Positions 1-64,000 of a stretch of 64,000 nt of DNA are shown here, piece after piece. The notes below the pieces were generated by a model. The model did not search any database. It saw nothing but the letters and a program-made list of their open reading frames with translations, and was not told where the DNA came from. Where the stretch lies: the NCBI GenBank assembly GCA_963772365.1, contig CAVYXA010000003.1, positions 384,001 to 448,000 on the forward strand, written 5' to 3'. A program made the translations under genes and the position numbers. This DNA comes from an uncultured Verrucomicrobiae bacterium (GTDB lineage Bacteria > Verrucomicrobiota > Verrucomicrobiia > Chthoniobacterales > UBA10450). Within the stretch, counting starts at the first letter, position 1. Every line of letters starts with the position of its first letter.

Positions 1-1
1 T

Positions 2-715
2 GTCGCGATAAACATTTTTCCGCAAGGATTTCACATCTGGAGTAAATGGATCGCTGTTCTGGCGGTGATTGGAATTGTCTACGCAGCGGCCGTCGCCCTT
101 CGCCAACGCGATCTAAAATTCGTCATTGGTTATTCCAGCGTCAGCCACATGGGTTTCGTTTTGCTCGGGCTCGCAACCGCAAACGCATTAGGAGTTTCCG
201 GTGCAGTGTTGCAGATGTTCTCTCACGGAGTGATCGCGGCCCTGCTCTTCGCCGTGGCTGGACGCATGATTTATCGCCGCACTCACACCCGCGATCTCGA
301 TGAATTGTCGATGCTGCAATTGAATCGTGCGCTGCCCTTCGCCGCGTTCACGTTCGTAATCGCCTCGGCCGCGTCGATGGGTATTCCCGGCTTCAGCGGA
401 TTCGCCGCCGAAATTACAATTTTGATCGGCGTATGGAAAACGTATCCGATCGCGGTTTGGATCACCGGCGCGGGAATGGTCCTCGTTGCTGCGTTCACCT
501 TGCGCGCTCTCATCAAGTCATTTTTTGGAGAGGTTCGGACCCAAGCGGGCCGCGTTCCGGTTGATTCGGATTGGCACGAGCTGCCGCCCATCACACTTGC
601 CGAAAAGTGTGGAGCCTCTCTGCTGATGACCGCAACGCTCGTCATTGGACTTTATCCGAAGTTTCTGCTCGATCGAATTCAACCCGCTGTCGAAGCCATG
701 CGGTTTTTGAAATGA
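2..715 (+). CDS. nuoM: NADH-quinone oxidoreductase subunit M (5'-truncated by window edge)
   Basis: DLKFVIGYSSVSHMG, QMFSHG and GIPGFSGFAAE motifs of the NuoM family; frame is open back to base 2; stop overlaps the nuoN start (ATGA). Confidence 0.9.
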   Translation, partial: VAINIFPQGFHIWSKWIAVLAVIGIVYAAAVALRQRDLKFVIGYSSVSHMGFVLLGLATANALGVSGAVLQMFSHGVIAALLFAVAGRMIYRRTHTRDLDELSMLQLNRALPFAAFTFVIASAASMGIPGFSGFAAEITILIGVWKTYPIAVWITGAGMVLVAAFTLRALIKSFFGEVRTQAGRVPVDSDWHELPPITLAEKCGASLLMTATLVIGLYPKFLLDRIQPAVEAMRFLK

Positions 716-2175
716 ACTATTTGGAACTCCTCAAGCTTGCTTCGCCAGAGGTCGTCGTCGTCGTCACAGCGCTCGCTGTGCTCACGATTGGACTCGTGAG
801 CAAGCGTGCGTCGATGTTCTGTTCGTTTATTGCTGCGTTCGGGTTAATCCTCGCGATCGGCGCGATGTCGATCTTGCCGAAAAGCGCGACGTTGTTCGGA
901 GGGATGCTTGTCATCACGCCGCTTACTGCGCTCTTCAAAATCATCTGCATGACACTCGCATTTTTTACCGTGCTCCTGGCGCAATCCGAGACTTCGTTGC
1001 GCAATCACGGCGAGTACGTCGCCATGGTTCTGTTGGCAACCGTTGGAATGATGTTGCTCGTCGGCAGCGAGGAATTGCTCATGATTTTCATCGGCCTCGA
1101 ACTGCTGGGCCTATCGCTGTATGTGCTGACGGCGTTTAACAAGATCGACATTCGTTCGGCCGAGGCCGGCCTGAAATATTTCCTGTTCGGCAGCACGGCC
1201 AGCGCGTTCACACTTTTCGGGATCAGCCTGATCTATGGAATGTCGGGATCGACTGTCCTGGCGGTAGTTGGTCAAAAGTTGATTGCCATCCCGATGCAGC
1301 CGCTACTCGTCGCAGGTCTGATCATGACGCTGGTTGGCTTCGCATTCAAAATCGCTGCTGCACCATTCCATTTTTGGGCTCCGGATGCATATCAGGGCGC
1401 GCCGATCCCAAGCGCTGCCTTTATTGCTTCGGGATCGAAAGTCGCATCCTTTGTCGTGTTAGGGAAAATTGTGCTTGTTGGATTCGGGCCAGCGCATGGC
1501 AGCGCCGCCTGGCACGGGTGGGTCGCCGGATGGTCTCCCGTTCTCGCTGCTCTGGCTGCGTTGTCGATCCTGTTAGGCAATTTCGTCGCGCTAGTGCAAA
1601 CGAATGTCCGCCGGCTCCTTGCTTATTCGGCGGTCGCGCACGCCGGATACACATTACTCGGACTAGTCGCTGGCGGCCGGGATGGGTTTTCGGCCACGTT
1701 GTTTTACACAACCATTTATGCCGCCACCTTGATCGGCGCGTTTGCGATTGTGGGATTCGTTCGACAAACGACCGGTGGCGACGACCTAAAGGACTTTGCC
1801 GGGTTATCATCACGCTCTCCGTTGCTCGCCGGATGCATGGCTATCTTCATGCTCTCCCTGGCCGGTCTCCCGCCGTTAGCAGGATTCTTCGGGAAATTCT
1901 ACCTGTTTAGTACAGCGTTTCGCGCTGGGGAAAATCACGGCTTGCTCTGGCTCGTGGCTCTTGCTCTCTTCGGCAGTTTCGTATCGCTCTATTATTATTT
2001 GATTGTGCTCAAAATGATTTTTGTGAGCGAAGCGCCGTCATCAGCAACGCAATCACCTGTCGCTTCGGGGGACTTCTTGCGCCGGATGGTTGTCCTCGTC
2101 CTCGCGGCGGTTGTCCTTCTGCTCGGAATCGCACCGCAAATATTGGCAACGCGGATTCTTGCTTCGTTACGCTGA
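712..2175 (+). CDS. nuoN: NADH-quinone oxidoreductase subunit N
   Basis: EAGLKYF, FKIAAAPFHFWAPDAYQGAP, RRLLAYSAVAHAG and SLAGLPPLAGFFGK motifs; start taken at the ATG overlapping the nuoM stop. Confidence 0.93.
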   Translation: MNYLELLKLASPEVVVVVTALAVLTIGLVSKRASMFCSFIAAFGLILAIGAMSILPKSATLFGGMLVITPLTALFKIICMTLAFFTVLLAQSETSLRNHGEYVAMVLLATVGMMLLVGSEELLMIFIGLELLGLSLYVLTAFNKIDIRSAEAGLKYFLFGSTASAFTLFGISLIYGMSGSTVLAVVGQKLIAIPMQPLLVAGLIMTLVGFAFKIAAAPFHFWAPDAYQGAPIPSAAFIASGSKVASFVVLGKIVLVGFGPAHGSAAWHGWVAGWSPVLAALAALSILLGNFVALVQTNVRRLLAYSAVAHAGYTLLGLVAGGRDGFSATLFYTTIYAATLIGAFAIVGFVRQTTGGDDLKDFAGLSSRSPLLAGCMAIFMLSLAGLPPLAGFFGKFYLFSTAFRAGENHGLLWLVALALFGSFVSLYYYLIVLKMIFVSEAPSSATQSPVASGDFLRRMVVLVLAAVVLLLGIAPQILATRILASLR

Positions 2176-2267
2176 AAATTCTGCAAAGAGCAGCGATTCG
2201 TTCTTGACGTATTCGATAGAAAAATTTTCATCGACATCGAACCAGAGAGATTGGACAAGTTGACGAG

Positions 2268-3245
2268 GTGAAGCCCGGCGCCATCAGCCAATTTATCGAT
2301 CGCCACTATCGGCACTTCAACGCCGCTGTGGTCAAGGATGCCGCAGATGCTTACATCGCGCACCTCGATCGCGGCGGAAAAATGATGATCACGTTGGCCG
2401 GTGCGATGAGCACAGGCGAATTAGGCATCTCTCTCGCCGAAATGATTCGGCAGGACAAAGTCCATGCGATTACCTGCACCGGCGCCAATCTGGAGGAGGA
2501 TCTTTTCAATCTCGTCGCTCGAACGAAGTATGAACGCATCCCCAATTATCGTGAATTGACTCCGCAGCAGGAAGAGGCGCTGCTCAAGCGGCATTTGAAT
2601 CGCGTCACAGATACCTGCATTCCTGAGGAGGAAGCCATCCGGCGGATCGAACGAATCGTGATCGACGAATGGATCAGCGCCGCGAAAAAGAAGGAGCGCT
2701 TTTTCCCGCACGAGTTCCTGTTCAAAATTCTCAAGGAATGCCGGTTGAAGAAACATTACGAAATCGACCCGGCCGACAGCTGGATGATTGCGGCGGCTCA
2801 CAAGAATCTGCCTATGGTTGTTCCCGGTTGGGAAGATTCGACGCTCGGGAACATCTTCGCCGCACGTTGCATCACCGGAATGATCTCCGATGTGCACACG
2901 GTGCGGTCCGGTATCGAATACATGATCGAGCTAGCGACTTGGTATCGGGCCGCCTCGCAGGACTCCTCGATTGGCTTTTTTCAAATAGGCGGCGGCATCG
3001 CGGGAGATTTCCCGATTTGCGTGGTGCCGATGTTGAACCAGGACATTGTCACGACTCCTGTCCCCGAGTGGGGCTACTTCTGCCAAATCAGCGATTCGAC
3101 CACGAGCTTCGGTTCTTATTCCGGCGCTGTGCCCAACGAAAAAATTACCTGGGGCAAACTAAACGCCGATACTCCGAAGTTCATTATCGAATCCGACGCG
3201 ACCATCGTTGCCCCGCTGGTTTTTGCGAAAATCCTTGGCTGGTAA
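2268..3245 (+). CDS. Deoxyhypusine synthase-like protein (DHS/homospermidine synthase family)
   Basis: TGANLEED, IGGGIAGDF and SYSGAVPNEKITWGK motifs. Confidence 0.88.
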   Translation: MKPGAISQFIDRHYRHFNAAVVKDAADAYIAHLDRGGKMMITLAGAMSTGELGISLAEMIRQDKVHAITCTGANLEEDLFNLVARTKYERIPNYRELTPQQEEALLKRHLNRVTDTCIPEEEAIRRIERIVIDEWISAAKKKERFFPHEFLFKILKECRLKKHYEIDPADSWMIAAAHKNLPMVVPGWEDSTLGNIFAARCITGMISDVHTVRSGIEYMIELATWYRAASQDSSIGFFQIGGGIAGDFPICVVPMLNQDIVTTPVPEWGYFCQISDSTTSFGSYSGAVPNEKITWGKLNADTPKFIIESDATIVAPLVFAKILGW

Positions 3246-3296
3246 CAGCCGCGGCTTCGGGCTTGACCGCGTTTCGCGCTCCGGAAAGAATTCAGC

Positions 3297-4025
3297 ATGA
3301 AAAAATTCTCGATCTTTCACGGCGTCTTATTGGCAACTATCGGGATTCTAGTTTCGGCCTTTGGGCAGGAGCCGATCAATCCCGCAGACACATCGCTTAA
3401 AAAAGCCCAGGACAGACTTCCGGCCGATCGACCACAAATAACCGCCACGCCTAGCCAAGGTCCCGTTTCTACCTCCACCGCCGAGACCGGCGAAGCCGAA
3501 ATGATGAACCAGATGATGGAGATGTCGAAGTTAGGCGAGAACCATAAACTGCTTGCCACTTTGGCGGGGACTTGGACTTACACCGTGAAATTCTGGATGA
3601 ATCCCGATCCCAATGCGAAACCGCAGGAATCGAAGGGGACGGCTGTTCGTAAGCCGCTCTGGGATGGCCGCTACTTCATTCTCGACATCGCGGGCAAAAT
3701 GCAGGTGCCGGGACCCGGTGGGAAAATGCAAGAGAAGACGTTTAAGGGAATGGGGATCGAAGGATACGATAATGCGCAACAGAAGTTCGTCAGCGCGTGG
3801 ATGGACAATTTCGGAACCGGCATCGTAATGGCTGGAGGTGCATACGATTCCAGCACAAAAACGTTTAATTATACGGGCGAGTACGAGCCAGCGCCTGGAA
3901 TGAAGGAACAGTTCCGCGAAGTGGTGAAAATTATCGATAAGGACCATCACACTCTCCAGTGGTATGAGAACAGAGACGGGAAAGAAGTGAAGACGATGCA
4001 GATTGATTATACGCGCAAAAAATGA
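3297..4025 (+). CDS. Secreted DUF1579-like protein
   Basis: Signal peptide; HKLLATLAGTW, FKGMGIEGYDN and FVSAWMDNFGTG patterns. Confidence 0.7.
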   Translation: MKKFSIFHGVLLATIGILVSAFGQEPINPADTSLKKAQDRLPADRPQITATPSQGPVSTSTAETGEAEMMNQMMEMSKLGENHKLLATLAGTWTYTVKFWMNPDPNAKPQESKGTAVRKPLWDGRYFILDIAGKMQVPGPGGKMQEKTFKGMGIEGYDNAQQKFVSAWMDNFGTGIVMAGGAYDSSTKTFNYTGEYEPAPGMKEQFREVVKIIDKDHHTLQWYENRDGKEVKTMQIDYTRKK

Positions 4026-4066
4026 CGCGTGGCGTCTAACTTTCTCGTTTCCGTCGATCTTCTTTT

Positions 4067-5041
4067 GTGCCAGCGAATGCTGACGTCAGATCGCAGTTCC
4101 CTTCCGAGCAATCGGCTTCAGGGGAATTTCAGCGGCAGGAAGACGTTTTCCGGGAATGGATATCGAGCGATGGGTCAACTGCATATCCCGCCGCGCGGGA
4201 CCGCTATCATCTCTATGTGTCGCTGGCGTGTCCCTGGGCAAGCCGCACCATCATTTTTCGCAAACTAAAAGGCCTCGAAGAAACGATTGGCATGACGATT
4301 GTCGATCCTATCCGTGACGAAAAAGGCTGGGCATTTCGACCGGAGCGCGACCCGGTCAATGGGTTTGAAAATTTGAGCCAGGCCTACACTGCGACCGATC
4401 CGGATTACAAAGAGCGGGTGACTGTGCCTGTCCTTTGGGACAAGCAGTCGAAGCGGATCGTAAACAACTGCGAGGATGACATCTGCCGCATGTTTAACGA
4501 TGTGTTTAACGAGTTTGGCAGGAACGATGTCGATTTTTTCCCGAAGGAGATCGAGACCGATCACGCGAAGCTGTCCCAGTTCATCCACGACAATATCAAT
4601 AACGGCGTTTACAAGGCTGGGTTCGCCAGTCGCCAGCGGCCTTACGAGATTTCCTGCCGGAAACTTTTCGAGGCGCTCGATAAAACGGAGCACCGGTTAT
4701 CCACGAGCCGATACCTGTTCGGCAATCGTCTTGTTGAAGCAGATTGGCGTTTGTTCTGTACGCTGGTCCGATTCGACGTGGTTTATTACATCCATTTCAA
4801 GTGCAGTCTGCGCCGCATCATCGATTATCCAAATCTGCGGGGCTATCTCATGGACCTGTATCAACAGCGCGGTATCGCAGAGACCGTCAGTTTCGATCAC
4901 ATCAAACGTCATTATTACATGACGCATCGCGAGATTAACCCGACGCGAATTGTGCCACTCGGTCCCGTTGTCGATCTTAGCCTGCCGCACGGCCGGGAGA
5001 AATTGTCCGGATCGGAACCGCACACGGAAGATAACCTGTAG
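4067..5041 (+). CDS. Glutathionyl-hydroquinone reductase / omega-like glutathione S-transferase (YqjG family)
   Basis: RYHLYVSLACPWASR, VTVPVLWDK, INNGVYKAGFA and HIKRHYY motifs. Confidence 0.92.
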   Translation: MPANADVRSQFPSEQSASGEFQRQEDVFREWISSDGSTAYPAARDRYHLYVSLACPWASRTIIFRKLKGLEETIGMTIVDPIRDEKGWAFRPERDPVNGFENLSQAYTATDPDYKERVTVPVLWDKQSKRIVNNCEDDICRMFNDVFNEFGRNDVDFFPKEIETDHAKLSQFIHDNINNGVYKAGFASRQRPYEISCRKLFEALDKTEHRLSTSRYLFGNRLVEADWRLFCTLVRFDVVYYIHFKCSLRRIIDYPNLRGYLMDLYQQRGIAETVSFDHIKRHYYMTHREINPTRIVPLGPVVDLSLPHGREKLSGSEPHTEDNL

Positions 5042-5165
5042 AGAAAACTGGTAGCTTCCTTCCAAAATCGGGCTCGGCATAAGGACTGCTTTCGATCTCA
5101 AGAGCCGCTCGGATACGACCAGTCTAAAAGCCGTTCGCGAATCCAGTGGCAGTTGGGTGGGGAAG

Positions 5166-5561
5166 ATGAGCGAGGATCGGACGAAAGTTTCTGACCAGGC
5201 GGGCAAGAGTTTGCGCATTCTCGTTGTGGAAGATCACGGTGATACGCGACGAACACTGGCTCGGCTCTTGAGTTATTTCGGGCATGAGATTTCGGCAGCC
5301 GATTCCAAGTACAGCGCCTTGGAAATGATTGCCGCCAAAAAATTCGATGTTCTCCTGAGCGATATTGCTTTGCCCGATGGAACCGGCTACGAAGTGATGT
5401 CACAGGCCAGGGAAAAACAGTCGATCAAAGGAGTCGCCCTCACTGGCTTGGATCAGGAAGAAGACATCAATCGCGGTCGCGCAGCCGGCTTTGATTTCTA
5501 TCTGAGCAAGCCAGTAGATTTTCACGAGCTTCGCACCGTTCTGGGAAATATCGGAGCGTGA
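5166..5561 (+). CDS. Single-domain response regulator (REC)
   Basis: ILVVED, LLSDIALPDGTG, ALTG and LSKPV receiver motifs. Confidence 0.85.
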   Translation: MSEDRTKVSDQAGKSLRILVVEDHGDTRRTLARLLSYFGHEISAADSKYSALEMIAAKKFDVLLSDIALPDGTGYEVMSQAREKQSIKGVALTGLDQEEDINRGRAAGFDFYLSKPVDFHELRTVLGNIGA

Positions 5562-5747
5562 CTGCCGCCGGGCGAAGATCAGTTTAACGTCTAATAACTG
5601 CGGGCGGATTGATCAGCGGCGCAGCGTTATTTCGCGGAGGTAAGGCATCCGTTCCCCACGGACTTTACGATCTCTCGGAGAGACTGTGAAAACCACATCT
5701 CATATCCGCCCAAAAACCCATTGGCATGCTACGCCAGCGTCATTCCC

Positions 5748-8662
5748 ATGAATCCTATGAAATCATCCATCATCCCTGCAGTTGTTGTCGTTCTAAATAA
5801 ATGGTATCGCGTCGCACAATTCGATTCGAATGGCTTGCGAAGGTTCACTCGCCTGTTGTCTGTGGTTCTTTTTCTGTCCTGCGGCTCGGCACTCGGTTTT
5901 GTCGCACTGACTTATCCGACGTCAAACATCAAACTTCTTCGGCTTGCTTATGACCATCCCTCTACAACGCGCGTCAGCTTACACGCCGATTAATCCAAAC
6001 ATTGTGCGTGCTGTTCGCGCGCAAGCGATGGGTGCAGTCAGCGGACCGACCTTCGGCCATCCCATCATCAGCGGAGTTCAAGGTGTCGGTTTCGAACAGG
6101 ATTTGCGCGCTGATCCTTCAGACGCGGCCCGGATTTACACCAGCGCGCCGGGATCGGAGTCATCGGACACGAGCTGGATCTGGCAATCGCTGGACGGAGG
6201 TCTAACGTTCAAGTGGGTTACGGCGGCGATCCCGTTTGAGGGGAAACCAACCCCGCCATGCGCCGGTGGCGGCGATAGCGAATTAGGCGTGGACATCATG
6301 GGTCGTATCTATTTTTGCGACTTGACCCTGGCTAACTTCAGCACTGCGCGTTCGGATGATTTGGGTGCAACCTTCATTTGCAGCAATACTGGCGTGCCGG
6401 ACGCAGTCGTGGATCGACAGTGGTATGCCTTTGATGGTGATCCTTTGAACGGCGGCAGCATTTACCTAACGAACGATGAAGTCGCGCAAAGCCCGGCGAT
6501 GTGCGGTGCGCCAACGAACTTCGGCCAGAACATTCTGGTTATGTATCGGTCGCCGATAACAGGTGCGCCGGCAACAACTGCAGGTATTGAGTTCGGCCCA
6601 GCCAACAAGGTGAGTGACCCGATGGGCTGTGACGAAGGTATCATGGGCAACAACGAAGTGAGCCCAGTCGCCACTACCCTCGGTCAGCCCGACGGCAGCG
6701 GCGGCTACACAACTTTGCCCGCGCCGGTGAAAGCACGTCTTCGTTGTTCACGACGATGCGTTGCTAAATCAGAATCCTGATTGGCCGCTGTTTCCCAGTC
6801 GCGTTCGGACGCGCCGGTGCCAAACGTGAGCGATCCGAGCGGATTGAATTGCGCCGATCTCCCGGTGACGGAACTCGGCACAGAGTGTGAAGACAGGCGG
6901 GAATTTCCCGACCATGGCAATCGACGCGGCGGGCAATCTTTACACGGTGTGGGAACAAGCGCCCATCGACGCCGGTGGTCTGGTTACTGGCGATACGGTG
7001 TTGAAATACAGTTACTCCACCGACCAGGGCAACACATGGTCGGCGCCGATAACGATCGATACTTCCGGCTCGCCGGTGGGGATATTGCACACAAATGTTT
7101 TTGCCTGGATCGCAGCGGGTGATGATGGCCGTGTTGGGATCGCGTGGTAGGCACACCGGGCCAGCCACCATTTCCTGCCAACGGACCGGATTCCTGCGGA
7201 TCGAATTGCGACTGGAGCTTGTGGTACGTGATGAGCACAAACGCGCACGAGCGCCACGCCCAGCTTTAGCGCGCCGGTAGAGGCGAGTGAACATTTCGTT
7301 CACCGCGGCAGCCAGTACACCTTGATCGGCGGCCAAAATGGCGACCGCACCCAGGGCGATTTTCTCCAGATGCGAATGGGCGCGCGCGGCGAAGCCGAAA
7401 TCGGTTATTCGGATTCGAACAATGTCGATGAAGTATTCGCGCCGCACGGTATGTTCGTCAGGCAAAATGGCGGGCCTGGTTTACTGGTTGCTTCTTCACC
7501 GGTCAGCGTTTCCGGCCTGACTCCATTTAACAGCGTGACCGATCCGACTGGCGACGGGAAATACCAGCAAGGCGGAATCAGTAATGCGAACATGCCGCAA
7601 CTCGACGTCACCGGATCCAACATCACAATTGCGACCACTGCGCCCGTGCTCTGCGGCGGCGCCATGTTATCGAGTTGAGATGCGGATCAACAATCTCTCT
7701 CTTGCTCCAAGTATTACGCAGGATCCCGATATCGATCTCGTGTGGAGCACGCAGTGGCTGGTGCCCTCTTCCACGGATGTCAACGGCGGAAAGAACTTCC
7801 ACGTTTATGCCGAATCGACCAATGGCGGCGGTTTCCAGTGTTACTACGGCGAAAATGCAGCCGCGGCGGTCGGCGGTGGCGTGGCGCTCACTTATCCGGG
7901 AGGAAGTACTGCGCTGCCTGCGGCGAATTGCCAATCCACGCTCGGCCCGAACGGCAACATTGTGATTTACGTGCCGCTCAGCAACGTCGCCGAAGCCGGC
8001 GCGATCGACACCAAATTGCATGAAGTGACGGCGAGCACCATGACTTTGCAGGGGCCGGCAAATGCGGTCCAGCCAGTCGGCGGAATCGGCGGGTCGTTGT
8101 TTAACCTTATCGATGTGGCGCAGGGTTATGTCTTCGACCCGGCGCAGGTCACGTTTCACGAAGGTCGTCTCGCGTAAAGTGCACGGCTCGGCGGGAACCT
8201 TTGACATTGAGCTGGCGCAAAACGGGCTCGTCTGCCGACGAATGCCGCAGCGGCGGATCCGGTGGAAATTACCAGTTGATTGTCACTTTCGTGAATCCAG
8301 ATCTCCGCAGTTGCCGGCGCGACGGTGACATCGGGAACAGGTATGGTGGATAGCGTGAGCTTCAGCGGTCGGACGTAACCATTAATCTAAGTGGCGTCAC
8401 CACTTCGCAGAGGCTGGTGATTACGCTTAACGGCGTGAACGACGGCACAACCACCGGCACCGCTACAATCACGATGCCTGTCCTGGTTGGCGACACAAAC
8501 GGCAACGGCGCGGTCAACTCCACTGACATCGGCCAAACCAAATCTCAATCAGGCCAGCCCGTGACCGCTTCCAATTTCCGCGAAGATGTGACCGCCGATG
8601 GTAACTTAAACAGCAGCGACATCTCGCTCGTGAAGTCGAAATCAGGCACCGGCCTGCCTTAG
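5748..8662 (+). CDS. Large secreted protein, BNR/sialidase-like propeller plus C-terminal dockerin-like domain; split by several frameshifts
   Basis: Consecutive fragments in different frames with Asp-box motifs (SLDGGLTF, SDDLGATF, STDQGNTW) and a C-terminal GDTNGNGAVNSTDI...DVTADGNLNSSDI repeat; start uncertain. Confidence 0.65.
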
Positions 8663-8777
8663 CGCGGAGAGAGAAGCCAGTCGATTTCCACGAGGTGCGG
8701 GAGGGCTCGGGGAAAAGTCAGCCCCTAACATCTCTGGATTTTCATCCTTCATCCTTCTACTTTCCTCCTTTGAAACC

Positions 8778-8849
8778 GTCCCCGTAGTTCAACGGATAGA
8801 ACGGAGGTTTCCTAAACCTTAAATGGGAGTTCGATTCTCCCCGGGGACG
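8778..8849 (+). tRNA. tRNA-Arg(CCT)
   Basis: Acceptor stem GTCCCCG/CGGGGAC, anticodon arm GAGGT-TTCCTAA-ACCTT, GTTCGA T-loop; CCA not encoded. Confidence 0.95.
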
Positions 8850-8956
8850 CTTCGTCTAGCTTCGTGCGCGCTTTACAAGCCACTGCGCTTTAAAGACTAT
8901 GGCGCCTCCGGCGATTGGTTGTACCATCCTCTTCGGAGAAGCCGATCCACCTTCCT

Positions 8957-10762
8957 ATGTCGATGGTAAGTCGAGAGAACTCTAAAACATTCGTTTGGGC
9001 AGTGGCCGTTTCAATGGCCGCCGGGTTTCTTTATTTCCTCACCGCAGCTCGTGATATCGTGGTCGGCGATAATCCCGAGCTGATCACCGTCGCGGTCACA
9101 TTGGGCGTGGCGCACTCGCCCGGGTATCCGTTGTTCACCATGCTGGGTCATCTCTTCAGTTTATTGCCGATCGGTTCGATTCCGTTTCGCGTGAATCTTC
9201 TTTCGGTTGTGTGCGACGCGCTTACTGCCGGCGTCGTTTTTCTCACTGCATTTCGTCTGACGCGTTCTCATCTCGCGGCTGCAATGGCAGCCCTTGTCCT
9301 TGCCCTGAATCCCCTGTTTTGGTCATGGTCGTTAGTCGCGGAGGTATTCCCGCTCAATAACCTTTTGGCTGCGACATTGATTTATCTGCTCGTGATCTGG
9401 TACAGCGAACCGGAGCGGGTTGGGGTTTTGACGGCAGCGGCCTTCGTCGCCGGCCTGGCCCTTTCAAATCATCAAACAATTGTTCTGCTCGGTCCGGCGG
9501 TTTGCTTTTTGTTATGGCAACGCCGCAGCGTATCTTGGGCTCAGCCACGAGTGTTTGCTTATTGCATCGTCGCGTTCCTGATTGGATTGCTGCCCTACCT
9601 TTACGTGCCGTGGGCCGCGGCACATCATCCAGCTTACAACTGGGGCGGAGTTTCGTCGCTGCATGATCTCGTTGCCTTGATCCTGCGCCAAAGCTATGGC
9701 GGGCATCATCTGGTTGCCCGCGCTTATCAGGGCGGCTCGTTGTTGCAGCGGGTTCTGGCGCTCTGCCTTTCTTTCAGCGCGCTGATGATCGTGCTGGGGC
9801 TGATCGGACTCGTGCAGTCTTATCTTCGAGAGCGATGGTACTTTTGGTTCAGTCTGCTGGCTTTCATTTTTACCGGTCCGTTTTTTGTTGCGATCACCGA
9901 TCTCAATCTTGCCGCGCCATCGGCTCTGTTCGTTCTCGAGCGATTCTTTGTCCTGCCTCAAGTAGTCGTGGCGCCGCTGGCGGCACTGGGCGCAATTTAT
10001 CTCGCCGAACAAATCGCCGCCTACGCACCGGGATTCCCGATCCGGCCATTGTCGATCCTCGCTGCAGGAGTGGGCCTCGTGTTGATTGTCGGTTTAATCA
10101 CAAATTATCGACACGTGAATCAACGTAACAATCACATCGCCCGCACATATGCGCAGGATCTTTTGAACACCGCGCCGCCAGATACGATTCTTCTCGCGAC
10201 GGGCGACGGGCTGGCGTTGCCGCCCATTTATCTCCACATCGTGGAGCGAGTGCGCCCGGACGTGACCATCATTGTTCCGCCGCTGTTGCCTGCCTCCTGG
10301 TATGTAAATCAGTTGCGCGAACACGATCCGAATCTGCGCATTCCCTTCGATCGTTATGACCGGCGTCAGGGCAACATTCGAACATTGGTCGAGGCCAATC
10401 CTGGCCGTCCGGTGGCAATCGTCGGCCCTGTCCCCGATAATAGTCTTGAGCGCGATTACAAGGCGCGTTTGTTTGGACTAATGATGATTGTCGAGCGCAA
10501 ATCGAAACTAATCACGTTGTCTGAGATGGTGATGGAGAACGATCAATTGAGTAAAAAATACAGTCCGCCGCCGCCTGGGCAGATCAACGCGAAGGGTTTT
10601 GAGAGCGACATTCTCGCCTTGTACGCGCAGCCGGATTGGCGAATCGGGAACGAATACGAACGCGCCGGGCTGAAATCGCCTGCCCGCGACCGTTATCAGC
10701 GCGCGCTTTCCATCGATCCCAATTTTGTCGCGGCGCATCAGGCGCTGGAACGGCTTGATTAA
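8957..10762 (+). CDS. DUF2723 / TMEM260-like GT-C membrane glycosyltransferase with C-terminal TPR
   Basis: GDNPELI, LGVAHSPGYPLF, AEVFPLN and GLALSNH motifs; many transmembrane segments; RALSIDP TPR end. Confidence 0.8.
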   Translation: MSMVSRENSKTFVWAVAVSMAAGFLYFLTAARDIVVGDNPELITVAVTLGVAHSPGYPLFTMLGHLFSLLPIGSIPFRVNLLSVVCDALTAGVVFLTAFRLTRSHLAAAMAALVLALNPLFWSWSLVAEVFPLNNLLAATLIYLLVIWYSEPERVGVLTAAAFVAGLALSNHQTIVLLGPAVCFLLWQRRSVSWAQPRVFAYCIVAFLIGLLPYLYVPWAAAHHPAYNWGGVSSLHDLVALILRQSYGGHHLVARAYQGGSLLQRVLALCLSFSALMIVLGLIGLVQSYLRERWYFWFSLLAFIFTGPFFVAITDLNLAAPSALFVLERFFVLPQVVVAPLAALGAIYLAEQIAAYAPGFPIRPLSILAAGVGLVLIVGLITNYRHVNQRNNHIARTYAQDLLNTAPPDTILLATGDGLALPPIYLHIVERVRPDVTIIVPPLLPASWYVNQLREHDPNLRIPFDRYDRRQGNIRTLVEANPGRPVAIVGPVPDNSLERDYKARLFGLMMIVERKSKLITLSEMVMENDQLSKKYSPPPPGQINAKGFESDILALYAQPDWRIGNEYERAGLKSPARDRYQRALSIDPNFVAAHQALERLD

Positions 10763-10868
10763 ACTAGAGTGTATTCATTGTTCGTTTGGTTTCGGAGCGA
10801 ACGGCACGTAACCAATCCTCACTAGGCGGGTGCGCTCGCCGAGCAGTAGCTATTCGAAGCATGGTCCG

Positions 10869-10902
10869 CCTCTCCCTTCAAGGGAGAGGATTGAGGTGAG
10901 GG
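10869..10902. repeat. REP-like palindrome (CCTCTCCC...GGGAGAGG type)
   Basis: CCTCTCCCTTCAAGGGAGAGG hairpin followed by ATTGAGGTGAGGG, intergenic. Confidence 0.65.
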
Positions 10903-11001
10903 TCTTTATTCGGCGTGATAGTGCGCAGCTATCGATAGACCGGCCTCTTTCGAATCCGTTCTTGCCGAAGGAGGCCGAATCCGATACAAGCTCGTTTCCA
11001 T

Positions 11002-11262
11002 ATGGACTTCAGCGCTCATTCTATTATCTGGACTTTGGTGATCGGCCTCATCGTTGGCGCGATCGCAAAACTTCTTATGCCGGGCAAAGATCCCGGCGGT
11101 TGCATCATTACCATCCTGCTCGGTATCGCCGGCGCATTCGTCGGGACGTGGATCGGCCGCGTCTTCATGGGGCCGAACTATGTCGCGCATTGGATCATGT
11201 CGATCATCGGCGCAATGATTCTGTTGCTGCTGTATCGATTGCTTTTCCGGCGCGGCGTTTAG
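11002..11262 (+). CDS. GlsB/YeaQ/YmgE family (transglycosylase-associated) membrane protein
   Basis: IGLIVGAIAKLLMPGKDPGG and TILLGIAGAFVG motifs. Confidence 0.9.
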   Translation: MDFSAHSIIWTLVIGLIVGAIAKLLMPGKDPGGCIITILLGIAGAFVGTWIGRVFMGPNYVAHWIMSIIGAMILLLLYRLLFRRGV

Positions 11263-11397
11263 GCGGCGTTCGGCGGCATCATTGGTTCGTCTTTCGCAGA
11301 TTGCGCCTGCCGAACGAATCTGGGCGGCGTGACACTGTGCGATCTATGATTGCATTCTCGCTCGTCACTCGTCACTTGTCACTCATCCCTGTTTGTG

Positions 11398-12351
11398 ATG
11401 ACCGCGCCGAACAAATTCCGGATCATTGTCGCGTTTGCGGCGGTTTACATTATTTGGGGTTCGACTTACCTCGGAATTTTCTACGCCATCCAATCAATCC
11501 CGCCTTTTCTCATGGCTGGCACCCGATTCGTTCTCGCGGGTCTGATGATGTATGGCCTCGCGCGACTGAGAGGCGCGACTAAACCGACGCCGGTAATGTG
11601 GTTGAACTCGTTCATCATCGGCGGCTGTTTGCTCCTCGGCGGAAATGGCGGGGTTACTCTCGCCGAGAAATGGGTGCCGACTGGCCTTGCGGCTTTGCTC
11701 GTGGCGACCGTTCCAATTTACATCGCCTTTCTCGGCTGGATGACCGGAACCGCCCCGCGACCGACACCTGTCGTCTGGCTCGGATTGCTGGGCGGTTTTA
11801 TTGGTGTCGGTGTTCTTGTCGGACCGGCATTTGCCGCTCCCTCCACTGGCAATCACGTCGCCTTCGGAATGTCGATCCTGCTGATCGGCTCGTTTCTCTG
11901 GTCGATCGGCTCGCTCTATTCCCGCCGGGCCAGGACTGCGCGGACTTTATTTGCCGCTGCGGGCCAGCAAATGATTTGTGGCGGAGCCCTGCTTTTTCTC
12001 GTCGGCCTTTTGGTTGGCGAACAACGCGGCATTAATTTCAATCGCATCACGATGTCGTCGATCATCGCCTTTACTTATCTTGTTCTGATCGGCGCGATAG
12101 TCGGTTACACCGCGTATTTCTATCTGTTGCGTCATTGCGATCCGTCCAAGGTTGCGACCTACGCCTACGTCAATCCGATTGTCGCTCTGATTCTCGGGAC
12201 CTGCTTTGCCCATGAAAAATTGAGCGCGCGAACGTTGATCGGTGCGGCATTGATTATTGGGTCGGTCGCGGTTGTAATCATGGCCGAACAGATGAAAACC
12301 AAAGGTGTCCCGCCGATCGCCACCGCCGTGGAACCGGCCTGTCCCCGATGA
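11398..12351 (+). CDS. EamA/DMT family transporter (YedA-like)
   Basis: VYIIWGSTYL, PPFLMAGTRF and YAYVNPIVA motifs. Confidence 0.9.
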   Translation: MTAPNKFRIIVAFAAVYIIWGSTYLGIFYAIQSIPPFLMAGTRFVLAGLMMYGLARLRGATKPTPVMWLNSFIIGGCLLLGGNGGVTLAEKWVPTGLAALLVATVPIYIAFLGWMTGTAPRPTPVVWLGLLGGFIGVGVLVGPAFAAPSTGNHVAFGMSILLIGSFLWSIGSLYSRRARTARTLFAAAGQQMICGGALLFLVGLLVGEQRGINFNRITMSSIIAFTYLVLIGAIVGYTAYFYLLRHCDPSKVATYAYVNPIVALILGTCFAHEKLSARTLIGAALIIGSVAVVIMAEQMKTKGVPPIATAVEPACPR

Positions 12352-13514
12352 AGAACGACCAGCCAGATCGCAAAGAGACAATCGACGTCGTTCGGCGCAA
12401 TTGGCAGGCCGAAGTGGAAACCGCTCAGTCGTATCGCGACCTGGCCGAGCGCGAGCGAGACGAAAAGCGCAAAGGCATTCTGATCCGAATGGCCGAGGCG
12501 GAAGAACGTCACGCCCAACGATGGGAAAAGAAATTGCGCGACATGGGCGCCGAACCGCCGCAGCTCAAGAACACGTTGGGTCGCAGATTGAATCGTTGGT
12601 GGAACAAGATCGCCGGCGCCGACATCGCCATCCGCCGGATGGAAGCCGCGGAGGAAAAACACGAAGCCGCGTTTCGCGATCAACGCGATCGCGCGTTGGC
12701 CAATGAAGAAGACGTCAAAGATTTCCTCCGGCAAAGCGCGCTCGAAGAAAAAGCGCATGCTCGTGCATTAAACGCCATGACAGGACCTCCGAGTCCCCGC
12801 ACGGCTCTCGACGCGATTTTGAAACGCGAACGCTGGCATGGCCGCGGCGGCAGTTGGGTGGCCGATGCGATCTATGGCGCAAACGATGGGCTCGGCGCCG
12901 TCTTTGGTATTGTTTCGGGCGTCGCCGGCGCGACGAACAACCAGCAGCATTTTATTTTGATCTCGGGTCTCGCCGGAATGTTAGCATCGACATTGTCGAT
13001 GGGCGCCGGCGCGTATCTGGCCGCCAAAAGTGAAGCCGAAGTTTACGAAGCGGAAATTTCCCGGGAGCGCGCCGAGGTCGAAGAAAACCCAGAGGAAGAA
13101 ATCGAAGAGATGTCGCTCTTTTATCAGCTTCAGGGATTCAGTCCCGAAGAATCGCAAAAAATGGCCGAACGTCTTGCCGAACAACCCGAGCAATTCGTTC
13201 AAGCCATGGCTCAAAGCGAGCTCGGACTTTCCGAGCACCGTTTCCCGAACTATTGGACCGCAGCATTCTCGGCCGCGATTTCCACCGCGATCGGTGCGTT
13301 CGTTCCCATTATTCCATTCTTTTTCTCCGGCGGCCTCGACGCCGTTCTCGAGTCATTTGGCATCAGCCTCATCGCGCACTTCGCCGTAGGCGCATTAAAA
13401 TCGCTAATCACGATCCGCTCGTGGTGGGCCTCCGGCTTGGAAATGACCTGGATCGGCGTCATCGTCGCCGTCGTCACCTACGGCCTAGGATTGCTATTCG
13501 GTTCGTTAGGGTAG
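12348..13514 (+). CDS. Rubrerythrin-like domain fused to VIT1/CCC1 iron/manganese transporter
   Basis: N-terminal ExxH motifs (EERHA, EEKHE, EKAHA); DAIYGANDGL and SMGAGAYLA VIT1 motifs. Confidence 0.85.
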   Translation: MKNDQPDRKETIDVVRRNWQAEVETAQSYRDLAERERDEKRKGILIRMAEAEERHAQRWEKKLRDMGAEPPQLKNTLGRRLNRWWNKIAGADIAIRRMEAAEEKHEAAFRDQRDRALANEEDVKDFLRQSALEEKAHARALNAMTGPPSPRTALDAILKRERWHGRGGSWVADAIYGANDGLGAVFGIVSGVAGATNNQQHFILISGLAGMLASTLSMGAGAYLAAKSEAEVYEAEISRERAEVEENPEEEIEEMSLFYQLQGFSPEESQKMAERLAEQPEQFVQAMAQSELGLSEHRFPNYWTAAFSAAISTAIGAFVPIIPFFFSGGLDAVLESFGISLIAHFAVGALKSLITIRSWWASGLEMTWIGVIVAVVTYGLGLLFGSLG

Positions 13515-13562
13515 CGCACGCGCCCTCGCGTGCTGGTTTTGGCGGCTCGTCGAAACGAACTT
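13511..13562 (+). repeat. GTAG-type REP-like element at the left island boundary
   Basis: GTAGCGCACGCGCCCTCGCGTGC hairpin plus a second weak hairpin, overlapping the upstream stop codon. Confidence 0.55.
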
Positions 13563-13668
13563 AGGAGAGAAAGAATACGGGTCAAGAGTAGGAAGAGTAG
13601 GGTCAGGCTAGGCTTGCCCTGATTTGACGGACGGTGGGCTTAGGGTCAAAACCCGAAGGAGAGTCCAC

Positions 13669-14019
13669 ATGAAGACGCAGTTAAGTAAACCGGTTCGCAA
13701 CCGGGCAAACTACACCGAAGAGTATAAGCAGCAGGCGCTGGAGCTTTGGCGCGCCAGTGGTCGCAGTGCGGCCAAAGTGGCGGCCGAGCTGGGGATTCGT
13801 CCTCCGTTGCTTTATCGCTGGGCACGCTTGGAGCGCTTGCCTCAGAGCGGCCCGAGCGCAGCAGCCAAGCCAAGGCGCAGCATGGAAGAACTGGAGCGGG
13901 AGAACCAATTCTTACGGGCCGAAAACGCCAGGCTTCTTGAGCAGAGGGACATTTTAAAAAAGTCTCTGGGCATCCTCTCCGAAGCGCCGCCGAGCGCTAC
14001 GTCCAAGTCGAAGGTATGA
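13669..14019 (+). CDS. IS3 OrfA (HTH)
   Basis: YTEEYKQQA...VAAELGI...LYRW, ending in ILKKS; A6G slippery site at 13956-13962 leads into an open -1 frame joining OrfB. Confidence 0.92.
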   Translation: MKTQLSKPVRNRANYTEEYKQQALELWRASGRSAAKVAAELGIRPPLLYRWARLERLPQSGPSAAAKPRRSMEELERENQFLRAENARLLEQRDILKKSLGILSEAPPSATSKSKV

Positions 14020-14864
14020 GTGGGCAATATAAGATCGCCCGCTTGTGCGAAGCTTTGCTCGTTTCGCGCAGCGGCTTCTATGATTGGAAGCAGCGGCACC
14101 ATCATCCAGGAGCGCGCCAGTTAGATAACGCTCGCCTGGTCGAGCAGATCCGGCAGGAGTTTGTCCGCAGTCGCCACACCTACGGCAGTCCACGGCTAGC
14201 GCATGCTCTGGGCTGTCCAGGAAGACGCAATCGCATTGCTCGGCTGATGCGCGCACAAAGACTTTTCGCTCGGCAGCGTTCCAAGTATCGGGTCAAAACC
14301 ACCGATAGCGCTCACGGTGGCCCCATCGCACCGCACCGTCTGCGCCATCTCAAGGTACAAGCGCGCGATCAGGTCTGGGCCACTGATGCCACTGGCATCT
14401 TGACCGCTGAAGGTTGGCTTTACCTGGTCGCAGTGCTGGACCTCTTTAGCCGGCGGGTGGTGGGTTGGGCCATGAGCCCCATCCTGGATGCGCCACTGGC
14501 CATCAGCGCTCTGCGCATGGCCTTAAATCAACGTCGTCCCGCCCGCTCCCTCATCCTTCACTCCGATCGCGGCAGCCAGTTTGCCAGCGCCGCTTACCGG
14601 CAGGTCCTCTCGCAGCACCAACTCATTGCTTCCATGAGTCGCGCCGATAACTGCTACGACAATGCTTTCATCGAATCCTTCTGGAGCAGCCTCAAATACG
14701 AACTGGTCTACGACCAGCGCTTCGCTACTCGCGCACAGGCTCGCACCGCCGTCTTCGGCTACATTGAAACCTTCTACAACCGCATCAGACTGCACTCCAG
14801 CCTTGCCTACACCAGTCCGATTAATTTCGAAATCAAAAACAAAACTAACAAAAATAGACTATAG
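14016..14864 (+). CDS. IS3 OrfB DDE transposase
   Basis: YGSPR, WATD, LDLFSRRVVGW, HSDRGSQF, DNAFIESF and YNRIRLHSSL motifs. Confidence 0.95.
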   Translation: MSGQYKIARLCEALLVSRSGFYDWKQRHHHPGARQLDNARLVEQIRQEFVRSRHTYGSPRLAHALGCPGRRNRIARLMRAQRLFARQRSKYRVKTTDSAHGGPIAPHRLRHLKVQARDQVWATDATGILTAEGWLYLVAVLDLFSRRVVGWAMSPILDAPLAISALRMALNQRRPARSLILHSDRGSQFASAAYRQVLSQHQLIASMSRADNCYDNAFIESFWSSLKYELVYDQRFATRAQARTAVFGYIETFYNRIRLHSSLAYTSPINFEIKNKTNKNRL

Positions 14865-15198
14865 GAATTGATCCCTACCTAACTGTCCGAAAAATCAATG
14901 CAAGCCCAGGCATCAATTCTTGACTAAAGAGAGCCATTTATGCAGTGAAGCCGGGATATCCGATCGCTTCGATTTTGGCCGGTGCCGACGCAGCTGCTGG
15001 CTCACGTTCGCTGCGCTCTTCATTCCAAGTCGGTCCGCCAACCATTTTTGTGACACCACCGTCTGCTCCCAAATCACCTTTGCAATACAAACCTTGCGGG
15101 CACCCCCCGGATATTCGATGCAAATACTACGGGCCACAGCCGCTCTTTTACCCCACCAGTGCTACTTGTCAAGAATTGATGCCTGACCCCTATCTTCC

Positions 15199-16036
15199 CT
15201 ATCCGGCGTCGCCATTCTTCTTACCCCTGAAAATCTCTCGTGAATCTTTGTTCAGGTTCTTACCGAGTACCACGGTCACTTTATGTTTCTTGTCTTTGTC
15301 AATGGCGTCAAAAATTCTCTTCATTTGTAGATTCTGACTCTCATGTTTCCGTGCTTCCTCGAATTTTTTCTTTATGATTTCTGGGATCTCCCAATACAGT
15401 CCCATTGGATCAGCCTTGTCCCACGGATCATTCCAGCAGTAGCGATAGAAATTGTAATCGCCGGCCTCGAACATCTTCGGGTCTTCAGACATGAAACGTC
15501 CGAGGACGGGGTGATATGCACGCGCTCTATATTCATAAAACCCGAATTGTGAATTGTACTCACGCCCGGTGAAGAGAAAGCGGTTGCCAATTTGACTTGC
15601 TCCGGCGGCGATCAGATTTCCGTTGGCATCGAAAAAGGATGGCGCGCCGAAGGCGTCGTAGCGGTACGATTCCAGCACCTGCGCTCTTCCGTTCACGACG
15701 TTTCCGGTGACGACGGCGATGTTCCCGTTGCGATCGGGGAGCGGGTATTGACCGCCGCCAATCGCGCGGGCGATCACTTCGTCGATCCCATTTCCATAGA
15801 CCATCGTGCTTTTGATCGTCGAGCCGTTCCCTTCCCACTCCACCGTCCAATGTTCGCCGTCGAACAGGTAATAATTTTTCGTCGGGCTGTTTGTCCCGAC
15901 CGTGGTCTTGTGCTCCACGCACCGGCCCAGTGCATCGTAGAACAGCTCGTACTTGGTGGTCACATTGTTGACCAAAGCCGTGGCTGAGGAAAGCCAGGTG
16001 TCGCCGTAATATTTATAGAGCACACCCTTGTAGGTC
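15199..16036 (-). pseudogene. Orphan Rhs core fragment with apparently truncated toxin tip
   Basis: YDALGR, YRYDAFG, FTGREY, YEYRARAYHP, GRFMSEDP and DPWDKADPMGL; begins 14 bp from a TIR tip and stops in the tail of another TIR. Confidence 0.85.
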
Positions 16037-16050
16037 GGCAAATTCTATAA

Positions 16051-16411
16051 GGGGTCAGGCATCAATTCTTGACAGAAGCGGTCCATCTTCGCCTTCTGAT
16101 AATATAGGGGTCCGTTTTGCAACCACTGCATCCCGGCCACCAGATTGGCTTCCGGCGTCTCGATGAACAAATGATAATGATTGCTCATCAATACCCAGGC
16201 GTGCACGCGCCAGCCGGTGATCATGCATGTCTCGCCCAGTGTCTTCAAAAACAATTGCCGATCCGCATCGGTGCGGAAAATCGCTTCCCGCCGATTCCCC
16301 CCGCGCCATCACATGATAAAACGCGCCAGGATATTCAATGCGTATGCTGCGAGCCACCGCCGCGATTGAAAGCGGCCAACTCCACTTTGTCAAGAATTGA
16401 TGCCTGACCCC
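16051..16411 (-). mobile_element. TIR element B: 5' half of a RAYT-like transposase between 23-bp TIRs (361 bp)
   Basis: TIRs 16051-16073 and 16389-16411; translation ARSIRIEYPGAFYHVMARG / RREAIF...HAWVLMSNHYHL...WLQN (HUH motif present, catalytic Tyr region absent). Confidence 0.85.
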
Positions 16412-16528
16412 TATTCTTATTCCCCTTTCTGCTGACGCAAGATTTAGCCGAGTGTCAATAGTAAGCGCTAGGCTTGCCCTGATTTGACGGACGGTGGGCT
16501 TAGGGTCAAAACCCGAAGGAGAGTCCAC

Positions 16529-16879
16529 ATGAAGACGCAGTTAAGTAAACCGGTTCGCAACCGGGCAAACTACACCGAAGAGTATAAGCAGCAGGCGCTG
16601 GAGCTTTGGCGCGCCAGTGGTCGCAGTGCGGCCAAAGTGGCGGCCGAGCTGGGGATTCGTCCTCCGTTGCTTTATCGCTGGGCACGCTTGGAGCGCTTGC
16701 CTCAGAGCGGCCCGAGCGCAGCAGCCAAGCCAAGGCGCAGCATGGAAGAACTGGAGCGGGAGAACCAATTCTTACGGGCCGAAAACGCCAGGCTTCTTGA
16801 GCAGAGGGACATTTTAAAAAAGTCTCTGGGCATCCTCTCCGAAGCGCCGCCGAGCGCTACGTCCAAGTCGAAGGTATGA
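16529..16879 (+). CDS. IS3 OrfA
   Basis: Translation identical to 13669-14019. Confidence 0.92.
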   Translation: MKTQLSKPVRNRANYTEEYKQQALELWRASGRSAAKVAAELGIRPPLLYRWARLERLPQSGPSAAAKPRRSMEELERENQFLRAENARLLEQRDILKKSLGILSEAPPSATSKSKV

Positions 16880-17724
16880 GTGGGCAATATAAGATCGCCC
16901 GCTTGTGCGAAGCTTTGCTCGTTTCGCGCAGCGGCTTCTATGATTGGAAGCAGCGGCACCATCATCCAGGAGCGCGCCAGTTAGATAACGCTCGCCTGGT
17001 CGAGCAGATCCGGCAGGAGTTTGTCCGCAGTCGCCACACCTACGGCAGTCCACGGCTAGCGCATGCTCTGGGCTGTCCAGGAAGACGCAATCGCATTGCT
17101 CGGCTGATGCGCGCACAAAGACTTTTCGCTCGGCAGCGTTCCAAGTATCGGGTCAAAACCACCGATAGCGCTCACGGTGGCCCCATCGCACCGCACCGTC
17201 TGCGCCATCTCAAGGTACAAGCGCGCGATCAGGTCTGGGCCACTGATGCCACTGGCATCTTGACCGCTGAAGGTTGGCTTTACCTGGTCGCAGTGCTGGA
17301 CCTCTTTAGCCGGCGGGTGGTGGGTTGGGCCATGAGCCCCATCCTGGATGCGCCACTGGCCATCAGCGCTCTGCGCATGGCCTTAAATCAACGTCGTCCC
17401 GCCCGCTCCCTCATCCTTCACTCCGATCGCGGCAGCCAGTTTGCCAGCGCCGCTTACCGGCAGGTCCTCTCGCAGCACCAACTCATTGCTTCCATGAGTC
17501 GCGCCGATAACTGCTACGACAATGCTTTCATCGAATCCTTCTGGAGCAGCCTCAAATACGAACTGGTCTACGACCAGCGCTTCGCTACTCGCGCACAGGC
17601 TCGCACCGCCGTCTTCGGCTACATTGAAACCTTCTACAACCGCATCAGACTGCACTCCAGCCTTGCCTACACCAGTCCGATTAATTTCGAAATCAAAAAC
17701 AAAACTAACAAAAATAGACTATAG
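16876..17724 (+). CDS. IS3 OrfB DDE transposase
   Basis: Translation identical to 14016-14864. Confidence 0.95.
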   Translation: MSGQYKIARLCEALLVSRSGFYDWKQRHHHPGARQLDNARLVEQIRQEFVRSRHTYGSPRLAHALGCPGRRNRIARLMRAQRLFARQRSKYRVKTTDSAHGGPIAPHRLRHLKVQARDQVWATDATGILTAEGWLYLVAVLDLFSRRVVGWAMSPILDAPLAISALRMALNQRRPARSLILHSDRGSQFASAAYRQVLSQHQLIASMSRADNCYDNAFIESFWSSLKYELVYDQRFATRAQARTAVFGYIETFYNRIRLHSSLAYTSPINFEIKNKTNKNRL

Positions 17725-17832
17725 GAATTGATCCCTACCTAACTGTCCGAAAAATCAATGCAAGCCCACGCTGACCCCTTTCTACCTTCTTTACCCTACC
17801 TATCTTCCTATCTTCTACCCTGACTGTCGCAT

Positions 17833-18567
17833 TTACCGTTGGCGCTCCGTTTGTTTCTGAATCTCATGCCATCGGTTTTTCAAAAGGATTGCGTTCTCTG
17901 GTGTCACCAAGGAAACTTTCCCGTCAACGATTTGAAAATAAAAGGTTCCGAGCCGGGTGTCGAAGTTGTTCGGCGTACGATGCTGCGGTATCCCGGCAGC
18001 AGAAAGCAGTTTTTCTGAATGGTCGAATACCTTTACCGTCCCATCTTCTAATTCCTCCACTTTCGATTTGTCAATTCCGTGAATCCCGAGGTCAAACTCC
18101 TCGGCAAGGCCGCCTCGCCGATCATATAGTTTGATCTGCACTGGAAACGAGCTTTCGTTCGCGAAAAGTGCTAGAATCTCCGGTTCGTTTACTGGCGGCG
18201 TACCAAGCATCTCAACGCGTTCGAGATCGATGATACAGCCATAATAGTCTGTCGGCCGTTGCCTGGCGTAAGCTATTCCGACAACTTTAACCCAATGGTT
18301 ATTAAGATGCAGATAACGTGGCCCGGCGACGCGTGGAGAAATTAGAATCTCACGCGCAAAGCCGGCTTTGGTATCAGCTCGTGGAGGTTGGTACAGCACG
18401 AAATGCGGACCGTCCACCGCCGCCACGCCGATTACCGCAACTCGTTTCCCGCTGTACTTTCTTGGGTTGGCTACTAATTGGTCAAAATCAATAGCAAATG
18501 AGATCCCTGGCACCATCAAGACGGCGAGGAGGAAGATGATTGACTTAAAACGTGCGACCTTACTCAT
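17833..18567 (-). CDS. Secreted hypothetical protein, candidate immunity protein
   Basis: Signal peptide; start overlaps the stop of the upstream toxin-tip ORF by 8 bp; AT-richer than flanking genes. Confidence 0.6.
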   Translation of the reverse strand: MSKVARFKSIIFLLAVLMVPGISFAIDFDQLVANPRKYSGKRVAVIGVAAVDGPHFVLYQPPRADTKAGFAREILISPRVAGPRYLHLNNHWVKVVGIAYARQRPTDYYGCIIDLERVEMLGTPPVNEPEILALFANESSFPVQIKLYDRRGGLAEEFDLGIHGIDKSKVEELEDGTVKVFDHSEKLLSAAGIPQHRTPNNFDTRLGTFYFQIVDGKVSLVTPENAILLKNRWHEIQKQTERQR

Positions 18568-19174
18568 GGGGAAAATACAAGAATTTAACTACGTTTGCGG
18601 GCGGCACAGCCCCGATTGACGGAGGGTTTGCAAGCACGGCCTTAATCCCGTAGGCACGAAAATTGTCCACATCAGCTCTCTCGAAGCCATTCTGATGATA
18701 AGCATAAGCGTAATAGATTCCTATTGGCCTGTACCCTGGAGGTAGGTCAGCGTGACGCGGCTCGTAATAACTGCGGTTTTTTATTTGATTCGGATTATGC
18801 GTGTTATCACTGACGTTCCCTACATCACCTTCATGCACGGGCCCACGGGTATAAATTCCAGGGTGCTCGCTGCTCTCCCCCAAATATCCATAGCGCTCGT
18901 GATGTTGTGGATCACGGACAGCCTGAGGCGACGCTTCACTCCCACCATCTTTTCCAGCACCTTGCCACGACTTGAACGTCTTCGCGTTTTTCCCCTTTGG
19001 GTCGCCGTTCTCTGCGCGCGTATTTCCATAGGCTAGTCCTCCACCCTGCAGCGCATGCGCTGCCGCCATAGCGTCATGCAGCTTGTCCATCTCATATCCA
19101 GATGACGAACTGCGCCGGAAAGGATTCAACTCTCCAGGTTGCTGCTGAGAGCTCTCAACCAAATAGGAGGAATA
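18560..19174 (-). pseudogene. Orphan Rhs toxin-tip-like coding segment (JAB/DUF4329-like pattern), in frame with element C
   Basis: ERYGYL...PGIYTRGP...LPPGYRPIGIYYAY...FERAD; located in the Rhs array directly ahead of an immunity-like gene. Confidence 0.5.
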
Positions 19175-19521
19175 GGGGTCAGGCATCAATTCTTGACTGA
19201 AGAGAGCGATTTGCGCAATGAAGGTGGGATATCGATCGCTTCGATTTGCCACCAGGTTTGCTTCCGGCGTCTCGATAAATAGATGATGATGATTACTCAT
19301 CAATACCCAGGCGTGAACGCGCCAGCCGGTCATGGCGCACGCTTTCCCTAGCGTCCTGAGAAACAGTTGCCGGTCCACCTCGCTCCGGAAAATCGCTTCC
19401 CGCCGATTCCCACGCGCCATGAGGTGATAGAAGGCGCTGGGATATTCGATGCAAATACTACGGGCCACAGCCGCTCTTTTACCCCACCAGTGCTACTTGT
19501 CAAGAATTGATGCCTGACCCC
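19175..19521 (-). mobile_element. TIR element C: internally deleted RAYT-like transposase between 23-bp TIRs (347 bp)
   Basis: TIRs 19175-19197 and 19499-19521; MARSICIEYPSAFYHLMARGNRREAIF...MSNHHHLFIETPEANLVA joined to a 3' end homologous to that of element A. Confidence 0.85.
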
Positions 19522-19550
19522 TATCTTTATCTTCCCCTATCTTTATCTTC

Positions 19551-20102
19551 CTATCTCGGGTCATTCGTCTTCCTTGTAGTCCGCCCCATCGAGAACCTTC
19601 GCGCCGCCATCGGTGCCCCAGGTGTACCCGGCCCTTCCGTCAATGTTGATGTAAACGGTTGGGGCTTCGGATGCTTAGCGGGTGGTTTCGGCTGATACGG
19701 CGACGTGTCCTCCAATCCCATGGGATCCGTTCGATCCCAGGGATCATTCCAGCAGTAGCGGAAGAAATTGTAATCGCCGGCCTCGAACATCTTCGGGTCT
19801 TCGCTCATGAAACGGCCGAGCACCGGGTGATAAGCGCGCGCGCGATATTCGTAGAACCCGAATTGTGAATTGTGTACTTCTTCCGGTGAACAGGAATCTA
19901 TTTCCGATCTGACTTAATCCGCATGGACTCGATCCGCACATGATCAGATTCCCGCCGGCATCAAAGAACAATGGCAAGCCGGACTCGTCATACCGGTACG
20001 GGTCCAGTACCCGTGCTCTTCCGTTGACGATGTTGCCAGTCACCACGGCAGTGTTCCTGTTGCGATCGGGCAGGAAATATTGGCCGCGCGTCTCCGCGTT
20101 CG
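19551..20102 (-). pseudogene. Orphan Rhs core fragment (frameshifted) with short tip ending at element C
   Basis: GQYFLPDRN, YRYDESG, NRFLFTGR, GRFMSEDP and DPWDRTDPMGL; starts directly after the immunity-gene stop codon. Confidence 0.8.
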
Positions 20103-20585
20103 CTATTTTCCCTTCCTGCTGTAAATAGCTTGCTGAGCAATCTCGTCTAATCGAGGCTCTCGTCGAAATCGCTTTCCGTTAAAGATCAGTACTGGGCCTA
20201 CAGATACTCCAACCGTTGCGATCTTCGTTGGACCTGGCAGACTCGAGCCCACTGGGAGAACAGTTCCCTCCGTTAAATGATACCTCACCAAAAGTTCAGA
20301 GTTATGAAATGTCCATTCTCCGTTATAAACGTTACGGGGATCCCCGTTGCTGATGCGCATTCGATTTGACTGTAAAAGAACGTAACAATCAATGAAACCG
20401 AACCGGGCATTGGAGGCAAAGTAAAGAATCTCTCCTTCTCCCGACTGCAGACCTGGATTCACATCTGCGGGCGCTTTAATCCAACTTATCCCCTCCTCCA
20501 ACCAAGCGCCATCGGGCGCAAATGTCTCGGAAGCTGCCAAACGCGCTAGGGCAATAATCAACAAAAATGATAAAAGTCGCTTCAT
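20103..20585 (-). CDS. Periplasmic candidate immunity protein
   Basis: Signal peptide MKRLLSFLLIIALARLAA; ATGA overlap with the toxin stop. Confidence 0.7.
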   Translation of the reverse strand: MKRLLSFLLIIALARLAASETFAPDGAWLEEGISWIKAPADVNPGLQSGEGEILYFASNARFGFIDCYVLLQSNRMRISNGDPRNVYNGEWTFHNSELLVRYHLTEGTVLPVGSSLPGPTKIATVGVSVGPVLIFNGKRFRREPRLDEIAQQAIYSRKGK

Positions 20586-22301
20586 GGCTCGACCACAGGA
20601 ATGTTGACGGCAACGCCGATTTTAGTGTCAGGCATGTTCCACATATAATTGATCATTCTCGTATCCACGCCGTAGCAGAGACAACCATGTGTCCAACCAT
20701 GACCATTAGTTTGTCCATGGAAGTAATCGCCCGCGTCATCCTCATTATTACCAGGGCCAGGATTTAATCGCGCACGTAGTGGGCCGTACGCTCCCACGAT
20801 ATCCATCGGCACACCGCGATACTCAAAGTTGTGCATTCGCTGGATACCATAGTGCTGCGGCGGATTACCAAGCTCCGATTTTGGATTGATCGTATTCGGT
20901 CCTTTAGCGTCACGATCGTCTGTTCTTATTACATAATTTCCATCTCGAATGGACGGTTGGCCATTTCCCCCTGAGAAGCCGGTTCCTTGCAGGACTCTTC
21001 CATTTTGGTCAAAGAATGTGAGCTTATAGTTTGTCGCTCCGGTCTGTGAATTGGTGCCCGTTGCCTTGGCGCGCAATAGCGCCGTTATTTCGCTGCGCTC
21101 GGTATGCAATCCATTCACATCATGAACGACAGTTGAATTACCCTTATGCCACTCCCATTGCTTATTTATATAGAACCAATTGAGGCCCCTCGGATCGCTG
21201 CGATCCCATGGATCATTGCCGCAGTATCGATAAAAATTGTAATCGCCGGCCTCGAACATCTTCGGGTCTTCGCTCATGAATCGGCCTATGACCGGGTGAT
21301 ACGCTCGCGCTCTGTACTCGTAAAACCCAAATTGTGAATTGTACTCTCGTCCGGTGAACAGAAACCGATTCCCGATGAGGCTCGCGCCTGTGCCGATCGG
21401 GTGACCGCCGGCGTCGAAGAATGACGGCAAGCCGAATGCGTCATAGCGATACGACTCCAGCACCGCCGCGGTAATGTCGGTGACTACCGCGATATTGCCA
21501 TTGCGATCCGGCATGAAGTACTGCCCGCCGCCAATCGCGCGGGCGATCACTTCATCGATCCCGTGCCATAGACCATCGTGCTTTTGATCATCGAGCCGTG
21601 ATCGTGCTTTTCAGGGTCGAGCCGTTGGTCTCGTATTCTACCGTCCAATGTTCGCCATCGAACAGGTAATAATTTTTCGTGGGATTGTTTGTCCCGACCG
21701 TGGTCTTGTGCTCCACGCATCGGCCCAGTGCATCGTAGAACAGCTCGTACTTGGTGGAGACATTGTTGACCAAAGCCGTGGCTGAAGAAAGCCAGGTGTC
21801 GCCTTAATATTTGTAGAGCACGCCCTTGTAGGTCGAGATCTCGTGGACGCTTCCGTTGGCCACCGTGTCTGTCCCGGCAGCGGTGTATTGGTTGAGCGCG
21901 TTCGGGGTGTAATTTTTGGTCACGCCCTGATCAATCACACTGGTGCGATTACCCGCGGCATCCAGATTGTAGGTGAACCCCCGTGTGGTCCAGCCGTAGG
22001 CGGCGGTGTGCAATTGGCCATCCGCGTAATAGCTGTATGGATCATTGGTGGTGTTGCCCTGCGTGTGGGCGACGCCGGTGAGCCGGTTCATATTGTCCAG
22101 CGTAAAATGCTCATGCGAGAACCGGACCGATGCCGAGAGATAAATGTCCAGATCGCTCATCCGATCGGCGGTGTCGTAAGTGTAATTGACAAACGAGCCG
22201 TTCTTGTAATTCATCCGCTTCTTCACGTTTGAGGCCCGATCGTAGCTGTATTTGTAATTGATTGTGCCGGTCCGACCCATTCCATCCAGGCTCGAGATCA
22301 C
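20582..22301 (-). pseudogene. Rhs (YD-repeat) protein remnant with intact C-terminal toxin domain (L,D-transpeptidase/Tlde1-like)
   Basis: Three ORF pieces (21804-22301, 21588-21773, 20582-21550) with YD repeats and Rhs core ending DPWDRSDPRGL; nonsense codon at 21804-21806 and 26-bp duplication at 21575-21626; tip has YFHG-x7-THGC. Confidence 0.85.
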
Positions 22302-22387
22302 GTCGTAACCGGTGCTCGGGGAGCGGGCGCGGTAGACACCCGCTCAATTGGGTGCGCTATTCTGGAATTCGCCTATCCGAACGGACA

Positions 22388-23731
22388 ATGAACAAACAGT
22401 ACCCTGGATCATTGCCCGCTACCAGGCTCGCCCGCCAGCTTGGACTTTTCGGCACCACGATGGCCGTGATGGGCGGAATCATTGGGGCGGGAATTTTCAT
22501 CAATCCCTATCTGGTTGCTCAACGTGTTCACACACCGCTGTTGATTCTGAGCGCATGGATTGTCGGCGGATTGATCGCGTTGGCGGGAGGATTCATTTAC
22601 GCGGAGCTTGCTGCGCGAATGCCGGTTGTCGGCGGGCAGTACGCCTATTTGCGTGAGGCGCTGCACCCGGCGGTCGCATTCATTTACGGATGGGTATTGC
22701 TCCTTGTGATCCAGACCGGCGGTGTGGCTGCGGTAGCGGTCACCTTTGCCAAATATTTTTTGAAACTAACCCACTGGCCCGTGACCGATTCCATCATCGC
22801 CGCAATCGCGCTTGGCTTACTCACCGCCATAAATTGCGCCGGTGTGCGTGCTGGCAGCCGGGTGCAATTGATCATGACTTTGACCGCGATCGGCGCAATT
22901 GCGGCTCTCGAAGGTTTCAGTTTTTGGTATGCGAATCCGCAAACCAGAAGTTTCGGCGGTCATAGACCGTCGCTACAGGTCGATGTCAATCTTATCCTCG
23001 CCTTCGGATCAGCCATGACCCCGGTCCTGTTCGCGTACGGCGGCTGGCAAACGTCGAGTTTCCTCGGTGGCGAAGTGCGCGATGCTCGAAAAACTTTGCC
23101 GCGCGCGCTGATTATCGGAGTCGTGGGCGTAATTATCGTCTATACCTCGGTGAATTTCGTTTACCTGCGCGCGCTCGGACCGACCGGTTTGGCAGAATCG
23201 ACGACGCCCGCTTCATCTGTCATGCGCGCGTTGCTTGGCCCGCGCGGCGGAGAATTCATCGCAGCGGGAATCGCTTTCTCTGCGTTTGGATTTCTCGCCC
23301 AATCAATGTTGACGGCTCCGCGCGTTTATTTCGCCATGGCCGATGACGGGGTCTTCTTCAAGAGCGTGAGTTGGGTTCATCCGCGCACGCATGTGCCCGT
23401 GATAGCGATCGCGTTACAAGGCGTATGGGCAATCGTGATCGCGCTCACCGGTACCTACGCGCAGGTGGTGAATTACGTTATCGCGATGGACTGCATCTTC
23501 TTCGGCCTAACAGCGACATGCCTGTTTGTATTTCGGTATCGCTCTGATCAGCTCGCCAACTTCCGCGTGCCCGGTCATCCCTGGACAACATTGTTGTTCA
23601 TCGCCGCCAACTGGCTCGTCGTTGTCAGCACATTCGCGCAGGATCCCAAGCGCTCGTTCATCGGGCTCGGCATCGCCATTGCCGGTTTACCCGTCTATTT
23701 CTTGTGGCAGGGCAGGACAAAAAGCTTTTAA
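22388..23731 (+). CDS. APC family amino acid permease
   Basis: GIIGAGIF, YAELAARMP, GGQYAYL, FAYGGW and PRVYFAMADDG motifs. Confidence 0.92.
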   Translation: MNKQYPGSLPATRLARQLGLFGTTMAVMGGIIGAGIFINPYLVAQRVHTPLLILSAWIVGGLIALAGGFIYAELAARMPVVGGQYAYLREALHPAVAFIYGWVLLLVIQTGGVAAVAVTFAKYFLKLTHWPVTDSIIAAIALGLLTAINCAGVRAGSRVQLIMTLTAIGAIAALEGFSFWYANPQTRSFGGHRPSLQVDVNLILAFGSAMTPVLFAYGGWQTSSFLGGEVRDARKTLPRALIIGVVGVIIVYTSVNFVYLRALGPTGLAESTTPASSVMRALLGPRGGEFIAAGIAFSAFGFLAQSMLTAPRVYFAMADDGVFFKSVSWVHPRTHVPVIAIALQGVWAIVIALTGTYAQVVNYVIAMDCIFFGLTATCLFVFRYRSDQLANFRVPGHPWTTLLFIAANWLVVVSTFAQDPKRSFIGLGIAIAGLPVYFLWQGRTKSF

Positions 23732-23813
23732 GCCACAGATTTACACGGATGAAACACGGATTTGGCAATCGGCGCTGTGATCCATCCGTGTTAATCGGTG
23801 GCCATCTGTGGCT
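23731..23813. repeat. Intergenic inverted repeat built from ~10-bp ACACGGAT-type units
   Basis: AGCCACAGATTTACACGGATGAAACACGGAT ... ATCCGTGTTAATCGGTGGCCATCTGTGGCT. Confidence 0.7.
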
Positions 23814-23822
23814 AATTAAAAT

Positions 23823-24992
23823 ATGACCCGAACAAAACACTCCGAATACATGGAATGGGCGAAACTGCATTCGCTGGCGCCATTCAATCTGGCCACCAGT
23901 GGCATTCTCAATGTTTCGCGATCTGACTTTCCGTCGGTCAAACAATTGGAAATTACAGGTTCCGACAGTTATGGCTACGAGCCGCTACAACAGCGCATCG
24001 CTCAGCACACAGGCGCGCCGATCGAATCCGTAGTGGCAGCAACCGGGACGTCGATGGCGAACCAACTTGCGATGGCTGGCGTTGTCGATCCAGGTGATGA
24101 AGTCCTGATCGAGCAACCGGCCTACGGACCGCTTGTCGATGTTGCCGAGTATCTCGGCGCTCGTGTGAAACGATTCGAACGAACGTTCGAAGACGATTTC
24201 GCAATCGATCCAGCCAGGATCGACAGCGCCGTCACCTCTGGCACGCGGCTGATTGTGCTGACAAATCTTCACAATCCGTCAGGCGCGCTTATTCCGGCCG
24301 AAACTCTGCGGGCTATCGCCGAAATCGCGCAGCGGGTCGGCGCTTACGTGCTGATCGACGAGGCATATTTGGAAATGTCGTTCGACAACAACGCGCCGTT
24401 CGCGTTTCCGGTTGCGGAATCGCTCGTTCGAAATTGCGCTGAGGACAGCGGACCCTACAGCGATCGCGCTGTGGCGTCCGGTGTCCTCACCGGAAGTTCC
24501 GCGCGCCACAATCCATTCATAGTCACGAACAGCCTCACGAAAACTTACGGCCTAAGCGGGCTGCGCTGCGGCTGGATCCTGGCCTCGGCCGAACTGGCCA
24601 AACGCATTTGGCGGCTCAATGATTTGTTTGGCGTAAACGCGCCGCATCCTGCCGAACAAATGTCGGTCGTCGCGTTCGATCATCTCGATCAATTTCGCGA
24701 CCGTGCCAGAAAATTGCTGAATGCGAATCGTGCCTTGCTAAACGCCTTTCTCGATTCGCGCACCGATCTGGAATGTTTTCGCCCGGCTGCCGGGACTATC
24801 GTTTTTCCCCGTTTGAAGCATGGAAACGCCGAGAGATTTTTCAAACTGCTACGGGAGAAATATGAAACGAGGATCGTACCCGGAAAGTTCTTCGATATGC
24901 CAGAGCATTTCCGAATCGGAGTTGGCGGAGAGACGGCGAATGTGGCCGCCGGCTTGGAGCGATTGAGCGCGGCACTGGATGAAGTTCGTTGA
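23823..24992 (+). CDS. PLP-dependent aminotransferase class I/II
   Basis: NLHNPSG, IDEAY and SLTKTYGLSGLRCGW motifs. Confidence 0.92.
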   Translation: MTRTKHSEYMEWAKLHSLAPFNLATSGILNVSRSDFPSVKQLEITGSDSYGYEPLQQRIAQHTGAPIESVVAATGTSMANQLAMAGVVDPGDEVLIEQPAYGPLVDVAEYLGARVKRFERTFEDDFAIDPARIDSAVTSGTRLIVLTNLHNPSGALIPAETLRAIAEIAQRVGAYVLIDEAYLEMSFDNNAPFAFPVAESLVRNCAEDSGPYSDRAVASGVLTGSSARHNPFIVTNSLTKTYGLSGLRCGWILASAELAKRIWRLNDLFGVNAPHPAEQMSVVAFDHLDQFRDRARKLLNANRALLNAFLDSRTDLECFRPAAGTIVFPRLKHGNAERFFKLLREKYETRIVPGKFFDMPEHFRIGVGGETANVAAGLERLSAALDEVR

Positions 24993-25106
24993 AATGGGTC
25001 CCAGCTTTACGGCATTTTTAGCTTGCGCGAAGAGTCTTGCGGTTGCGCCGATTGGTGTAGCATCGTGCTCTGAGATCACGATCGATCTGGATACTGACGA
25101 ACAAAA

Positions 25107-25159
25107 ATTGTAGGGCAAGCGCATCGCTTGCCAGGCAGGCGGAGCGCCTGCCCTACAAT
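25107..25159. repeat. REP doublet (REPIN-like), GTAG...CTAC
   Basis: ATTGTAGGGCAAGCGCATCGCTTGCC-A-GGCAGGCGGAGCGCCTGCCCTACAAT. Confidence 0.8.
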
Positions 25160-25253
25160 GGCAGTTCGCTGCATCGGTGTGCAAGGTTCCAAAGGGTGCC
25201 GCCCTCAGTCGCCGTGGCGACCACGGCGCGACAGCCCCGAAAGCTTTCGGGGC

Positions 25254-25326
25254 TGGAGGTAAGGGGATTCGAACCCCTGACCTTCTCATTGCGAACGAGA
25301 CGCTCTACCAACTGAGCTATACCCCC
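25254..25326 (-). tRNA. tRNA-Ala(CGC)
   Basis: GGGGGTATAGCTCAGTTGGTAGAGCG...TTCGCAA...GGTTCGAATCCCCTTACCTCCA; G3:U70 pair; followed by hairpin CAGCCCCGAAAGCTTTCGGGGCTG. Confidence 0.95.
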
Positions 25327-25491
25327 GGTTCCAAGCGTCTGAATGGTAGCACGTACACCCAGTTTTTCATCAACCGAAAAGCGGGATTGCTTTCCTCGGA
25401 CAAAGTAACTAGACGAATTGAAGAGGGCGGCACCTGGCCTCGTCTATTCGCCGGGGTCGGTATCGACCTCGAAAGTCAACAAATCAAAAAT

Positions 25492-25983
25492 ATGAAATAT
25501 AAATCACAACTCGTTGCCGCGGCGTGTATCGCGGCACTGGCATTTGGGCCGGCCAGCTTGTCAGCTGCAGGCAAGAAAAAGTCGGAAACATCCGACACAA
25601 CTTCGGCATCTCCGGCCGAGACCATGGCTTCACCGACCGCACCGGCGGCCCGGCCCATCCCGTTCCACGGGGCGGTGTCGGCAGTCGATCAGACCGCGAA
25701 GACGTTCACGATTTCCGGCAAGAAGGGGTCGCGCGTTTTAAAGGTGACCGACAAGACGGCCATCGTTAAAGGAACGGCCCCTGGCAGCATGAGCGACATC
25801 ACCGAAAACGAAAAGGTGAGTGGCTCTTATTGGAAAATGCCGGATGGCAGTATGGAAGCGAAGACGGTTAAGATCGGAAAGATGGCAATGAAGGAGACTT
25901 CGATGAAAAAAGAGAAAAAGTCGAAGAAGATGAAGGAGTCTCCTTCTCCGGAAGCTTCACCAGCCGCGTCGCCGCCCTCCTAG
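25492..25983 (+). CDS. Secreted hypothetical protein (small OB-fold-like domain with low-complexity tails)
   Basis: Signal peptide; PFHGAVSAVDQTAKTFTI...VSGSY...EAKTV pattern. Confidence 0.65.
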   Translation: MKYKSQLVAAACIAALAFGPASLSAAGKKKSETSDTTSASPAETMASPTAPAARPIPFHGAVSAVDQTAKTFTISGKKGSRVLKVTDKTAIVKGTAPGSMSDITENEKVSGSYWKMPDGSMEAKTVKIGKMAMKETSMKKEKKSKKMKESPSPEASPAASPPS

Positions 25984-26085
25984 ATCGACCGCGGAAGTAA
26001 TTTCCAGGATCGACAAACGGAACCGGGAGACAATCGGTTCCACTGGGTTTTTACAGGGGCGACTGTGGGAGTCGCCCCGTTTTTC

Positions 26086-26727
26086 TCATTTCTCGCCGGC
26101 TGCTTTCAAAGCCGCCTTAAGATCGACAACGAATCGTGCGTACTCGCGTTCGCGTGATTCATCATCCGGCTGGCGCAGCAAGGAAGAAGGATGAACCGTA
26201 GCCATCACTCTCGGAGCGATATCGGAGGAAAGTAGTTTGCCGCGTTCGCGAGTGACGCGAAATGACGGTCCGAAAATCGCCTGCGAAGCAGTCGCACCCA
26301 GGCAGACCAGCAGGTCCGGCTTAACCAAACGCAATTCCGCTTCCAGCCAAGGCCGGCAGGCGGCGATTTCGCGCGAGTTTGGTTTCTTATGGATCCGGCG
26401 TTTCCCTCGGGGCTCCCATTTGAAATGCTTAACTGCATTCGTGACGTACACCTGTTTCCGATCGATCCCTGCTTCTTCGAGCGCGCGGTCCATGATTTTT
26501 CCAGCCGGTCCGACAAACGGCTTCCCAGCGACGTCCTCAGAATCGCCCGGCTGCTCGCCTACCAGCATGATGGGCGCTTCCTTTGGTCCCTCACCAAACA
26601 CGGTTTGCGTCGCGCGCTCGTGCAGATGACAGGAAGTGCAACCACGGGCAGCTTTGCGAAGGTTGGCGAAACTCGCCGTGTGTGGTGGCGCAGCCGGTCG
26701 CGCATAATCTTTGCGGTTTGATCCCAT
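26086..26727 (-). CDS. udgX: UdgX family uracil-DNA binding protein (family 4 UDG-like, Fe-S)
   Basis: CxxC, GEQPG, diagnostic KRRIH loop and HPSSLLR. Confidence 0.9.
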   Translation of the reverse strand: MGSNRKDYARPAAPPHTASFANLRKAARGCTSCHLHERATQTVFGEGPKEAPIMLVGEQPGDSEDVAGKPFVGPAGKIMDRALEEAGIDRKQVYVTNAVKHFKWEPRGKRRIHKKPNSREIAACRPWLEAELRLVKPDLLVCLGATASQAIFGPSFRVTRERGKLLSSDIAPRVMATVHPSSLLRQPDDESREREYARFVVDLKAALKAAGEK

Positions 26728-26824
26728 CGTCGAATAGAAATCGAATCCCGACCCCGGTTCGTTCTTAGGAAACCCGGGAGTTTCTGAGTTGCGCGCGGGC
26801 GCAACCCGGCCAGACTAGCGCAGG

Positions 26825-27952
26825 ATGCCCGATATCAGCTTCCTCGAAAGACCGTTATTGCATGTGTTCGGGCGCGACGTTTCGCTACTCGGGCTGATTG
26901 CGTTCGTGGCTCTGCTGGCCATCGGCATTGTGCTGGCGCGAATTTTGCAAAGCGATCTCGTCCGCCGACTTCTCAGCCGGCTCAAGATCGAGCAGAACTT
27001 GATCTCGATTCTCACCACCATACTCAGCCTTGCTGCCGTTGTGTTCTTCTTCGTCAGCGCAGTCAATGCCGCAGGTATTCCGCTCTCTTGGGATGCGCCC
27101 ATGCCCGGGATCAAGCTGAGTCTTTTTCAGATTTTTCTGCTGAGCGGCCTGCTGGTTGCGGTCTTCTGGATCTCGTCGCGGACAAAACGTTTTCTCTTCA
27201 ATCAGTTCCTCGCCAAGAGCGGCCTGGACCGTTCACTTCAATACGCGATTGCTCAAATCGTCAGCAACATTGTCCTGATCGTCGGCATTTTCATTGTTCT
27301 CGATAATGCCGGTATTCACCTCGGGACGCTGACAGTTTTTGCCGGCGCCGTCGGCGTTGGCGTCGGATTTGGATTACAGAATATCGCGAGCAATTTCATC
27401 AGTGGCCTGGTGATTCTGGCCGAGCGGCCCATCACCATTGGCGATCGGGTGGAGGTTGAGGGAATAGCCGGTCAGGTGCAGCACATTCGCGCTCGTAGCA
27501 CCGTGATTGTGACCAACGACAACATCACCATGATCGTGCCCAACTCGAAGTTTATCGAATCACCTGTGACCAACTGGACCTACGGCGATCCGCGTGTGCG
27601 ATTTCGCATTCCCGTGGGCGTGGCTTATGGAAGCGATGTGGAAAAAACGTGCGAAGCGCTGGTAGCCGCCGGCCGCGAAAATCCGCAAACCCTCGATGAT
27701 CCAGCGCCAAGCGTTTTCCTGAGCAACTTCGGCGATAACGCCCTGGAATTCGAACTTGTTGTCTGGAGCAGCCACATGAGTGCACGGCCGCGGCGTTATC
27801 GAAGTGAATTGAACTTTGCCATCGAGCGGAAACTCCGTGAAGCGGGGATCGAGATCGCCTTCCCGCAGCGCGACATTCACATCCGAAGCGGCGTGTTGAA
27901 AGTCGAAAACGCCCAGGAGAGCGGGGACGGAGAGAAGCCGGTAACAGACTGA
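26825..27952 (+). CDS. Small-conductance mechanosensitive channel (MscS family)
   Basis: GVGVGFGLQNIASNFISG, IVPNS, VGVAYGSD and IAFPQRDIH motifs. Confidence 0.92.
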   Translation: MPDISFLERPLLHVFGRDVSLLGLIAFVALLAIGIVLARILQSDLVRRLLSRLKIEQNLISILTTILSLAAVVFFFVSAVNAAGIPLSWDAPMPGIKLSLFQIFLLSGLLVAVFWISSRTKRFLFNQFLAKSGLDRSLQYAIAQIVSNIVLIVGIFIVLDNAGIHLGTLTVFAGAVGVGVGFGLQNIASNFISGLVILAERPITIGDRVEVEGIAGQVQHIRARSTVIVTNDNITMIVPNSKFIESPVTNWTYGDPRVRFRIPVGVAYGSDVEKTCEALVAAGRENPQTLDDPAPSVFLSNFGDNALEFELVVWSSHMSARPRRYRSELNFAIERKLREAGIEIAFPQRDIHIRSGVLKVENAQESGDGEKPVTD

Positions 27953-28352
27953 CTATTTCTTTCGAGCCAGTGGTTGAGCCAGCGCGCGAGTGGCCATGTC
28001 AATCAGCTCCGGCGCGGTGATGGGCTTCTCGAGAAATGCAAAAGCGCCCAGTCGCAGGGCTTCGGCTTTCACGTCAGCTCCGCCGAATGCGGTGATGATA
28101 ATAACCGGCAGGTGGGGGAGAGCAGTGCTGGCAAAGCCCCAAAATTCCGCGGCCACTAAACATTGGCATCCGTAAATCGGTAATCAGGAGGTCGTAATGT
28201 TTTTCGGGACTCGTTAGTTCCTCCAGAGTCTTGGCCGGATCGCAAGTGCTTGTGACTTGCATGCCGTGCCGAGAAAGCACTTTGGTCATCGCCCGAAGCA
28301 TCGCCGGATCGTCGTCCACAACGAGAACAGATTTTTCAGTTAGTTGATTCAT
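27953..28352 (-). CDS. Single-domain response regulator, one frameshift near 28135
   Basis: VLVVDDD...ITDLRMP in one frame, IIITAFG...FLEKP in the next. Confidence 0.8.
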
Positions 28353-29476
28353 GTTTCACGGGCCAGGGGGAGATGAATGGTAAACACGCTGCCTTTCCCG
28401 GCCACGGTCGCGCAATCGATCCGTCCGCCATGCTCGTTCACAACCTGCTGCGCGTAAGCCAGACCGAGCCCGGTTCCATCCGTTTTCGTGGAGAAAAATG
28501 GAACAAAGAGATTTCGAGCCTGCGCTTCGGTCATTCCCGTTCCATTATCGCCGACCGATACCAGAGCATCTGCTCCATTTCGTTTTGCAGCAATGGTCAG
28601 GATTCCGCCATTTGGCATGGCGTCCACAGCGTTTCGGATCAGGTTTAACAATGCTTCCCAGAGCTGTTCCGGATCGGCGTGAACTGACGGCAGATCGCCC
28701 TCGATAACTTCCCGCACTTTGATATCATTTTCATCGAGGAATGCTCGAACGAATCCAAGTTTCTCTTCCAGCAACTCGTTGAGGGCAACGGCTGCACGGT
28801 CCGATTTTGGCATTCGGCCAAATCGCAAATAATCCTGCAAAACCTGGTGGATTCGAAGAACCGAAGAACGCATTTCTCCCAGAAGATTCTGGCATTCGCT
28901 CGAAAAGCGGGCGCCTGAGGCGAGAGCGGCCTTAAGTTCCTCGTTGACCAAGTCGAGGTTTAACGAAATTGCGCCAAGCGGGTTCCGGATCTCATGTGCC
29001 ACTTGCGCGGCCATCGAGCCGACGACGGCGAGCCGTTCGCCCTGAAGCTTCGCCTGTTCGAGTCGTTTCCGTTCTTCGATTTCGGCGCGGAGTGCCGTTG
29101 TTCGGAGTTCAACCGTCTGTTCCAGATCGAAATGCGAAACACGAAAAGCCGCAAGCAACCAAACGATGATAACAAAGAACGCGAAAAGCATTGCCGCGTT
29201 CCAAACAGGAACGAGTGGATGATGATAGGCTGTGCCGCTCCACATATCGCCGAGGAACCACGCGAGAGTGCACAAGGCGCCCACCGCAAGACCGGTCGCT
29301 CTACCCGCTCTACCCGCTACCCAGGTTGCAAGACAAATAGGCAGAAGATAAAAAGGCGAGAACGCCCACTCGCGTCCTGTGAGGTAATCCAAATAGCCTA
29401 GCGCGGCGGTTAATGCGACCGCCGCAAGAATTGCGACCGCCCTTGCCCCGACAGGAAACTTTTCACCACTATTCAC
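28349..29476 (-). CDS. Membrane sensor histidine kinase
   Basis: AHEIRNPL H-box, NLIRNA N-box, DNGTG and GTGLGL G-boxes; N-terminal TM segments. Confidence 0.93.
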   Translation of the reverse strand: MNSGEKFPVGARAVAILAAVALTAALGYLDYLTGREWAFSPFYLLPICLATWVAGRAGRATGLAVGALCTLAWFLGDMWSGTAYHHPLVPVWNAAMLFAFFVIIVWLLAAFRVSHFDLEQTVELRTTALRAEIEERKRLEQAKLQGERLAVVGSMAAQVAHEIRNPLGAISLNLDLVNEELKAALASGARFSSECQNLLGEMRSSVLRIHQVLQDYLRFGRMPKSDRAAVALNELLEEKLGFVRAFLDENDIKVREVIEGDLPSVHADPEQLWEALLNLIRNAVDAMPNGGILTIAAKRNGADALVSVGDNGTGMTEAQARNLFVPFFSTKTDGTGLGLAYAQQVVNEHGGRIDCATVAGKGSVFTIHLPLARET

Positions 29477-29622
29477 AGCGAAGAACGCAGGTGTGAAGCT
29501 TTGACAAAGCGGAGCCCAGTTGCGTTCAAGTCATCTCCTCCCGATCGCTGGACAAATTTCCGCCACGACCCGGTCTTGATTGCTGAACACCATCGGTCTC
29601 GATAACTTCTTGATCGCTCTTC

Positions 29623-30787
29623 ATGTCTGCTTCCAATCCGATTTCAATCCCGCAAGGAGTAGCAGAAATTGCTTCACTTGCCGAGCTCGGGAACTGCGAG
29701 GCTTGGTCGCGCGCTTTTCACGACAAACTGAAAGACCATCGCTACTACGAGATCGTCGAGACAACTTTGAAAGGTGGATTCGAGCATCATTACCTCGTGT
29801 TGAAAAATTTGTCCGGGCAGATTCGTAGCGTGCAGCCAGTTTTTTTTGTTCGGCAAAATCTGATCGAGGGAGTTCCCGGTAAGATCCGCGCTATTGTCGA
29901 TCTTGTTCGCAAACTGTTTCCCCGTTTTCTGACTATGCGCGTTTTGATGGTGGGCTGTGCCGCGGGACGGGGCGAACTGGGCGTATGCGATCCGGCTGAT
30001 TCGCGCTGGGTGGCAGATGCTTTGATCAAAACTCTTTTGCCGTTTGCCCGGGCAAATAAAGCGTCGCTAATCGTTACTGAAAGATTTTCCGGCGCATTAT
30101 CGGCGCACATTAGAAAATCTTTGCGCCGGCGGTTACGCTCGCATCCCGAGCATGCCGATGACACAGCTCTCACTGCCTTACGCCAATTTCGAAGAATATT
30201 TGTCAGGGATTGGTTACATGACGCGCAAAGGTCTCCGCCGAAAATTTCGCAGAGCAGAGCGCGCGGCGAAGATCGAGATGGAGGTGGTGAACGATATCTC
30301 GGCGGACGTCGATGAAATTTATCCGCTCTACTTGCAGGTCCACGAACGGTCGTCGTTAAAATTTGAGACGTTAACCAAGGATTACTTTCGCGAGGTCGGC
30401 AAACAGATGCCAGACCGGGCTCGTTTCTTCGTTTGGCGCCAAAATCGGAAGATCATCGCTTTCGCTCTTTGTTTTGTTCATGGCGACATGATTTATGATG
30501 AAGCCCTCGGGCTCGACTACGAAATCGCGCTCGATCTGCACCTTTATTTTTACACGCTGCGCGACGTGCTCAGCTGGGCAATGGCAAATGGTTTGCGGCA
30601 GTATTGCAGCGGACCGCTCAATTATGATCCAAAACTGCATCTGGGTCATGAGCTCGCTCCGCTCGACCTGTATGTGATGCATACCAGTTCTTTGCTGAAC
30701 CCGATCTTTCGCCGCGTTCTCAAATATCTTGAACCGACGCGACATGATCCGGTGATTCGGCGATTCCCAAACGCGGATCAGCTTTGA
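29623..30787 (+). CDS. GNAT/FemAB-like acyltransferase, one frameshift near 30080
   Basis: FEEYL...RKGLRRK, FETLTKDYF, GLDY...LYF and NYDPKLHLG; two overlapping frames. Confidence 0.7.
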
Positions 30788-30792
30788 AACAT

Positions 30793-30921
30793 TGTCATTC
30801 TGATCCGGCAGCCGCCGGAGAAGAATCTCAAATCATTTCTCGAACAATCCGCCTGAATAGATAGAGATGTTGCGCTTCGCTCAATTCGCCACAGGACGAA
30901 TCTGCCGTGGCGGACATGACA
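30793..30921. repeat. TGTCAT...ATGACA REP-like palindrome with a nested hairpin
   Basis: TGTCATTCTGA...GAATCTC ... GAGATG...CTCA [CGCCAC...GTGGCG] CATGACA. Confidence 0.6.
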
Positions 30922-30999
30922 GCGAAGTTTATGAGACGGCTTTTAAGATCTTTCTGCCGGACGTCTCGACTTCGCTCGCCGTGACGCTAATCATACGAT

Positions 31000-31404
31000 G
31001 TGCGTAATCGACCGTCGGGATTTGCCAGTCCCTGGTTTCAGCTCGGCCTGAGCGTTCTGTGCGTGTTCGTTTCCGAATTGCTCTTGAAACGCGGCGCGGC
31101 CGATGTGGCCGAACCAAACAGCGCATTCTCCTGGACCGGAATTAACGGGCTGATGTCGCCGTTGGTTTGGTGGGCCATCCTGCTGATTCTCGCCAGCTTC
31201 GTGACCTGGCTTTATGTATTGAAATACATTCCGCTTACCATCGCGTTTCCGCTGTCGCGAGTTGTCGATGTTCTGGTTCCGCTCGGTTGCTGGTTTTTTC
31301 TGGGTGAATTGATTTCCGTATGGCGCTGGTGCGGGATTGCTCTAGTCGTGGTCGGCCTGGCCATCATTTCTAAACCGGTTGCTCAACTGGAGGAACGATT
31401 ATGA
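31000..31404 (+). CDS. Small DMT/EamA (ArnE/F-like) membrane protein
   Basis: Four TM segments, ELLLKRG, PLTIAFPL, FFLGE; ATGA-coupled to the next gene. Confidence 0.75.
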   Translation: MRNRPSGFASPWFQLGLSVLCVFVSELLLKRGAADVAEPNSAFSWTGINGLMSPLVWWAILLILASFVTWLYVLKYIPLTIAFPLSRVVDVLVPLGCWFFLGELISVWRWCGIALVVVGLAIISKPVAQLEERL

Positions 31405-31742
31405 GTCTTCTCGCCCTTTTCCTCATTCTGACCGCGCTCTTTACTTTCGTGGGCGGGCAAATCCTTTTGAAACACGCAATGGCTCCCGCGCAGCCGGTCA
31501 TAAGCAGAGCCAGATTCGGTGGTCTGCTTGCCGCCGGAATTTTTCTGATGACGATCTCATTCTTTCTGACACTCGGTCTGCTCCAGCGTTTTGATCTGAG
31601 CTATCTTTATCCTTTCCAGGGACTCAGCACGATCCTCATCAGTCTGATGGCCGCCATCCTTCTGAAAGAAAAGCTCACATTTCGTTTAACGCTCGGTGCG
31701 GTCTTGATCAGCGCCGGTGTGATTCTGGTTTCGTTAAGTTAA
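31401..31742 (+). CDS. Small DMT/EamA (ArnE/F-like) membrane protein
   Basis: GQILLK, DLSYLYPF and LLKEK motifs. Confidence 0.75.
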   Translation: MSLLALFLILTALFTFVGGQILLKHAMAPAQPVISRARFGGLLAAGIFLMTISFFLTLGLLQRFDLSYLYPFQGLSTILISLMAAILLKEKLTFRLTLGAVLISAGVILVSLS

Positions 31743-32374
31743 TCGAATTGATTTGTCTTTGCCGGCGCATCGAGTGCGCGCCAAAAGTACCAGGCGGCGA
31801 CGGAACGATAAGGCCGCCATCTCTCGCCATGTTTCAGCAATTGTTTCGGTGTGGGCAGCTTTCGTTTTCCGAAAGTTTTGGCAAATCCCTTGCGCACTCC
31901 ATAATCGTGGACGGGCCAGACGTCAGGCCGCCCCAGATCAAAGAGAAGAAGCATCTCGACAGTCCAGCGACCGATGCCGCGGACCGCAGTGAGACGCTCG
32001 ATGATTTCTTCGTCGCTCATTTTGGCAAGTTGACGCGCGGAGGGCACTGTTCCGTCGATTGTTTTTGCGGCGAGATCCTTGAGCGCGGCAACTTTGTTGC
32101 GCGATAAGCCGCAGGCGCGCAATTTTTCATCCGGCGTGGCCAACACAATTTTCGGATCGAGATATTTTCGTGCCGGGTAAAGAGCGCGTACCCGGGCCCA
32201 TATCGTGGCCGCGGCCTTACCGCTCAACTGTTGATAAGCGATCGATTCCGCCAGCGCGTCAAACGGTCGGATCGATAGCGAGGGGGTGATCTCGTACCGA
32301 CGGGAACGTGCGATCAGCTCCGCCAGCCGGGGATGCGTAGAAGCAATATGCCGGTGGGCATGATCGTGATTCAC
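31739..32374 (-). CDS. DNA-3-methyladenine glycosylase II family (HhH-GPD)
   Basis: IAYQQLSGKAA, GIGRWT, PVHDYG and WRPYRS motifs. Confidence 0.9.
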   Translation of the reverse strand: MNHDHAHRHIASTHPRLAELIARSRRYEITPSLSIRPFDALAESIAYQQLSGKAAATIWARVRALYPARKYLDPKIVLATPDEKLRACGLSRNKVAALKDLAAKTIDGTVPSARQLAKMSDEEIIERLTAVRGIGRWTVEMLLLFDLGRPDVWPVHDYGVRKGFAKTFGKRKLPTPKQLLKHGERWRPYRSVAAWYFWRALDAPAKTNQFD

Positions 32375-32474
32375 GCGGCTCCATACTCTGGCGAATAACA
32401 GATGTCGAATTCATCTATTCGACCATTCCGATCATCGTTCTTGCCCGAGCCACTCTTTTCGTTTTCGTGAATAC

Positions 32475-33224
32475 ATGGAAACGAAACTCACCTGGTATGG
32501 CCAATCTGCTTACAAAATCGTGACCCCGGCGGGGAAAGTTCTGCTCGTCGATCCCTGGTTAACAAATCCGGTTTTCGAAAAGGGGAGGGAGGAGGTTTCC
32601 TCGCTAAAAAATGTCGATCTTATTTTGCTCACCCATGGGCATTCCGACCATGTAGGCGAAACGGTAGAGATCGGGAAACAGAGCCGGGCAAAACTCGTGT
32701 CCACATTCGATTTATCTGCCGCCATGGTTGGCGCACTCGGCTATCCAAAAGAACTGGCGGATATGGAGACGACCGGTCACATGGGCGGCACACTCAAACT
32801 GCTCGATGGCGAAGTGGCCGTCACATTTGTTCCAGCGCAGCATGGCGCGGCTGTAATGAAGGACGAGAAATCACCTCCGGTCTATGGCGGAAATCCCACC
32901 GGGCTTGTGATTGCGCTGCGCAACGGGCCTACCTTTTATCATACCGGCGATACCGATCTGTTTTCCGACATGACGCTCATCCCGCGCTTTCACAAGATCG
33001 ACATCATGCTGGTTTGCATCGGCGATCATTTCACCATGGGACCGGATCGAGCGGCAGAGGCAGTCAAACTCGTAGCACCGCAGACCGTAATTCCGATGCA
33101 TTACGGGACGTTCCCTGTTCTTACCGGGACGCCGGATGCGTTCAGCCGAGAATTGAAAGAGCGTGGCGCGAAAGCGGAACTGCGCGTGATGAAAGTGAGC
33201 GAAACGATATCGTTGAGCGTCTAA
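32475..33224 (+). CDS. Metallo-beta-lactamase-fold hydrolase (UPF0173-like)
   Basis: THGHSDH, YHTGDT, FTMGP and IPMHY motifs. Confidence 0.9.
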   Translation: METKLTWYGQSAYKIVTPAGKVLLVDPWLTNPVFEKGREEVSSLKNVDLILLTHGHSDHVGETVEIGKQSRAKLVSTFDLSAAMVGALGYPKELADMETTGHMGGTLKLLDGEVAVTFVPAQHGAAVMKDEKSPPVYGGNPTGLVIALRNGPTFYHTGDTDLFSDMTLIPRFHKIDIMLVCIGDHFTMGPDRAAEAVKLVAPQTVIPMHYGTFPVLTGTPDAFSRELKERGAKAELRVMKVSETISLSV

Positions 33225-33288
33225 CTTGGGCAAAGCGAATCCTCGGCATACAGCCGCGGAAAGGGGATGAGATCGAATCACAGGGACA

Positions 33289-34274
33289 ATGGGGATGGAG
33301 AAAAACGGGACAACGTTCACGCAGATTTTACCAGAGCGAGTATCGAATGCGGCAACCTCTCTTATTGAATCGCTAAAGATCAATTCGGTTTCAGAAGAGA
33401 AGCGGCGCAGCCGGGCGGTCGCGATAAAACGCCGGAATGGCCACAGCCAACAGATCGCCGAAATGCCGAACCTGTATTTCGGCTGGTGCGGATTGCCGAT
33501 CCGATTTTGTAGTAAGATTCAGCATTGGCGACGTTGGGAAATCGATTCCTTCAACATGCTGAATGGTGACAGGTTTCGCGCTCGCTCTTCCGGCCCGCGC
33601 GCCGTCGTGTCGGACAAACTTCCGGGCGAAAGTCTATGGGATCATATGAATCGCGGGACGTTTCGCAGCCTATGCTTGTCGCTGCAGCCAATGCCCTTCG
33701 CCGAGCACATCAATTCTGGAGCGATGAATTTCAGGGGCCGTGGTCGCATGGCGACGCGACAACGACAAATGTCATTTACGACCCAAAAACGCGTCGAGCC
33801 CGGTGGATCGACTTCGAGATCATCCATAAGAAATCAGTTCCCGCGACCGCACGACACGCGGATGATTTGCTGGTGTTCCTTCTCGATATGGTGGGAATTG
33901 TTCCCGGGAGGAAATGGCTGCCGTTCGCGCTCTGTTTTCCGAACGCCTATGGCAACGCCCAGGTCATCCGCGAATTGCGTGGGCAACTGATTCTCACCGG
34001 CGGTCTGGCTTGGATTTGGTGGGGGGTGCGCACGAATTTTACCTCGCCTCCGAAAATCAAGCAACGCCTCGCGGCATTGCGCGATGCGATCAGTAGAACG
34101 GAATTTTACCGGCTCCCTCCCAGGCGGCGGTTCCGCAAAAGTCGCCGGCCTTCAATGATCTGCCAGGTTGCCAATGCGGGAATGCCAACAGCCAGGTCGC
34201 GGCACCGCGCCAGCAAAGAAATCGCGAAAGCGGTGTGGCCGGGGATTCCGAGGACATTGCCGATCACGAGGTAG
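33289..34274 (+). CDS. Hypothetical kinase/phosphotransferase-like protein, frameshift near 33660
   Basis: VAIKRR, LPGESL, SHGD...NV and WIDFE resemble protein-kinase-like fold motifs. Confidence 0.5.
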
Positions 34275-35113
34275 CCGCCTTCTTGCACACCGAGTTGGCC
34301 CGGGACAGCGAAAGCCGCGGAGCGAATTGTCATGGCCATGCTTTGGAGCACAAACGCCTTCAGAAATGTCGCATGAGCGCCGAGAGCACGCAGAGCAATC
34401 CAAATTTCGCCAGAGCTGACAACCAGCGAAACGAGTGTCCATGCCCAACACGCCAAGACACCATGCCGGCGCGAGTAATAATTTCGCACAGTTTGATCGA
34501 GTGACTCGCCGCTTTCGACAAGCGATGCCCACTCTTCCGATTTCGTTAGACGCACGATTGTGCGGCTGAGAAACCCAAACATTCCTAATCGTTGAGCGAT
34601 GTAGAAACCAATGATCGCGACAATTCCGACGATTGTGCCGAGCAGGGTCGGCCCCACCAGGCTTGTTCGTCCCGTTGCATCAACGAGCAAGACCAGCCCA
34701 AGAAGCGTTAAGATGCCCTGCATCGGAACGCCGAGAGTAACATCGACAATCACGCTCGCGACGGCGGAGATCATTGGCGTGCCAAAAAGTCCAATCAAAC
34801 GGGCCCGGACGAGATCGCCTCCGATCATTGCCGATGGAACAAGATTGCTGATCGACTCACCGATCCAGCGAGTCCAAAACAGCGTTCGCAACTTTGGGCG
34901 TTCTTCTTTTGGAAACAAAACCCGCCAGGCAAGCGCATCCAGAAAGAGGGGCAGCGAATGGAACACAGCGATGGCAGCGATTCCCCATCCGGCTGTTGCC
35001 AGGGCGTTCCCAACTGCGCCGGCGCCTTGTCGGATCAAAAGGATTGTGAAAAGCGCGGCACCGGCAAAGCCGAGAAGGTAAAGCGTGAGCCGCATTTTGC
35101 CGCGCGCCATCAT
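34106..35113 (-). CDS. Lysylphosphatidylglycerol-synthase-TM / HpnL-like flippase
   Basis: RWIGESISNLVPSAMIGGD and AFAVPGQLGVQEGG motifs. Confidence 0.8.
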   Translation of the reverse strand: MMARGKMRLTLYLLGFAGAALFTILLIRQGAGAVGNALATAGWGIAAIAVFHSLPLFLDALAWRVLFPKEERPKLRTLFWTRWIGESISNLVPSAMIGGDLVRARLIGLFGTPMISAVASVIVDVTLGVPMQGILTLLGLVLLVDATGRTSLVGPTLLGTIVGIVAIIGFYIAQRLGMFGFLSRTIVRLTKSEEWASLVESGESLDQTVRNYYSRRHGVLACWAWTLVSLVVSSGEIWIALRALGAHATFLKAFVLQSMAMTIRSAAFAVPGQLGVQEGGYLVIGNVLGIPGHTAFAISLLARCRDLAVGIPALATWQIIEGRRLLRNRRLGGSR

Positions 35114-35594
35114 GGTTCAAGTTGCGGCAAAGTGTAGGACAACCCGAGAGGTTGCCAAATCAGAGACCGGCCGAAGAAATCGTCGTTATTCTGAGAGCTT
35201 GCTGGAGAAAGCGGAACTCTGCTGAGTTCGTTAACCGTCAGTTCCGGCAGAGCAACCCTTCGTTGCACGAATTTGCGGGCGAGCAGGCGTTAGGGGCGTT
35301 GAGAAATCTCACAACAGCATGGCCAAGTGAGTGTGGAACCAGGAAGCGATATGTCGATCAGGGCCGGCCAGCGGATTGGCCAAACCGAGGACTTCGGCAC
35401 TGCCGGGAAGGAGAAGATTGCTCGGAAAAAAATCACGTAAAAAGTAAGCAAGGTTCCTGCTCGGCCAAGTTCCCGAGTTCGAGGAGGCGTTTCCGGTGTC
35501 GAAGTTTCAAAATGACTTCTTGCCAAAATCTTTTAATCCGCTACACCGACAGCGACTCGTTCATCCGATTATAGCGTAGAAGACGTCAAAATTT

Positions 35595-36499
35595 ATGAAG
35601 AGGATTCGATTGTTGTTCGCTATCCAGCTTTTTGTGGCGTTTGGTGTCGCTTGCGCGGATCCCGAGAAAATACTTCAGTCCTCGGGCACACCGCAGCCCG
35701 AAGACGAAAACTCGCACGATCTTTTCTATTACGAAACGGCCTACACCCTGGACACGGACTACACCGAATCAAAGCTTGGGCACACGGACTCGCTCTATAA
35801 TGATTTTAGTTATGATCATCGGTTTTTGATAAACGGGAATTGGTATTTTCGCGGTGGAGTCGAATACGAGCGTTTCGATTTCGAGGGCACCAACAATGGA
35901 TTGCCCGATCATCTGCAAGCCGCCTCCGCGCACGTGGCATTGGAATACGTTGTGAAAGATCAAGCGGGGGGAGGTGTGACCTCGATCCGGGTTTTTATTT
36001 CCAAGACAAGATCAGTGGCGATGCTTTCGATTTGCCGTGGAAGATTTTTGGAACAATCCCGCTGAAAAAGAATAAATTCTTTGCTGTCATTGCGTTGGGC
36101 GGCGGTATTTATCAGGATCCGATTGTCGCTCCTGGGGGCGGAATTATCTGGTTGTTGAACGACGCTGTCCGGCTGCAAGCCGTCTTTCCCAAGCCGGCAC
36201 TGATCTACCAGCCGAACGACGATTGGGAATTTAGATTGCTAGGCGAACTGAACATCGCTAGTTTTCGCACGGACGACGTCCTGACGACCGAGAAAAAGCT
36301 TCAATTGCACAATGCAATTGTTCAATACAGTGAGGACCGCGCCGGCTTTCAGGTGGCTTACTCGGGTTTCAAAGCGTTCAAGATCAGCTTGGGCGCTGGT
36401 GCTACGGTGAGGCGGGAATTCGATTTCTTCCGAGCGAATCAAGCCAAGCGAACCGATCCCGCGCCCTACGTCAAAATCGCCGTCGACGCTAAATTCTAG
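35595..36499 (+). CDS. Outer-membrane beta-barrel protein, frameshift near 35970
   Basis: Signal peptide, amphipathic strands, C-terminal Phe; paralogous to 40282-41208. Confidence 0.65.
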
Positions 36500-36533
36500 G
36501 TTGCCAAAGTTCGCCGTCGCAGCGCTGGGAATT

Positions 36534-36932
36534 CTAGGGAAAAATTTCGTCGAGCTTTCGAGCGAAACTCCGGCTCCCGCGAACTTTAAGGCGGCCAGTA
36601 AAGAAAGCCCAGGTGCCACTGAGGTCGCCATTCGATAGCTCGACCCAGTTTTTATCGCTGGCAATGAATACTACGTCGGGATTGTCGATTCTGCCCCGGC
36701 CCATTTCATATTTGCCATCATTGACCGTAATCCACCATTCACCGCCGTCTGGTCCGCTGAGTTCCCATTGATATCTGATGTGAACGCCTTTCGCCTTTTC
36801 CGGACGGAAACTTTCTTTCATTGCGTCAAACACATTCTGAGGCACCTCCCCGCTGTCCGATTGCGCCCGAATTCCTTCGCAAAAAATCATCCCGGCCATC
36901 ACGGCTGCCATGAAATACGCGGCCCTTTTCAT
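36534..36932 (-). CDS. SCP2 sterol/lipid-binding domain protein with signal peptide
   Basis: FRPEKAKG...YQW...GGEWWI...AFFTGRLKVRG. Confidence 0.85.
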   Translation of the reverse strand: MKRAAYFMAAVMAGMIFCEGIRAQSDSGEVPQNVFDAMKESFRPEKAKGVHIRYQWELSGPDGGEWWITVNDGKYEMGRGRIDNPDVVFIASDKNWVELSNGDLSGTWAFFTGRLKVRGSRSFARKLDEIFP

Positions 36933-37023
36933 GATCTGATCCCCTTAGTAAGAGAATCGTTACCGCCAATGCGCATGGTTGTCGACCGAATGCTAAAAGT
37001 TTGCTGATTCAAAACTACGGCCC

Positions 37024-38214
37024 TCATTCCTCGATTCGCTTCAATAAATAGGAAGCGCCGGCAAAGGTAACAATGGCGCCCGCGAGCAGGATGATAAGAT
37101 CGATAAAGTAAAACGGGCTGCCGCATGATACATGTTCACCAGTCGAAAAGCGCGGCAGAAATGGGTCAGCGGAAAAACTCTGAGACATAGCGGATCGCCT
37201 GAGCCGGCAATTGCGCGAGCGGCGCAAATGCGCCAGAAAGAACAAAAACCGGCAACAAAAAGAAAACGGAAAACTGGATTGCCTGGGTTTGGGTGTCGCG
37301 AGATGGCGGAAATCAGAAGCCCGAGTCCGAGCGAGCAAAGCAAGAAGAGAAAACAAATCAAAGCCAGCGCGCCGGGTTGATGGAAGCGGACTTTGAAATG
37401 CAAACCGGCGACGGAGGTGACCATCATGACTAGTACGCAGGAGACGAGGAGATAGGGAAGCATTTTCCCGATCACGATTTCCCGGCGGCGGATGCAGTGA
37501 CCAGCAATTGATACAGCGTCCCGGACTCGCGTTCGCGCGCGATGGTGCAGGCCATCAGCGTGACAGTGAGCAATTGCAGAATTAAACCGATCACGCCTGG
37601 CACGACATAATCGATGAATCGCGATTTCGGATTGTAAAGTTTTTGCGGTCCGTCGTCCACGCCGTCATGAGCGAAACGAACTGTTTACGAATATCGACCG
37701 GGAATTTCTTGCCTAACTGAATGACGTCTTCGGGAAGCGCTTCGAACAAGCCGGTCCCGTTCGTCGGATTGAAACTTGGCCGAGATCCTGTTGCACGGCT
37801 CCATCGACCGCTACGGCGGTGTTCGTATCACTATCATCGAGATAGAGCGGCATCGGGATCGGATCGCCTTTGTTCGAGGCGTCAGTCCAGCCCGCCGGAA
37901 TGACCAGACTTACTTTGACGCCATTTCCGATCAGGTTCGATTCGTCGTCGGAAATTGGCCGGCGCTATTCCTCCATTTAAACGTTTTGTCCTTAACAGAA
38001 TGTCGATGAGATGCGCGGTGCGCGGCGTTTGGTCGCGATCGATCAAAAGCGCGGGAACGTTGGTGAGCTCGGTATTTTCAAACGCGTGTCCAAAAATCAC
38101 CGTGAACAGCGGCGGCAAAACAAGGAGCAAAATCAAAATCCGGCGGTCGCGGTAGATGTGCAGCAGTTCCTTGTAGGCGACGCTGGCAATGGCGTTGAGA
38201 GCTGCAGATTTCAT
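37024..38214 (-). CDS. ABC-2 type permease (YbhR/S-like), several frameshifts
   Basis: KELLHIYRDRR, LYNP...VVPG, ARERESGT, GKMLPY and PLTHF across consecutive frames. Confidence 0.8.
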
Positions 38215-39161
38215 GGCGTCGATGCAGTCAGCACCTCATCATAGCCTTGCGAATAAGCGGTAAAGACGTCTTCCATGTCCGGTTCGACCCAGCGTTCGTC
38301 TAGCAAGCGCAGATCGGGAAACGGCCAATTGGTTTTCCATCTCTCGATCAATTTTTCCGGTTCGGCGGTATAGATGCGGGCCGAACCGCTTCGGAGCGAG
38401 ACGCCCAGGATCTCCGGGACCGAGCGCAGGCGGACGAGAGCGGGCATTACAGGATCGACATCGATCTCGAGAAGTTTGCTGCGAAAACTCGATTTCAAGG
38501 CCCGAGGCGAAGCTTTGGCCAGGAGACGTCCGTCATGAAGAAAACCGACTTCTGTGCAACGCTCCGCCTCGTCCATGTAATGAGTCGTGACAAAAATCGT
38601 TTTCCCGGCATCGCCCAAATCGTAGAGCAAATTCCAAATCAAATGCCGATGAACAGGATCGAGTCCGGATGTCGGCTCATCGAGAAACAACAGGGGAGGA
38701 TCGTGGACGAGCGCGCAAGCCAGCGAGAGCAATTGTTTCATTCCGCCTGAAAGACTCCCAGCGAGTTCGCCGCGCTTTTCTTCCAAATCTGTCAACTTGA
38801 ACAACCGCCGGACTTGGTTCTCGATCTCAGAAGGCGGGACCCGACAGGCCCCGGCGAAGAAGCGCAGGTTTTCCTCAACCGTCAGATCGGGATACAAACT
38901 GAAACGCTGTGCGACGTAGCCAAATTTTGAGCGGACTGCGACGTCGTTCCTGCCAGACGTCGTGTCCGGCAATTCGGGCGGTTCCGCGCTGGGATGCGTC
39001 AGGCCGCACAACATCCGGATGGTGGTGGTTTTGCCGGCCCCATTGGCGCCAAGGAAACCGAAAATTGTGCCGGCCTCGATAGACAGAGAAAGATTCCGCA
39101 CAGCTTGGATCTCGCCGAAGCTCTTGTTCAGCTCATTTAACACAATCATCGGCTCATTCAT
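38211..39161 (-). CDS. ABC transporter ATP-binding protein (YbhF-like)
   Basis: GANGAGKT, LSGGM, LFLDEPT and TTHYMDEAE motifs. Confidence 0.92.
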   Translation of the reverse strand: MNEPMIVLNELNKSFGEIQAVRNLSLSIEAGTIFGFLGANGAGKTTTIRMLCGLTHPSAEPPELPDTTSGRNDVAVRSKFGYVAQRFSLYPDLTVEENLRFFAGACRVPPSEIENQVRRLFKLTDLEEKRGELAGSLSGGMKQLLSLACALVHDPPLLFLDEPTSGLDPVHRHLIWNLLYDLGDAGKTIFVTTHYMDEAERCTEVGFLHDGRLLAKASPRALKSSFRSKLLEIDVDPVMPALVRLRSVPEILGVSLRSGSARIYTAEPEKLIERWKTNWPFPDLRLLDERWVEPDMEDVFTAYSQGYDEVLTASTP

Positions 39162-39231
39162 TTGCGAAACTCTTATTGCGATGAGGCGAACGGATTTGCA
39201 ACCATCAGCCGCCAACGATTAGTTAACCGCT

Positions 39232-40285
39232 ATGCGACTTCCTTTCATCCCATTCCCGCTCGCCCGCAACACCATAGCCTTCGGCGGATGCTGTTTGCTT
39301 CTGCTTGTAAATTCGACGCTCGCTGCCGATCCGGTGGCTGATATGGCGAACTTTTCCGTGTTCGGTAAGATCGACATCAATGAGTTAGCGACAAGTGATG
39401 TGAAGACGACGCCCGGCCCGCCGATGGGTGGACGTTCTCTCTCCGTGCAAAGCTGTTACATCATGCCGGGCTCGCCGGCGCAACAAATGGAAGCACTGCG
39501 TCATTGGAACCCGCTCAGGCATCGAGAACTGAAGGTTTTTCTGCACGGCGATCTGCCGGGCTCGCCGAGCCCTCCAATTTTTCGAAATTGAAAAATGCGC
39601 CTGATAACAGCCCGGTAAACGCTTTCGTGACCGCAACAAAAGAGCACAAGACCGAACTGCAAATGAGCAAGGAAGAGGCGAAAAAACTTCCGGCGGGGCA
39701 TCCGACGGCGGGACCATGCCAGCGGCCGTCGTCAGTTTTTGGAGCGATCTGTCTGGCTGGACGAACGAAGAATTTCGTCTCCGGCGGGACGGCGGCGCAG
39801 AGCCGCCATACAATTTCGGCGGGGAAACGATTTCGGTCCAAACGAGGAAGTCAATGCCCTGTTCAAACAGCAGGACAAGATTCGAAAACAATTCTCCGGT
39901 TTGCTCGGTCAAAGCAGGAATCGGTCACGGCGCTGGCTCTTCAACACCCGAGCTGTATTGGGAGCTTCTCGATGTCGATGATCAAGGGGTCGTGACTTTG
40001 GGTGCCTCTTACAACAAAGCCGCCGGCAATGGAGCTTATCAATCTGCGGATGTTCTTTATTACGCAAGCGGCGGGTACTACGTTTCTATTACGCTTTACC
40101 AAATGTGGCCGGTTACGATACAAGGCAAGGCTTCCACTTTGGTGTGGCGTGGCGATATGATCTCTTCCGCTTCGCTGGGCTCACTGCATGGAGTGGAACG
40201 GCTCGCCTCCGAATCGGCCATGATGAAAGAAATTAGCAAAGCGGTCGCATTGTTTCGCAAAGACACCGCCCGACAGTCGAAATGA
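39232..40285 (+). CDS. Secreted hypothetical protein, several frameshifts
   Basis: Signal peptide; overlapping partial ORFs in three frames; ATGA-coupled to the next gene. Confidence 0.5.
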
Positions 40286-41208
40286 AGAATTTTTCATATC
40301 GACTTTTTTGGACCGGTGCTGTCCTGTTTTTTTCTGCGACGTCGTCGATGTTCGCGCAGAAAGAAGTAATCACTTCTTCCGCAGCGGAGGATTCGAGTTC
40401 TTTCGGGCCGTTAAGCGGCGAGTACCTTCTGGAAGAAACCTATGTAGGCGAAGCGGATGTCCGGCGCGGCCATCGGGTCGTCAACGATTTCGACGAGAGT
40501 AATTCGATCTTGCGTTTCATCTTCACGCCTCGAACCAGCCTCGGCGTTTTGCGTCTCGGCATGGAATGGGAGCGGTTCTCTTTCGGTTTCCCTTCCTTCA
40601 CGCAACTCCCAAATACGTTGCAATCCTTCAATCTCGTCCTCGGTGCGGACACGCAGTTTTCGGACTCCATTCTCATCCGCTTCGAGGCCGCGCCTGGATT
40701 TTATGGCACGAATCACGTAACGGGAGACACTTTCGACGTGCCGTTCCTTGTTGGCGGAACCTACATCTATAATCCGAATGTTCAGTTTGTTGTGGGGGTG
40801 AGCGTGGATGCGGAACGCAAGTATCCGGTCCTTCCGGGCGCCGGATTGCGGTGGAGATTGCATCGACAATGGGTGCTCAACGCGGTGCTCCCGACACCGC
40901 GGCTAGAATATGATCCAACCAACACCCTGGAACTCTATTTTGGCGCGAACATTAAGGAGACAAGCTTTCGCGTGGATGATTTTTTCGGGCAGAGTCATCG
41001 GATCCCCAAACTGAACAACGCGGTGTTGACCTATAGCGAAATCAGAGCTGGAGTGGGATTCGATTGGAAGATTTGCTCGATTGCTACATTCAGTGCCGAG
41101 GCTGGCTATCAGCCCTATCGAGTGTTTGATTTCTATCGGGCCGATGTTCGCTATCACGAAAATGGCAGCGCACCGTACGGAATGATCTCGCTGCACGGCG
41201 CATTCTAG
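40282..41208 (+). CDS. Outer-membrane beta-barrel protein
   Basis: Signal peptide, PVLPGAGLRW...LPTPRL, C-terminal Phe. Confidence 0.7.
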   Translation: MKNFSYRLFWTGAVLFFSATSSMFAQKEVITSSAAEDSSSFGPLSGEYLLEETYVGEADVRRGHRVVNDFDESNSILRFIFTPRTSLGVLRLGMEWERFSFGFPSFTQLPNTLQSFNLVLGADTQFSDSILIRFEAAPGFYGTNHVTGDTFDVPFLVGGTYIYNPNVQFVVGVSVDAERKYPVLPGAGLRWRLHRQWVLNAVLPTPRLEYDPTNTLELYFGANIKETSFRVDDFFGQSHRIPKLNNAVLTYSEIRAGVGFDWKICSIATFSAEAGYQPYRVFDFYRADVRYHENGSAPYGMISLHGAF

Positions 41209-41224
41209 CTCGGCGGTTTCGATC

Positions 41225-42010
41225 TCAATACAAGTCGCGACGGCGATGATCGAACACGCGAATGCGCGAGCGGACATCATCAACTACTTCCTTTGAAATA
41301 TCTGCATAGATGATCTCTTCGCGGTCGACGGAGGCGCCGGCGACAATCGCACCGTGAGGATCGACAATCACCGACGAACCGCAAAGCGTTACGCCGTCAT
41401 CCGTGCCGACGCGATTGGCCACAATGAGATAACATTGGTTTTCAATCGCGCGCGACAGGGCGAAAATGCGCAAATGTTCGATTCGCACCCACGGCCAGGC
41501 CGACGAAATGATGAATAGATTTGTTTTCTGTTCGACCGCCAGTTTGCGCCAGATTTCGGGAAATCGGAGGTCGTAACAAATCGCGAGTCCGGCAATGAAG
41601 TTGTCGATGTTACAACTCGCGAACTCGTTGCCTGCGGTGAACACCGGGCGTTCGTCGAGGGGCGCGGCGGTGACGAGGTGAGTTTTGCGATATTTCGCGA
41701 GCACTTTGCCTTCAACGTCGACAATGACCTGAGCGTTGTAAATGCGCTCGCCTTCGCGCTCCGAGACGCCGCATACGATCGCGAGCGATATTTCCTTTGC
41801 GATCTCTTGCAGAACCGGCACAGCGCCTTCCTTCCATGTCGCCGCATGTTTTTCGATCGCCGGCATCGAATAGCCGGTATCCGTCATTTCCGGAAAGACG
41901 ATTAACTCAGCGCCGGCTTGCTTGGCGCGTGCTGCGAATTCGCGCACCTTCGCCAGATTTGCGGCGCGATTGCCCGATTCACAGGAAATTTGGGCAGCGG
42001 CGACTCTCAT
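41225..42010 (-). CDS. Carbon-nitrogen hydrolase (nitrilase family)
   Basis: FPE, YRKTHL, ICYDLRFPE catalytic triad; RAIENQ. Confidence 0.93.
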   Translation of the reverse strand: MRVAAAQISCESGNRAANLAKVREFAARAKQAGAELIVFPEMTDTGYSMPAIEKHAATWKEGAVPVLQEIAKEISLAIVCGVSEREGERIYNAQVIVDVEGKVLAKYRKTHLVTAAPLDERPVFTAGNEFASCNIDNFIAGLAICYDLRFPEIWRKLAVEQKTNLFIISSAWPWVRIEHLRIFALSRAIENQCYLIVANRVGTDDGVTLCGSSVIVDPHGAIVAGASVDREEIIYADISKEVVDDVRSRIRVFDHRRRDLY

Positions 42011-42026
42011 GATTACGAAGTCGATA

Positions 42027-43436
42027 TTAGCGCAAAGTTCTATCGAGCGCGCCGATCTTGCGAATTTCCGGCCATTTCAAAGCCGCGCTAAGGACGACTA
42101 CAATCGTGCCGATGCCTCCCGCCACGACCGAAATGATCGGGCCGAATAAGGCCGCCGTTAATCCCGATTCGAGCGCGCCGAGCTCATTCGATGTGCCGAT
42201 GAAGATATTGTTCACGGATGAGACCCGGCCGCGCATTTCATCAGGAGTAACCAATTGAACGATCGAGCCTCGAATGATCACGCTGACACTATCGAGCGCG
42301 CCGGCTAGAAACAGCACTAACAAGGAGAGCCAGAGTGCCTTCGAGAGACCAAAGACAATTGTTGCGATCCCAAACCCGCTTACGCACCAGAGTAAACTCT
42401 TTCCCGCGCTGCGCATTGGCGGCAAATGCGCAACCGTAAGCGCCATTGCGAAGGCACCGATCGCCGGAGCAGCTCGCATCCAGCCGAGACCGATCGGACC
42501 GCAATGCAAGATTTGATCGGCAAAAATCGGCAACAATGCCGTTGCGCCACCGAGAAGCACCGCGAACAAATCGAGAGTGATCGTCGCCAGAATCACTTTT
42601 CTGCTGAAGACGAATTCGATTCCTGCAACCAGACCGCGCCATGTGCCATCCAGGACGCGACGTCCCATCCGCGGAGCGCGCGGGATGGGCAAAACAAAAA
42701 GAAAAAATAAAAAAGCCGTAATGGCGTCGATTGTGTAAACGATTGGAAACCCGATCTGGGCAACGAGAAATCCGCTCAAGGCCGGGCCAGCAACCGATCC
42801 AATTTGAAAAACGCTGTTGTTCCAGGTGACAGCATTGGAAAACCCGTCGCGCGGGACGAGCGTGGGAAAAAATGAGCTGCGAGCGGCCCAGCCGAAGGTG
42901 CGAGCGACAGCGCCCAGGAAGAGCAAAAGATAAATGAGGGGGATCGATGGATCGTCGAAATGAAAGGTGGCTTGATGCCGCTCGAAAACCGTGGCGATAG
43001 CGTTGAGTCCGTGGTTGCTCGAGCGCAAGATCGACGAGTACGGGATCGCGAGATGTTGCCATGAAACCAGCGCCAGCAATGCGGATGTGATCGCGCTGAA
43101 AATTTGCGAGACCAGAATAATGCGTTTGCGACTGATGCGATCGGCCAGATAACCGGCCGGTAATGATAAACCGACAATCGGAATTGCGAACACTAATCCG
43201 ACAAGACCGAGAGCGGTGGCGGAATGGGTTCGCCGATAGATTTCCCATTCAACCGCGACTGCGAGCATTTGCCGGCCGAGGATCGACAACAGATTGCCCG
43301 CGGTGAAAAAGCTAAACCCGCGCGACCGAAAGGCGGCGTAAGGATCATGCCCGGGAATGACCGCGCCAGTGATTTGGGGACGCTGGCCGATCGGGGTGTC
43401 GCATGGATCGCGTGGCGGATCGGTGTTATCTGGCAT
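42027..43436 (-). CDS. MFS transporter (EntS/H+ antiporter-like)
   Basis: GYLADR, LDLFAVLLGGATALLP and PDEMRGRV motifs. Confidence 0.9.
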   Translation of the reverse strand: MPDNTDPPRDPCDTPIGQRPQITGAVIPGHDPYAAFRSRGFSFFTAGNLLSILGRQMLAVAVEWEIYRRTHSATALGLVGLVFAIPIVGLSLPAGYLADRISRKRIILVSQIFSAITSALLALVSWQHLAIPYSSILRSSNHGLNAIATVFERHQATFHFDDPSIPLIYLLLFLGAVARTFGWAARSSFFPTLVPRDGFSNAVTWNNSVFQIGSVAGPALSGFLVAQIGFPIVYTIDAITAFLFFLFVLPIPRAPRMGRRVLDGTWRGLVAGIEFVFSRKVILATITLDLFAVLLGGATALLPIFADQILHCGPIGLGWMRAAPAIGAFAMALTVAHLPPMRSAGKSLLWCVSGFGIATIVFGLSKALWLSLLVLFLAGALDSVSVIIRGSIVQLVTPDEMRGRVSSVNNIFIGTSNELGALESGLTAALFGPIISVVAGGIGTIVVVLSAALKWPEIRKIGALDRTLR

Positions 43437-43527
43437 TTGAGTAAGGCGAAGTTGGACGGAAGTCTTTTCGCAAGAAATGCTTTCTCATGCAACAAGGAGC
43501 GTGATCCGCTGTCTAAGATCGACACTC

Positions 43528-44154
43528 ATGACAAGAACTCTCCTTTCTGCATTGCTCGCTTTAATTGCCGCCACATTTGCTGTCGATCCTAGTCGCGGAG
43601 AAGATTCGCCTGCTCCTGCCACCAAGACGGCTGTTTTCGCTGGCGGTTGTTTCTGGTGTATTCAGCCAGCGTTCGACAAGGCCGGGGGCGTGATAAAGAC
43701 CGTTGTCGGGTACTGCGGCGGGACCGAGCCGAATCCGACGTATGAGCTGGTCACTTCGGAAAAAACGAATTATCGCGAGTCGATCCAGATCACTTACGAT
43801 CCAGAGAAAATTTCCTTCGAGCAATTGCTCGATATTTATTGGCGCCAGATCGATCCAACCCAGGCCGACGGTCAGTTTACCGATGTCGGGCCGAGTTACC
43901 GGGCTGCCATCTTTTACAGGAATGAAAGCGAGAAAAAAATTGCCGAGGCTTCAAAAGAGAAGCTGGCGCGATCGGGCAAATTTAAGAAACCGATCGTTAC
44001 CGAGGTCCTTCCGGCCATGAAATTTTATCCGGCTGAGGAATACCATCAGAAGTACTATCGGCAGAATGCGGAGAGCTTCGAGGCTTTCGAGATCGGATCG
44101 GGCCGTACGAACTTTCAGAAAAAGACGTGGGGAAACGAAAATCAAGAACCGTGA
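43528..44154 (+). CDS. msrA: Peptide-methionine (S)-S-oxide reductase with signal peptide
   Basis: FAGGCFWC and FYPAEEYHQKYY motifs. Confidence 0.93.
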   Translation: MTRTLLSALLALIAATFAVDPSRGEDSPAPATKTAVFAGGCFWCIQPAFDKAGGVIKTVVGYCGGTEPNPTYELVTSEKTNYRESIQITYDPEKISFEQLLDIYWRQIDPTQADGQFTDVGPSYRAAIFYRNESEKKIAEASKEKLARSGKFKKPIVTEVLPAMKFYPAEEYHQKYYRQNAESFEAFEIGSGRTNFQKKTWGNENQEP

Positions 44155-44187
44155 ATGGCTAACCAGTTAACGGTTAGGATTGGCCGC

Positions 44188-44637
44188 TCAATATTTGAAC
44201 AACTTGTCCTGATCCGAATCGACGAACTCGGCGCGTTCTACCGAAAGCGGCTCGTTCATCACCTTTGAGAGTTCCTGGGATAAGACGATCGCGATGGAGC
44301 GAGCATCGCGAGTATAAACGGGAATTGGGAACGAGCCCGCGTTGCGATCGTATCCATAAATCGTGCCGTCGGTCTCCCAGACGCAATAAGCATGCCCGGC
44401 CGAATGATCGTGAAAACGCACGAGGAGAATTTTTGCCCAAAAATTTTGCTCGAGGGAATGCTGGGTTTTTACCACAGCGAGGTAATTGCAGGCCGAGATG
44501 ACGCATCCATTGAGCACAACCAAATCGTCTGCGCCCGGCGTGAGCACGACCGGCGGCTGAGGTCGAGCGCTCAGGGTGAGACAAGCCAGGAGAAGAGCGC
44601 AATGATAAAGGACCTTGGTCAGCAACTGGTGGTTCAT
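44188..44637 (-). CDS. Secreted hypothetical protein (possible Cys-His papain/transglutaminase-like fold)
   Basis: Hydrophobic N-terminus; NGC, GHAYCVW and YD pattern. Confidence 0.45.
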   Translation of the reverse strand: MNHQLLTKVLYHCALLLACLTLSARPQPPVVLTPGADDLVVLNGCVISACNYLAVVKTQHSLEQNFWAKILLVRFHDHSAGHAYCVWETDGTIYGYDRNAGSFPIPVYTRDARSIAIVLSQELSKVMNEPLSVERAEFVDSDQDKLFKY

Positions 44638-44779
44638 CGATTTATGAGATTTATACAGGTTATAACACTGATAGCCTCCCGCTGGGAAGTGTTTTTCTCA
44701 TTTATTTCTGCACCCTGCTGCCGATACGAATTTGCCACGCTGACAAGCACACTGTAAATTGTCGATCCTAAAAATAGAT

Positions 44780-45137
44780 GGGGGCGCACTGGCTTCGACT
44801 CGTGGTTGGAAGCGCAGGCGGCATGTCGAGGATGGTTCGTTGGCCTCGTTAAAAACCGGACCAAACAAAATAAACGCAGACAACGAAGGTCTCGCTCTCG
44901 CGGCTTAATTGACCGTGACGTTTTCGCAGTGACGCCTGCTAACGGCGAAAACGTGGACAGCAGGCTGGCGAATCAGCGGAGCGACCGCGCTGGTTCGTAA
45001 GATCGACAATCGTGGATGCTCGGGAGGCGGCAGTGCGCCGGTGCAACGTTCGGCTCCTTAAAACTGAACGCCGGATAAACATGTAGATGTTTGCGTCGAT
45101 AGCGACGAGGACAGGGGTTCAACTCCCCTCGCCTCCA
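44780..45137 (+). ncRNA. ssrA: tmRNA
   Basis: GGGGGCG...TTCGAC 5' end; GGTTCAACTCCCCTCGCCTCCA 3' end; tag frame 44876-44908 = ADNEGLALAA*. Confidence 0.95.
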
Positions 45138-45214
45138 CTTTTGCTCGCAGCGCAAAAGTGCGGCGCCGTCGCCCTGGCGAAGGCGAACCCGCCACCGTTA
45201 GATTCTGAATTCAG

Positions 45215-45721
45215 CTATTTCTTCTTTCGCGGTTTCGCGGATGCATCCAGAGGCACCCCGCCAGTTCGGCCAATTAATTTTCCTGATGCATCAAAAATGG
45301 AATAGCCAGTTTGCCTGCCGTTTTGATCGTAGCTGTAGACGATTTTGTGCAGCACGGCGTCGCTTTTATCCGTCTGGATTTCTTCCTCGATTCTCCCGGC
45401 GTTGTCGTATTTGTAGCGACTCTTGAATCGGAGCTTTCCATCCGCGCCAAATATCTGGCCGCTGGCGAAACGCCCGGCATCGTCCAGTTGATACTGAATT
45501 TTCTCACGCAGTTTGCCATTCTGCTCTGTCGTCGCGGCGAGGCATGTGTGTTGTGCATCATTGAATTTGTAAACGGTGCGCGAGTCGTCGGCATTCATTT
45601 TGACTATGACCCGAACTGCCTCGCTTTCTGACGACGCCGGCTGGGATCGGACGAATCCAATGATCCCAAAAAGAAGGGTTAGTGTGAGGCCGACTGTCGA
45701 TCTTCGGGTGAGATGTTTCAT
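45215..45721 (-). CDS. Secreted hypothetical protein with YD-like repeats
   Basis: Signal peptide; YKYDNAGR, YSYDQNGR and FDASGK repeats. Confidence 0.6.
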   Translation of the reverse strand: MKHLTRRSTVGLTLTLLFGIIGFVRSQPASSESEAVRVIVKMNADDSRTVYKFNDAQHTCLAATTEQNGKLREKIQYQLDDAGRFASGQIFGADGKLRFKSRYKYDNAGRIEEEIQTDKSDAVLHKIVYSYDQNGRQTGYSIFDASGKLIGRTGGVPLDASAKPRKKK

Positions 45722-45866
45722 GAATGCCGATGCCATGAGAATAAGCATAAGGTGCGGATGAGATCACGAAGAGAGTGAGAGCCTCGCACAGCAGCAGCCG
45801 ATCCTTGGGTGGGGACGTGGCGAGGATTCAAAATCGGGATGCGAAGAATTTCCAGAGAAATTGTTG

Positions 45867-45920
45867 TTGACAGAGACGCAGGAAGGGTGGTTAAAGGTGG
45901 GGAAAAGTGGGGAAATATGG
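45867..45920 (+). promoter_or_regulatory. dcw promoter with MraZ-binding repeats
   Basis: TTGACA at 45867-45872; GTGG at 45887, 45897 and 45907 (ATGG at 45917), 10-bp period, upstream of mraZ. Confidence 0.8.
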
Positions 45921-45939
45921 AGGAATTCACCACGCGACC

Positions 45940-46407
45940 ATGGACAACGCGGCACCGACTTCGCAGCACCACCAGCCTCTCTACGCGGGACAATTCCGTC
46001 ATTTCATCGATGAGAAGAACCGCATCACGATTCCAGCGCGCTGGCGTCGCCGTGGCTCCGAAGAACTCATCATTCTTCCGGAAGCGACTCATCAATTTCT
46101 TCTGGTCATGTCGCCTGAGGAATTTTCCCGCATGAGCGCGGCCGCCGAAAACGAGACCAATATTTCGGCGCGTGATCGTAGAATTTTTCTCCGGCACCTG
46201 CATTCTCGCGCTCAGCACGGCAGTATCGATCGACAAGGGCGGCTCGTTCTTCCCGAAGAGCTCTGCAAAACAATCGGCCTCAAAGGCGAGGTCGCGCTTG
46301 TGGGTGGGCGCGGGCGTTTTGAAATTTGGAATCTGCAGCGCTGGAAAAAAGCGCATGAAGAGGAAACGGCAACTTACCAGCACGTGGCAGGCGTGATCGG
46401 TTTGTAA
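45940..46407 (+). CDS. mraZ: Transcriptional regulator MraZ
   Basis: IDEKNRITIP, IDRQGRLVLP and FEIW motifs; first gene of the dcw cluster. Confidence 0.93.
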   Translation: MDNAAPTSQHHQPLYAGQFRHFIDEKNRITIPARWRRRGSEELIILPEATHQFLLVMSPEEFSRMSAAAENETNISARDRRIFLRHLHSRAQHGSIDRQGRLVLPEELCKTIGLKGEVALVGGRGRFEIWNLQRWKKAHEEETATYQHVAGVIGL

Positions 46408-46412
46408 GGAGA

Positions 46413-47420
46413 ATGAACATGAAAGCGTTGTTGTTTGAACGGCCTGTCTGGTTCGCAACTGGTCCGCTGATTCTGAAAGAGGAGGCGCAGGAAATGGAGG
46501 ATTTTACTTATCACCAGCCAGTGCTCGTCAATGAAGTTGTCGATCTACTTGCGCCACGGCCCGGCTCGCTCGTTGTCGATGGAACCTGTGGCGGCGGCGG
46601 GCACAGCGAAGCGATTCTGCGTGCCGGTGCCGATGTGCTCGCGCTCGACCAGGATCCGGATGCCATCGAACACGCCACCGAAAACCTTGCTCCGTTCGGC
46701 GGGCGGGTCACGGTGCGGCAGGCAAATTTTCGGCACGCAGATAAAATTCTGGACCAGCTCGGAATTTCTCAGGTCGGCGGGGCACTTCTCGATCTGGGCG
46801 TTTCGTCACGACAACTCGAAAATGCCGAGCGCGGTTTCAGTATCATGCGGAATGGGCCGTTGGACATGCGGATGGATCCAAATGCGACGCTGAGTGCTGC
46901 CGACATCGTTAACAATTACACCGAAGAAGATCTGACCCGGTTGTTTCGCGACTTGGGAGAAGAGCCGGCCGCACGCCGAATTGCTGCATTGATCGTGAAG
47001 ATGCGCAAGGACGCGCCGCTTCGTGAAACGCTGCCGCTGGCGCGTGCCATTGAAAAAGTGGTTGGGCGTCATGGCCGTCGTCATCCTGCCACTCAGGTTT
47101 TTCAAGCACTTCGAATGGAAGCGAACGATGAACTCGGCGCTCTGGAAGAAGGTTTGCGCGTTTTGACTGCGCGGCTCGAAACAGGTGCGCGGATAGCAGT
47201 GATTTCCTTTCACTCTCTGGAAGATCGAATCGTAAAGAATTTCTTTCGTGACCGCAGCCGAGAATGGTTGGATCGGCCGGAATGGCCGGAGCCGCGACCA
47301 AATCCGAAATGCGATCTCCATCTGATCACGTCGAAACCGGTGGAGCCGAGTATGGAGGAGCAACGCGCCAATCCGCGTTCGCGCAGTGCGAAATTGCGGG
47401 TGGCGGAAAAAATCGCATGA
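46413..47420 (+). CDS. rsmH: 16S rRNA m4C1402 methyltransferase
   Basis: HQPVL, DGTCGGGGHS, DLGVSS, FHSLEDR and NPRSRSAKLR motifs. Confidence 0.95.
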   Translation: MNMKALLFERPVWFATGPLILKEEAQEMEDFTYHQPVLVNEVVDLLAPRPGSLVVDGTCGGGGHSEAILRAGADVLALDQDPDAIEHATENLAPFGGRVTVRQANFRHADKILDQLGISQVGGALLDLGVSSRQLENAERGFSIMRNGPLDMRMDPNATLSAADIVNNYTEEDLTRLFRDLGEEPAARRIAALIVKMRKDAPLRETLPLARAIEKVVGRHGRRHPATQVFQALRMEANDELGALEEGLRVLTARLETGARIAVISFHSLEDRIVKNFFRDRSREWLDRPEWPEPRPNPKCDLHLITSKPVEPSMEEQRANPRSRSAKLRVAEKIA

Positions 47421-47785
47421 GCCGATCCCGTCGAAAGAATCGCAACATGATCAACGCGCCATCGCTGGCCCGTTGGATTGTGGTAACGGCGTTTCTTGCC
47501 TTGATCGGGCTGAGCTACGTGTATTTGAAACTTCAGCTTTATCATCTGGGCGATCGCACCAAAGCCCTGGAAAAGCAGCTGGCTGGTTTGCGGACGCAAA
47601 ATGAAGTCGCCAGTTCGCAGATTGCGGCGTTGACCTCACGATCGGCATTGCAACGGCAGTTGAAGGACGGCTACCTGAAAATGATTCCGATTTCCGAGCG
47701 TAACATTGTGCGGCTGAGCATTCCTGCACGGCAGAATGATGAAGACGCGATTCAACCGGTAGTGAATCGAAGCGCTGGACGATGA
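47417..47785 (+). CDS. ftsL: FtsL-like division protein
   Basis: Single TM plus coiled coil, located between rsmH and the PBP gene. Confidence 0.65.
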   Translation: MSRSRRKNRNMINAPSLARWIVVTAFLALIGLSYVYLKLQLYHLGDRTKALEKQLAGLRTQNEVASSQIAALTSRSALQRQLKDGYLKMIPISERNIVRLSIPARQNDEDAIQPVVNRSAGR

Positions 47786-49545
47786 AGTGGAATAGCCGAA
47801 TTCGCTGCGCCCTGATTTGTATCGGTTTCACTGCCATCTTCAGCCTCTTCTCGATTCGACTGGTTTATGTTCAGATGATCCAGCACGACGAGTACGCCGC
47901 GCTCGCCGCTGAGAAGCACGTTCACAAGCAAATCATCTACGCAGAACGGGGGGCGATCTTCGACGTCAATGGTGAAGTGCTGGCCAATAATGTGCCCGTC
48001 CACACCGTAGTTGCCGACGCCACGCGGCTGAACAATGTGGAAGCGACTGTCGATCTTCTCAGCCGAGAACTGAAAATTCCCGTCACCGAGTTGGCAGAAA
48101 AATTACATAGCAACCGGCGATACATTGTGGTTCAGCGACAGGTCTCCGATGTAGCGGCAAAATCGCTGCGCGAGAAATTACGCGACCAGCGACTGCTTGG
48201 AATTTATTTCGAGCACGATACCAGCCGGATCTATCCGAACGGCTCGATGCTCTGTCACGTGATCGGATTCATGGATTTCGACCATCGCGGAATTCAGGGC
48301 GTAGAACGATCGATGGAGGAATACCTCCATGGTCAGGACGGTTACCGTTACACCGAACGAAATCGCGCCGGGCAGGAAATCGTGCTTTATCGCGGCCAGG
48401 AACGCGCACCGCGCAACGGTTACGATGTCCATCTCACTGTCGATCTGAATTTACAGAACATCGTCGAGAACGAGATCGATGCCGCCATGCGAGAATATTC
48501 GCCCAAGAAGGCAACAATCATTCTCATGCGCCCGGACACGGGAGAAATCCTGGCGATGGCAAACCGGCCAAACTTCGATCTGAACCTGCGTGCGGAAGCG
48601 AAGCCGGAGCAAAAGAAAAACCGGGCCATCATCGATATGATGGAGCCCGGATCCACGTTTAAGATCGTCGCCGCCGCTGCGGCGTTAAACGAGCGTAAAG
48701 TCCGGCCCGACTCAACCATTTTTTGCGAGAACGGTCTCTGGAATTTTGGCGGCACACCGCTCCACGATCACCGAGCTTTCGGGGAATTGAGCGTCAGAGA
48801 CATTTTGGTGAAATCGAGCAACATCGGCGCGGCTAAGCTCGCTCTCAGTGTCGGCGAAGAAAAGTTTTATGAATACATTCGCCGGTTTGGATTCGGAGAA
48901 CGCACTGGGATCGAACTGCCAGGGGAAATCAGCGGCCTGATTCGTGCGCCGCAATCGTGGAGCAGGATTTCGATCACACGCATTCCGATGGGTCACGAGA
49001 TCGGGGTAACCCCGCTCCAAATGACAGTAGCGATGGCCGCCATTGCCAACGGAGGCAAATTGGTCACGCCGCGGATCGTTAAATCGATCACAAATGATCG
49101 CGGCGAAATTATCAGCTCCCTTTCCCCGGTTCCTTTGCGACGAGTAATTTCTCCCCAGACAGCCAGAGAAATCGGCGATGCGCTGCGCGGTGTCGTGAGT
49201 GATCGCGGCACCGCCGCCGCCGCCGCTATCCCGGGCTTTACCATAGCGGGTAAGACCGGAACCGCCCAGAAACTCGATCCAAAAGGCGGCTACGAGCATG
49301 GAAAATATGTGGTTTCATTTTTGGGATATTTGCCTGCCGATCGCCCCGAATTTGTTGGGCTGGTGGTGCTGGACGACGCTCACACCACGAAACCGGAGTT
49401 GAATTATGGCGGACTTGTGGCCGGTCCAATCTTCGCCCGGATCGCCGACAAGGCGGCCCGCTATCTCGATCTTCAGCCGCATCTGGAAATTCGTCGGGCG
49501 ATCCCCGTGGAACGAGTCGCCTTAACCAATGCCTCACACCGTTGA
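47782..49545 (+). CDS. ftsI: Class B penicillin-binding protein (FtsI/PBP3)
   Basis: RGAIFD, EPGSTFK, KSSN and KTGT motifs; dcw position. Confidence 0.9.
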   Translation: MKWNSRIRCALICIGFTAIFSLFSIRLVYVQMIQHDEYAALAAEKHVHKQIIYAERGAIFDVNGEVLANNVPVHTVVADATRLNNVEATVDLLSRELKIPVTELAEKLHSNRRYIVVQRQVSDVAAKSLREKLRDQRLLGIYFEHDTSRIYPNGSMLCHVIGFMDFDHRGIQGVERSMEEYLHGQDGYRYTERNRAGQEIVLYRGQERAPRNGYDVHLTVDLNLQNIVENEIDAAMREYSPKKATIILMRPDTGEILAMANRPNFDLNLRAEAKPEQKKNRAIIDMMEPGSTFKIVAAAAALNERKVRPDSTIFCENGLWNFGGTPLHDHRAFGELSVRDILVKSSNIGAAKLALSVGEEKFYEYIRRFGFGERTGIELPGEISGLIRAPQSWSRISITRIPMGHEIGVTPLQMTVAMAAIANGGKLVTPRIVKSITNDRGEIISSLSPVPLRRVISPQTAREIGDALRGVVSDRGTAAAAAIPGFTIAGKTGTAQKLDPKGGYEHGKYVVSFLGYLPADRPEFVGLVVLDDAHTTKPELNYGGLVAGPIFARIADKAARYLDLQPHLEIRRAIPVERVALTNASHR

Positions 49546-49573
49546 ACTCATTGCGACCGATTGTTGAATTCTC

Positions 49574-51052
49574 ATGCAGCTCAAAGCCCTTGCCGATGCC
49601 ATTTCAATCCGCCAGATCATCGGCCCACTTGATCGCCCGGTGGAAAATATCGCGTATGACTCGAGGCGAGTGCAGAGGAATGGCATGTTCGTGGCGTTGC
49701 GGGGTGAAAAAAATGACGGACACAATTTCATCGACCAGGCGATCGAAAAGGGCGCCACGGTGATCGTCACCGAGAAGGAAGAGAAACATTCTCGCGCCAC
49801 TTGTCTGGTTGTAGAAAATAGCCGCGAAGCCTTGGCTGGTCTCGCCGCGACATTTTACCGGCGGCCAGCGGAACGATTGAAGATCGCGGGCATCACCGGG
49901 ACGAATGGCAAAACCACGACGACCTTTCTCATCAAACACATTTGTGAAAAGGCCGGGCTGCGCTGCGGGTTGATCGGGACAGTTCGCTACGAAATCGGCG
50001 AGCGCGTTCTGCCGGCGACCCGCACCACACCGGAATCTCTCGATCTTCAGGAGCTGCTCGCGCAAATCGTGAATGCCGGGTGCCGCGCCGCCGCGATGGA
50101 AGTGTCGTCGCATGCGCTGGCCCAGAATCGCACCGGCGATATCGAATGGGACGTCGCAGTCTTCACCAATCTCACCCAGGACCATCTCGATTTTCATCGG
50201 ACGATGGAAAATTACTTTGAAGCCAAGGCCAAATTATTCACCGGACTCGCTGGACAGCAAAAGAAACGGAAACCGATCGCAATTGTGAACATTGACGATC
50301 GATATGGCGAACGCCTCGTAGGGAGGATCGACAAAAACGTTTCCGTAATCACGTTCGGAATGGGCGCGCGCGCCGATTTTCGCGCCTCGAATTATCGAAT
50401 GGAATTTGGCGGCACATCCTATCAGCTCGATGCGCGCGGCCGGAGCTATCTGGTGCGCGTTCCCTTGATCGGCCGGTTTAACGTCGCCAATTCCATGGCC
50501 GCGATTGCAGCAGCGAGTGCTCTCGGAGTGAATCTGCGCGAAGCCATCCTGAGCCTGGGCAAATCGCCACAAGTCCCGGGCCGTCTGGAAACGGTACCAG
50601 CCAAACGGCAATTCCAAGTTTACGTCGATTATGCGCATACACCCGATGCATTGCTCAATGTGATGAAGACGCTGCGGGAACTTGCGCCGCGGCGTTTGAT
50701 TGTGGTTTTTGGTTGTGGCGGAGATCGCGACCGCCAGAAACGGCCGCTCATGGCGCAAGCCGTGGATCAAAATGCCGATTATGCAATCGTCACCTCCGAC
50801 AATCCGCGAAAAGAAGATCCTGACGCGATTATTACCGAGGTCGAAAAAGGTTTTCGATCGGATCACTACGAGAAGATCACCGACCGCGCCCAAGCCATTG
50901 CGCGGGCAGTGGAGATCGCCCAGCCGCGCGACATTGTCTTGATCGCGGGCAAAGGTCACGAAGCATATCAGGAATTCGCGGATCACACCGTGCCGTTCGA
51001 CGATATTCAGGTCGCGCGTCGCGCGATCGAGGACCATCCGGTGGAGTTTTAA
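49574..51052 (+). CDS. murE: UDP-MurNAc-tripeptide synthetase (meso-DAP type)
   Basis: GTNGKTT, MEVSSH, DYAHTPD, DNPR and AGKGHE motifs. Confidence 0.95.
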   Translation: MQLKALADAISIRQIIGPLDRPVENIAYDSRRVQRNGMFVALRGEKNDGHNFIDQAIEKGATVIVTEKEEKHSRATCLVVENSREALAGLAATFYRRPAERLKIAGITGTNGKTTTTFLIKHICEKAGLRCGLIGTVRYEIGERVLPATRTTPESLDLQELLAQIVNAGCRAAAMEVSSHALAQNRTGDIEWDVAVFTNLTQDHLDFHRTMENYFEAKAKLFTGLAGQQKKRKPIAIVNIDDRYGERLVGRIDKNVSVITFGMGARADFRASNYRMEFGGTSYQLDARGRSYLVRVPLIGRFNVANSMAAIAAASALGVNLREAILSLGKSPQVPGRLETVPAKRQFQVYVDYAHTPDALLNVMKTLRELAPRRLIVVFGCGGDRDRQKRPLMAQAVDQNADYAIVTSDNPRKEDPDAIITEVEKGFRSDHYEKITDRAQAIARAVEIAQPRDIVLIAGKGHEAYQEFADHTVPFDDIQVARRAIEDHPVEF

Positions 51053-51164
51053 TGAATCATTTGTCGATCTTACGAGGTGGATCGGGCTCTCCGAGCACGA
51101 TGCCAAAAAATACGCGGCTTCGCCGTCATGCTTACCATCGCCCCCGGGGGTCGCGATCCACCTG

Positions 51165-52565
51165 ATGAATTCGATGCCGCTCTCACAGATTGCTGCATTT
51201 GCTGGCGGAACGCTGGTTTCCGGAGATGGAACGACCTCGGTTTCAAAAGTCAGCACTGATTCGCGCACTTTGAAGTCGGGCGAATTGTTCATGGCGTTAC
51301 ACGGTGAAAATTTTGACGGCCATAAGTTTGTCGAGAATGCAGCGAAGGCTGGCGCGGCGGGAGCGATTGTCGATGTTAATTGGAAAGGCAAAACGCAAAC
51401 CGGATTTGCGTTAATTCGGGTGGAAGACACGCTCGCAGCCTATCAAAATCTCGCCGCGAACTATCGAAAATCGCTTTCGATCAAAGTTCTCGCCATTACC
51501 GGAAGCAACGGGAAAACAAGCACGAAGGATTTCGTTGCTTCGGTGCTCGGCAGAAAATTTCGAGTCACGAAGACGGAAGGCAATTTCAATAATCACGTCG
51601 GACTCTCGCGCACGATTTTGGAAGCGACATCAAACGACCAGGTTGGCGTTTGGGAAATCGGAATGAATCATCCGGGTGAAATTGCGGCGCTGGCCAAGAT
51701 TGCGGCAGCCGATTTCGCCATTATCACAAACATCGGCGTCGCCCACATTGAGTTCATGGGAACGCGCGAAGCAATCGCCAAAGAAAAAGGAGCGTTGGCA
51801 GAGGCGGTTGGCTCGCAGGGGATAGTCATTTTGAATGCGGACGATCCGTTCAGCAAAAGCATTGCAGAACGAACCCGTGCCAGAGTGGTTTTTGCCGGCA
51901 CCGCAGCGGGAACGATCCGCGCCGGTGAAATTACCCAAAGTGCGAATGGATCCGATTTCACCATTCTGGAAGGAGCGCATCGTTGTCGCGCTCAACTACC
52001 AGTGCCCGGATTGCATATGGTGCAAAACGCCATGCTGGCCGTGGCCGCCGGACGCGTATTCGGTCTTTCGCTGGAAGAAAGCGCAGCTGGTCTCGCTGCG
52101 GCGCCGCTCACCAAAGCGCGTTTGCAGATCAAAGAGATTCGCGGCGTTCAGTTCATCGACGACAGCTACAACGCGAACCCGGACTCGATGAAAGCGGCCT
52201 TGCGCACACTGGTGGAATTGGACGCGGATGGGAAACGAATCGCCGTCTTGGGTGAGATGCGCGAGCTGGGCGCGGAATCAGAATCCGGCCACCGCGAAGT
52301 AGGCGAAACCGCGGCCGCGCTCGGTGTTGATTACGTGATCGCTATTGGCGATGTCGCCGCAGGAATTGCTGACGCCGCAAAACGAGCCGGACTGGAAAAA
52401 AGCACGGCAGTAGGATCGACATCCGAAGCGGTTGATTTGTTAGACGAGATCGCTCAACCGGGTGATCTCGTTTTGATCAAGGGAAGCCGTCTCGCTCGCA
52501 CGGAAAAAGTAATCGAGCAGTTCGATCTTCGTCATTCCTCATTCGCCGCTCACGATTCGCCATGA
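51165..52565 (+). CDS. murF: UDP-MurNAc-pentapeptide synthetase
   Basis: GSNGKTSTK, NFNNHVG, DSYNANPDS and KGSR motifs. Confidence 0.95.
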   Translation: MNSMPLSQIAAFAGGTLVSGDGTTSVSKVSTDSRTLKSGELFMALHGENFDGHKFVENAAKAGAAGAIVDVNWKGKTQTGFALIRVEDTLAAYQNLAANYRKSLSIKVLAITGSNGKTSTKDFVASVLGRKFRVTKTEGNFNNHVGLSRTILEATSNDQVGVWEIGMNHPGEIAALAKIAAADFAIITNIGVAHIEFMGTREAIAKEKGALAEAVGSQGIVILNADDPFSKSIAERTRARVVFAGTAAGTIRAGEITQSANGSDFTILEGAHRCRAQLPVPGLHMVQNAMLAVAAGRVFGLSLEESAAGLAAAPLTKARLQIKEIRGVQFIDDSYNANPDSMKAALRTLVELDADGKRIAVLGEMRELGAESESGHREVGETAAALGVDYVIAIGDVAAGIADAAKRAGLEKSTAVGSTSEAVDLLDEIAQPGDLVLIKGSRLARTEKVIEQFDLRHSSFAAHDSP

Positions 52566-53662
52566 TGTATTATCTTCATCGCTTCAGCGAGCAGTTTGGC
52601 GGATTCAATGTTTTTTCGTACGTCACCTTTCGCGCCGTGGCCGCCGCAGTCACCGCATTTGTGCTTTCGTTGATTTTCGGAAACTGGGTCATCGATAGAC
52701 TGACCGCGCTCAAGCTCGGCCAACCGATTCGTCTGGCAGCAGAAGTTCATCGTTTGGCCGAGCTGCATGGAGGTAAACAGGGGACTCCCACGATGGGCGG
52801 TGTGCTAATCATCGGCGCGGTCTTCATTTCCAGTGTGCTTTGGGCCCGGCCGGATAATCGCTTCGTCTGGCTTGCTCTCTTTGCCTTGCTTTACCTCGGC
52901 GCGCTCGGATTTGCCGACGATTATCTGAAGGTGACCCACAAGAAATCCGCAGGGGTCAGCGGCCGTTACAAATTGCTGTTTCAAATCATTCTGGTCGGGA
53001 TTGTGACGGCGGTTTTTCTCACCAGTCCATTGCTTCAGGTGCAGGCGCGTTCGCTTTACGTGCCGTTCATCAAGGCGCCGGTGATCGACAACATGGGCTG
53101 GTTCACTTTTTTCTTCTTCGCACTGGTGGTGGTGGGAGCGTCCAACGCGGTCAATCTCACGGATGGTCTCGATGGCCTCGCTACCGGTTGCACTGTGACC
53201 GTGGCCTTTGCCTACGCGCTCCTCTCCTACGCGGCCGGAAATTTCCGCATCGCCGAATATCTTCAGGTTCCGTTCTATCCGTTCACCGGCGAGCTTACGG
53301 TTGTTTGTGCAGCGCTCATCGGCGCCGGGCTCGGCTTTCTCTGGTTCAATTGTCATCCCGCGAAAGTTTTCATGGGGGATACGGGCTCGCTCGCCATTGG
53401 CGGGATGATCGGTGTGGTGGCGATTTGTTGTAAACAAGAACTACTTTTGGCCGTGGTGGGCGGGGTCTTCGTTATCGAAGCCGTATCTGTGATTTTGCAG
53501 GTAATTAGCTTTAAAACCACTGGGCGCCGCATTTTCGCAATGTCGCCGATCCATCATCACTTCGAATTGATAGGCTGGAAAGAGAACACCGTGATCGTCC
53601 GGTTCTGGATTTTGTCGGCAATTTTCGCCTTGCTAGGGCTGGCCACCTTAAAACTGCGATGA
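52562..53662 (+). CDS. mraY: Phospho-MurNAc-pentapeptide transferase
   Basis: TPTMGG, NAVNLTDGLDG, FMGDTGS and PIHHHFE motifs. Confidence 0.96.
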   Translation: MMYYLHRFSEQFGGFNVFSYVTFRAVAAAVTAFVLSLIFGNWVIDRLTALKLGQPIRLAAEVHRLAELHGGKQGTPTMGGVLIIGAVFISSVLWARPDNRFVWLALFALLYLGALGFADDYLKVTHKKSAGVSGRYKLLFQIILVGIVTAVFLTSPLLQVQARSLYVPFIKAPVIDNMGWFTFFFFALVVVGASNAVNLTDGLDGLATGCTVTVAFAYALLSYAAGNFRIAEYLQVPFYPFTGELTVVCAALIGAGLGFLWFNCHPAKVFMGDTGSLAIGGMIGVVAICCKQELLLAVVGGVFVIEAVSVILQVISFKTTGRRIFAMSPIHHHFELIGWKENTVIVRFWILSAIFALLGLATLKLR

Positions 53663-54999
53663 ACCAGCCTAATTACGAGAACAAGGATGTTGCCGTTCTT
53701 GGCGCCGGATTGAGCGGAACCGCTGCGGCGCTTCTGCTTCGATCGAAAGGAGCAAACGTTACCGTCCTTGACAGCGCCGACGAAAAAAACCTGCTGAAAT
53801 CCACCATCGACAATCTTCGCCAGGAAAGCATTCGCGTAATTTGTGGACTGCAAGCGGCGAAAGATTCCTCGGTCTGTCAACTCGCGGTTTTGAGTCCTGG
53901 AATCGATCCGGCCTCGGCGCTGGCGCGCAATTTTTCCGGGCGCAACATCGACATCATCGGTGAGCTCGAGCTTGGTTGGCAGTTCTGTGACATTCCAGTC
54001 ATCGCCATTACCGGCACGAATGGTAAAACCACAACCACCGAACTACTCGCGCAGATGCTGAACGCATGCGGTCAACGAACCATCGCCTGCGGCAACATCG
54101 GCAAGCCGCTTTCTGAAGTTGCCCGCGAGCGGAAATCATTTGATGTGCTCACGGTCGAGGTGAGCTCGTTTCAACTGGAAACGGTTCGGACGTTTCGTCC
54201 TTCGATCAGTCTTTGGCTTAATTTCGCTCCCGATCATCTCGATCGTTATCGCTCGGTGGGCGATTATCGCACCGCAAAACTTCGCATTTTTGAAAATCAA
54301 ACGGAGAACGACGTCGCCGTCGTCAATGCGGCGGAAAGGCTTCCCAAAATTCGGCCGCGCAGGATTACTTTCAGCGCTTACTCCGATCAGGCGGACTTCC
54401 GCCTCTCTGCGGGCGCAATTATTTACCAAAATGAAGAGATTCTTCGGCTGGCCGACACAAAATTGCGCGGTTCCCATAACATTGAAAACCTGATGGCGAC
54501 GCTGGCGGCCGGCATGGCGCGCGGTCTCTCATTTAAGGAAATGGTGCCGCCGCTTTGCAGCTATCAACCGCAGCCACATCGCTGTGAATTTGTGCGTGAA
54601 ATCCGTGGGGTCACTTACATCAATGATTCCAAAGCGACGAATCTTGATGCCGTGGAAAAAGCCTTGCGCGCGCAAACCAAGCCGATCGTCCTCATCGCCG
54701 GCGGAAAAGACAAAGGCTTCACGTTCGATCCGCTTCGAGATCTGGTGAAAGAGAAAGTTCGATCGACAATTTTACTCGGTGAAATGGCGCAAAGCATCGC
54801 GCGCTCGTGGAATGGTGCGACCGGGATCGACATTGTCAATTCCCTGGCCGGCGCGGTTGAGAAAGCTCACGCGATCGCCAAGCCGGGCGAAATCGTCCTT
54901 TTTTCTCCAGGCACATCTTCCTTCGACATGTTCAAAAGTTATGCCGATCGCGGCGATCAGTTTCGCGCGCTCGTGCAAGCACTCCCCAAAACAAAATGA
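53659..54999 (+). CDS. murD: UDP-MurNAc-L-Ala-D-Glu ligase
   Basis: GTNGKTTT, EVSSFQL, DHLDRY, NDSKATN and SFDMF motifs. Confidence 0.95.
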   Translation: MNQPNYENKDVAVLGAGLSGTAAALLLRSKGANVTVLDSADEKNLLKSTIDNLRQESIRVICGLQAAKDSSVCQLAVLSPGIDPASALARNFSGRNIDIIGELELGWQFCDIPVIAITGTNGKTTTTELLAQMLNACGQRTIACGNIGKPLSEVARERKSFDVLTVEVSSFQLETVRTFRPSISLWLNFAPDHLDRYRSVGDYRTAKLRIFENQTENDVAVVNAAERLPKIRPRRITFSAYSDQADFRLSAGAIIYQNEEILRLADTKLRGSHNIENLMATLAAGMARGLSFKEMVPPLCSYQPQPHRCEFVREIRGVTYINDSKATNLDAVEKALRAQTKPIVLIAGGKDKGFTFDPLRDLVKEKVRSTILLGEMAQSIARSWNGATGIDIVNSLAGAVEKAHAIAKPGEIVLFSPGTSSFDMFKSYADRGDQFRALVQALPKTK

Positions 55000-55577
55000 A
55001 AATCCCCAGAATTCTTCGACGCAAAAAACTTCGAGCTACCACTGCGGCGCGCCGGTCGCTTCGTGCTTCTGCCGAAATGGGCTACGACGATTTGTCGGAA
55101 CCGAACATGAAGTTGTCGCGCGCGCTTTTGATTGTCTTGCTGCTGCACATTGTCGCAGTTTCCGGAATCGTCGCTTTCAACGCGATCAAAAGCCGCCAGG
55201 GATCGTTCGTGAAAGCGGCATTAGGGAAAAAGACGTTGGCAGTTCGGCAAAATATCCAGCCGCCGACGAATTCGCCGGTGCGGAGCGAACAGAGCAAACA
55301 AAATACCCGCGTTTCCCGGGTCGTACCATCGACAACGGAGAAACCAAAAGGAGCGGAAACGGCAGTTAAAGCGTCCGAGCGTGATTCTAAGCCAGTTGAT
55401 TCCGGCAAGGTTTACGTCGTCGTAAAAGGAGATAACCCGGTCACGATCGCGAAGAAATTCAAAGTCGCCTACGACGATTTAATGGAGCTCAACCATATCG
55501 AAGATCCGAGAAAATTACAGATCGGCACGAAACTATCGATTCCCGAATCAGTAAAGCAAAGGAAGGCAGGCGAATGA
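54996..55577 (+). CDS. Membrane-anchored LysM protein
   Basis: One TM plus YVVVKGDN...IAKKF...LN...LQIGTKL. Confidence 0.85.
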   Translation: MKIPRILRRKKLRATTAARRSLRASAEMGYDDLSEPNMKLSRALLIVLLLHIVAVSGIVAFNAIKSRQGSFVKAALGKKTLAVRQNIQPPTNSPVRSEQSKQNTRVSRVVPSTTEKPKGAETAVKASERDSKPVDSGKVYVVVKGDNPVTIAKKFKVAYDDLMELNHIEDPRKLQIGTKLSIPESVKQRKAGE

Positions 55578-55628
55578 CAGGGAGGGTGGTCAAAGTTTTT
55601 TGGCGAGCGCACGCGCCTTCGAATCCAC

Positions 55629-56771
55629 ATGCATCGTAAGAGCGCGTACATTCTTTTTCTGGCTGTGCTGGCGCTGCTGGTGATCGGCATCGTGATGCTT
55701 TTCAGCACCAGCGCATTTGCCCGTGATAGTCACGGCGATGTCCTGTTTTTCATTAAACGACAGGCGATCTGGCTCGCTGTCGGACTGTCGATCTGCGCGG
55801 CAGCCGCGCTGGTGGATTATCATTTCTGGCAACGCACCTGGTGGATTTGGTTGGCCGTTGCGCTCGTGGCTTTGGCGCTTTGCTTTGTGCCTCATGTCGG
55901 CCTGCGCCTCAATGGCTCGCGGCGTTGGATCGGTTTTGGCCAGGTGGCCTTTCAACCCTCGGAGATTGCAAAGATTGCTGTCGTTCTTTTTCTGGCGTGG
56001 TGGTTTTCGCGTTATGAAAAAGTAATGAGCAATCCGCTTCACAGTTTTCTTTTGCCACTCGCCATCGTCGGTTGCCTGCTCGCGCTGATACTATTTGAAG
56101 TGGATCTTGGGACGACAGCATTGCTGGTGGCGACCGTATTTGTGATCATGTTTGTTGCCGGCGCAAATCCTGTAGTGCTAGGTCTGATTACCTCCATCGG
56201 TCTTGGCGGCATTTTCGTTGTCGCTACGCAAATCTCCGAACGAATGGGCAGGCTCTCCGCATTTCTCGATCCGCAACGCTTCAAGGAAGACGCCGGCTTG
56301 CAGCAAATGCAGGCGTTGATCGCGCTCGGCAGCGGAGGAATGGACGGTCTGGGCCTGGGCAATGGCCGACAGAAAATGCTCTATCTTCCTTACGCGCATA
56401 CCGATTTCATTTTCCCGATCATCGGCGAGGAACTTGGCCTTCGGTTCAGCTTGCTCGTCGTTTTCCTCTTCATCGTCATTATTGTTTGCGGAATCATTAT
56501 TGCGCTCCACGCCAAGGATCGGTTTGGACTGCTCGTTGGCTGCGGCGTGGTTTCGTTGCTCGGATTGCAAGCCGCGGTAAACATCGGCGTCACGACATCG
56601 CTCCTGCCAAACAAAGGATTACCATTGCCATTCATCAGTTATGGTGGTTCCAACCTTGTTGCCTGTTTATTTGGAATCGGGTTGCTGTTGAATATTTATC
56701 GCCAGGGAATTTTCGAGCCGCGCAATCAGAAACAGCACTCCATGCACGCGCGGATCACGCCACGAATCTAA
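55629..56771 (+). CDS. ftsW: SEDS peptidoglycan polymerase FtsW
   Basis: RRWI, FQPSE, HTDFIF and LPFISYGGS motifs. Confidence 0.93.
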   Translation: MHRKSAYILFLAVLALLVIGIVMLFSTSAFARDSHGDVLFFIKRQAIWLAVGLSICAAAALVDYHFWQRTWWIWLAVALVALALCFVPHVGLRLNGSRRWIGFGQVAFQPSEIAKIAVVLFLAWWFSRYEKVMSNPLHSFLLPLAIVGCLLALILFEVDLGTTALLVATVFVIMFVAGANPVVLGLITSIGLGGIFVVATQISERMGRLSAFLDPQRFKEDAGLQQMQALIALGSGGMDGLGLGNGRQKMLYLPYAHTDFIFPIIGEELGLRFSLLVVFLFIVIIVCGIIIALHAKDRFGLLVGCGVVSLLGLQAAVNIGVTTSLLPNKGLPLPFISYGGSNLVACLFGIGLLLNIYRQGIFEPRNQKQHSMHARITPRI

Positions 56772-56790
56772 TGAGACGAATGTTTCACAA

Positions 56791-57888
56791 ATGAACGCCG
56801 TTATCGCATGCGGAGGAACGGGGGGACATCTCTTTCCCGGGATTGCGGTGGCCGAAGTGCTGCGCGATCGCGGACATCAGGTGATGTTGCTCGTCTCGGA
56901 AAAAGAGATCGACATGCTCGCACTCTCCGGTCATGCCGATTTTCGATTTGAGAAACTGCCGACGGTCGGATTCTCTTCGGCATTTTCACCGGCGTTCTTT
57001 GGTTTTCTGGGACGCTTCACCGGCAGCTTGTCGATCTGCCGCTCGCTCTATCGCAAGTTCAAGCCCCAGGTTGTTCTTGGTATGGGCGGTTTCACGTCCA
57101 CAGCTCCGGTCCTGGCCGGTCGGATGCACGGTGTCCCCACTTTCATCCACGAATCGAATGCGATTCCCGGTAAAGCGAACCGATGGGCTGCACGTTTCGT
57201 TCGCGCCGTCATGCTCGGATTCAAGGAGTGCGCTCCGTTCTTTCCGAAAGTAAAAACGGAAGTCACCGGCACACCGATTCGCACTGAGCTCAAGCGACTG
57301 GATCGACGTCTTGCCCGGCAGAAACTCCGGTTGCGCGATGACTTGCCGACCCTGCTCGTGATGGGCGGGAGTCAGGGGGCAAGCGGGATTAATCAGGCCA
57401 TTATTAAATCGCTTCCATTACTCCGCGACGCACCTCTTCAAATTATTCATCTCTCCGGCGCACGTGACGAGCGTCTGGTGGCTGATAATTACCGGCGCGA
57501 GAATATTCCCGCGTATGTAGCCGCGTTTCATCATGAGATGGAAGAGTTGTATAGCGCTGCCGATCTGGTGATCGCCCGGGCTGGCGCAGCCAGTCTCTCC
57601 GAGATCGCATTCTTCGCCTTGCCAGCCATTTTGATTCCATATCCCTACGCCACCGACGATCACCAAACTCGTAACGCGGAAATCTTTGTGAAAGCCGGAG
57701 CAGCGATTCTGCTGAAAGAATCGGAACTCGAAGTCGAATTACTCGCGCGCAAAATCAAGGAATTGATCAGCGATCCAAAACTACTCCAGACGATGTCGCA
57801 ACATTGTGGCAACCTCGCACCGAAGAACGCCGCCAGCCTTGTGGTTTCAACAATGGAGAAATACACGACTCATGAGGCGCGCCTCTGA
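56791..57888 (+). CDS. murG: Undecaprenyl-PP-MurNAc-pentapeptide GlcNAc transferase
   Basis: GGTGGH, HESN, GGSQGA and HQTRNA motifs. Confidence 0.96.
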   Translation: MNAVIACGGTGGHLFPGIAVAEVLRDRGHQVMLLVSEKEIDMLALSGHADFRFEKLPTVGFSSAFSPAFFGFLGRFTGSLSICRSLYRKFKPQVVLGMGGFTSTAPVLAGRMHGVPTFIHESNAIPGKANRWAARFVRAVMLGFKECAPFFPKVKTEVTGTPIRTELKRLDRRLARQKLRLRDDLPTLLVMGGSQGASGINQAIIKSLPLLRDAPLQIIHLSGARDERLVADNYRRENIPAYVAAFHHEMEELYSAADLVIARAGAASLSEIAFFALPAILIPYPYATDDHQTRNAEIFVKAGAAILLKESELEVELLARKIKELISDPKLLQTMSQHCGNLAPKNAASLVVSTMEKYTTHEARL

Positions 57889-60199
57889 TCCTGCAGTGAG
57901 CGAACTTGACCGCTTGGAGCCGTCCACTCTGACAGCTCTGTTCACGCGTGAGCGGCACAGGATTCATCTCGTTGGCGTAGCCGGCAGCGGCATGAGCGGG
58001 ATTGCTGCGCTTTTGCTCGAGCTCGGGCACGACGTCAGTGGCTCGGACAAAGCCAGTACAGTGGAGACCGATCGATTGCAGCGTCTCGGTTTGCGTTTTC
58101 ACCATGGTCATCGCGATGAAGACGCCAGCGCCGCCGAGCTGGTCATTTATTCCTCGGCGATCAAGATCGACAATCCCATCTTGTTGGACGCGCGGGACTC
58201 CGGGAAACCAATGATTCGCCGCGCGGAAGCGCTCTCTGCGATCATGCGGGGAAAGCGCGGCATCGTCGTGGCCGGAATGCACGGCAAGACAACGACGTCG
58301 GCGATGACAGCTCACGTTTTGCGCGAAGGTGGATTACATCCATCACATTATGTCGGCGCCGAGATTCCGATCCTCGGGACGAACGCGCATTGGGACCCGC
58401 GAGGCGAATATTTCGTGGCGGAGGGAGACGAAAGCGATGGAACACTCCGCTTCTTTAATCCCGAGCATTCGCTCATTCTGAACATCGAGGAAGAGCATCT
58501 GGATTTTTACAAGGACCTTGCTGCAATCGAAGAAGTCTTTACGCAATTGATCAACCAAACCAGCGGCATGGTTTTTCACTGTGGCGATGATGCCAATTGC
58601 ATCCGGCTATGCGTGAAACACAAACGCGCGATCTCCTACGGCTTTTCCGAAAAAGCCGACTATCGTGCCGCGGACATCGAACTGCGCGATTTCGCATCGG
58701 TCTTTTGCGTTCATCGACGCGGTGAGCGCCTGGGAGAAGCAGTATTGAATGTTCCGGGCCGGCATAACGTGCAGAACGCAGTGGGTGTAATCGCGCTGGC
58801 TACCGAACTCGGGATTCCATTCGAGAAAATAGCCACTTCGCTGCGGAAATTCGAGCACGCGCGCCGCCGATTCGAGATCAAATACGACAGCGACCGCTTT
58901 CTGCTTATTGATGATTACGGCCATCATCCGACAGAGATTCGCGCGACGCTCAGGACGGCGCGGGCCACGCAACGCAAGCGCGTGCTGACGATGTTTCAGC
59001 CGCATCGCTATTCGCGAACCAAAGCACTGGCAAAAGAATTTGGGGGCGCCTTTGACGACGCCGATCAAGTCGTGGTGACGGACGTGTATCCCGCGAGCGA
59101 ATCTCCGATTCCGGGAATTAGCGGCCAAACAATCGCGGACGAAATTGCAGCGCACGGACATCGCGGAGTCAGCTACCAACCGCGCCTCGAATGGGTGCAT
59201 CGCGACGTGGGAAACATGCTCGATACCGGCGATCTCGTTCTCAGTCTCGGTGCCGGGAACATTCATGAGCAATTGTCGATCCTCGCTGCCGATCTCGTGA
59301 TCGCGGAAAAATTAAAATCGATTATTGGCGAAGAAGGAGACGTTCGTCTGTACGAACCACTTTCGAAGCACACGACACTTCGCGTCGGCGGGCCGGCCCA
59401 ATATTGGGTGGAACCTCGAACGGAAAACGCGCTGGCGGAATTAATCCGCTTTTGCCGGCGCGAGGATCTCCCGCTCTTTGTGATTGGGCGAGGATCGAAC
59501 CTGCTGGTGCGCGACGCCGGAATTCGCGGTGTGGTGGTTCACCCGCATGGCGGCGATTTCGACAGGATTGAAATTGGCGCAAACGAAATCATTGCCGGCG
59601 CCGGCGCGAAATTTAAAGATGTGGCATACGCGGGCAAAGCCGCTGGTCTCGCTGGATTAGAATGGATGGAAGGAATTCCCGGAACCGTCGGCGGCGGATT
59701 ACGGATGAACGCCGGAGCGATGGGTACCGAGACCTTCGAACATGTGCTGAGGATTCGCTATCTCGATACAAATGGTGCCGCGCACGAAAACACACGCGAG
59801 CAACTCGAAGTCGAATATCGGCATTTTCCGCTCTTGAAAAAGAACTTCGCCGTCTCTGCGGTTTTTCGCGCTACGCCTGCTTCCACAGAGGAAATTGTGC
59901 GCAAATTGGAGGAGTCGCAGGAAAAACGCCGCACCACTCAACCGGCAGCCAAGAGTGCCGGGTGCATCTTCAAAAATCCTGATGCATGTCCCGCTGGAAA
60001 ATTAGTAGACGAATTGGGACTAAAAAATTCACGGGTTGGCAAAGCGCGCGTATCAGAGGTGCACGGCAACTTCATTGTGAATGACGGCGGAGCGACCGCG
60101 GCGGAAATGTTGGAATTGATCGAGAGGATCAAGGCGACGGCACGCGCAAAGCGTGGCATCGAGCTGGAGACCGAAGTGCAAATCGTGGGAGAAGATTGA
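57872..60199 (+). CDS. murC: Fused MurC-MurB
   Basis: MurC motifs GSGMSG, HGKTTT, DDYGHHPTE followed in frame by MurB motifs RVGGPA, GSNLL, MNAGA, SAGCIFKNP, HGNF. Confidence 0.93.
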   Translation: MRRASDPAVSELDRLEPSTLTALFTRERHRIHLVGVAGSGMSGIAALLLELGHDVSGSDKASTVETDRLQRLGLRFHHGHRDEDASAAELVIYSSAIKIDNPILLDARDSGKPMIRRAEALSAIMRGKRGIVVAGMHGKTTTSAMTAHVLREGGLHPSHYVGAEIPILGTNAHWDPRGEYFVAEGDESDGTLRFFNPEHSLILNIEEEHLDFYKDLAAIEEVFTQLINQTSGMVFHCGDDANCIRLCVKHKRAISYGFSEKADYRAADIELRDFASVFCVHRRGERLGEAVLNVPGRHNVQNAVGVIALATELGIPFEKIATSLRKFEHARRRFEIKYDSDRFLLIDDYGHHPTEIRATLRTARATQRKRVLTMFQPHRYSRTKALAKEFGGAFDDADQVVVTDVYPASESPIPGISGQTIADEIAAHGHRGVSYQPRLEWVHRDVGNMLDTGDLVLSLGAGNIHEQLSILAADLVIAEKLKSIIGEEGDVRLYEPLSKHTTLRVGGPAQYWVEPRTENALAELIRFCRREDLPLFVIGRGSNLLVRDAGIRGVVVHPHGGDFDRIEIGANEIIAGAGAKFKDVAYAGKAAGLAGLEWMEGIPGTVGGGLRMNAGAMGTETFEHVLRIRYLDTNGAAHENTREQLEVEYRHFPLLKKNFAVSAVFRATPASTEEIVRKLEESQEKRRTTQPAAKSAGCIFKNPDACPAGKLVDELGLKNSRVGKARVSEVHGNFIVNDGGATAAEMLELIERIKATARAKRGIELETEVQIVGED

Positions 60200-60201
60200 T
60201 G

Positions 60202-60306
60202 CGTCATTCTGAGCGGAGCGAAACGAAGTGGAGCGCAGTCGAAGAATCCCGCGAAATTCCCTTCGAGGTGGTCTCACGGGATCCCTCGACTTCACTCGGG
60301 ATGACG
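60202..60306. repeat. CGTC-type REP palindrome
   Basis: CGTCATTCTGAGCGGAG...GTCGAAGAATCCCG ... CGGGATCCCTCGACTTCACTCGGGATGACG. Confidence 0.75.
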
Positions 60307-60308
60307 AT

Positions 60309-61241
60309 ATGAATCCGATCCCTTACAAGAAGATTGCGATTTTAATGGGCGGGCCCGGTTCCGAACGCGATGTTTCACTCGCCACCGGGCGCGGAATGGC
60401 AAAAGCGCTCCGATCGTTAGGCACAGAGGTCATCGAGGTCGATGTACGCGATGAGAAATTTCCACTTCCGTCCGATGTCGATCTTGCCTTCATCGCCTTA
60501 CACGGCACGTTTGGCGAGGACGGTCAGGTCCAGAAAATTCTCGAAGACCGCGGCGTGGCTTATACCGGCGACGGTGTAAAGGAGAGCGAGATCGCCTTCG
60601 ACAAAATTCGGTCGAAAGAAAAATTTCGTGAACACGGGGTGAAAACGCCCGAGTGGGAAGTTCTGCGTCCGGGTGAACGCCCAAGGTTGGATGTGCCGAT
60701 CGTGGTCAAACCATCGCGGCAAGGATCGACAGTTGGTGTTCACATTGTGAAAAAGAACGAGGAAGTCGAGCAAGCGCTGGCCGATGCGGCGAAGTTCGAC
60801 AGCGATCTGTTGATCGAAAAATTTATTCCCGGCCGCGAATTGACCATCGGAATTCTGGGCAATCAAGCCCTGCCGATCATCGAGATCATTCCGAAAGGTG
60901 GCTTCTACGATTTTGCCACGAAGTATCCCTTTTTAAATCCGCAAGCGGGGGCGAGCGCCCAGCACGTTTGCCCCGCTAAGATCGAGAAAGACAAAACGCG
61001 CGAGATTCAAGAGCTGGCGTTGCGGGCATTTCGCGCGCTGGGGTTGAAGGTTTATGGACGCGTCGATTTGATTTTGCCGGATAGCGGCGCTGCGACGGTG
61101 CTGGAAGTAAACACGATTCCCGGAATGACGGAGACGAGTCTCCTGCCGGAAGCGGCAGCAGCGGCGGGAATCGGCTATGTCGATCTTTGTGTGCGGATTA
61201 TTGAGCTTTCGCGCGCGCGAACAAAAGGAGCGATGCAATGA
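60309..61241 (+). CDS. ddl: D-alanine--D-alanine ligase
   Basis: SERDVSL, LHGTFGEDG and EVNTIPGMT motifs. Confidence 0.95.
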   Translation: MNPIPYKKIAILMGGPGSERDVSLATGRGMAKALRSLGTEVIEVDVRDEKFPLPSDVDLAFIALHGTFGEDGQVQKILEDRGVAYTGDGVKESEIAFDKIRSKEKFREHGVKTPEWEVLRPGERPRLDVPIVVKPSRQGSTVGVHIVKKNEEVEQALADAAKFDSDLLIEKFIPGRELTIGILGNQALPIIEIIPKGGFYDFATKYPFLNPQAGASAQHVCPAKIEKDKTREIQELALRAFRALGLKVYGRVDLILPDSGAATVLEVNTIPGMTETSLLPEAAAAAGIGYVDLCVRIIELSRARTKGAMQ

Positions 61242-62356
61242 GGCGCGTCCAAAAGCGGGCGCGAAACCAGCGAGTCTCTAACCGGCGGCAGCGCCAGCGG
61301 CAACATCTCCTGGATGTCAAGGTGCGTTCCCGGACTGCCACAGAGCAACGAAACCGACGCATCCTGGTCTTTATGTCCAAAGCCATTCTCGTTGTGATTC
61401 TCGTAATCGGAGTTTATTTCGGAGCGCGGGAAGGTGCGCGCCGTTTGTTTTTCGAAAACCCGGATTATGCGCTCAGCACGATTGCAGTTCAGACTGACGG
61501 AACTTTGCAACGAGATCAGATTCTGAAAGCGGCTGATCTATATGAAGGCGAAAACATTTTCGTGGTAAATCTCGGGCGAGTTCACGACCGATTGCAGGAG
61601 CTTGCGCAAGTGGATGAAGTGCAGGTTGTCCGGAAGTTGCCGGGCGAAATCGACATTCAAGTGGTCGAGCGCAAACCGATCGCGTGGATCACCGCTGCGA
61701 AACAGATCACGGATCCTTTTTCATCCGATGGTGTTTTTCTGGTGGACGCGCGCGGTGTTTTGATGAAAGAAAAGAAATTGCTGCCCGAATATCTCGGATT
61801 GCCGGTCATTTTGGGATGCTCGAGCGATGCGCTCGAGGCGGGAAAAGTTGTCGAATCTCCCGAAGCAAGAGCAGCGCTGGAAATGTTGCGGCTGAGCACG
61901 CGCAGCTTCATGCAAACGCGTTTTCAAATCCGCGACATCGATCTCTCGAAAGAGTACTGCCTCGTAGTGACGGACAAGGAACGGACGCGGGTCACGTTCG
62001 GTTTTGACGATCTTGATATGCAATTGCGCCGACTGGAACAATTTCTGACGTATGCCGATGATACGAAGCAGGAGCTCGCGACTGTGAATTTGCTGGTTCG
62101 ACGCAATATCCCGGTGACGTTTGGGAAATCGCCGACTGAAATCATCAATGACACGATTGACCCGACGTTAACCCCACGTCCGTTAAATTCGGTTCCCGCA
62201 AAATCCGAATCGCAGCAGTTTGGCACTTTTTCGGCGCGCAAACCCAGGGAGACTTCGAAGCCACGGTCGACGCCCGCGGCTACAGCGACGCCGCACCCGA
62301 TTCGCCGTGCGCTTCCCGTCAATCAGCCAAAGAAGGAGAAACGAAGTGGGCGGTAA
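61238..62356 (+). CDS. ftsQ: Cell division protein FtsQ/DivIB
   Basis: TM plus POTRA (RKLPGEIDIQVVERKPIAW); position between ddl and ftsA. Confidence 0.85.
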   Translation: MRRVQKRARNQRVSNRRQRQRQHLLDVKVRSRTATEQRNRRILVFMSKAILVVILVIGVYFGAREGARRLFFENPDYALSTIAVQTDGTLQRDQILKAADLYEGENIFVVNLGRVHDRLQELAQVDEVQVVRKLPGEIDIQVVERKPIAWITAAKQITDPFSSDGVFLVDARGVLMKEKKLLPEYLGLPVILGCSSDALEAGKVVESPEARAALEMLRLSTRSFMQTRFQIRDIDLSKEYCLVVTDKERTRVTFGFDDLDMQLRRLEQFLTYADDTKQELATVNLLVRRNIPVTFGKSPTEIINDTIDPTLTPRPLNSVPAKSESQQFGTFSARKPRETSKPRSTPAATATPHPIRRALPVNQPKKEKRSGR

Positions 62357-63552
62357 TGATTTGATGGTGGGTCTCGAAATCGGGACATCGAAAATTTGTG
62401 TCGTTGTCGGTGAAAGCCGGGCCGATGGAACGATCAAGATCCTCGGAGTAGGCGAGGCCCCATCGCGTGGTGTGCGCAAGGGCGAGATTGTCGATTTTGA
62501 AACGGCAATGAAATGCGTGCACGAGGCCGTTGTCGATGCGGAACAGAAAAGCGACGTGATGATTCGGAGCGTTTATGTGGCTGTGGCCGGCGCGCACATT
62601 CAGAGCTTCAACAATCGCGGCACGGTGATGTTGCCCGAAGACCGTGATGAGATCGACGAGCAGGACATCGAAGATGTGAAGATCAACGCGCGGGAGGTCA
62701 GCATTCCCTCGCAAAACGCTTTTCTGCATTCGATCATCCAACATTATCATGTCGATGGTCAGGATGGCGTGCTCAATCCCATCGGGATGCTCGGGCAAAA
62801 GTTGGAAGCAGATTTTCACATTGTTCACGGCGTGCGCACGCGGATTCAAAACACGATCCGTTGCGTGAAAGAGCTGCCGCTCGACGTGGAGGATGTCGTG
62901 TTCAGCGCGCTCGCTTCGGCCCAGGTTGTATTGACCCAGCACCAAAAGGATCTGGGTGCGCTGGTGATCGACATGGGCGGTGGCACGACGGATTACATTT
63001 TGTATGCGGATGGGGCCATCAAGCAGAGCGGCGCACTGGCTGTAGGCGGCGATCACATCACAAACGATATCTCGATGGGGCTGCGCATTCCGATGGCTCG
63101 GGCTGAAAAATTGAAGATTGAGGAGGGCAGCGTCGTTCTGGGGAATTGTCTGCCGGGCGAAACAATTCTGTTAAAGGACGATTCGGGATTTGCCGGGAAA
63201 GAAGTCGAGCGCGAAACGCTCAATACGATCATGAATCTACGGATGCGGGAAACTTTCGACCTCCTCAAACGGACGCTGGAAGAAGAATCATTCATCAACT
63301 ACGTCGGCGCGGGGGTTTTCATTACCGGTGGCTGTAGCTTGCTCAATGGAATTGATCATCTGGCCGAAGAAGCGTTCGAAATGCCCGCGCACGTGGCCCA
63401 TGCCCAAACAATGTCAGGGTTAACATCGGCTTTCGAAAACCCCAATTTTCCACCGCCATCGGTCTCCTTAAGTATGCGCAAGCAGTGCAAGCCGATCGGC
63501 CGCGGCGCGGGATCCGAGGAATGCTCGGCAGAGTTTTTCGGTGAATGCGATA
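62346..63552 (+). CDS. ftsA: Cell division protein FtsA (frameshift near 63441; 3' end approximate)
   Basis: GLEIGTSK, DMGGGTT, GGDHITNDI and TGG motifs; adding one C restores ENPQFSTAIGLLKY. Confidence 0.92.
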
Positions 63553-63571
63553 GGCAAAATTTTAATGTTTG

Positions 63572-63636
63572 GTAGGGCGCGACCGCCGGGCGCGCTGGAG
63601 ATACGCAATTGTGGACGGCCCGGCGGTCCGCCCCCC
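63572..63636. repeat. GTAG-type REP doublet between ftsA and ftsZ
   Basis: GTAGGGCGCGACCGCCGGGCGCGC ... GGACGGCCCGGCGGTCCGCCC. Confidence 0.6.
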
Positions 63637-63647
63637 AAATGATTTAA

Positions 63648-64000
63648 ATGATTCAACTCAGCAAAAATTACAGTTTGCCCGAACGGGAAGCCGAAGCGAT
63701 CCCGATTAAAGTTGTCGGATTGGTGGCGCTGGCTCCAATGCCCTGGATCGCGTTGTCCTGGATGGATTGGAACGTGCGGATCTGGTGGCGATTAACACCG
63801 ATGTGCAATCCCTCGCCAGCTCGGTAGCCACGCACAAAATCCAATTGGGTCGAGCGGTGACCCGTGGCCTGGGCACCGGCGGCGATCCGGAGCTTGGTTA
63901 TCAGGCAGCCATTGAATCGGCCGACGAGATACGGGAATCTCTGGCCGGCGGTCGAATGATTTTTTTGTGCGCTGGACTTGGCGGCGGGACCGGTTCCGGT
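63648..64000 (+). CDS. ftsZ: Cell division protein FtsZ (5' part; frameshift near 63722; runs off the window)
   Basis: IKVVG(L)GGAGSN, AINTD, TRGLGTGGDP and GLGGGTGSG tubulin signature; missed by the ORF track. Confidence 0.92.

Follow-up and report, generated by a model that had tools for sequence, protein, structure and literature searches.

The locus described here raises the question of whether a transposase has moved the toxin genes among which its remnants lie, or has only settled between them. In a 64-kb stretch of DNA from an uncultured soil bacterium of the Verrucomicrobiae (the window), pieces of Rhs genes alternate with short elements bounded by inverted repeats (TIRs), and a preliminary description had proposed a toxin-specific system in which a RAYT-like enzyme shuffles cassettes at these repeats. 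Since 2009, in the accessible text of the relevant literature, the gain of new Rhs tips without loss of the old ones has rested on a circle of open origin, and the transposase class to which the elements belong, TIRYT, has been defined from sequence alone in the available portions of its founding papers (PMC3733652, PMC6006769). The strand-specific pairing of TIRYT and Rhs reported below offers one concrete test for both questions, with a named enzyme, defined ends, and predictions for both the position of the nick and the junction of the circle.

Anatomy of the window array

The window contains a decayed Rhs orphan-cassette array dissected by miniatures of a TIRYT transposase. The layout is that of Rhs orphans: core fragments with a terminal DPxGL lead into variable tips, small ORFs come next, and all lie on one strand; the Rhs core profile TIGR03696 scores above its cut-off. 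Broken YD-repeat/core fragments open the array (21551..22320, minus strand), with 92% identity to the opening fragment of a second array in the same genome, and this end is without a TIR. They are followed by a core fragment with a complete tip (20582..21550, minus), which is YkuD/Tlde1-like and predicted to be a bacterial cell-wall toxin, and by an intact ORF of 160 aa whose N-terminus is hydrophobic (20103..20585, minus), a putative immunity protein by position only. Broken core pieces with a short tip come next (19551..20087, minus), the end of the tip adjoining the outer tail of miniature C. Beyond C lies an orphan tip (18560..19174, minus), JAB1/DUF4329-like as a lead only, which begins at the 3' TIR of C and is in frame with its transposase stub, forming a 302-aa ORF (18560-19468). 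A search for plain insertion of the element into one tip yielded no longer homologue of this tip. The stop of the tip is overlapped by an intact 244-aa ORF (17833..18567, minus), again with a hydrophobic N-terminus and a putative immunity role by position only, for which we obtained no family matches of weight. The remaining Rhs piece (15199..16041, minus) is a core fragment that spans the YD end through DPMGL and whose short tip terminates within the outer tail of miniature A. Both tip assignments are leads, and the toxin and immunity roles are predictions. Two Rhs tips had been described as ending in TIR tails and an orphan tip as starting at a TIR (19174); both observations hold, with the ORF ends at 15199 and 19551 falling in or beside the tails and the orphan tip being fused to the stub as above. 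A core fragment had also been placed 14 bp from a TIR tip of miniature B; it does adjoin that tip, but at 13 bp outside the 3' TIR (repeat D4 ends at 16037).

At its head the array has a broken YD fragment and no full-length rhs gene, and no full-length Rhs gene of the same family was found in the whole assembly (90% complete), suggesting that the array is probably a relic. The genes flanking it, VIT1 and a permease gene, are non-adjacent in all four relatives examined, so that an empty site is undefinable for this array. Three other Rhs loci in the same genome have no TIR.

The preliminary description had listed six copies of a 23-bp repeat in three inverted pairs. Five of these are exact (15168-15190 minus, 16051-16073 plus, 16389-16411 minus, 19175-19197 plus and 19499-19521 minus), and 100 shuffles of the window gave no exact copy; the sixth (13599/13600), however, is non-contiguous, with a 1300-bp IS3 element in its middle, and begins with an A. 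It had also been stated that no such TIR occurs elsewhere, and indeed none is found at up to 3 mismatches in the whole 64-kb window, but a variant seventh TIR (16454..17778, minus) had been overlooked. This one is of the 5' type, belongs to another TIRYT family, has its own outer tail and is interrupted by a second IS3 copy.

Each inverted pair encloses a distinct internal deletion of a Y1 transposase gene, and all three miniatures share the minus strand with the Rhs pieces, just as had been described. Miniature A (13599..15190, minus; 289 bp with the IS removed) has its 5' TIR at 15168-15190, the first 10 and the C-terminal ~62 codons, and neither HUH nor Tyr, its 3' TIR being the one interrupted by IS3. 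Miniature B (16051..16411, minus; 361 bp) has both TIRs and a frameshifted N-terminal portion of ~82 codons with the HUH motif, and miniature C (19175..19521, minus; 347 bp) has both TIRs and the N-terminal 74 codons, again with HUH. The catalytic Tyr is absent from every miniature in the window. With the IS removed, A is 1 base apart from a copy at C1:1726125-1726413. The 5' parts of A, B and C share only 75-89% identity with the intact gene described below, which points to more than one paralogue as their source. Immediately outside A, sequence comparison delineated the VIT1 terminator-like hairpin together with the outer stuttered tail of the miniature (13515..13598).

The two IS3-family elements (13609..14908 and 16469..17768, both plus) are identical, with OrfA HTH, OrfB DDE, short inverted ends and a 3-bp target duplication all present. 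Copy 1 lies in the 3' TIR of A, where GGC is duplicated at TIR positions 8-10, and copy 2 is in the same TIR register. All four IS3 copies (4/4) occupy positions 8-10, and their presence in the arrays is explained by their own targeting of the TIR. The IS3-family elements IS1397 and ISKpn1, in the accessible text of Tobes and Pareja 2006 (PMC1525189), likewise have a fixed insertion position in recognition repeats of Y1 transposases; however, their target is REP, whereas that of the window elements is a non-hairpin TIRYT TIR.

The intact parent and a second array

An intact parent with HUH and the catalytic Tyr had been envisaged, and the same genome does carry one, a 348-aa transposase between the same TIRs (C1:1727858-1728968; gene at C1:1727911-1728954), within a second array of Rhs fragments. 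The identical 23-mers that flank it (GGGGTCAG..., at C1:1727858 and 1728946) fit GGGGWSAS, and 11 of the 12 exact 23-mers detected genome-wide fall inside the two Rhs arrays. The parent scores above the cut-off for PF01797; across 29 homologues H62 and Y121 are invariant and H60 nearly so (motif H60-x-H62), and the best structural match of its predicted structure is E. coli RAYT (PDB 4ER8). In the model the C-terminal domain is helical, and no Pfam HTH match was obtained for it when it was searched as part of the whole protein. Five TIR ends fold no better than shuffles (z 0.34 to -1.29) and form no REP-type hairpin. The NCBIfam scores of the parent are under both cut-offs (RAYT 63 vs 80, IS200 21 vs 55), and we rejected its membership in RAYT/REPIN on the RAYT score and the lack of flanking palindromic REP hairpins. 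By its sequence features, namely HUH, catalytic Tyr, GGGGWSAS TIRs and no hairpin, the parent is a TIRYT, a TIR-flanked Y1/HUH transposase. The class, which the preliminary description had named, is a published one, TIRtron/TIRYT of Di Nocera, De Gregorio and Rocco 2013 (PMC3733652), equivalent in the available text to TnpA-Y1 subclass 2.1 of Quentin et al. 2018 (PMC6006769). An inward promoter in the TIR, which ends in TTGAC, was also considered and rejected, as a sigma-70 scan gave none there.

The second array has simply been inserted between glpX and a crystallin-like gene, at a site that is empty in three of four relatives; on this ground we rejected the possibility that a single genome rearrangement had left both arrays as its two ends. 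Its outer ends consist of Rhs fragments and another repeat, without TIRs, and of the four outer ends, counted over both arrays, three lack a TIR. Between TIR tips it contains a duplicate (C1:1727484-1727847) of 364 bp found at the edge of the window array, comprising 13515..13598 and the VIT1 3' end. The comparison indicates that this TIR flank, a piece of a housekeeping gene, was moved into the second array.

Proximity, orientation and breakpoints at Rhs genes

The TIRYT family adjoins Rhs genes far above chance, in both Verrucomicrobiota and Gammaproteobacteria. In Rhs-bearing relatives, an Rhs core is found no more than 5 kb from 19 of 43 TIRYT-like loci, against 0.46 expected, and this holds in 11 of 18 genomes. 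As controls, 1 of 22 weak matches to other Y1 genes, by a strong/weak split set after the data were seen, and 1 of 38 rve-type IS were near Rhs, and this sole control IS sits in a TIRYT-Rhs locus. With cut-offs fixed beforehand, the phylum sample gave 10 of 49 loci near an Rhs core (at most 0.87 expected; 9/29 Rhs-bearing genomes, the phylum-wide Rhs count being made for the 29 TIRYT-bearing genomes only), and the gammaproteobacterial order of Rheinheimera 4 of 15 (0.2 expected). These three samples bear out the anticipated enrichment beside Rhs cores, although sampled kin genomes are not independent. Further loci were found near Rhs in GTDB (5/79, ~0.4 expected) and metagenomes (5/51, of which 4 distinct; ~0.1 expected). 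TIRYT itself is known but little studied, and what is new here is the statistic of its enrichment at Rhs. Literature searches, whose scope was main texts and a minority of subscription papers, revealed no paper tying TIRYT/RAYT-type enzymes to Rhs arrays; the one paper with both RAYT and Rhs handles each separately in its accessible text.

Most copies nevertheless lie elsewhere: 24/43 loci in the relatives, 39/49 in the phylum, 11/15 in the Rheinheimera order, 74/79 in GTDB and 46/51 in metagenomes are not near Rhs, and in a sister genome only 2 of 14 TIR matches are at an Rhs locus. Conversely, 62 of 81 Rhs clusters in the relatives have no TIRYT-like match within 5 kb, and phylum genomes with at least 46, 54 and 18 Rhs cores among the matches listed gave no TIRYT match at 1e-25. 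In a quick tree of 130 rows the Rhs-linked TIRYTs are polyphyletic (24/130 rows, 17 changes, at least 15 forced), which led us to reject a dedicated Rhs clade of enzymes.

TIRYT and Rhs share orientation in 36 of 38 pairs. In contrast, TIRYTs with non-Rhs upstream neighbours showed 19 same to 20 opposite, in a hand count over the 39 loci left from 58 after excluding 17 without a Pfam match and 2 with Rhs upstream; this split argues against a general co-orientation with any upstream gene. Of truncated Rhs core 3' ends, 7/10 fall at a 5' TIR tip where 0.49 were expected, with a tip motif chosen after the data were seen, so that the claim that Rhs breakpoints coincide with TIR ends beyond chance was upheld. 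In a loose window, 18 of 32 orphan 5' boundaries are near a TIR end (7.25 expected) and the other 14 are not; among the starts linked to a TIR, roughly half come after a 5' TIR stub rather than a 3' TIR tip. Stutters occur at 20/61 of the 5' TIRs as against 3.4% at random sites. Rhs/TIR junctions were resolved to base level in six other genomes, and a further genome has a non-Rhs large protein/partner pair in the same layout, where the orphaned copy of the C-terminus begins at a 3' TIR (G081). Given that TIRYTs are found near Rhs beyond chance, co-oriented and often at breakpoints, the enzyme likely cuts and moves Rhs toxin-immunity cassettes.

Possible routes of cassette movement and known systems

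We find it on balance probable, if by little, that the TIRYT family spreads with the upstream toxin tip and immunity gene, excised together by its enzyme. The HUH enzyme would nick one strand ~6-14 bases outside the TIR and stay bound to the TIR-bearing 5' end, and stuttered tails would be left when nicked ends rejoin. An upstream cut inside an Rhs core, not at the element's own 5' end, would release a circle that is closed at the 3' TIR and carries a core fragment, a tip, an immunity gene and the element. This circle could integrate through core-core homologous recombination in a single crossover, the product reading full Rhs, immunity gene, TIRYT, 3' TIR, orphan core fragment and old tip. 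Only co-oriented elements would carry a toxin cassette in this manner, which would explain the strand bias. The circle predicts a 3' TIR tip at orphan starts, and hence those following a 5' stub require an extra deletion; later local cut-and-join events may have removed element interiors and truncated cores. The enzyme would thus be an opportunistic, non-essential helper of C-terminal displacement, and no dedicated recombinase. If true, this would add a route for the horizontal spread of antibacterial weapons and their immunity among soil and water bacteria, and would make the enzyme a case of HUH-mediated capture of flanking DNA at short ends that form no hairpin.

A rather unlikely alternative is that TIRYTs are targeted hitch-hikers, which insert with strand bias after toxin-immunity pairs or next to ends of their own and then undergo local deletions only, while cassettes move by ordinary Rhs-core recombination with TIRYT copies as at most a second stretch of homology. 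Enrichment, breakpoints and stubs are accounted for in this way without flank capture, and Rhs arrays without TIRYT and outer array ends without TIRs agree with it. The stub-core junctions that recur in identical form in G019 could stem from a single event multiplied by recombination, and the ends common to miniatures A and D occur in mixed combinations, a sign of inter-copy recombination. However, such insertion gives no reason for the co-orientation with Rhs as against the even split for other neighbours, and the moved VIT1 flank requires a joining step at the TIR. Moreover, among the junctions read by eye, no element was flanked on its two sides by parts of one continuous Rhs gene, the pattern expected of a plain insertion, though miniature C may be an exception.

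We consider it improbable that a domesticated enzyme was recruited to shuffle toxin cassettes in trans, with TIRs as integron-like sites, even though cassettes repeatedly start at TIR ends in G019, G020 and G025, and though, in genomes picked for the pairing, the sole TIRYT adjoins the sole Rhs core (G061) or both TIRYTs are near Rhs (G062). The Rhs-linked enzymes are polyphyletic, most copies are elsewhere, the junctions differ in position, movement extended to a housekeeping fragment of no use, and the elements decay like ordinary transposons; polyphyly and variable junctions, with the orphan starts lacking a TIR end and the non-TIR outer ends, also led us to reject an integron-like site-specific cassette system. 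The toxin-specific shuffling system of the preliminary description falls with it, as the phylum genomes with the largest Rhs arrays, among the matches listed, moreover gave no TIRYT match. Still less credible is that orphan Rhs arrays are neutral ground accumulating any mobile element: the two arrays together do carry two IS3 copies and an IS5-like fragment, and IS in orphan CDI arrays were noted by Poole et al. 2011, but the one control IS near Rhs lies within a TIRYT-Rhs locus, the window IS3 copies target the TIR, and neutrality predicts random orientation.

Returning to excision by the TIRYT enzyme, its broadest form is one that we put forward tentatively, as possible but somewhat doubtful: TIR-flanked Y1 transposases may be a widespread driver of polymorphic-toxin evolution that has so far gone unrecognised, excising single-stranded cassette circles closed at the 3' TIR, thereby supplying the intermediate of C-terminal displacement, and spreading by riding the moved cassettes. 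The TnpA of IS200/IS605 forms a single-strand circle by cut-and-join chemistry, and by analogy single-strand cut-and-join chemistry is expected of the TIRYT parent. IS200/IS605 TnpA and RAYT/REP (PDB 4ER8) have the same fold, HUH and one catalytic Tyr. The parent differs from both in its ends without a hairpin, its protein about twice as long and its scores below the NCBIfam cut-offs. In IS91/ISCR, which has asymmetric ori/ter ends, an HUH enzyme effects one-ended capture of flanking genes. This is likewise an HUH enzyme mobilising DNA beside one end, but of a different family, whereas TIRYT has symmetric TIRs and its putative cargo is upstream toxin-immunity DNA. The H-repeat (ISAs1 family) transposase occurs repeatedly just downstream of E. 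coli rhs genes, and we know of no role for it at Rhs cassette breakpoints; it is a DDE enzyme, whereas TIRYT is a Y1/HUH enzyme.

C-terminal displacement of Rhs, in the accessible text of Jackson et al. 2009 (PMC2935791), proceeds through a proposed circular intermediate whose origin is left open. There and in the available portions of Zhang et al. 2012 (PMC3482391), we noted the same core fragment-tip-immunity strings of one clade with variable core lengths, and the same single-crossover integration of a circle. In those accounts the circle arises from core-core homologous recombination with no transposase invoked, whereas here many cassette edges are at transposon ends. The word transposase is absent from the former text and has one unrelated occurrence in the available portions of the latter. 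The published TIRtron/TIRYT elements likewise combine a Y1/HUH gene, whose product has a long helical C-terminal extension, with GGGGWSAS TIRs and no REP hairpin, and they too have TIR repeats elsewhere in the genome as singles and pairs. In the accessible main texts of the two papers on them (PMC3733652, PMC6006769) the word Rhs is absent, and there is no description of a mechanism, of flank capture or of miniatures formed by internal deletion inside toxin arrays, whereas the window has such miniatures.

Anatomy of two Rhs arrays and their parent transposase

The Rhs array of the window, between the VIT1 and permease genes, carries three TIRYT miniatures on the minus strand: A of 289 bp (its IS not counted), B of 361 bp and C of 347 bp. 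Within each TIR pair lies a Y1 transposase gene with an internal deletion of its own, as the preliminary description had it; the HUH motif is kept in B and C, and the catalytic tyrosine is absent from all three. The description's six 23-mers in three inverted pairs hold for five exact copies (none were seen in shuffled sequences), the sixth being interrupted by an IS3 element of 1300 bp and beginning with A. Interspersed among the miniatures are Rhs core fragments, two intact ORFs placed as immunity genes would be and two longer tips (variable toxin C-termini), one YkuD/Tlde1-like by a high-scoring match and the other JAB1/DUF4329-like by a slightly lower-scoring one, a lead only. The array lacks a full-length rhs at its head, and the 90%-complete assembly yielded no such gene of this family; the array is most likely a relic in which intact putative immunity genes are still present. 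VIT1 is not adjacent to the permease gene in 4 relatives, which places the array at a gene-order break. The VIT1 gene itself (12348-13514) encodes a rubrerythrin-like domain at its N-terminus. At 18560-19468, the transposase stub of C stays in frame across the 3' TIR and continues as the JAB-like orphan tip, with an intact partner ORF after it; judging from this reading frame, C could give the tip its start codon, and a promoter scan detected none.

A seventh, variant TIR in the window is interrupted by a second, identical IS3. All four identical copies in the genome (window 13609-14908 and 16469-17768; contigs C5:11090-12389 and C2:15854-17153) sit in TIRYT-type TIRs in the same register, with TIR positions 8-10 duplicated, and rve matches also adjoin TIRYTs in two other genomes (twice in G021, once in G026). 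This IS3 targets TIRYT ends, in parallel with IS1397, which targets REPs.

The exact 23-mer occurs 12 times genome-wide: 5 copies in the window, 6 in a second locus on contig C1 and one in a solo remnant on C6. The intact parent gene with HUH and catalytic tyrosine, called for in the preliminary description, is present in the C1 locus (element at C1:1727858-1728968), bounded by the same TIRs as the miniatures and encoding a 348-aa enzyme with H60-x-H62 and Y121. Its structure model is confident (mean pLDDT 85), with the E. coli RAYT as the best structural match, and no hairpin formed at the element's ends. In terms of the available text of Di Nocera et al. 2013 (PMC3733652) and Quentin et al. 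2018 (PMC6006769), it is a TIRYT and probably a TnpA-Y1 of subclass 2.1, respectively. Homologous proteins point to a Chthoniobacterales-like Verrucomicrobium from soil as the likely host. The C6 remnant (C6:117582-118205) comprises a 5' TIR and 133 bp from the beginning of the TIRYT; beside it lies a second, short and diverged copy of the beginning of a DinG-like helicase gene.

The C1 locus, too, is an array of Rhs fragments, ~5 kb long. Its insertion site lies between glpX and a crystallin-like gene, which are direct neighbours in 3/4 relatives, and its outer ends are not TIRs. It shares its opening YD-core fragment with the window's array (92% identity) and has a copy of miniature A differing by one base. 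A dispersed repeat of at least 57 bases lies at the opening end of both arrays (window 22360-22403, overlapping the permease gene start; C1:1725203-1725259) and in four other places (C1:1349768, C1:1114417, C1:1445956 and C2:53498).

Enrichment and orientation of TIRYTs at Rhs loci

Among the Rhs-bearing genomes of 60 relatives, an Rhs core lay within 5 kb of 19/43 TIRYT-like loci (expected 0.46) in 11 of 18 genomes, with denominators that contain one locus of the unpublished genome G008 and a strong/weak split of the matches chosen after these were known. All 19 were co-oriented with Rhs and 17 lay downstream of it; within the same distance of a core lay 1/22 weak matches to other Y1 enzymes and 1/38 rve-type IS; conversely, 19 of 81 Rhs clusters had a TIRYT. 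With cut-offs set in advance, 10/49 loci lay near Rhs in a 90-genome phylum sample (expected at most 0.87; 9 co-oriented), spread over 9 of 29 Rhs-bearing genomes, and 80 genomes from the order of Rheinheimera, picked because one member (left out of the count) had the pairing, gave 4/15 (expected 0.2; 3 co-oriented). The best 80 of 537 GTDB matches, from 2 of 64 collection parts, yielded 5/79 loci near Rhs, and the exact 23-mer in metagenomes 5/51 short loci (4 distinct), all co-oriented in both cases. Since kin genomes are not independent, the P values overstate the significance. Metagenomes left out, 36/38 TIRYT-Rhs pairs are co-oriented; by a hand count, upstream non-Rhs neighbours of TIRYTs divide into 19 on the same strand vs 20 on the opposite one, so the orientation bias is specific to Rhs. 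One gammaproteobacterial genome (G134, loci L231-L234) has five near-identical TIRYTs, two of them adjoining Rhs cores, and this similarity is a sign of recent transposition.

Breakpoints at TIR ends

At TIRYT-Rhs loci, truncated cores have their 3' ends at a 5' TIR tip in 7/10 cases (expected 0.49), and orphan 5' boundaries fall near a TIR end in 18/32 (expected 7.25), counts for which the TIR motif was broadened after inspection of the junctions; the window for the latter was loose, and at least 2 look like chance. Read base by base, Rhs fragments start directly past a 3' TIR tail (G020, G025, G057, L216) or directly past a 5' TIR with a short stub (G019 twice, G025). Stuttered part-copies of the element's end, with an outer word of 6-14 bases, lie outside the tips at 20/61 5' TIRs vs 3.4% at random. 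At a non-Rhs locus (L240; G081 C1:1990800-2001700), a TIRYT stands behind a 1646-aa protein, which has a weakly intimin-like stretch, and its 531-aa partner. Beyond the TIRYT comes an orphan copy of the protein's C-terminus (74%), which starts at a 3' TIR and is accompanied by a paralogue of the partner; the two proteins resemble a polymorphic toxin-immunity pair not yet described.

A circle model and its alternatives

Y1 enzymes are known to generate single-strand circles. From this chemistry and from what is directly observed, that is, the anatomy, enrichment, orientation, breakpoints and one moved flank, we infer a mechanism. The enzyme would nick just outside a TIR and carry that 5' end; an upstream cut within an Rhs core would release a circle that joins core fragment, tip and immunity gene to the element and has the 3' TIR as its closing point; and a single crossover between cores would integrate this circle and push the old tip to a place behind the element. 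The model reproduces the order full Rhs, immunity gene, TIRYT, TIR and orphan core, and explains why co-oriented elements alone accumulate. The 5'-stub junctions go beyond the circle alone and would need later deletions of the miniatures' kind. We give this model slightly better than an even chance.

The moved flank consists of 364 bp of window DNA flanking A (tail, terminator and VIT1 gene 3' end) found between two TIR tips of the C1 array, its first ~165 bases identical and the remainder about 88%. DNA outside a TIR tip has hence moved along with the elements, though not necessarily toxin DNA. A targeted hitch-hiker that merely scars the array is a less likely account. That TIRYTs are dedicated recombinases is improbable: they lie mostly away from Rhs loci, and Rhs arrays mostly lack them, with no match at 1e-25 in three genomes that have 46, 54 and 18 Rhs cores. 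In a quick TIRYT tree, the Rhs-linked enzymes are dispersed (24/130 rows, 17 changes); the rows come from loci fetched partly for being Rhs-linked. Three other Rhs loci of the genome are without TIRs, and related, transposase-free TIR variants (C3:669824-672025, C5:293814-298789, C2:55882, C1:1140420) flank non-Rhs accessory genes, including PEP-CTERM-like ORFs and a sulfatase-like gene; at C3, about 2.1 kb of cargo lies between two tips that point towards one another. Rhs arrays are one preferred TIRYT habitat of several. Slightly less probable than a dedicated recombinase is a junkyard in which mobile elements pile up in Rhs arrays.

Both partners, TIRYTs and Rhs arrays, are already known. 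Their pairing was not found in searches of the openly available literature (main texts), including the available portions of Zhang 2012 (PMC3482391), Jackson 2009 (PMC2935791) and Poole 2011. In its available portions, Jackson et al. 2009 (PMC2935791) leaves open the origin of the circle in Rhs displacement; the circle model, if true, would supply it.
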